A stretch of 24,000 bases of DNA, taken from Moorella naiadis (nom. illeg.) (GTDB lineage: Bacteria; Bacillota; DSM-521; Neomoorellales; Neomoorellaceae). The DNA is taken from assembly GCF_051020825.1 (NCBI RefSeq), contig NZ_JAXGFQ010000009.1:42387-66386 (forward strand). Direction: 5' to 3'. The position numbers were made by a program, and so were the translations under genes. Below, piece after piece: positions 1 through 24,000 of the stretch. Within the stretch, counting starts at the first letter, position 1, and every line of letters begins with the position of its first letter. Below the pieces are notes generated by a model. It was not told the DNA's origin. It worked only from the letters and a program-made list of their open reading frames with translations, and searched no databases.

Positions 1-2
1 CC

Positions 3-1046
3 CAGAACATTAAAAACCCGGAGGCCAAGCAAACTAGAAGTATTCGCCGGCTCCGGGCCGACTTCCGCATCGCCCTTACCGGCACGCCGGTAGAAAACAA
101 CCTGGGGGAGCTCTGGTCCCTGATGGAGTTTTTAAACCCCGGCTACCTGGGCAGCCAGGCCGGTTTTCGCAGTCGCTTCATGATCCCCATTGAACGCTAT
201 GGTGACGGGGAGCGGGCCGCCTGCCTAAAACGCCTGGTGCAACCCTTTATTTTACGCCGGCTCAAAAGTGACCCGGCCATCATCCAGGACCTGCCGGCCA
301 AACAGGAGATCAAGGTTTACTGCCACCTGACCCGGGAGCAAGCGACTCTTTATGAAGCCGTGGTCCAGGATATGCTCCAGAGGATAGAGACGGCGGCAGG
401 AATTGAACGCAAAGGGCTGGTCCTGGCCACCCTGGCCAAATTGAAGCAGGTCTGCAACCATCCGGCCCAATTCCTTGGTGACGGCAGCACCCTATTCGGT
501 CGCTCCGGGAAATTAGCCCGGCTGCAGGAGATGCTGGAAGAAGTCCTGGCAGCCGGGGAGAAGGCACTAATTTTTACCCAGTTCGCCGTGATGGGGCAGA
601 TGCTCCAGGAGTGCCTGCAGGAGGTTTTTAACCGGGAGGTCCTTTTCCTCCACGGCGGTGTGCCCCGCTCCCGGCGGGAGGAGCTAATCCGGCGTTTCCA
701 GGAAGAAGGGGAGGGACTGCCCTTCTTTATCCTTTCCCTCAAGGCCGGTGGGGTGGGCCTTAACCTTACCCGGGCCAACAATGTCTTTCACTTTGACCGC
801 TGGTGGAATCCGGCCGTGGAAGACCAGGCTACCGACCGCGCCTTCCGCATCGGCCAGCAAAGGAGCGTCCAGGTATACAAGTTTATCTGCGCCGGGACCC
901 TGGAGGAACGTATTGATGCCCTGATTGAGTCTAAACGCGGCCTGGCCCGGCAAATCGTTGGCACGGGTGAAGGCTGGCTGACGGAGATGTCGACGGGTGA
1001 ACTGCGGGAACTCCTGAGCCTGAGGGATCAAGGAGTTGAGCTTTAA
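3..1046 (+). CDS. SNF2/Rad54-family helicase, C-terminal part (5' end lies outside the window)
   Basis: Frame 3 is open from nt 3, upstream of the track's Met at 123. It translates as [50 protein letters not shown], typical of the SNF2_N region. Helicase-C motifs are present: KALIFTQF and [42 protein letters not shown]. Confidence 0.9.
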
Positions 1047-1071
1047 GGGAAATCGTTGCGGAGGTTGAAAT

Positions 1072-1977
1072 ATGGCTGCCAGGTGTAATTTCGGTAGCAA
1101 CTGGTGGGCCCGGCGCTGGCTGGAGGTGCTGGAGTCCTTCGGCTGGGAGAGCCGCCTGCAACGGGGCCGGACCTATGCCCGCCGGGGCAACGTTCTGAGT
1201 ATTGATCTGGCCCCCGGTACGGTGAAAGCCAAGGTCCAGGGGAGCCGGCCACGGCCCTATACGGTCAAAATAAAAATCAGCCCCCTGACCGATAGAGATT
1301 GGGAGCGGGTTATAACAGCCCTGGCTGGCCAGGCTGCCTTTGCCGCCCGCTTGCTGGCTGGTGAGATGCCGGAGGATATTGAGACCGCCTTTGCCGGGGC
1401 GAGCCTCTCCCTTTTCCCAGCTAGCCCGGAAGATATCGAAACCAGCTGCTCCTGCCCCGATTGGGCTAACCCCTGTAAACATATCGCCGCCGTCTATTAC
1501 CTCCTGGGGGAAAAGTTTGACGGTGACCCTTTCCTGCTCTTTCTTCTGCGCGGCCGGGACCAGGAAGCCTTGATGGCCGCCCTGCGGGAGCGGCGCGTCA
1601 CCCTGGCTGGGGGCAGCCCGTCACCGCCTGCCGTTAATCGGGAGGAGAATGCCTCCACGAACGGGGATGAACCGGCCAATAACGGGCGGGGACAGGGGCA
1701 AGCGAAGGAATTGCCGCCCGATCCAGTTGCCTTCTGGAGGGCCGGGGACGATCTGGCCGCTTTTAAGGTACATATGGCACCCCCGGCAGTACCTCGGATG
1801 GTTTTAAAACGCCTGGGACCGCCGCCCCTGGGACGCGAAGCCCCGGAGTTTTACCGGCTGTTAGAAAGCTATTACGAAGAAATATCCCGCCAGGCTTATG
1901 AACTGGCCTTTGCCGCCGGCGAGGCCGGGGAAAAAATTGTCTCCAACCGCCAGCCGGTGTATAATAACCAAAAATAG
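1072..1977 (+). CDS. SWIM zinc-finger domain protein
   Basis: The CxCx(n)CxH signature is present in SCSCPDWANPCKHIAAVYYLL. GGAGG lies 7 nt upstream of the ATG. The gene sits directly downstream of the SNF2 helicase, a commonly conserved pairing. Confidence 0.8.
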   Translation: MAARCNFGSNWWARRWLEVLESFGWESRLQRGRTYARRGNVLSIDLAPGTVKAKVQGSRPRPYTVKIKISPLTDRDWERVITALAGQAAFAARLLAGEMPEDIETAFAGASLSLFPASPEDIETSCSCPDWANPCKHIAAVYYLLGEKFDGDPFLLFLLRGRDQEALMAALRERRVTLAGGSPSPPAVNREENASTNGDEPANNGRGQGQAKELPPDPVAFWRAGDDLAAFKVHMAPPAVPRMVLKRLGPPPLGREAPEFYRLLESYYEEISRQAYELAFAAGEAGEKIVSNRQPVYNNQK

Positions 1978-1995
1978 CAACAGGAGGGCAAAAGA

Positions 1996-2439
1996 ATGCA
2001 CATAACCGTAACCTGGGCGGGGGAAAAGATGCGCCTTGAGGGCCGGGGTGCTTCCGGCCAACCGGTGACTATGGATGCTGGAGCCGACCACGGCGGCCAG
2101 AACGCCGGGGCCAGGCCTTCGGAAGTGCTTCTCATGGGTATGGCCGGTTGTACGGCCTTGGATGTCCTGAGCATTCTCCAGAAAAAACGCCTCGAACTGA
2201 CTTCCTTTGCCATCGACGTCGAGGCCGACCGGGCGCCGGAGCATCCGAAGGTATTTACCGCCGCTACCCTTATCTACCGCCTGGAGGGGCCCGACCTGCC
2301 CGAGAACCAGGTAAAGCAGGCCATCGACCTCTCTCTAAGTAAATACTGCGGTATGGTCAATACCCTGAAGAAGGCTATGCCCGTCTCCTACTGCTATGAG
2401 ATCAACGGTAACCGCAGCGCCGTGGCCCCGGCGCCTTAA
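1996..2439 (+). CDS. OsmC/Ohr-family (peroxiredoxin-like) protein
   Basis: 147 aa with the two conserved Cys contexts of OsmC-like proteins (LLMGMAGCTALDV and SKYCGMV). The RBS AGGAGGG precedes the ATG. Confidence 0.8.
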   Translation: MHITVTWAGEKMRLEGRGASGQPVTMDAGADHGGQNAGARPSEVLLMGMAGCTALDVLSILQKKRLELTSFAIDVEADRAPEHPKVFTAATLIYRLEGPDLPENQVKQAIDLSLSKYCGMVNTLKKAMPVSYCYEINGNRSAVAPAP

Positions 2440-2535
2440 TATGGTGCCAGATCACGAATTAATTATGTTACTGTTCGCTGGAACTATGCTCGCCGGTTTA
2501 TGACCAACTGGTGCAGGCTTGACGGGGGTAGTATC

Positions 2536-3090
2536 ATGGGGGTCTCCGAATCCGTTCCCGGTACTGGCCCGGGTGCTCCTGGGCTGAATAACTACCAGCA
2601 ACAGCTAGAGTACCTCATGCGCCGTTTCGGCGACAAGGTCCTCTACCTGGCTTACTCTTACCTCCATGACCGCTACCTGGCCGAAGACGTGGCCCAGGAG
2701 GTTTTTATCCGGGTTTATACCAACCTGGATAAATTTCAGGGCCGCAGCTCTATCTATACCTGGATCTATCACATCACCGTCAACCTCTGCCGTGACTACC
2801 TGCGGGCCCAGAGCCGGCGGCGCCTGGAGCCGAATAGGTTATTGGAGGTTGCCGTCCCGGATGTTGAGGCTATGGCCCTGGCCAACCTCGAGTACCGGGA
2901 ATTATGGCAGGCTATTTTACAGCTTCCTGTGACCTACCGCGAGGTAATCTGGCTACACTACTACGACCAGTTAAGCCTGAAAGATATAGCAGCTATACTG
3001 GACATTTCCCTGGCAGCGGTAAAGATCCGCCTATATCGCGCCCGGCAACGGCTGCAACAGGTTTTAAAGGTGGGTGACCAAGTTGAATAA
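2536..3090 (+). CDS. ECF-type RNA polymerase sigma-70 factor
   Basis: Region 2 is AEDVAQEVFIRVYTNLDKFQGRSSIYTWIYHITVNLCRDYLR. Region 4 helix-turn-helix is LSLKDIAAILDISLAAVKIRLYRARQRL. I prefer the ATG at 2536 (GGGGGT 8 nt upstream) over the track's 2500, which has no SD. The start is uncertain. Confidence 0.8.
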   Translation: MGVSESVPGTGPGAPGLNNYQQQLEYLMRRFGDKVLYLAYSYLHDRYLAEDVAQEVFIRVYTNLDKFQGRSSIYTWIYHITVNLCRDYLRAQSRRRLEPNRLLEVAVPDVEAMALANLEYRELWQAILQLPVTYREVIWLHYYDQLSLKDIAAILDISLAAVKIRLYRARQRLQQVLKVGDQVE

Positions 3091-3781
3091 GCATAAGGAT
3101 CAACTTGAGGAACTGCTGGCCGGACTACCAACCCATACGCCGCCGCCCCTGGCCGGCTGGCACTTCTCAGCGGACCTGCGCCAACAAGTACAAAAGCGGG
3201 CAGCCTCATTACAGGACTCACCGCAGGACCAGATCCATCAAGCAGGCAACGGGGGGGGTTGCGGCGGCGCTATTCCCGGATTGACTATACCGGTACTGGC
3301 TTGCTCCTCCCCCAAGAAAGTTTCCCCGGGTCTCTTGTGCCGGTTACGGCATTTCCGGCCGGGCCTAGTTGCAGGCCTGATTGTAATATTTGTTTTGCTG
3401 GCCTGGTGGTATCGACCGTGGGATGGCAACTACTGGTCAGAGGTACCCGGCGGGCCGCCGGCGGGTTTCCAGGTCAAACCCATCCAGTACCAGTGGGTTA
3501 ATCTGAATGACCCCTACCGGGAAGCTGTAGTCAGCATTGGCAGGGTGGCAGGCTCCAACCAGCTCCTGGCGGCTATAAGTAAACGACGGGAACCGGCGGG
3601 CTGGCAACTGATTTATACCCAGCCCTTGAACGCTTACCTGGTGCTGCCGGTAAAGGTAGTCCACGCTAACGCTAACCAGGTTACCCTGATCCTCATCGCT
3701 TATCAGGAACAGCAGGAGGAGGGTTACCGTTACCTAATCCTCAGCTTTGATGGTGAAAGGGTAATACCATATAACCAGTAA
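3074..3781 (+). CDS. Putative membrane-anchored anti-sigma factor
   Basis: The GTG start overlaps the sigma gene stop by 17 nt, suggesting translational coupling. A single hydrophobic span (LVAGLIVIFVLLAWW) separates a short N-terminal cytoplasmic part from an extracytoplasmic domain. The call rests on position and topology only; I recognised no family motif. Confidence 0.5.
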   Translation: MTKLNKHKDQLEELLAGLPTHTPPPLAGWHFSADLRQQVQKRAASLQDSPQDQIHQAGNGGGCGGAIPGLTIPVLACSSPKKVSPGLLCRLRHFRPGLVAGLIVIFVLLAWWYRPWDGNYWSEVPGGPPAGFQVKPIQYQWVNLNDPYREAVVSIGRVAGSNQLLAAISKRREPAGWQLIYTQPLNAYLVLPVKVVHANANQVTLILIAYQEQQEEGYRYLILSFDGERVIPYNQ

Positions 3782-3969
3782 CTTGGAGGTGACGTGCGTG
3801 TTGGCGATAGGGGTGAGACTGGTTCCCTGAGGGCGCCTTTGGGCGTGAGTATCAAGACTAAGGACAAGCACGGCCGCCTGCCTGCGAGCCGAAGGGTCGA
3901 GCTACGGCCGCGCCCCAAGCCGGGCGAGTTCGCTTCCAAGCATAAGCAAGCATAAGCAGGAAGAAAAAC

Positions 3970-3995
3970 CGGACGGTGTACCGTCTGTTTTTTTT
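3970..3995 (+). terminator. Rho-independent terminator
   Basis: cggacgg-tgta-ccgtctg forms a 7-bp stem (one G.U) with a tetraloop, followed by T8 at 3988-3995. An A-run precedes it, so it could act bidirectionally. Confidence 0.8.
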
Positions 3996-4070
3996 CACCG
4001 GGGCTGTAACCCCCCGGGCCTGGTTGACGTCTATAAGATTGTAATTATTTTTCTGGCGAGGTGGTTGCCT

Positions 4071-5234
4071 GTGGCAAAGAGATTATGGCTGGTGCTAGTT
4101 ACTGTTTTCTGTACCCTGGGACTTCTCCTCACCCCCTTGTTAACGCCGGCCCGGGCCAGCAACGGCCTGCTGCTCGCGACAGATTTCCCGGGTATTGAAG
4201 TGCAGCCGGGAACTACTGTCACCTTTCCCTTGACCCTGACCAACAGTGGTGCGCCGCAAAAGGTGGATCTAAAGGTAGTCTCAGCTCCTAAAGGCTGGCC
4301 GACCTCTTTTAAAGGCAGCGGCATGATCGTCACCCAGGCCTTCGCCGGCAGCCAGCCGGCCAAAATCGACTTCCAAGTGGAAGTACCGGGCGACGCCCAG
4401 CCCGGCAGTTATAACTTTGTAGTCCAGGCCACCGGGGCCGGGGCCTCCTCCGAATTAACCCTGCAGGCAGTCATTAAAGAAGCTTCTGCGGGGGGTGATA
4501 AGATAACCACCGATTACCCGGTTTTAAGCGGTACCAGCAGCACTAATTACCAGTTCCGGGTAACCCTCACCAATAATGGTGCCCAGGAACGTTCCTACAG
4601 CCTGGCCGCCCAGGCGCCGCCGGGTTGGCAGGTAACCTTCAGCCCCGCCTATGACAGCAAGCAGATTGCCAGCCTGAGCATCAAACCAGGCCAGAACCAG
4701 GGGCTGGATGTCAACGTGAAACCGCCCCAGGATGTCAAGGCCGGTACCTATAATATTCCCATCCAGGCTACCTCCGGCAGCAGCAAGGCGGGGGTAGTAT
4801 TAAAGGTCAACATCACCGGAACCTATAGCCTGGAGTTGACGACCCCCGACGGCCGGTTGAACGTCGACGCCCTGGCCGGTAGGGAGAGCCCGGTGACCCT
4901 GGTGGTCAAGAATACCGGTAGCGCCGACTTGACAGGCATTACCCTGGCGGCCAACGCCGCCAGCAGCTGGGCCGTGACCTTCAAACCCGATAAGATCGAC
5001 TTGTTGCCGGCCGGGGGCAGCCAGCAGGTGACGGCCTTTATCAAGCCGTCTAACGAAGCCATTGCCGGTGATTATGTCGTCCGGCTCACGGCCAATGCCC
5101 AGGAGGCCAGCGGTAACGCCGATTTCCGGGTCAGCGTGCGGACCTCCACCCTATGGGGCGTTGTAGGGGTTTTGCTGATCTTGGCGGTAGTCGGCGGCGT
5201 GGCCTGGATCTTCCGGAAATACGGGCGGCGATAG
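4071..5234 (+). CDS. Secreted/membrane-anchored NEW3 (CARDB-like) repeat protein associated with an ABC transporter
   Basis: It has an N-terminal signal-like segment ([25 protein letters not shown]). Repeated beta-sandwich-type modules follow the pattern '[11 protein letters not shown]...Q..L......GW...F'. A C-terminal TM anchor ([21 protein letters not shown]) is followed by RKYGRR. GTG 4071 lies 7 nt after GAGGTG; the track's TTG 4065 is too close to the SD. Confidence 0.7.
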
Positions 5235-5236
5235 CT

Positions 5237-6211
5237 ATGGCGGCACAGGAAGCAGTTATTGTCACCCGCAACCTTACTAAGCATTATGGCAGCATCACCG
5301 CTGTCCAGGATTTGAACCTGGAAATCCAGCGGGGGGAGATCTTCGGTTTGTTGGGACCCAATGGTGCCGGTAAGACGACCACCATCCTGATGCTCCTGGG
5401 CCTGACCGAGCCGACCGGCGGCCAGGCCCTGGTGCAGGGTCTGGAAGCCACCCGCCATCCATTGGAGGTTAAAAGAATCATCGGCTACCTGCCGGATAAC
5501 GTCGGTTTTTACGACGATTTGACGGCCAGGGAAAACCTGCTCTATACGGCCAGTTTAAACCAGATCCCTGCGGGTGTGGCCAGGCAGAGATTGGAAGCAG
5601 CCCTGGCGGAGGTTGGCCTGGCGGACGTCGCCGGCCGCCGGGTACGGGAGTTCTCCCGCGGCATGCGGCAACGCCTGGGCATCGCCGATGTAATCCTGAA
5701 AGACCCGTCGATCATTATTCTCGACGAACCCACCCTGGGGATTGATCCCCAGGGCGTCAAGGAATTACTGGACCTAATTGTCCGCCTAGCCCGGGAGCGG
5801 GGGAAGACCATCCTTATCTCCTCCCACCTTCTGCACCAAGTCCAGCAGGTCTGCGACCGGGTGGGAATCTTTGTCGGCGGCAAGCTGATAGCCGTAGGAC
5901 CGGTGGCCCTCCTGGGGCAGCAGGTCATGGCTGGTAAGCTTCTGGAGGTTGAACTCCAGGCCGAGCCGGATAATAACGACCTGCTGGCTGCCCTGGAGGC
6001 CTTGCCCGGTGTGGCCGCCGTAGAACGTCGCGGTGCCTTTATCCGGGTGAGCTGCGCGGCCGGCGTTGATATCCGCCGTGAACTGGCCCCCTACCTGGCC
6101 GGCAAGGGATTTACCCTGTTCTATTTACGGGCCCGAGGTTATGACCTGGATGATATCTACCGCCAGTATTTCCAGGGTGAGGCGTTCACGGTGCACGCTG
6201 CCACTAGCTAA
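5237..6211 (+). CDS. ABC transporter ATP-binding protein
   Basis: Walker [10 protein letters not shown], signature-like FSRGMRQRL, Walker B IIILDEPT and H-loop SSHLL are present. The ATG at 5237 gives the canonical N-terminus ([18 protein letters not shown]). The track's 5153 start would overlap the upstream gene by 82 nt. Confidence 0.9.
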
Positions 6212-6323
6212 TAAGGGATAGAAGCGACCAACGAGCTTTAATCTGGAACTGGCGTGACCAGTTCCTACAACCCTCTCACATCTCACCGCCAACATCTCAC
6301 ATCTATTCTGAGGGAGGTATACC

Positions 6324-7328
6324 ATGGCACGCTGGCAGGATAGAGTAGAGGACTGGCTGGCCTGGTGGCGGCAGCAGGAGTGGTTCAGCGGCGGTCTGCG
6401 GGCTGTTTTCCAGAAGGAACTGGCTGATAACCTGGGCAGCACCCGCTTTACCATCCTCTTCCTCCTAGTGGCTATTGCCGGTATCAGCGCCTTTTATGTC
6501 GCGGCCCAAAGCATCCGCCAGGCGGTAGGTCAGGAGAATTCCCATTTTGTCTTCCTGCGCCTCTTTACAACCAGCGGCAGGAACCTACCGCCCTTTATAA
6601 CTTTTATCTCTTTTCTGGGCCCGTTGCTGGGACTGGCCTTGGGTTTCGATGCCATTAACGGCGAGCACAATAAACGCACCTTGAGCCGGCTCCTGGCCCA
6701 GCCCATTTACCGAGATGATGTAATAAATGGTAAGTTCCTGGCGGGACTGACGGTTTTGGCCCTAGTCATTCTGGCCCTGGGATTTCTAGTGGCCGGCCTA
6801 GGACTCCTTTTGCTTGGCGTCCCGCCGACAGGGGAGGAACTGGGCCGACTCCTCATTTATCTCCTGGTGACTATTATCTATGTGTCTTTCTGGTTGAGCG
6901 TCTCCCTGCTCTTTTCCCTGTTATTCCGCCAGAATGCCACCTCAGCCCTGGCGGGCATCGCCGTCTGGCTCTTTTTCGCCCTCTTTGCCGGCATGCTGGT
7001 AGGCCTTATTGCCGACGGCCTTTTCCCGGCCAATCAAAACTCCCCGCCACAGCAGATCCTGCATAACGCCACTTTGAAGCAGGACCTGGGCCGCCTTTCG
7101 CCGACGACCCTTTACGATGAAGCCACCATCACCCTGCTCAATCCGGGGGTGCGCACCCTGGGGCCGGTATTAGTCCAGCAGCTGGAGGGGGCCATCCCGG
7201 GCAGCCTGCCCCTTGACCAGAGCCTACTCCTTATATGGCCCCACCTGGTCGGGCTGATCGCGGCTACCCTGCTTATTTTCGCCCTGGCCTATTACTTCTT
7301 CATGCGCCAGGAGATCCGGGCCGGGTGA
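6324..7328 (+). CDS. ABC-2-type transporter permease
   Basis: 334 aa with several hydrophobic spans and a large first loop, typical of ABC-2 permeases partnered with the preceding ATPase. The RBS GGGAGG precedes the ATG. Confidence 0.75.
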   Translation: MARWQDRVEDWLAWWRQQEWFSGGLRAVFQKELADNLGSTRFTILFLLVAIAGISAFYVAAQSIRQAVGQENSHFVFLRLFTTSGRNLPPFITFISFLGPLLGLALGFDAINGEHNKRTLSRLLAQPIYRDDVINGKFLAGLTVLALVILALGFLVAGLGLLLLGVPPTGEELGRLLIYLLVTIIYVSFWLSVSLLFSLLFRQNATSALAGIAVWLFFALFAGMLVGLIADGLFPANQNSPPQQILHNATLKQDLGRLSPTTLYDEATITLLNPGVRTLGPVLVQQLEGAIPGSLPLDQSLLLIWPHLVGLIAATLLIFALAYYFFMRQEIRAG

Positions 7329-7461
7329 TGTTTGCTATTTTGCTATAATCTCTTTTCCCAGGAGACGGAGCGAAACGCAAGCGAAGCGAAGGGAAACCTA
7401 ACCTGCCGGGGGCCTGAGGGGATTTCCACGGGTTATAGCGGCCGGCAGAATAAGAGAATGA

Positions 7462-7491
7462 GGACAGCAAAATTAGCTGCCCTCGTTTTTT
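7462..7491 (+). terminator. Weak Rho-independent terminator, probable end of the ABC operon
   Basis: ggacagc-aaaatta-gctgccc forms an imperfect stem (4 bp, one mismatch, 2 bp), followed by tcg and T6. Confidence 0.35.
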
Positions 7492-7531
7492 ATGATTATA
7501 TTTACGGCTTAAAAATTTAATACAGGTTATT

Positions 7532-7560
7532 GGAGGATTTAGGTAAACTATGTCGAAATA
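7532..7560 (+). promoter_or_regulatory. Sigma-H (Spo0H)-like promoter motif, copy A
   Basis: ggAGGATTT, an 11-nt spacer, then gtcGAAAta. The remembered consensus is RnAGGAwWW-N11-12-RnnGAATww, so there is one mismatch in the -10 (GAAA instead of GAAT). Confidence 0.4.
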
Positions 7561-7630
7561 CGAAAAAAATAGTATCCAATAAAGGAGCCAAGGCAATGTT
7601 ATATATCTCAATAAATACCATAAATTCCCT

Positions 7631-7647
7631 GGGGGGGGGGGGGGGGG
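7631..7647 (+). repeat. Homopolymeric G17 tract
   Basis: I counted 17 consecutive G. The flanks (ccct / ATATTTTACCA) are conserved with copy B. Confidence 0.95.
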
Positions 7648-7927
7648 ATATTTTACCACCCCCACCAGAAAAAACAACTACCTTATAGTTATATTATCAT
7701 CCCCCTCTTTCTCTTTTGCTATTTTTATCTATCTTGTGATTCCTCCAGCCTGTCTTGCGATCTGGGGCCGCAAGACCCTATCTTACCATATACCCCCTCC
7801 CCTCTTTATCTTCCAGGTGATTTATTACGTTTACGATCGTTACGCTCGCCACCATTCCTCTGATCAGGGTTGCCTTATTACCTTCAGCTGCAAGTGATAA
7901 TTACCGCGGCTTACAGGAGGCAATGCC

Positions 7928-7990
7928 ATGAGCAGAGGCCTATTGGAGATGGGAGTCACTAAAGTGCGCCTCAGCAGCAAAGAAATCTAA
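7928..7990 (+). pseudogene. 20-codon remnant of an HD-GYP gene 5' end (may act as a uORF)
   Basis: AGGAGG is followed 8 nt later by an ATG. The peptide MSRGLLEMGVTKVRLSSKEI* aligns with the N-terminus of the HD-GYP protein at 19484 (MSKDSSFMGARIVPRLTINY), and nucleotide homology continues upstream. It stops 15 nt before the CheY start. Confidence 0.5.
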
Positions 7991-8005
7991 CTGGAGGCAA
8001 ATTTA

Positions 8006-15369: not shown

Positions 15370-15398
15370 TTGACGGCAAGAAGGGGGACTTCTATAAT
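15370..15398 (+). promoter_or_regulatory. Sigma-A-type promoter of the stressosome operon
   Basis: TTGACG (15370-15375), a 17-nt spacer, then TATAAT (15393-15398), with the same upstream ggtaaaattttc as at 9690. Confidence 0.7.
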
Positions 15399-15437
15399 TA
15401 CCTTGTCTATTAATGTCAAATTAAGGAGGAAAAAGTC

Positions 15438-16256
15438 GTGGGTGTGTTCGGTGAAATCGAACCAGAAACTATTATCAATGCTGCCATTGAACTCTTAAAA
15501 AAAGAGGGACGGGTCGACCTGCAATGGAACGAGATTTCCGCTTTAACCCGAGACCTTTGCCTGGCCCTGGCGGCAGATATTGAGCAGCCCGCTTTTACGA
15601 CGGCGGAGCTGGAGAAAGAAATCACAGATAAAGTTAAGCTACTCTTTGCCCGGGGTTACCATATTGAAAACCTCCAGCTAATATTGGAAAAAATTCTGGA
15701 TAGCTTTATCGGGACTTTACAGGATCAGGGTACCGATCTCCAGGCAGCAGTACCTTATATAAGCACTGTGCGGGAACATATCTTTAAAGGAACGACCTTC
15801 TTGTTACGAACAGCCCTACAGACCCAGCGCGAGGTTATCGAGAAGCAAAACGAAGCTTTAATGGAGCTGTCTACTCCGGTCATCCCTTTAATGCAGGACA
15901 TCCTTTTGCTGCCGTTAATCGGCACCATCGATACCCGCCGGGCCAAAGAGATAATGGATAATCTCTTAGCAGGCATCGTCCAATACCAGGCCGAGGTTGC
16001 CCTGATCGACATCAGCGGCGTGCCGGTGGTAGATACCCAGGTAGCCCATCACTTGATCAAAACCGTCAAGGCCGCCAGGCTTTTAGGCAGCCGCTGTATC
16101 TTAGTCGGCATCAGGCCGGAACTGGCCCAGACAATTGTCCGCCTGGGGATTGACTTCCAGGATATTATCACTAAAAACAACCTCCAGGCCGGGCTGGTAC
16201 TGGCTTTTCGCTGGCTGGGTTATAAGCTGGAGCGGGTGGAACGGGATGATGCATAA
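15438..16256 (+). CDS. rsbR: RsbR-like stressosome sensor protein (N-terminal sensor domain plus C-terminal STAS)
   Basis: The C-terminal STAS domain reads TPVIPLMQDILLLPLIGTIDTRRAKEIMDNLL...ALIDISGVPVVDTQVAHHLIKTVKAARLLGSRCILVGIRPELAQTIVRLGI. AAGGAGG lies 9 nt upstream of the GTG start. Confidence 0.85.
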   Translation: MGVFGEIEPETIINAAIELLKKEGRVDLQWNEISALTRDLCLALAADIEQPAFTTAELEKEITDKVKLLFARGYHIENLQLILEKILDSFIGTLQDQGTDLQAAVPYISTVREHIFKGTTFLLRTALQTQREVIEKQNEALMELSTPVIPLMQDILLLPLIGTIDTRRAKEIMDNLLAGIVQYQAEVALIDISGVPVVDTQVAHHLIKTVKAARLLGSRCILVGIRPELAQTIVRLGIDFQDIITKNNLQAGLVLAFRWLGYKLERVERDDA

Positions 16257-16620
16257 CCGGGTACCCATCCTTAAAGTAGATAATTTCTGGCTGGTGACCA
16301 TTGAAGAAACCCTTCACGACCAGAGTGTTATCCAGTTTAAGGAGGATTTATTATATAATATCACCCGGGATGCCGGCGCGGGCCTGGTGATTGATATCAG
16401 TGCCCTGGAAGTGGTGGACAGTTTCGTGACCAGGGTCCTCATGGAGATCGGCAGGCTGGCCGGGTTGCTGGGCCTGCCCTTTGTCCTGACGGGCATCAAC
16501 CCGGCGGTAGCCATTACTTTAACGGAGATGGGCCTGGATCTCCAGGGTATGGCCACGGCTTTGAACTTGCAAAAGGGCCTGGATATGTTAAAAGGTAGGG
16601 CCAGGGGGGAGCCAAAATGA
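16246..16620 (+). CDS. rsbS: RsbS-like single STAS-domain stressosome scaffold/antagonist
   Basis: MMHNRVPILKVDNFWLVTIEETLHD...VIDISALEVVDSFVTRVLMEIGRLAGLLGLPFVLTGINPAVAITL. The ATGATG at 16246 overlaps the rsbR stop. The track's 16135 start would lie deep inside rsbR. Confidence 0.85.
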   Translation: MMHNRVPILKVDNFWLVTIEETLHDQSVIQFKEDLLYNITRDAGAGLVIDISALEVVDSFVTRVLMEIGRLAGLLGLPFVLTGINPAVAITLTEMGLDLQGMATALNLQKGLDMLKGRARGEPK

Positions 16621-17024
16621 CATCTGGGCAAACCCTCCCCATCACCAGCGAATATGATATAATTACGGCCCGGCAGGCAGCCCGGGAACTGGCCCGGCAA
16701 ATAGGCTTCAACACAGTGGACCAGGTGCGGATAGCCACGGCCGTCTCGGAACTGACTCGCAACGTGATCCTTTACGCCGGTTCCGGCAAGGTGGATATAG
16801 AAGCGGTAGCCGAGGGAGAACGCCAGGGCATCGTGATTACCGTCAGCGACCGAGGGCCAGGCATCGCCGATATCGAGCAGGCTTTAAGGGACGGCTATTC
16901 GACCAGTAATGGCCTGGGTGCGGGCCTCTCTGGAGCTAAGCGACTAATGGATACCTTTGACATAGAATCCCGGGCCGGCCGGGGTACCACTATCAGGATT
17001 GGGAAGTGGAAGCACTGGAAGTAG
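16617..17024 (+). CDS. rsbT: RsbT-like serine/threonine kinase (GHKL ATPase)
   Basis: 135 aa with N box SELTRNVILYA and G boxes DRGPGI and GLGAGLSGAKRLMD. The ATGA overlap couples it to rsbS. Confidence 0.85.
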   Translation: MTSGQTLPITSEYDIITARQAARELARQIGFNTVDQVRIATAVSELTRNVILYAGSGKVDIEAVAEGERQGIVITVSDRGPGIADIEQALRDGYSTSNGLGAGLSGAKRLMDTFDIESRAGRGTTIRIGKWKHWK

Positions 17025-17584
17025 GAATTTATACCCGGGCCAGGGAAGGGGAATTCACCTGCGGTGATGCCTGCCTGGTCAAGGACGAAGCAGGTATTCT
17101 TAATCTGGCCGTAGTTGACGGTATTGGCCACGGACCAGAAGCCGCCCGGGCTGCGGCTGAAGCTATTGCTTGCCTGGAAACCGGCCTGGATGTCGGCCTG
17201 GAAAATATATTCCGGCGTTGTCATCAAAGGTTAATAGGGACCAGGGGAGCCGTTGCCGCCCTGTGCCAGGTTGATAAAAAAGGGGGCCTTTGGCAGGCAG
17301 CCGTTGTAGGTAATATCCTTTTACAGATCCTGGCCGGCAAGATAGTAACCCCTTTAACTACTCCTGGTATCCTGGGTTATAATTACCCGCGCCGGCTTTT
17401 AATTCATCGGGGGCCATATCAGGAGGGGGATCTTTTTTTAATCCACTCGGACGGTATTCAGGAAGGCGCGGTCTCTCCGGCCGCTTTAGTGAATTCCCCC
17501 CTTCCCCCGCAGGAACTGGCCCGGCTAATAGGGGAAGGTTACGGCCGCCGGGATGATGACGTCGCCGTTATAGTTGCCAGGTAA
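17006..17584 (+). CDS. rsbX: RsbX-like PP2C/SpoIIE-family phosphatase
   Basis: 192 aa with metal-binding Asp contexts CGDACLV, AVVDGIGHG, LIHSDGI and DDDVAVIVAR. The GTG start overlaps rsbT by 19 nt. Confidence 0.8.
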   Translation: MEALEVGIYTRAREGEFTCGDACLVKDEAGILNLAVVDGIGHGPEAARAAAEAIACLETGLDVGLENIFRRCHQRLIGTRGAVAALCQVDKKGGLWQAAVVGNILLQILAGKIVTPLTTPGILGYNYPRRLLIHRGPYQEGDLFLIHSDGIQEGAVSPAALVNSPLPPQELARLIGEGYGRRDDDVAVIVAR

Positions 17585-18900
17585 TGGAGGGCGAGCCCGC
17601 AATGGAAATAAAATGGCAGGAAGCCTACCTCGAGCTCTTACGGCAATATAGCCGGCAGCAGAGCGAAGCCATCCTCTATGAAGCCTCAAAATTGAGCAAA
17701 GCGCTGGTTGAGAGGGGCGTTGGTCCTGAAGATCTAGTCCAATTTCACTTGGAAGCCCTGGAAGGACTCTTCAGGGATATCTCCCCCTTGCGGGTACCGG
17801 GCCTGATTCTCATGTCCTTCGACCTGCTTCTGGAAGTAATGATGGCTTACGCCCTCAGTTTTCGGGAATACCTGGAGGTAAAAGATAAACTCATTGCGCG
17901 TCTGGAAACCTTTAATCAAGAATTAACTGCCGCCAACAGCAACCTGGAAACGAAAGTGCAAGAGCTTACGGTAATCCAGGATATGACCAGGGAATTGGGT
18001 GCCTGTTTGGACCTGGAGCTGACAGCCAGAATTATTACCCGGCACCTGCGGGAGCTGTTCCACTGCACCGGCGGATTGTACCTGGTCAATGGCAGCGGCG
18101 AATGGCAAGGTTATACCCTGGAAGAAACCCTGGTGCATAGTGCCCCGCCGGGAGATCTGGCAGCCGGAGCCAGACAATCGGCCAGGCTAGCAGGGCGAGA
18201 CTTGACCCTGCCCTTGGTCATCGGCCAGGAGGTTGGCGGCGCCGTCTTTTTACAAAAAGAAGGAGGATTTAGCGCCGACGAGGTCCGGTTGGCGGAGATC
18301 ATCGCCGGTTATGCCGCCTTGGCCGTTGAGCGCGCCCAGCTGTACGAAGCCATGAAACGCCAAGCCACCATTGACGCCAAGACGGGTTTATATAACTACC
18401 AGCATATGATGGAGTTGCTAGAAAAAGAGCTGGCCCGCGCCCGGCGTTACCAGCGTACCTTTACCTTAGCCATGCTCGATATCGATGACTTTAAGGTTTA
18501 TAACGACACTCACGGCCACCGGCAGGGAGACAAAACCCTCCAAAGAATAGCAGCCATCATCCAATCCAGCATCCGGGAGGTCGATATAGCAGCGCGTTAC
18601 GGCGGCGAAGAATTTGTCATGATCATGCCAGAAACTAATACCCTGGAAGCAACTGCTGTAACCGAAAGGGTACGCCGGAATATCATGAACGCCGCTATCG
18701 ATAATGAGGGCTGCGGTCCGGGCCGGGTGTTGACGGTGAGTATCGGGCTGGCCACCTACCCTCTGGATGCCGCCACAATCGGGGAGTTGATTGATGCTGC
18801 CGACAGCGCCCTCTACATGGCCAAGGCACAGGGGAAAAACACGGTCCGAGTGTTCGGTAAAGCTGACAGGTGGCGATCTGATAAGGAAAGGGTCTTTTAG
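17584..18900 (+). CDS. Diguanylate cyclase with RsbU_N-like, GAF and GGDEF domains
   Basis: The N-terminus resembles the RsbU N-terminal (RsbT-binding) helical domain: WQEAYLELLRQYSRQQSEAILYEASKLSKALVERGVGPEDLVQFHLEAL. A GAF-like middle follows. The GGDEF domain has TGLYNY, DIDDFKVYNDTHGH, an active-site GGEEF and an RxxD I-site (REVD) 5 residues upstream. The start is ATG 17584 (TAATG overlap) or ATG 17602 (GGAGGG 10 nt upstream). Confidence 0.9.
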   Translation: MEGEPAMEIKWQEAYLELLRQYSRQQSEAILYEASKLSKALVERGVGPEDLVQFHLEALEGLFRDISPLRVPGLILMSFDLLLEVMMAYALSFREYLEVKDKLIARLETFNQELTAANSNLETKVQELTVIQDMTRELGACLDLELTARIITRHLRELFHCTGGLYLVNGSGEWQGYTLEETLVHSAPPGDLAAGARQSARLAGRDLTLPLVIGQEVGGAVFLQKEGGFSADEVRLAEIIAGYAALAVERAQLYEAMKRQATIDAKTGLYNYQHMMELLEKELARARRYQRTFTLAMLDIDDFKVYNDTHGHRQGDKTLQRIAAIIQSSIREVDIAARYGGEEFVMIMPETNTLEATAVTERVRRNIMNAAIDNEGCGPGRVLTVSIGLATYPLDAATIGELIDAADSALYMAKAQGKNTVRVFGKADRWRSDKERVF

Positions 18901-18930
18901 CCAGGGGACAGCAATATGGCTGTCCCCTGG
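18901..18930 (+). terminator. Strong hairpin, probable terminator of the stressosome-DGC operon
   Basis: ccaggggacagc-aatatg-gctgtcccctgg is a perfect 12-bp stem. The downstream T tract is short (cttt). Confidence 0.65.
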
Positions 18931-19011
18931 CTTTAATACTGGGTTAAGGTGACTTAGGGAAACAGCGATTAATTTCGCTTAAAAGTGATGCTGTAAAAAT
19001 TGATGTAGGAT

Positions 19012-19040
19012 GGAGGATTTAGGTAAAACGTGTCGAATAA
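19012..19040 (+). promoter_or_regulatory. Sigma-H (Spo0H)-like promoter motif, copy B
   Basis: ggAGGATTT, an 11-nt spacer, then gtcGAATaa. This is a full match to the remembered consensus RnAGGAwWW-N11-12-RnnGAATww. Confidence 0.5.
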
Positions 19041-19111
19041 AAAATATGCAATAAATACCAATAAAGAGGGCGAAATAATGCTATTAAGCCCCACTAATCC
19101 CAGTAACTTCC

Positions 19112-19125
19112 GGGGGGGGGGGGGG
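19112..19125 (+). repeat. Homopolymeric G14 tract
   Basis: I counted 14 consecutive G at the same position in the element as the G17 of copy A. Confidence 0.95.
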
Positions 19126-19483
19126 TATATTTTACCATCCCTACCAGAAAAAATAAATCCCCCATGCCTGGATGTATTCGTTTTTCCTTCCCTATGCTTC
19201 ATATCCGGCGCAAGAACTACTCCCTCAACGCTGCAAGCACCCTCCGGCCTGTCTGCTTACCCGCGGTTGCAAGGCCATATCTTGCCTTCTACCCGTGCTA
19301 ATTTCCCAAGCGCGGATCATTCCCTTTTACGCTCTTTATATCCTTTACGGTCGCCCCCTGGTCGAGACTACCCTCATAAGCACCGGCTGCTCTTAAACAC
19401 TATTACTTTACGCATCTTTAACCTAGATGTAGCATAGCAGCTGAAGTCAAACCTTTTAACATCGCACCCAGGGGGGTCTGGCC

Positions 19484-20494
19484 ATGAGCAAAGATAGTAG
19501 TTTTATGGGCGCAAGGATTGTTCCCAGATTAACAATCAACTATCTAGTCTTGCCAAACCCTACAGTGAGAATATTTTTACGGGGTACAGCTTTCCTTTTA
19601 TTAATGGTCGTTACGATGTTGAACTATCACGTTCGGAACCTGCCGGCCCAGATTATCATCGATTTTCTGTACCTTATTCCGATAACCGTAGCCGCAATGA
19701 ATTCCTTCATTGATGGCCTGGTAACCGCCCTGGCGGCAGGTTACCTGCGTCTCTTTATCAACCCGGTGACCTTTTCCTTCCTCAAAGCTACTGATTATGT
19801 TGATTTGATTATAGTTTTAGGCTTTTACCTGCTGGACCCCGTGCTGGTAGAACTATTAAGGCGTCTCGCCCGGCAGCGGCGACAACTGGGCCAAAACCTG
19901 TATATTACTACGGCCGCCCTGCTGGAGGCATTACATCTGCGTGACCAGTATACCGGCCGGCACTCGCGCCAGGTAGCTGGTTATGCCCGCCGGCTGGCCG
20001 CCGCTTTAGATTTACCCCGGGATTATCAAGAGAGCCTGTACCTGGCCGGATTACTCCATGACATCGGGAAAATTGGCATTAATGACGCCTGCTTGAATAA
20101 ACCAGGGCGGTTGACGCCGGAGGAATGGCAAGCTATCCGCCGCCACCCGCAGTTAAGCTACAATATAGTAAAAAAGGTTGATAAAATCGAAGAAGGGATT
20201 GCCCGGGCAGTCCTTTATCACCACGAACGCTATGACGGCCGGGGCTACCCCCAAGGGCTGAAGGGAGAGGCTATTCCCCTAGAAGCACGTATCTTAAGTG
20301 TAGCCGATTGCTATGACGCCATGACTACCAACCGGGTTTACCGGCCCGCCCTGACCCCGGTTGAGGCTGTCAGGGAGTTAAAGCGTTGCGCCGGTAGCCA
20401 GTTTGATCCGCAAATAGTGGATGTTTTTTGCCGTATCCTGGCCGCAGATGGTCTTAATCAAGATCATAAAGATAAAGCCCACGATCTTTGCTAA
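19484..20494 (+). CDS. Membrane-anchored HD-GYP domain protein (c-di-GMP phosphodiesterase type)
   Basis: The N-terminal part of about 120 aa is hydrophobic (several TM spans). The HD-GYP motifs are HDIGK and HHERYDGRGYP. The SD AGGGGGG lies 7 nt upstream of the ATG. Confidence 0.9.
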   Translation: MSKDSSFMGARIVPRLTINYLVLPNPTVRIFLRGTAFLLLMVVTMLNYHVRNLPAQIIIDFLYLIPITVAAMNSFIDGLVTALAAGYLRLFINPVTFSFLKATDYVDLIIVLGFYLLDPVLVELLRRLARQRRQLGQNLYITTAALLEALHLRDQYTGRHSRQVAGYARRLAAALDLPRDYQESLYLAGLLHDIGKIGINDACLNKPGRLTPEEWQAIRRHPQLSYNIVKKVDKIEEGIARAVLYHHERYDGRGYPQGLKGEAIPLEARILSVADCYDAMTTNRVYRPALTPVEAVRELKRCAGSQFDPQIVDVFCRILAADGLNQDHKDKAHDLC

Positions 20495-20534
20495 TGGTTT
20501 CATCCCGACTATACCTGACTGGAAAAAATTAAGC

Positions 20535-20562
20535 AAAACCTGTTGACCCCGGCAGGTTTTTT
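20535..20562 (+). terminator. Rho-independent terminator
   Basis: aaaacctg-ttgaccccgg-caggtttt forms an 8-bp stem and runs into T6. An A tract lies upstream. Confidence 0.6.
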
Positions 20563-20643
20563 CATCTTTTTTTAATGAAAAGATGTTACTATAGATAGCT
20601 GAGATAGTAAAGTGGCTAAAAAAGCTGGAGAAAAGGGGAGGCG

Positions 20644-21330
20644 GTGAGGTTGCGCATCCTGATCGTTGAAGATGAGACTACCCTGGCCAACACCCTGGCC
20701 CGTTGCCTGCGGGAGGAAGGCTACGCCGCTGATATAGCCTACGACGGCGAGGAAGGGGTGGCCTTTGCGGAAACGGTTCTTTATGACCTGATAATCCTGG
20801 ACCTCATGTTGCCCCGGCTGGATGGCATGGAGGTTATCCGGCGTCTGCGCAATGAGCGCATCCAGGCCCCGGTCCTCATGCTTACGGCCCGGGATACGGT
20901 GGCCGACAAGGTCAAGGGGCTGGATGCCGGGGCCGATGATTACCTGACCAAGCCATTTGCTTTGGCCGAGCTCCTGGCCCGCGTCCGCGCCTTGTTACGG
21001 CGGGAGAGTGAGAATAAGAGCACTGTCCTGCAGGTTGGAGACCTAACTATGGATACTGTCTCTCGCCAGGTACGCCGGGGTGAGAAGGAAATTAACCTGA
21101 CCAACAAGGAGTACGCCCTGCTGGAATACCTGATGCGTAATCCCAACCGGGTCCTTAACCGCACCCAGATCGCCGAGCACGTCTGGGATTATGACTTCAG
21201 CGGCATGTCTAACATAGTCGACGTCTACATCCGCTACCTGCGGCGTAAAATTGATGATAATTTTGAGCCCAAGTTACTATATACTTTTCGCGGCAGCGGC
21301 TATAGCCTGCGGGAACCAACCTTAGACTAG
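20644..21330 (+). CDS. OmpR/PhoB-family response regulator (receiver plus winged-helix DNA-binding domain)
   Basis: ILIVEDE, ILDLMLPRLDG and TKPF are present. The C-terminal Trans_reg_C domain has LTNKEYALLEYLMRNPNRVLNRTQIAEHVW...VDVYIRYLRRKID. The GTG start follows GGGGAGG. Confidence 0.9.
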   Translation: MRLRILIVEDETTLANTLARCLREEGYAADIAYDGEEGVAFAETVLYDLIILDLMLPRLDGMEVIRRLRNERIQAPVLMLTARDTVADKVKGLDAGADDYLTKPFALAELLARVRALLRRESENKSTVLQVGDLTMDTVSRQVRRGEKEINLTNKEYALLEYLMRNPNRVLNRTQIAEHVWDYDFSGMSNIVDVYIRYLRRKIDDNFEPKLLYTFRGSGYSLREPTLD

Positions 21331-21420
21331 ATGCCGCAGGAGCATTAGCGGCGCTGTCATGCAGGTACCAGGATTAAACATGCTTCGATTCCACAGGAGC
21401 GATTTTTAGGAGACTTAAAT

Positions 21421-22800
21421 TTGCGGCAGAGAATATTGGCCCGCCTGGGCGATATACCCCTGCGCTGGCGCCTCACGGCCTGGTACGTCCTGCTGCTGGC
21501 CGTTATCCTGGGCGGCTTCAGCGCTTTCATCTACATTAACATGTCCCTGAGCCTGAAAAAGGGGCTGGACGCCGTGCTGTTATCCCAGGGGGAACAGGTC
21601 TTAAGCAGCATGGATACCGAGAACGGGCGGCCGCGCCTGGACCCCAACCTGTCCCTCCTGCCGGGGACCTATTTCGCCTTTTACGACGCCAACGGCAAAA
21701 TCGTAAGTACCAACCTGCCGGCGGACTTGGCCGCCAGGATACCGGTGGCGGGCCTGGCGGGTAACCAGCCGGTTACGGTGGAGACCCCGGGGACCGAATG
21801 GCGGGTTTTGCTGGTTCCAGTCAGAGAACAGGGACAGCAAGCGTACCGGGTTCTGGTGGCGCGTTCCGAGGAAGAGGCCGAAAATCCCCTGGACCGCCTG
21901 TTATTATTTATCCTTATCGCCATTCCGTTAACCCTGGTGTTAGCGGCCGGCGGCGGCTTCTTCCTGGCCCGACGGGCCTTGAGCCCTATTGACCACATTG
22001 CCGCCAAGGCGCGCCGGATTAGCGCCACCGATTTGCAGCGGCGCCTGGACCTGCCCCACGGCAATGATGAAGTAGGGCGTCTGGTGGCTACCCTGGATGA
22101 GATGCTGGATCGCCTGGATCGGGCCTTCCAGCGCCAGCGGCAGTTTACTGCCGACGCCTCCCACGAGCTCCGCACCCCCTTGGCCGTCATCCGCAGCCAG
22201 GCCGAGGCGGTGTTGCAACGACGGCACTCGCCGGGGGAATACCGCCAGGCCCTGGAGGTCATTCGCGACCAGACGGAGTGGATGGGCAACCTGGTAGCGA
22301 AACTTCTCATCCTGGCCCGCAGCGACGACAGCCAGGAGCAACTGGAAAGGGAGCCCCTGGATTTAGGCGATCTGGTAGCTGGGGTGACGGCTGAATTCCA
22401 GGGGATGGCGGCAGATAAAGGGTTGTTGTTAAAGACGAGGATCAAGGATCAATTGAGTATCCAGGGCGACCAGACGCGCCTGACCCAGCTCCTGGCCAAT
22501 CTGGTGGAAAACGCCATCAAATATACGCCGGCTGGTGAGGTGATTATCACCCTGGAAAGGTCCGGCCGGGAGGCTTTGCTTCAGATCCAGGATACCGGGG
22601 TCGGCATCCCCGCGGAACACCTGCCCCATATCTTTGAGCGTTTCTACCGGGTTGATAAAGCCCGCTCCCGGGCCGAGGGCGGTTTCGGCCTGGGCCTGGC
22701 CATCTGCGACTGGATCGCCCGGGCCCACGGCGGCCGGATCACAGTGGAAAGCACCTTGGGGCGGGGGACAACCTTTAAGGTTCGGTTGCCCCTGGAGTGA
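21421..22800 (+). CDS. Sensor histidine kinase (two TM segments, HAMP, HisKA, HATPase_c), cognate to the OmpR-type regulator
   Basis: A periplasmic loop of about 125 aa lies between the TM segments. HAMP is followed by the H-box SHELRTPLAVI, then the N box NLVENAIKYTP, and DTGVGI and GFGLGLAI. The TTG start has AGGAG about 9 nt upstream. Confidence 0.85.
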   Translation: MRQRILARLGDIPLRWRLTAWYVLLLAVILGGFSAFIYINMSLSLKKGLDAVLLSQGEQVLSSMDTENGRPRLDPNLSLLPGTYFAFYDANGKIVSTNLPADLAARIPVAGLAGNQPVTVETPGTEWRVLLVPVREQGQQAYRVLVARSEEEAENPLDRLLLFILIAIPLTLVLAAGGGFFLARRALSPIDHIAAKARRISATDLQRRLDLPHGNDEVGRLVATLDEMLDRLDRAFQRQRQFTADASHELRTPLAVIRSQAEAVLQRRHSPGEYRQALEVIRDQTEWMGNLVAKLLILARSDDSQEQLEREPLDLGDLVAGVTAEFQGMAADKGLLLKTRIKDQLSIQGDQTRLTQLLANLVENAIKYTPAGEVIITLERSGREALLQIQDTGVGIPAEHLPHIFERFYRVDKARSRAEGGFGLGLAICDWIARAHGGRITVESTLGRGTTFKVRLPLE

Positions 22801-22878
22801 TAATAAGAACCTTTAAACCGGGTTTAATCTGCAAGTGTTATACTGGCTGGCGAAAATCGGGCAAAGGAAAGGGAAAAT

Positions 22879-24000: not shown

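Follow-up and report, generated by a model that had tools for sequence, protein, structure and literature searches.

Paralogous leaders of c-di-GMP signalling genes in Moorella naiadis combine a predicted SigH-type promoter with a G tract inside a leader open reading frame that may act as a phase-variable switch

What is the element of about 0.5 kb that precedes two signalling genes of Moorella naiadis, and how might it act on them? Both copies lie in a 24,000-nt stretch of DNA, here called the window. When aligned locally, the two intergenic regions scored 109, compared with 20 ± 2 (maximum 27) for 200 base-shuffled copies and 25 for the reverse complement. The strong part of the match pairs positions 7506-7677 (copy A) with 18989-19156 (copy B) at ~80% identity and contains two exact blocks, TGGAGGATTTAGGTAAA (7531-7547 and 19011-19027) and ATATTTTACCAyCCCyACCAGAAAAAA (7648-7674 and 19127-19153). 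Beyond it the copies are ~48% identical, and a weaker colinearity reaches a start codon common to both, surrounded by GCCATGAGCArAG (7928 / 19484). Conserved islands downstream of the strong part read CCTCCrGCCTGTCT (7742-7755 / 19241-19254), GCAAGrCCnTATCTTrCC (7770-7787 / 19269-19286), and GCTCGCC(A/C)CC (7844 / 19350). The colinearity, the block conserved at 17 of 17 positions, and the pyrimidine-rich background, all described by a sequence-only reading of this DNA, are hence borne out by the alignment and by the composition downstream of the strong match. We identify the two regions as paralogues of one promoter-leader module, that of a membrane HD-GYP c-di-GMP phosphodiesterase gene, with copy A extending over 7534-7927 and copy B over 19014-19483 (Table 1).

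Table 1. Features of the two leader copies and their surroundings; positions refer to the window.
Feature	Copy	Positions	Strand	Remarks
Terminator-like hairpin and T run	A	7460..7491	+	GAGGACAGCAAAATTAGCTGCCCTC, then GTTTTTT; closes upstream ABC-transporter operon; left boundary
SigH-type promoter (predicted)	A	7534..7558	+	-35 AGGA 7534-7537, 17-nt spacer, -10 GAAA 7555-7558; one mismatch to GAAT
Shine-Dalgarno AAGGAG	A	7582..7587	+	8 nt ahead of uORF ATG
uORF	A	7596..7688	+	30 codons, MLYISINTINSL-GGGGG-DILPPPPEKTTTL, then stop
G17, uninterrupted	A	7631..7647	+	inside uORF
Post-tract block	A	7648..7677	+	ATATTTTACCACCCCCACCAGAAAAAACAA, encodes (D)ILPPPPEK; minus strand TGGTAAAAT beside C tract
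Pyrimidine-rich, G-poor spacer	A	7689..7927	+	Y = 0.64, C/G = 2.1
C-rich block in spacer	A	7844-7853	+	GCTCGCCACC
Ribosome-binding site in spacer	A	7915-7920	+	AGGAGG
HD-GYP remnant	A	7928..7990	+	twenty codons, MSRGLLEMGVTKVRLSSKEI, then stop; colinear with copy B gene start
CheY ribosome-binding site	A	7993-7997	+	GGAGG; 2 nt after HD-GYP remnant
CheY-like single-domain response regulator	A	8006..8371	+	Pfam Response_reg 1.4e-24; first intact gene past leader A
Hairpin, inverted repeat I5	B	18892..18939	+	24-nt arms; end of RsbU_N-GAF-GGDEF gene; left boundary
SigH-type promoter (predicted)	B	19014..19038	+	AGGA-N17-GAAT, exact match
Shine-Dalgarno GAGGG	B	19066..19070	+	of leader ORF
uORF	B	19078..19437	+	119 codons as sequenced, MLLSPTNPSNFR-GGGG-YILPSLPEK...
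G14, uninterrupted	B	19112..19125	+	inside uORF
Post-tract block	B	19126..19156	+	TATATTTTACCATCCCTACCAGAAAAAATAA
Pyrimidine-rich, G-poor spacer	B	19157..19483	+	Y = 0.61, C/G = 1.9
C5 block in spacer	B	19350-19361	+	GTCGCCCCCTGG
Ribosome-binding site in spacer	B	19471-19476	+	G6
Membrane HD-GYP c-di-GMP phosphodiesterase	B	19484..20494	+	Pfam HD_5 8e-44

Copy B leads into an intact membrane HD-GYP gene, as had been stated before, and its product is 100% identical to a Moorella naiadis HD-GYP protein; this is the gene that the module probably controls as a rule. Copy A had been said to lead into an orphan CheY gene. Such a gene is indeed present, but it follows the leader only through the loss of an intervening HD-GYP gene: copy A belongs to another HD-GYP gene, of which a deletion has left 20 codons, and with that gene gone the leader now abuts CheY. 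In L036 and L035, the corresponding position holds larger, internally deleted remnants of HD-GYP pseudogenes; CheY orthologues follow this leader in N. glycerini, and T. toyohensis has the intact order leader-HD-GYP-CheY. Both copies reach into the 5′ part of the HD-GYP gene, which points to a segmental duplication of the gene together with its leader.

The module precedes the membrane HD-GYP gene in three genera, Moorella, Neomoorella, and Thermanaeromonas. The same anatomy was found upstream of HD-GYP orthologues (L011, L008, L013/L014, L015, and L037) and upstream of CheY orthologues accompanied by HD-GYP pseudogene remnants (L035 and L036). An nhmmer profile of the core matched all of these leaders and nothing else in 262 kb of sequence, with two copies in the window, and each copy keeps the same position relative to the signalling genes. 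In all three genera the conserved blocks reappear ahead of orthologous genes, whereas identity in the remaining leader is near random, which argues that the blocks are under selection. On this point, and in seeing the regions as regulatory leaders, the sequence-only reading is supported. Each block can be assigned to a part of the module, namely a SigH-type promoter, a ribosome-binding site with start codon, a leader ORF (uORF), the G tract, and the start-codon remnant. We found neither terminal inverted repeats around either copy nor an adjacent transposase, and BLAST searches against plasmid and phage records returned no match. The earlier exclusion of a mobile element is thereby supported, whereas its companion, the exclusion of a recent duplication, has to be qualified, as a duplication of gene and leader did occur. 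A scan with TTTTACCANCCNNACCAGAAAA of a genome collection that apparently lacks M. naiadis gave six single chance matches in unrelated phyla, and none of the 18 matches to GGGGGGNATATTTTAN10CAGNA in a metagenome scan carried the flanking anatomy.

The first part of the module is a predicted SigH-type promoter, AGGA-N17-GAAT, in keeping with the SigH consensus AGGA / GAAT at a spacing of 17-18 nt (PMC12456013). The motif AGGAwww-N11-RnnGAAt stands at the homologous position in eight of nine leaders, namely in both copies and in L007, L008-1, L011 (GAAG), L015, L035, and L037; a sigma-70 consensus scan gave no promoter in either copy. Some 30-60 nt downstream follow a Shine-Dalgarno sequence and an ATG, and this purine-rich start is present in all nine leaders. 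The uORF that begins there consists of 11-13 codons with a conserved (S)INxIN or ANKC motif, the poly-Gly tract, and ~10 conserved codons 3′ of it, [YDV][IF][IL]Px[LIP][PA][EK][KN]. In Thermanaeromonas the peptide reads MLCYSINAINFLN-GGGG-YIIPTLAANAIA up to its stop. It is kept across genera and in both copies on either side of the Gly run, with synonymous changes in the codons (TCA/TCC, CTG/CTA, TTA/CTA, and ATA/ATT/ATC), and has no match in Pfam or NCBIfam.

The uORF of copy B stops 46 nt short of the HD-GYP start codon. This long ORF was rejected as a conserved protein, having no homologue among 5.8 billion sequences. Moreover, its codon-position bias is absent past the first ~10 post-tract codons, substitutions fall evenly over the codon positions, and indel lengths are not divisible by three. 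Coding on the minus strand was likewise rejected, with stop codons throughout all frames of six leaders. The spurious "hypothetical proteins" of 100-120 codons in Moorella genomes derive from these tracts.

The most striking feature of the leaders had not been called out before: an uninterrupted run of 17 G residues in copy A and of 14 in copy B. No other run of G or C in the window exceeds 8. A tract was found in ten of eleven leaders, N. thermoacetica (L007) being the lineage without one; the homologous tracts measure G14, G19, G23, G14/13, G13, G12/13, G8, and at least G16, an overall range of 8-23. They are the sole G or C runs of at least 12 nt in ~92 kb of related DNA. The tract always lies on the sense (non-template) strand and is a pure G run rather than a mixture of Gly codons, read as 4-7 consecutive GGG codons within an ORF of 21-41 codons or longer. 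All tracts reach the length of at least ~8 nt at which slippage is expected, and since they sit within a reading frame, a change by one unit shifts the frame of the uORF. Two N. humiferrea assemblies differ over 3864 nt solely by G14 versus G13, a difference that flips the uORF from 107 codons to the short form and for which a homopolymer sequencing error is possible. Homopolymer lengths in assemblies are error-prone, and both this difference and any assignment of leaders to an ON or OFF state could be sequencing artefacts. Six short-read contigs start or stop within a tract; that is, short-read assemblies are broken by these sequences. In the block immediately 3′ of the tract every codon position is conserved, including the third positions, which hints at an additional or alternative function at the nucleotide level.

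Downstream of the tract, the three reading frames end after 38, 213, and 247 nt in copy A and after 28, 173, and 309 nt in copy B, so that in copy A the two frames not used by the uORF remain open over 213 and 247 of 280 nt. In every leader, one of the frames stays open over 67-100% of the distance to the next gene, and nine of ten have a frame closing within 38 nt. Dinucleotide shuffles gave P = 0.02-0.17 per leader; Fisher combination yields ~5e-5 to 5e-4, a value that overstates independence because the leaders are homologous. As sequenced, the uORF reaches 59-121 codons in copy B, L011, L015, and L008-2 and 28-41 codons in copy A, L008-1, L035, and L037. The long frame differs between leaders, and the frame of the conserved peptide is short in copy A, L037, and L035. 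Comparing tract length modulo 3 with long or short uORFs gave a roughly even split and no significant pattern. The long frame shows no selection at the protein level, in line with a role in which translation as such counts and its product does not.

The spacer that follows is 160-360 nt long, pyrimidine-rich, G-poor, poorly conserved, and stop-poor, and leads to a G-rich ribosome-binding site. Its C/G ratio is 1.3-2.1 over these 160-360 nt in ten leaders, compared with ~0.9 for the whole window. A uORF-controlled Rho-dependent attenuator would need at least 80 nt of C-rich, G-poor, and weakly structured RNA past the uORF stop, and the spacer fits this description; its rut-like composition makes it a candidate Rho-loading site.

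We further asked whether the leaders form a structured RNA. The earlier remark that no described RNA family is recognisable holds, as neither copy matched Rfam at E ≤ 10, nor did the relatives. The notion of the element as an RNA family in its own right fared worse: folding energies were no better than those of shuffled sequences in two leaders (z = -1.2 and -1.05), and RNAalifold on the core revealed no conserved structure (-1.46 kcal/mol, 6 trivial pairs, and essentially no covariation). A search for intrinsic terminators in both leaders returned nothing apart from spurious poly-G matches. In predicted folds of copy B the G6 ribosome-binding site pairs with 19352-19359, and a helix between the C5 block and the G5 ribosome-binding site occurs in most predicted folds. 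A specific anti-Shine-Dalgarno helix was nevertheless rejected, given that shuffled spacers mask the site equally; covariation speaks only weakly for it, 73.6% of cells being paired versus 70 ± 2 in shuffles (29/500). Judged from these models, masking of the ribosome-binding site is compositional and not specific. A further candidate, the G tract as a decoy for the C-rich block, was rejected at equilibrium, where removing or resizing the tract in silico left the accessibility of the site unchanged.

How could such a module work? The arrangement of its parts suggests, with a likelihood that we put slightly short of even, that slippage in the tract alters the frame of the uORF and with it the reach of ribosomes along the leader, and that the downstream genes would thereby be controlled stochastically. 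The G tract would be hypermutable because it slips during replication, and it would probably slip during transcription as well; the gain or loss of one G would change the frame of the uORF. In one frame, ribosomes would halt within ~40 nt past the tract; in another, they would travel 140-310 nt and come near the next start codon. Ribosomes on the C-rich leader might protect it from termination by Rho, make the masked G-rich ribosome-binding site accessible, or do both. The phosphodiesterase, and CheY behind copy A, would then switch ON and OFF stochastically, which amounts to phase variation through a leader ORF. Termination by Rho that is controlled by a uORF and Rho termination that is phase-variable are both known (PMC12360218).

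Several other explanations have to be weighed against this switch. The tract might act at the DNA or RNA level irrespective of uORF translation, by pausing or slipping of the polymerase or as a G-quadruplex or R-loop roadblock that tunes read-through, its strength being set by tract length or the GTP pool. A pure G run in place of mixed Gly codons, its invariable location on the sense strand, the wide variation in its length from 8 to 23, the conservation of the flanking block at all codon positions, and control over genes that turn over a GTP-derived messenger would all fit such a device. Nonetheless, it would have no need of the conserved Shine-Dalgarno sequence, ATG, and peptide motifs with synonymous substitutions, no terminator follows the tract, and we know of no precedent for a translation-independent G-tract device; we regard this explanation as unlikely. 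Its most specific form, in which transcription through 14-23 successive G's, slipping or not, serves as a nucleotide-pool sensor and the GTP concentration determines how much of it continues into the genes for the c-di-GMP phosphodiesterase or CheY, appears very improbable. If true, it would couple c-di-GMP turnover to the precursor pool in the absence of a riboswitch or protein sensor, with a threshold set by tract length. The invariant third codon positions could also mean that the block beside the tract serves as a promoter. On the minus strand this would be an extended -10 (TGGTAAAAT / TGGTATAAT), from which an antisense RNA starting in the C tract would oppose the SigH promoter; on the plus strand it would be a -10 (TATATT) for which the G tract forms a variable spacer. 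Tracts in promoter spacers are a classical design of phase variation, as in Neisseria porA and opc and Bordetella fim, and TGGTA[AT]AAT directly precedes the C tract on the minus strand in five of ten leaders, TA[AT]AAT in seven of ten. This match is weak evidence, because an AT-rich block looks -10-like on both strands; no convincing -35 accompanies it on either strand, the consensus scan did not flag the sites, and the block doubles as coding sequence for the conserved I-[IL]-P motif. We therefore consider a promoter at this place quite improbable.

The position of the short ORF right before the regulated gene, together with its repeated codons, further recalls ribosome-mediated attenuation; the 4-7 GGG codons for glycine would then report on the charging of tRNA-Gly, in the manner of his and trp leader peptides. 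We give this little credence, as little as the sensor, since alternative terminator/antiterminator hairpins with a U run were not found in the leaders and the tract is a strict homopolymer whose length does not come in multiples of three (G8, G12, G13, G14, G17, G19, and G23); moreover, we know of no link between glycine supply and c-di-GMP turnover. Least probable of all, and by our estimate scarcely credible, is a structured, riboswitch-like cis-regulatory RNA common to c-di-GMP and phosphorelay genes. The length of the leaders and their conserved blocks amid a diverged background might suggest one, and a true c-di-GMP-I riboswitch was recognised by Rfam close by (8455-8542), though outside the element; against this stand the lack of an Rfam match, of excess stability, and of covariation reported above, and the fact that promoter, ribosome-binding site, ORF, and tract explain the conserved blocks. 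Lastly, the leaders could be neutral relics or selfish, MITE-like repeats in which the G tract is a mutational accident. Copy A goes with a decayed gene and the tract has been lost in one lineage (L007), as one would expect of a relic. Promoter, uORF start, tract, and flanking block, however, persist in three genera and in both paralogues next to leader sequence of ~48% identity, and do so even after loss of the HD-GYP gene; all copies occupy the same place relative to signalling genes, and target duplications are as absent as the other marks of mobility. A relic or selfish repeat is hence improbable, to about the same degree as the promoter.

Should the slippage switch operate as proposed, free-living thermophilic acetogens would bet-hedge their c-di-GMP level, and thus the choice between motility and sessility, by means of a mononucleotide tract, and the switch would work via a leader ORF and not through the regulated gene itself. 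To our knowledge, a repeat tract in a uORF that acts by polarity or coupling is absent from the standard examples.

Among known systems, the amino-acid attenuation peptides of the hisL and trpL type resemble the Moorella leader in that a tiny ORF with one codon repeated in succession stands just ahead of the regulated gene. They differ in that the Moorella leader has no terminator/antiterminator alternative and in that its codon run is a homopolymer of variable, non-triplet length. A similar layout is found where a uORF or leader peptide governs Rho-dependent attenuation and translational coupling, as in tnaC-tnaAB and related cases (PMC12360218): a short ORF in a long leader is likewise followed by C-rich, G-poor RNA that would be covered or exposed depending on where the ribosome stops. 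In tnaC, the nascent peptide senses a small molecule, whereas the signal proposed here is the reading frame set by tract length.

With the homopolymeric-tract phase variation of Neisseria, Campylobacter, Haemophilus, Bordetella, and Mycobacterium (PMC8355987, PMC5084427, PMC1891110, PMC10334774), the module has in common a long, uninterrupted G/C tract in a reading frame, the length of which differs between genomes or assemblies. In contrast to these loci, the Moorella tract lies in a leader ORF of 30-120 codons and not in the regulated gene or a promoter spacer, so that its effect on the downstream gene must be indirect, by polarity or coupling. The hosts, moreover, are free-living thermophilic acetogenic Firmicutes instead of host-adapted pathogens, and whereas homopolymeric-tract loci are usually evolutionarily labile, this tract has kept its position in three genera, an uncommon finding among contingency loci.

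In terms of the genes concerned, a parallel is found in C. difficile, where the c-di-GMP phosphodiesterases pdcB and pdcC are phase-variable and a further switch governs flgB (PMC9286219, PMC6837544); the OFF state of flgB is imposed after initiation, by Rho-dependent termination in the leader (PMC12360218). As proposed here for Moorella, these are stochastic switches located in the leaders of c-di-GMP-degrading or signalling genes of a Firmicute. The C. difficile switches are invertible segments bounded by inverted repeats and flipped by RecV, whereas the Moorella leaders carry a mononucleotide tract and no inverted repeats. If the proposed mechanism is correct, the two would be convergent counterparts, with a slipping tract in the place of invertible DNA in the control of c-di-GMP phosphodiesterases.

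Local alignment of the intergenic gap 7329-8005 with 18901-19483 yielded a score of 109, whereas 200 base-shuffled copies gave 20 ± 2 and the reverse complement 25. The blocks TGGAGGATTTAGGTAAA (7531 and 19011) and ATATTTTACCAyCCCyACCAGAAAAAA (7648 and 19127) are exact, and 3′ of the G tracts the plus strand of both copies is pyrimidine-rich (0.61-0.64) and G-poor, with a C/G ratio of about 2. The colinearity, the conserved blocks and the pyrimidine-rich background described in the sequence-only reading are therefore borne out. Similarity is best kept between 7506-7677 and 18989-19156 (approximately 80% identity), drops to approximately 48% beyond, apart from a few islands, and the colinearity stops at the common start codon context GCCATGAGCArAG (7928 and 19484). 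The islands CCTCCrGCCTGTCT and GCAAGrCCnTATCTTrCC are common to copies A (7742-7787) and B (19241-19286), with a local hairpin in both, and TATCTTAyC is found again in L013, L014 and L007. The terminator-like hairpins preceding the copies (7460-7484 and 18900-18932) look alike (GGACAGCAA..GCTG.CCC), which could reflect chance or a duplicated unit reaching further left. The observation is real and exceeds a plain duplicated leader in interest, but otherwise than proposed in that reading, which did not single out the G17 and G14 tracts, the only long G/C runs in the window.

Both tracts lie within a module comprising a SigH-type promoter, an upstream ORF (uORF) containing the tract, a pyrimidine-rich spacer and a G-rich ribosome-binding site, an anatomy that we describe with high confidence. 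The promoter sequence AGGAwww-N11-RnnGAAT (AGGA-N17-GAAT) is present at the homologous site in 8 of 9 leaders, with the -10 variants GAAA in copy A and GAAG in L011; the second N. humiferrea copy lacks the AGGA -35 element, though GTCGAAT is found at -10. This motif matches that reported for SigH in Bacillus, C. difficile and acetogens, and SigH motifs are reportedly common in M. thermoacetica (PMC12456013). All nine leaders contain a purine-rich Shine-Dalgarno sequence and an ATG 11-13 codons 5′ of the tract. One frame is kept across genera on either side of it, with synonymous changes on the 5′ side (TCA/TCC, CTG/CTA, TTA/CTA; Ile as ATA, ATT or ATC), and the conservation of the peptide ends about 10 codons past the tract.

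For comparison, we retrieved the sequences 5′ of genes orthologous to HD-GYP and CheY. A core profile employed with nhmmer recovered all copies listed in the table and nothing else in 262 kb of sequence, with exactly two matches in the window; pattern scans of genome and metagenome collections yielded chance matches only, and the more distant HD-GYP locus L039 (49% identity) is without the module. In N. thermoacetica, tract loss (L007, 5669-5770) leaves a 21-codon uORF, and the C-rich block of the spacer is likewise degraded (GCTCGTCCACGG, 5880-5900), so that tract and block may co-evolve (n = 1). Insertions were seen 5′ of two leaders: an IS (HTH_Tnp_1 and rve) splits fliD in N. humiferrea (L008 2843-5405), and N. 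glycerini has a group II intron and its reverse transcriptase roughly 2 kb before the leader (L035 1003-2808).

Features of the two leaders, their neighbourhoods and the modules of relatives (L, fetched loci of related organisms or assemblies, with locus-internal positions)
Feature	Position	Details
Leader A	7534-7927	peptide MLYISINTINSL-G5-DILPPPPEKTTTL-stop
G17 tract	7631-7647	copy A
Leader B	19014-19483	peptide MLLSPTNPSNFR-G4-YILPSLPEK...
G14 tract	19112-19125	copy B
ABC transporter, terminator hairpin at end	7460-7491 (hairpin)	5′ of leader A
CheY	8006-8371	3′ of leader A
c-di-GMP-I riboswitch RF01051	8455-8542 (+)	84 bits, full length; between CheY and Cu_amine_oxidN1 protein
Cu_amine_oxidN1-domain protein	8627-9589	3′ of riboswitch
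STAS	15438-16256 (+)	partner-switching set 5′ of leader B
STAS	16135-16620 (+)	same set
HATPase_c kinase	16617-17024 (+)	same set
PP2C	17006-17584 (+)	same set
RsbU_N-GAF-GGDEF diguanylate cyclase	17584-18900 (+)	last gene of set, directly 5′ of leader B
HD-GYP protein	19484-20494	matches a Moorella naiadis protein at 100% identity
L011, M. thermoacetica-like		G19; next gene HD-GYP
L008 copy 1, N. humiferrea		G23; next gene HD-GYP
L008 copy 2, N. humiferrea	7320-7468	G14; 59-codon ORF, then CheW and MCP
Same N. humiferrea copy 2, all loci	L008 7320-7780; L009 1608-1755; L010 1601-1720	G14 or G13; 3′ of HD-GYP gene
L013, L014, two Logan assemblies syntenic with N. thermoacetica		contigs begin within tract; HD-GYP; peptide ...YIL[LI]FLPE[NK]...
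L015, metagenome		G8; next gene HD-GYP
L037, L038, Thermanaeromonas toyohensis		G12 / G13; next gene HD-GYP; peptide MLCYSINAINFLN-G4-YIIPTLAANAIA-stop
L007, N. thermoacetica		tract decayed to AGAGGAAG; next gene HD-GYP
L035, N. glycerini		G13; next gene CheY orthologue; peptide MKEQIVVANKCQN-G4-VFIPYIPKN...

The position of copy A before CheY is illuminated by the relatives. In T. toyohensis, the leader is followed by an HD-GYP gene (322 aa) and then by CheY. The gap between leader and CheY in L036, the closest CheY relative (83% identity), contains an internally deleted HD-GYP pseudogene with residues 1-39 fused to the LYLAGLLHDLG HD motif; N. glycerini retains 7 N-terminal codons and the C-terminal fragments FDAMTSERV and RPDLVLAEAVRELQRDADSQ, and the window a remnant of 20 codons (7928-7990), which stops 2 nt short of the CheY ribosome-binding site. 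Copy A thus once led into an HD-GYP paralogue that has since been lost, and what was duplicated was a gene together with its leader and not a free-standing element. Moreover, promoter, uORF and tract are still intact after decay of the HD-GYP gene in at least two lineages, which argues for their continued use, now serving CheY.

Past the Cu_amine_oxidN1 gene near copy A follow genes for a CHASE3 kinase, for a response regulator and for a fusion of a response regulator to HD-GYP; this locus stacks a poly-G leader, CheY and a c-di-GMP riboswitch. The CheY behind copy A and the response regulator at 11325-11753, 5′ of the fusion gene, are paralogues (approximately 72% DNA identity), corresponding to repeat families D1/D2 with a spacing of 3355. 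The order around copy B is RsbU_N-GAF-GGDEF, hairpin, leader, membrane HD-GYP, OmpR-type regulator and HAMP kinase, and the partner-switching synteny (15438-18900) is repeated in L011. The third-longest G run of the window, a G8 (3251-3258), lies within an ORF (3074-3781, 235 aa) without a Pfam match. The gene before this ORF encodes an ECF sigma factor (2500-3090), for which the ORF may supply the anti-sigma factor.

Several other identities were weighed. In agreement with the sequence-only reading, neither copy has terminal inverted repeats or a transposase; plasmid and phage matches are likewise absent, and the position of the module relative to signalling genes is constant, which is why a mobile element was rejected. 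A known or evident structured RNA was rejected as well, since an Rfam match and a consensus structure are lacking and the stability is ordinary; that reading, too, had recognised no described RNA family. For the long uORFs (119 codons in B, 121 in L011, 107 in L008 copy 2), neither homologues nor Pfam or NCBIfam matches were found; their differences favour no codon position, and their indels break the triplet frame. The minus strand of the leaders contains no ORF. Gene callers list two of them (L011 2670-3035, 121 aa; L008 7388-7711, 107 aa) as hypothetical proteins, which are probably not real proteins. In silico tests went against the tract serving to decoy the C-rich block. A promoter or other nucleotide-level role is possible for the block directly 3′ of the tract, as it is kept at every codon position, with invariant third positions of the plus-strand ORF. 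Its minus strand reads TGGTAAAAT or TGGTATAAT (7648-7660 and 19127-19139) with the C tract directly after, recurs at the same place in L011, L013, L014, L015, L035 and L037, and, written as TGGTA[AT]AAT, resembles an extended -10.

Mononucleotide tracts of 12-23 nt are highly mutable through slipped-strand mispairing and also liable to transcriptional slippage. The only mismatch between two N. humiferrea assemblies over 3864 nt is in the second tract, G14 in one and G13 in the other, a change that turns the 107-codon uORF into a short peptide; since homopolymer lengths in assemblies are unreliable, the state assigned to each genome is provisional. Six short-read contigs start or stop within a tract, L010 having its first end in tract 1 and its last in tract 2. 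In each leader, one post-tract frame is open over 67-100% of the distance to the next start codon, and in 9 of 10 a frame shuts within 38 nt of the tract. Tested against dinucleotide shuffles, this pattern has P = 0.02-0.17 per leader; the Fisher combination (5e-5 for all ten leaders, 5e-4 for the seven distinct ones) is optimistic because the leaders are related. In A, L037 and L035, it is the short frame that carries the conserved peptide.

Since the tract is part of a leader ORF that is probably translated, the number of G residues would set the frame and thereby the point where ribosomes stop. One stop falls within about 40 nt past the tract, the other 140-310 nt on and close to the ribosome-binding site that follows. 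Rho loading needs C-rich, G-poor, weakly structured RNA, and the leader fits this description. Its composition would also mask the downstream site, a G5-6 run that is paired to more than 85% in predicted ensembles, mostly with the conserved C-rich block GCTCGCCCCC; the masking is not specific, as shuffled spacers mask equally well, and covariation for this pairing is weak. Translation in the long frame would shield the leader from Rho, open the ribosome-binding site, or both, so that the HD-GYP phosphodiesterase or, behind copy A, CheY would be switched ON and OFF stochastically. We put this frame switch forward tentatively, as the most economical reading. Less easily accommodated are the block kept at every codon position, the short conserved-peptide frame of A, L037 and L035 and the loss of the tract in N. 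thermoacetica.

There is documented precedent both for Rho attenuation that depends on a uORF and, in the leader of a Firmicute, for phase variation mediated by Rho (PMC12360218). The module is best filed, as a candidate, under repeat-mediated phase variation. Phase-variable c-di-GMP phosphodiesterases are known from C. difficile, where an invertible segment of DNA acts as the switch (PMC9286219); what distinguishes the present module is that a conserved uORF of thermophilic acetogens contains a G tract, ahead of c-di-GMP and chemotaxis signalling genes.

Follow-up and report, generated by a model that had tools for sequence, protein, structure and literature searches.

Poly-G Tracts inside Upstream Reading Frames: A Possible Phase-Variable Gate on c-di-GMP Turnover Genes in Moorella and Its Relatives

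Why should a bacterium keep long, uninterrupted runs of guanine near the start of a reading frame in the leader of a signaling gene? The question is raised by a 24-kb window (24,000 nt, the whole stretch analyzed) of the Moorella naiadis genome, in which no homopolymer reaches 9 nt apart from a pure G17 (copy A, positions 7631–7647) and a pure G14 (copy B, 19112–19125). At the composition of the window, about 0.0008 G or C runs of 14 nt or more would be expected per 24 kb; two are present. Both lie on the plus strand, as do the other parts of the two leaders and the genes that follow them, and both sit within an upstream open reading frame (uORF) with its own Shine-Dalgarno (SD) sequence. The copy A uORF, as assembled (7596–7688), has the SD AAGGAG (7582–7587) 8 nt 5′ of its ATG at 7596; its G tract begins 35 nt into the frame and occupies codons 12–18. 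The copy B uORF, as assembled (19078–19437), has the SD AAGAGGG (19064–19070) and an ATG at 19078; its tract begins 34 nt in. An earlier note had reported these tracts, SDs, and start codons, and on recheck all of the coordinates match. It also spoke of a "mini-ORF," an apt term for copy A, at 30 codons plus TAG, but not for copy B, which with G14 runs for 119 codons plus TAG to 19437 and ends 49 nt before the ATG of an HD-GYP gene.

The sequence ATATTTTACCA starts at 7648 in copy A and at 19127 in copy B, 52 and 49 nt from the respective ATG, so the two copies share one register, just as had been claimed. The translations agree: MLYISINTINSLGGGGGDILPPPPEKTTTL followed by a stop in copy A, and MLLSPTNPSNFRGGGGYILPSLPEK, which continues, in copy B. 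The source is a draft assembly in which exact counts for such tracts are error-prone, and frame statements may therefore rest on counts that are off by 1. The blocks that follow the tracts, ATATTTTACCACCCCCACCAGAAAAAA (7648–7674) and ATATTTTACCATCCCTACCAGAAAAAA (19127–19153), are 88% identical. A minus-strand ORF (7300–7677), which reads the copy A tract as poly-Pro, was considered and set aside: copy B has no counterpart of at least 80 aa on that strand.

Upstream of each uORF lies a predicted promoter of the sigma-H type. The sigma-H motif consists of a −35 AGGA and a −10 GAAT separated by a spacer of 17–18 nt (RNAGGAWWW-N11-12-RNNGAATWW; PMC12456013). Copy B (AGGATTTAGGTAAAACGTGTCGAATAA, 19014–19040) matches AGGAWWW-N11-RNNGAAWWW exactly and has a true GAAT −10; copy A (AGGATTTAGGTAAACTATGTCGAAATA, 7534–7560) has AGGA, a 17-nt spacer, and GAAA rather than GAAT. 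Within the window, matches to AGGAWWW-N11-12-RNNGAAWWW occur at these two sites only (0.03 expected). Phase variation through a promoter spacer can be dismissed, as the tract is located 3′ of both the promoter and the SD and ATG.

Homologue searches, through which orthologues of the window proteins were gathered (exact-protein look-up gave no record for them), reveal the same leader cassette at about eight loci, represented by 10 assemblies, in the genera Moorella, Neomoorella, and Thermanaeromonas. The hosts are M. naiadis, with the two copies in this window; M. thermoacetica; N. humiferrea; N. glycerini; T. toyohensis; and one metagenomic relative. The order of elements in the 5′ half is the same throughout: sigma-H-type promoter (kept in most copies), SD, ATG, 33–39 nt (11–13 codons), pure G tract, and a (T)ATATTTTACC-like motif, variants of which are found 3′ of the tract in every G-tract copy. 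An SD-like purine block lies 5–9 nt 5′ of the uORF ATG in all copies. The 3′ half consists of a pyrimidine-rich, G-poor leader of 160–360 nt, followed by a G-rich SD and an HD-GYP phosphodiesterase gene, or by a response regulator gene where the HD-GYP gene has decayed. The uORF with its SD, ATG, and embedded G tract, which the earlier note described as conserved between two copies, thus recurs in every G-tract copy found, across three genera; this conservation of sequence strongly supports its being a real functional unit. One M. thermoacetica paralog (L002) has no tract, and retains the promoter and a 21-codon uORF.

The amino-terminal peptides of the uORFs are alike between genera (MLYISINTINSL-G5-DILP, MLCYSINAINFLN-G4-YIIP, and MLYGINGIFPN-G3), and the codons that precede the tract differ synonymously between copy A and T. 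toyohensis (TTA/CTA, TCA/TCC, CTG/CTA); in N. humiferrea and N. glycerini the peptides begin differently, with MK(D/E)Q...ANKCQ. Two pattern searches added no members. A scan of a genome collection with ATATTTTACCAYCCCYACCAG, an over-specific pattern, returned a single chance match in a Bacteroidales MAG, and a metagenome scan with GGGNATATTTTAN9CCAGAAAA returned 19 matches, all of them chance matches that lack poly-G.

Is tract length invariant, the test proposed earlier? It is not. Lengths across the copies are 8, 12, 13, 13/14, 14, 16/19, 17, and 23. The two M. thermoacetica strains differ, G19 versus G16. Two N. humiferrea assemblies differ over 3864 nt only in G14 versus G13, and T. toyohensis assemblies over 4648 nt only in G12 versus at least G13; sequencing error is possible in both of these cases. 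Seven short-read contigs begin inside the tract or directly after it. Each tract is an unbroken run of one nucleotide and reaches the length at which slippage sets in (about 8 or more), at G17 and G14 here and G8–G23 in relatives, and its length is polymorphic between strains or assemblies as at contingency loci (the 1-nt differences possibly being sequencing errors). Long homopolymers usually decay or acquire interruptions. All ten tracts are uninterrupted, at a protein divergence of about 35% for the downstream gene across lineages, and in 118 kb of DNA from these genera the only homopolymers of at least 9 nt are the cassette tracts. Among the four ideas that the earlier note had offered for the tracts, slipped-strand frame switching is the best supported, because their length is labile.

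A change of 1 nt in the tract moves the uORF from about 25–30 aa to about 90–120 aa. With G16, the copy A uORF would encode 88 aa, and with G18 it would encode 100 aa and reach a stop 33 nt short of the ATG at 7928; with G13, the copy B uORF would encode 25 aa, and with G15, 74 aa. Every leader has one register that is open over 80–100% of its length and that either stops 24–72 nt short of the main start codon or runs into it. Compared with dinucleotide shuffles (mononucleotide shuffles were also used), this openness has P values of 0.02–0.17 for single leaders and of 8e-5 combined (5e-4 when the combination is limited to the six least redundant ones); as the leaders are homologous, the combined P overstates their independence. 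The remaining two registers end earlier, usually 3–12 codons past the tract, with exceptions in copy A (naiA), copy B (naiB), and theA, where a short register stops after 57–71 codons. If the uORF is translated, an early stop would expose up to about 330 nt of untranslated C-rich RNA.

The open register varies among copies and the encoded peptides are unrelated, so the conserved property is openness, not a protein. A conserved protein product of the long uORFs can be rejected on the same grounds, and the 121 aa encoded by the uORF of M. thermoacetica, searched against 5.8 billion proteins, matched only its own strain variant. Likewise, the register that copies A and B share is no family trait: relative to the ATATTTTACC motif, the copies use all three registers. 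The long register is occupied in five of nine assemblies (naiB, humB, both M. thermoacetica strains, and L008), which is no departure from chance, and the idea that current assemblies favor it was accordingly dropped; the assemblies in a short register include copy A, humA, and N. glycerini. The uORF stops located 24–72 nt 5′ of the gene start are too distant for classical tight translational coupling.

What lies between the uORF start and the main gene? The leader is C rich and G poor, the composition favored by Rho. Among 250-nt windows, the two with the most extreme excess of C over G in the 24 kb are 7651–7900 (skew −0.41, z −4.1) and 19131–19380 (−0.37, z −3.8), and the leaders contain C at 0.31–0.35 and G at 0.13–0.16, a composition like that of rut regions, which are stretches of at least 70–80 nt of C-rich, G-poor RNA, unstructured and untranslated; structure in the leaders does not exceed that of shuffled sequences. 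In copy A the pyrimidine-rich segment spans 7675–7912 and includes a candidate anti-SD, GUUGCCUU, within 7869–7896; in copy B it spans 19154–19464 and includes a C-rich candidate anti-SD block, CGGUCGCCCCCUGGU, at 19348–19362. The corresponding partner is well conserved: a GGGGG(C) block lies 8–11 nt 5′ of the start codon in 11 of the 11 leaders compared. The C-rich block that could pair with it is conserved as well. In copy B, CCCCCUGG and CCAGGGGG could form a duplex of −19.6 kcal/mol (P = 0.09 versus shuffles); the copy A duplex is no better than shuffles, as is the case for about half of the copies. The anti-SD:SD helix is nonetheless the only one that RNAalifold retains across copies, and it is weak (−1.1 kcal/mol). 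The earlier note mentions neither this pair of segments nor the C>G skew, the sigma-H-type promoter, or the single open register. Searches of the leaders with Rfam covariance models, those of the c-di-GMP-I and -II riboswitches included, at gathering and permissive thresholds, gave less than 20 bits, sub-threshold noise. A separate c-di-GMP-I riboswitch (84 bits) is located at 8455–8542.

The downstream genes are concerned with c-di-GMP and its signaling. Leader B precedes a G-rich SD region (CACCCAGGGGGGTCT, 19465–19479, the SD itself at 19471–19476) and an HD-GYP c-di-GMP phosphodiesterase gene (19484–20494; Pfam HD_5, E = 8e-44), the product of which is 100% identical to an M. naiadis HD-GYP protein. 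Leader A precedes the SD ACAGGAGGC and a 20-codon ORF, MSRGLLEMGVTKVRLSSKEI plus stop (7913–7990), that aligns with the start of the copy B HD-GYP gene; to judge by this alignment, a phosphodiesterase gene has been lost here and the ORF is what remains of it. The first intact gene after leader A encodes a REC-only response regulator (8006–8371; Pfam Response_reg, E = 1.4e-24), 100% identical to an M. naiadis protein. Thermanaeromonas has an intact operon of leader, HD-GYP gene, and response regulator gene, and in N. glycerini the HD-GYP gene has decayed as it has after copy A.

These features suggest a model, to which we assign a probability of roughly 40%, in which the tracts are hypermutable repeats and the uORF is a phase-variable gate that determines whether ribosomes transit a Rho-prone, SD-masking leader. 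Transcription from the sigma-H-type promoter, in transition phase or at the onset of sporulation, would start about 30 nt before the uORF SD and ATG, near 7565 in copy A and 19045 in copy B, and the ribosome would reach the G tract after 11–13 codons. Tract length modulo 3 would then determine which of three registers is read past the tract. In the long register, ribosomes would cross the entire 160–360-nt leader and come close to the G-rich SD and start codon of HD-GYP, or overlap that start; their transit could melt the pairing between the C-rich anti-SD and the SD and shield the leader from Rho and RNases, leaving the gene ON. In the short registers, the gene would be masked or its transcript prematurely terminated: OFF. 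Slippage during replication, and possibly also during transcription or translation, would thereby make expression of a c-di-GMP turnover gene stochastic and heritable. The cassette with its conservation, the length polymorphism, the single open register, the C>G skew, and the promoter motif are observed; translation of the uORF, an effect of its frame on the downstream gene, the choice of the long register as ON, and a possible part for Rho are inferred. Tracts of 17–23 G far exceed typical contingency tracts (8–13), and switching may be too fast for heritable states.

Could the tract act instead as RNA? It might serve as an SD mimic or structural element, competing with the G-rich SD for the C-rich anti-SD and for other CCUCC-like stretches, or fold into a G-quadruplex, with a graded effect and no frame switch; the uORF would merely control access to the tract, and length would tune translation or stability. 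The G-tract copies do combine the tract with C-rich leader blocks and a G-rich SD, minimum-energy folds pair the tract with CU-rich stretches, and pyrG of Bacillus subtilis and hmw1A of Haemophilus influenzae offer precedents; at the high temperatures at which Moorella grows, G:C-rich or G4 elements would be stable options. Yet whole-leader folds are no better than those of shuffled sequences (z −1.0, −0.5, and −0.05), local folds around the tract are weaker than shuffles (z up to +1.9), and no covarying helix involves the tract, so neither the pairing of the G run with C/U stretches suggested earlier nor any defined fold exceeds what shuffled sequence gives. A three-tier intramolecular quadruplex needs at least 15 nt, feasible by length at G16, G17, G19, and G23 and impossible at G8, G12, G13, and G14 (copy B); it is therefore not a family-wide feature. 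As the stop-codon-free register would also be left unexplained, this account seems rather unlikely. Still less likely is that the tract has no function, having arisen when replication slippage ran away on an ancestral GGG-GGG-GG in a weakly constrained leader with a dispensable uORF. Purity argues against it, since ten tracts would be expected to decay or be interrupted over a protein divergence of about 35%, as do the SD, ATG, tract spacing, and post-tract motif kept between genera and an open register retained above compositional expectation. In its favor, a more distant relative carries only G8; the tract-less M. thermoacetica paralog keeps its promoter and 21-codon uORF; registers look random in present assemblies; and copy A precedes a decayed gene remnant.

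Further accounts appear improbable. Addition of 12–23 consecutive G residues by RNA polymerase might sense GTP, with low GTP, as when sigma-H becomes active at the onset of sporulation, causing pausing, slippage, or termination and so coupling GTP to phosphodiesterase synthesis. This would fit the association of the tract, exclusive in the DNA examined, with c-di-GMP genes; the sigma-H-type promoter, which links expression to the transition state; the U-rich AUAUUUU that comes 3′ of the tract; and the nucleotide-sensitive reiterative transcription established for pyrG and pyrBI. However, the tract lies about 65–80 nt past the predicted start, and known NTP sensing acts at +1; the Km of elongation for NTPs is well under cellular GTP; a terminator hairpin is unsupported, as searches for intrinsic terminators in the leaders yielded only artefactual matches that use the tract itself; and the conserved SD and ATG and the open register are unexplained. 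Attenuation through a glycine leader peptide was rejected, as the downstream genes belong to c-di-GMP signaling rather than glycine metabolism and no terminator was found. Equally improbable is the broader notion that the tract, as RNA or during transcription, could directly sense the guanine-nucleotide economy, whether GTP supply or c-di-GMP itself, with feedback onto phosphodiesterase synthesis through a length-dependent G-quadruplex, poly-G:poly-C/U pairing, or GTP-dependent polymerase transit, length setting the threshold of each lineage; if true, this would add to the leaders that sense nucleotides a new class with no relation to riboswitch aptamers. Least probable of all is an arrest peptide, in which the nascent ML.SIN.IN.L-Gly(n)-[YD]I[IL]P chain or the GGG codons stall the ribosome and remodel the leader, as in ermC, secM, and mifM. 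The similarity of the amino-terminal peptide between genera, several synonymous codon differences, and PPPP after the tract in copy A favor it, whereas the amino terminus differs in N. humiferrea and N. glycerini, and the glycines are encoded by GGG alone, with no mixing of Gly codons, which speaks for a feature at the nucleotide level. The post-tract peptide varies with register and PPPP is confined to copy A, so the Gly-Pro stalling peptide once proposed is not conserved.

If the tract does switch the uORF frame, and thereby how much HD-GYP phosphodiesterase and partner response regulator is made, c-di-GMP turnover would be stochastic and heritable within each lineage. Whether cells live as motile or sessile forms depends on this second messenger, which probably also influences the decision to sporulate, and the Moorella-group hosts, thermophilic acetogens that form spores, are used in gas fermentation. 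The literature on these hosts contains no report of phase variation. The phase-variable gate would thus extend repeat-driven phase variation to a new group, on second-messenger regulatory genes rather than surface antigens, and in a new placement within a leader-gating uORF; tract-switched gating of a long leader, the most likely reading of the tracts, would be a type of control so far undescribed in these bacteria. There are practical consequences as well: short-read assemblies fragment at the tracts, finished genomes carry them at the wrong length, and gene callers report the long uORFs as hypothetical proteins.

Parts of this arrangement are familiar from known leaders. In B. subtilis pyrG, low CTP leads to addition of non-templated 5′ G residues that pair with the CU-rich strand of the terminator and block its hairpin. 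The Moorella leader likewise has a poly-G able to pair with a pyrimidine-rich segment downstream, but its G residues come from the template, lie in the interior of the RNA, and form part of a uORF, and an intrinsic terminator was not found. In the Salmonella mgtA/mgtL and corA, E. coli tnaC, and ermC leaders, a leader ORF controls Rho-dependent termination or the unmasking of an SD, the latter as translational attenuation in the ermC type. Shared with these are a long leader that carries a short ORF equipped with an SD, RNA downstream of it that is rich in C and poor in G, an anti-SD that pairs with the main SD, and a ribosome position proposed to be decisive. There, a metabolite, amino acid, or antibiotic sets that position, whereas here the length of a repeat would do so, with a possible role for Rho.

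Simple repeats in leaders have also been described. In H. influenzae hmw1A, a repeat in the 5′-UTR pairs with a G-rich arm, and expression tracks repeat length post-transcriptionally (PMC12721329). The two systems have in common a simple-sequence repeat transcribed in a long 5′-UTR, and pyrimidine-rich and G-rich partner segments in one leader; they differ in that hmw1A has a heptamer, a defined long hairpin, and an RNase III cut, and the Moorella leader has a mononucleotide repeat in a uORF and a stable hairpin is unsupported. A further likeness is to contingency loci, such as the poly-G/C tracts of Campylobacter jejuni, Neisseria, Haemophilus, and Helicobacter and the poly-A tract of B. subtilis swrA. 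There, too, a translated ORF carries a pure mononucleotide repeat close to its 5′ end, with a length that varies between strains or assemblies, and 1 nt alters both frame and ORF length. By comparison, the Moorella tract occupies the uORF of a long leader and neither interrupts the effector gene itself nor separates promoter hexamers; in this group, for which we infer switching, the tracts reach 17–23 nt; and the genes concerned encode c-di-GMP phosphodiesterases and response regulators.

Two leaders in the window, copies A and B, carry homopolymeric G tracts (G17 at 7631-7647 and G14 at 19112-19125, plus strand). These are the only homopolymers of at least 9 nt in the window, where about 0.0008 G or C runs of at least 14 nt would be expected in 24 kb of its composition. 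The earlier note placed each tract in a mini-ORF with its own Shine-Dalgarno sequence (SD). Its tracts, SDs (AAGGAG, 7582-7587; AAGAGGG, 19064-19070; plus strand), ATGs 7-8 nt further 3' (7596; 19078) and translations all match the sequence. ATATTTTACCA begins 52 nt past the ATG in copy A and 49 nt past it in copy B, which puts the two copies in one reading register. The term mini-ORF fails for copy B, in which this upstream ORF (uORF) spans 119 codons as assembled and ends at 19437. The sole other G or C run of at least 7 nt in the window is a G8 (3251-3258, plus strand) within an unannotated 235-aa ORF (3074-3781) without a Pfam match. An ECF sigma factor gene (2500-3090) lies just upstream, and the ORF could encode an anti-sigma factor and be prone to slippage at this run.

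Alignment of copies A and B reveals several conserved blocks, so that a whole cassette, beyond the G run, is shared by the two. The first two blocks fit the form of a sigma-H promoter (7534-7560 and 19014-19040, plus strand): AGGAWWW-N11-12-RNNGAAWWW matches the window at the two leader copies only, with 0.03 matches expected. The SigH motif of another acetogen, B. subtilis and C. difficile has AGGA at -35 and GAAT at -10, and a 17-18 nt spacer between them (PMC12456013). In order 3' of the promoter come the SD, ATG, 11 codons, the tract, ATATTTTACCAyCCCyACCAGAAAAAA, a long leader and a G-rich SD. The first 250 nt of each long leader are the two stretches of the window most skewed toward C over G (skew -0.41 and -0.37, z about -4).

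Moorella naiadis proteins match the HD-GYP protein (19484-20494) and the response regulator (8006-8371) with 100% identity. Copy B precedes genes for the HD-GYP phosphodiesterase, an OmpR-type regulator and a HAMP kinase. Directly upstream of it (15438-18900, plus strand) is a stressosome-like RsbR/S/T/X set (STAS protein, RsbT-like HATPase_c_2 kinase, SpoIIE/PP2C phosphatase), followed by an RsbU_N-GAF-GGDEF diguanylate cyclase; a stressosome-controlled cyclase therefore adjoins the phosphodiesterase under the poly-G leader. Copy A precedes, in order, a REC-only response regulator, a c-di-GMP-I riboswitch, a Cu_amine_oxidN1 protein, a CHASE3 kinase, a response regulator and an RR-HD-GYP protein. 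The riboswitch is full-length (8455-8542, plus strand; 84 bits, E = 1e-15), is followed by a terminator-like stem-loop (8573-8600), and lies between the first response regulator and the Cu_amine_oxidN1-domain gene (8627-9589), so a poly-G leader and a classical c-di-GMP riboswitch share one operon. The REC-domain genes at 8006-8371 and 11325-11753 have 72% nucleotide identity over about 270 nt (8085-8365 versus 11440-11720, plus strand), a similarity that indicates paralogous duplication within the locus. Two 45-nt stretches (9693-9737 and 15361-15405, plus strand; 73% identical), each with TTGACG-N17-TATAAT, resemble a pair of sigma-A-type promoters, one upstream of the CHASE3 kinase operon (9892), the other upstream of the STAS/RsbR-like gene (15438).

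Homologues of the HD-GYP protein and of the response regulator led to orthologous loci. Tracts are present in M. thermoacetica CP136551 (L006, G19) and at the same locus of CP136416, a strain about 2-3% diverged (L031, G16); in N. humiferrea CP136419 (L003), ahead of HD-GYP (humA, G23) and of a small ORF plus cheW (humB, G14); in N. glycerini (L032, G13); in Thermanaeromonas toyohensis (L035, G12); in a metagenomic relative of Thermanaeromonas (L008/L009, G8); and in a groESL-adjacent paralog on a Logan contig (L011, at least G16). Order and spacing are the same in all G-tract copies, with 33-39 nt from ATG to tract. The groESL-adjacent paralog of M. thermoacetica CP017237 (L002) has no tract, yet keeps the promoter and a 21-codon uORF (MIENAVVTKINTNRGSISISL-stop).

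The intact order of leader, HD-GYP and response regulator in T. toyohensis explains copy A and the N. glycerini locus as derivatives in which decay has reduced the phosphodiesterase gene to a short remnant. The copy A ATG that lines up with the copy B HD-GYP start opens just 20 codons (7928-7990, plus strand) with their own SD, and the response regulator follows at 8006; judged by this alignment, the ORF is a relic of the phosphodiesterase gene lost between them. N. glycerini has a similar relic (L032 9813-9850). Among neighboring genes, fliD is intact in M. naiadis (13327-14610, minus strand), and an IS element (HTH_Tnp_1 plus rve transposase) interrupts the N. humiferrea fliD beside a poly-G leader (L003 2843-5405). 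The HD_5 gene upstream of the M. thermoacetica leader is one ORF in one strain and two in the other (L031 609-1383 versus L006 1672-2556), with several indels, one in a T run (TTTTTTTGA versus TTTTTTT-A), and is probably a strain-specific pseudogene.

Invariant tract length would have counted against the earlier note; length in fact varies between species (8-23), M. thermoacetica strains (G19 versus G16) and assemblies. Two N. humiferrea assemblies differ over 3864 nt solely in the tract (G14 versus G13), as do two T. toyohensis assemblies over 4648 nt (G12 versus at least G13). Seven independent short-read contigs from NCBI drafts and Logan (L004, L005, L007, L010, L011, L033, L034) start, at position 1, inside or immediately after a tract. 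The tracts systematically break Illumina assemblies, and their lengths in public genomes therefore need caution. These length differences and contig breaks could stem from real heterogeneity or, equally, from sequencing error in homopolymers; on both readings the length varies. In 118 kb from these genera, no homopolymer of at least 9 nt occurs other than these tracts, each of which is uninterrupted.

The uORF of each leader was computed with a tract of n-1, n or n+1 nt. Every leader has one register that stays open for about 60-120 codons, ending 24-72 nt 5' of the main start codon, that of the gene downstream of the leader (in L006 it overlaps this start by 32 nt). The remaining registers end earlier, usually at 20-30 codons in total; copies A and B and leader theA have a second fairly long one. 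Open runs of such length are uncommon in shuffled leaders: dinucleotide-preserving shuffles give P 0.02-0.17 per leader; combined values (8e-5; 5e-4 for the six least redundant leaders; 0.001 with mononucleotide shuffles) are optimistic because the leaders are homologous. The frame match between copies A and B is not a family rule: the long register varies between copies relative to the ATATTTTACC motif, and its occurrence in five of nine current assemblies (copy B, humB, both M. thermoacetica strains, L008) is no different from chance. A short register is assembled in copy A, humA and N. glycerini. The long-register peptides are unrelated among copies, and a search of 5.8 billion proteins with the 121-aa M. 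thermoacetica product returned its own strain variant alone.

The best-supported reading, to which we give a probability of about 0.4, is that a slippage-prone repeat in a translated uORF sets how far ribosomes travel along the leader. Tract length modulo 3 would determine whether they cross the entire pyrimidine-rich leader or stop early. Ribosomes that cross fully would melt the anti-SD:SD pairing, with less than about 70 nt of RNA left naked; those that stop early would leave exposed as much as about 330 nt of RNA rich in C and poor in G. Rho prefers such RNA as substrate and may be involved. The cassette and its conservation, the polymorphic tract, the one open register, the skewed composition and the promoter motif are observed in the sequences; uORF translation, any influence on the downstream gene, the switch's polarity and a part for Rho are inferred. 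Translation is favored by N-terminal codons that look peptide-like across genera (MLYISINTINSL-G5-DILP, MLCYSINAINFLN-G4-YIIP, MLYGINGIFPN-G3), with several differences synonymous.

The tract might instead act at the RNA level, its length tuning translation or stability through poly-G pairing or a G-quadruplex (G4). The nearest precedent for such pairing is B. subtilis pyrG, in which poly-G pairs with a CU-rich leader segment. This explanation is unlikely, being weakened by the G8-G14 members and by fold statistics. 

A defined RNA fold is not supported: predicted structures of entire leaders are no more stable than those of shuffles (z -1.0, -0.5, -0.05), and uORF-plus-tract segments fold worse in most copies (z up to +1.9). 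The leaders matched none of the Rfam families, intrinsic-terminator attenuators, glycine attenuation or three-tier G4 elements against which they were tested; terminator-like matches were artefacts of the G tract itself. Across copies, RNAalifold keeps a single helix, between a conserved C-rich block (GCUCGCCCCCGG; 19348-19362 in copy B) and the G-rich SD, itself conserved. This helix is weak (-1.1 kcal/mol, two covarying pairs), and the duplexes equivalent to it are better than shuffles in some copies only (P 0.01-0.65). SD masking is no more than suggested.

Functionless runaway slippage is quite improbable, given that the tracts are pure, the cassette is conserved and one register stays open. 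An arrest peptide encoded by the uORF is the least likely reading of all. GTP-sensitive transcription at the tract is also very unlikely.

The literature search returned no paper that reports phase variation, or homopolymeric tracts in such a role, for Moorella, and none tying poly-G tracts to c-di-GMP genes. The Moorella-group cassette would work like a homopolymeric-tract contingency locus, but its tract is placed in the uORF of a long leader, and tract length, host group and target genes also set it apart from known ones. Among systems in which a repeat acts from a 5'-UTR, H. influenzae hmw1A comes closest (PMC12721329).
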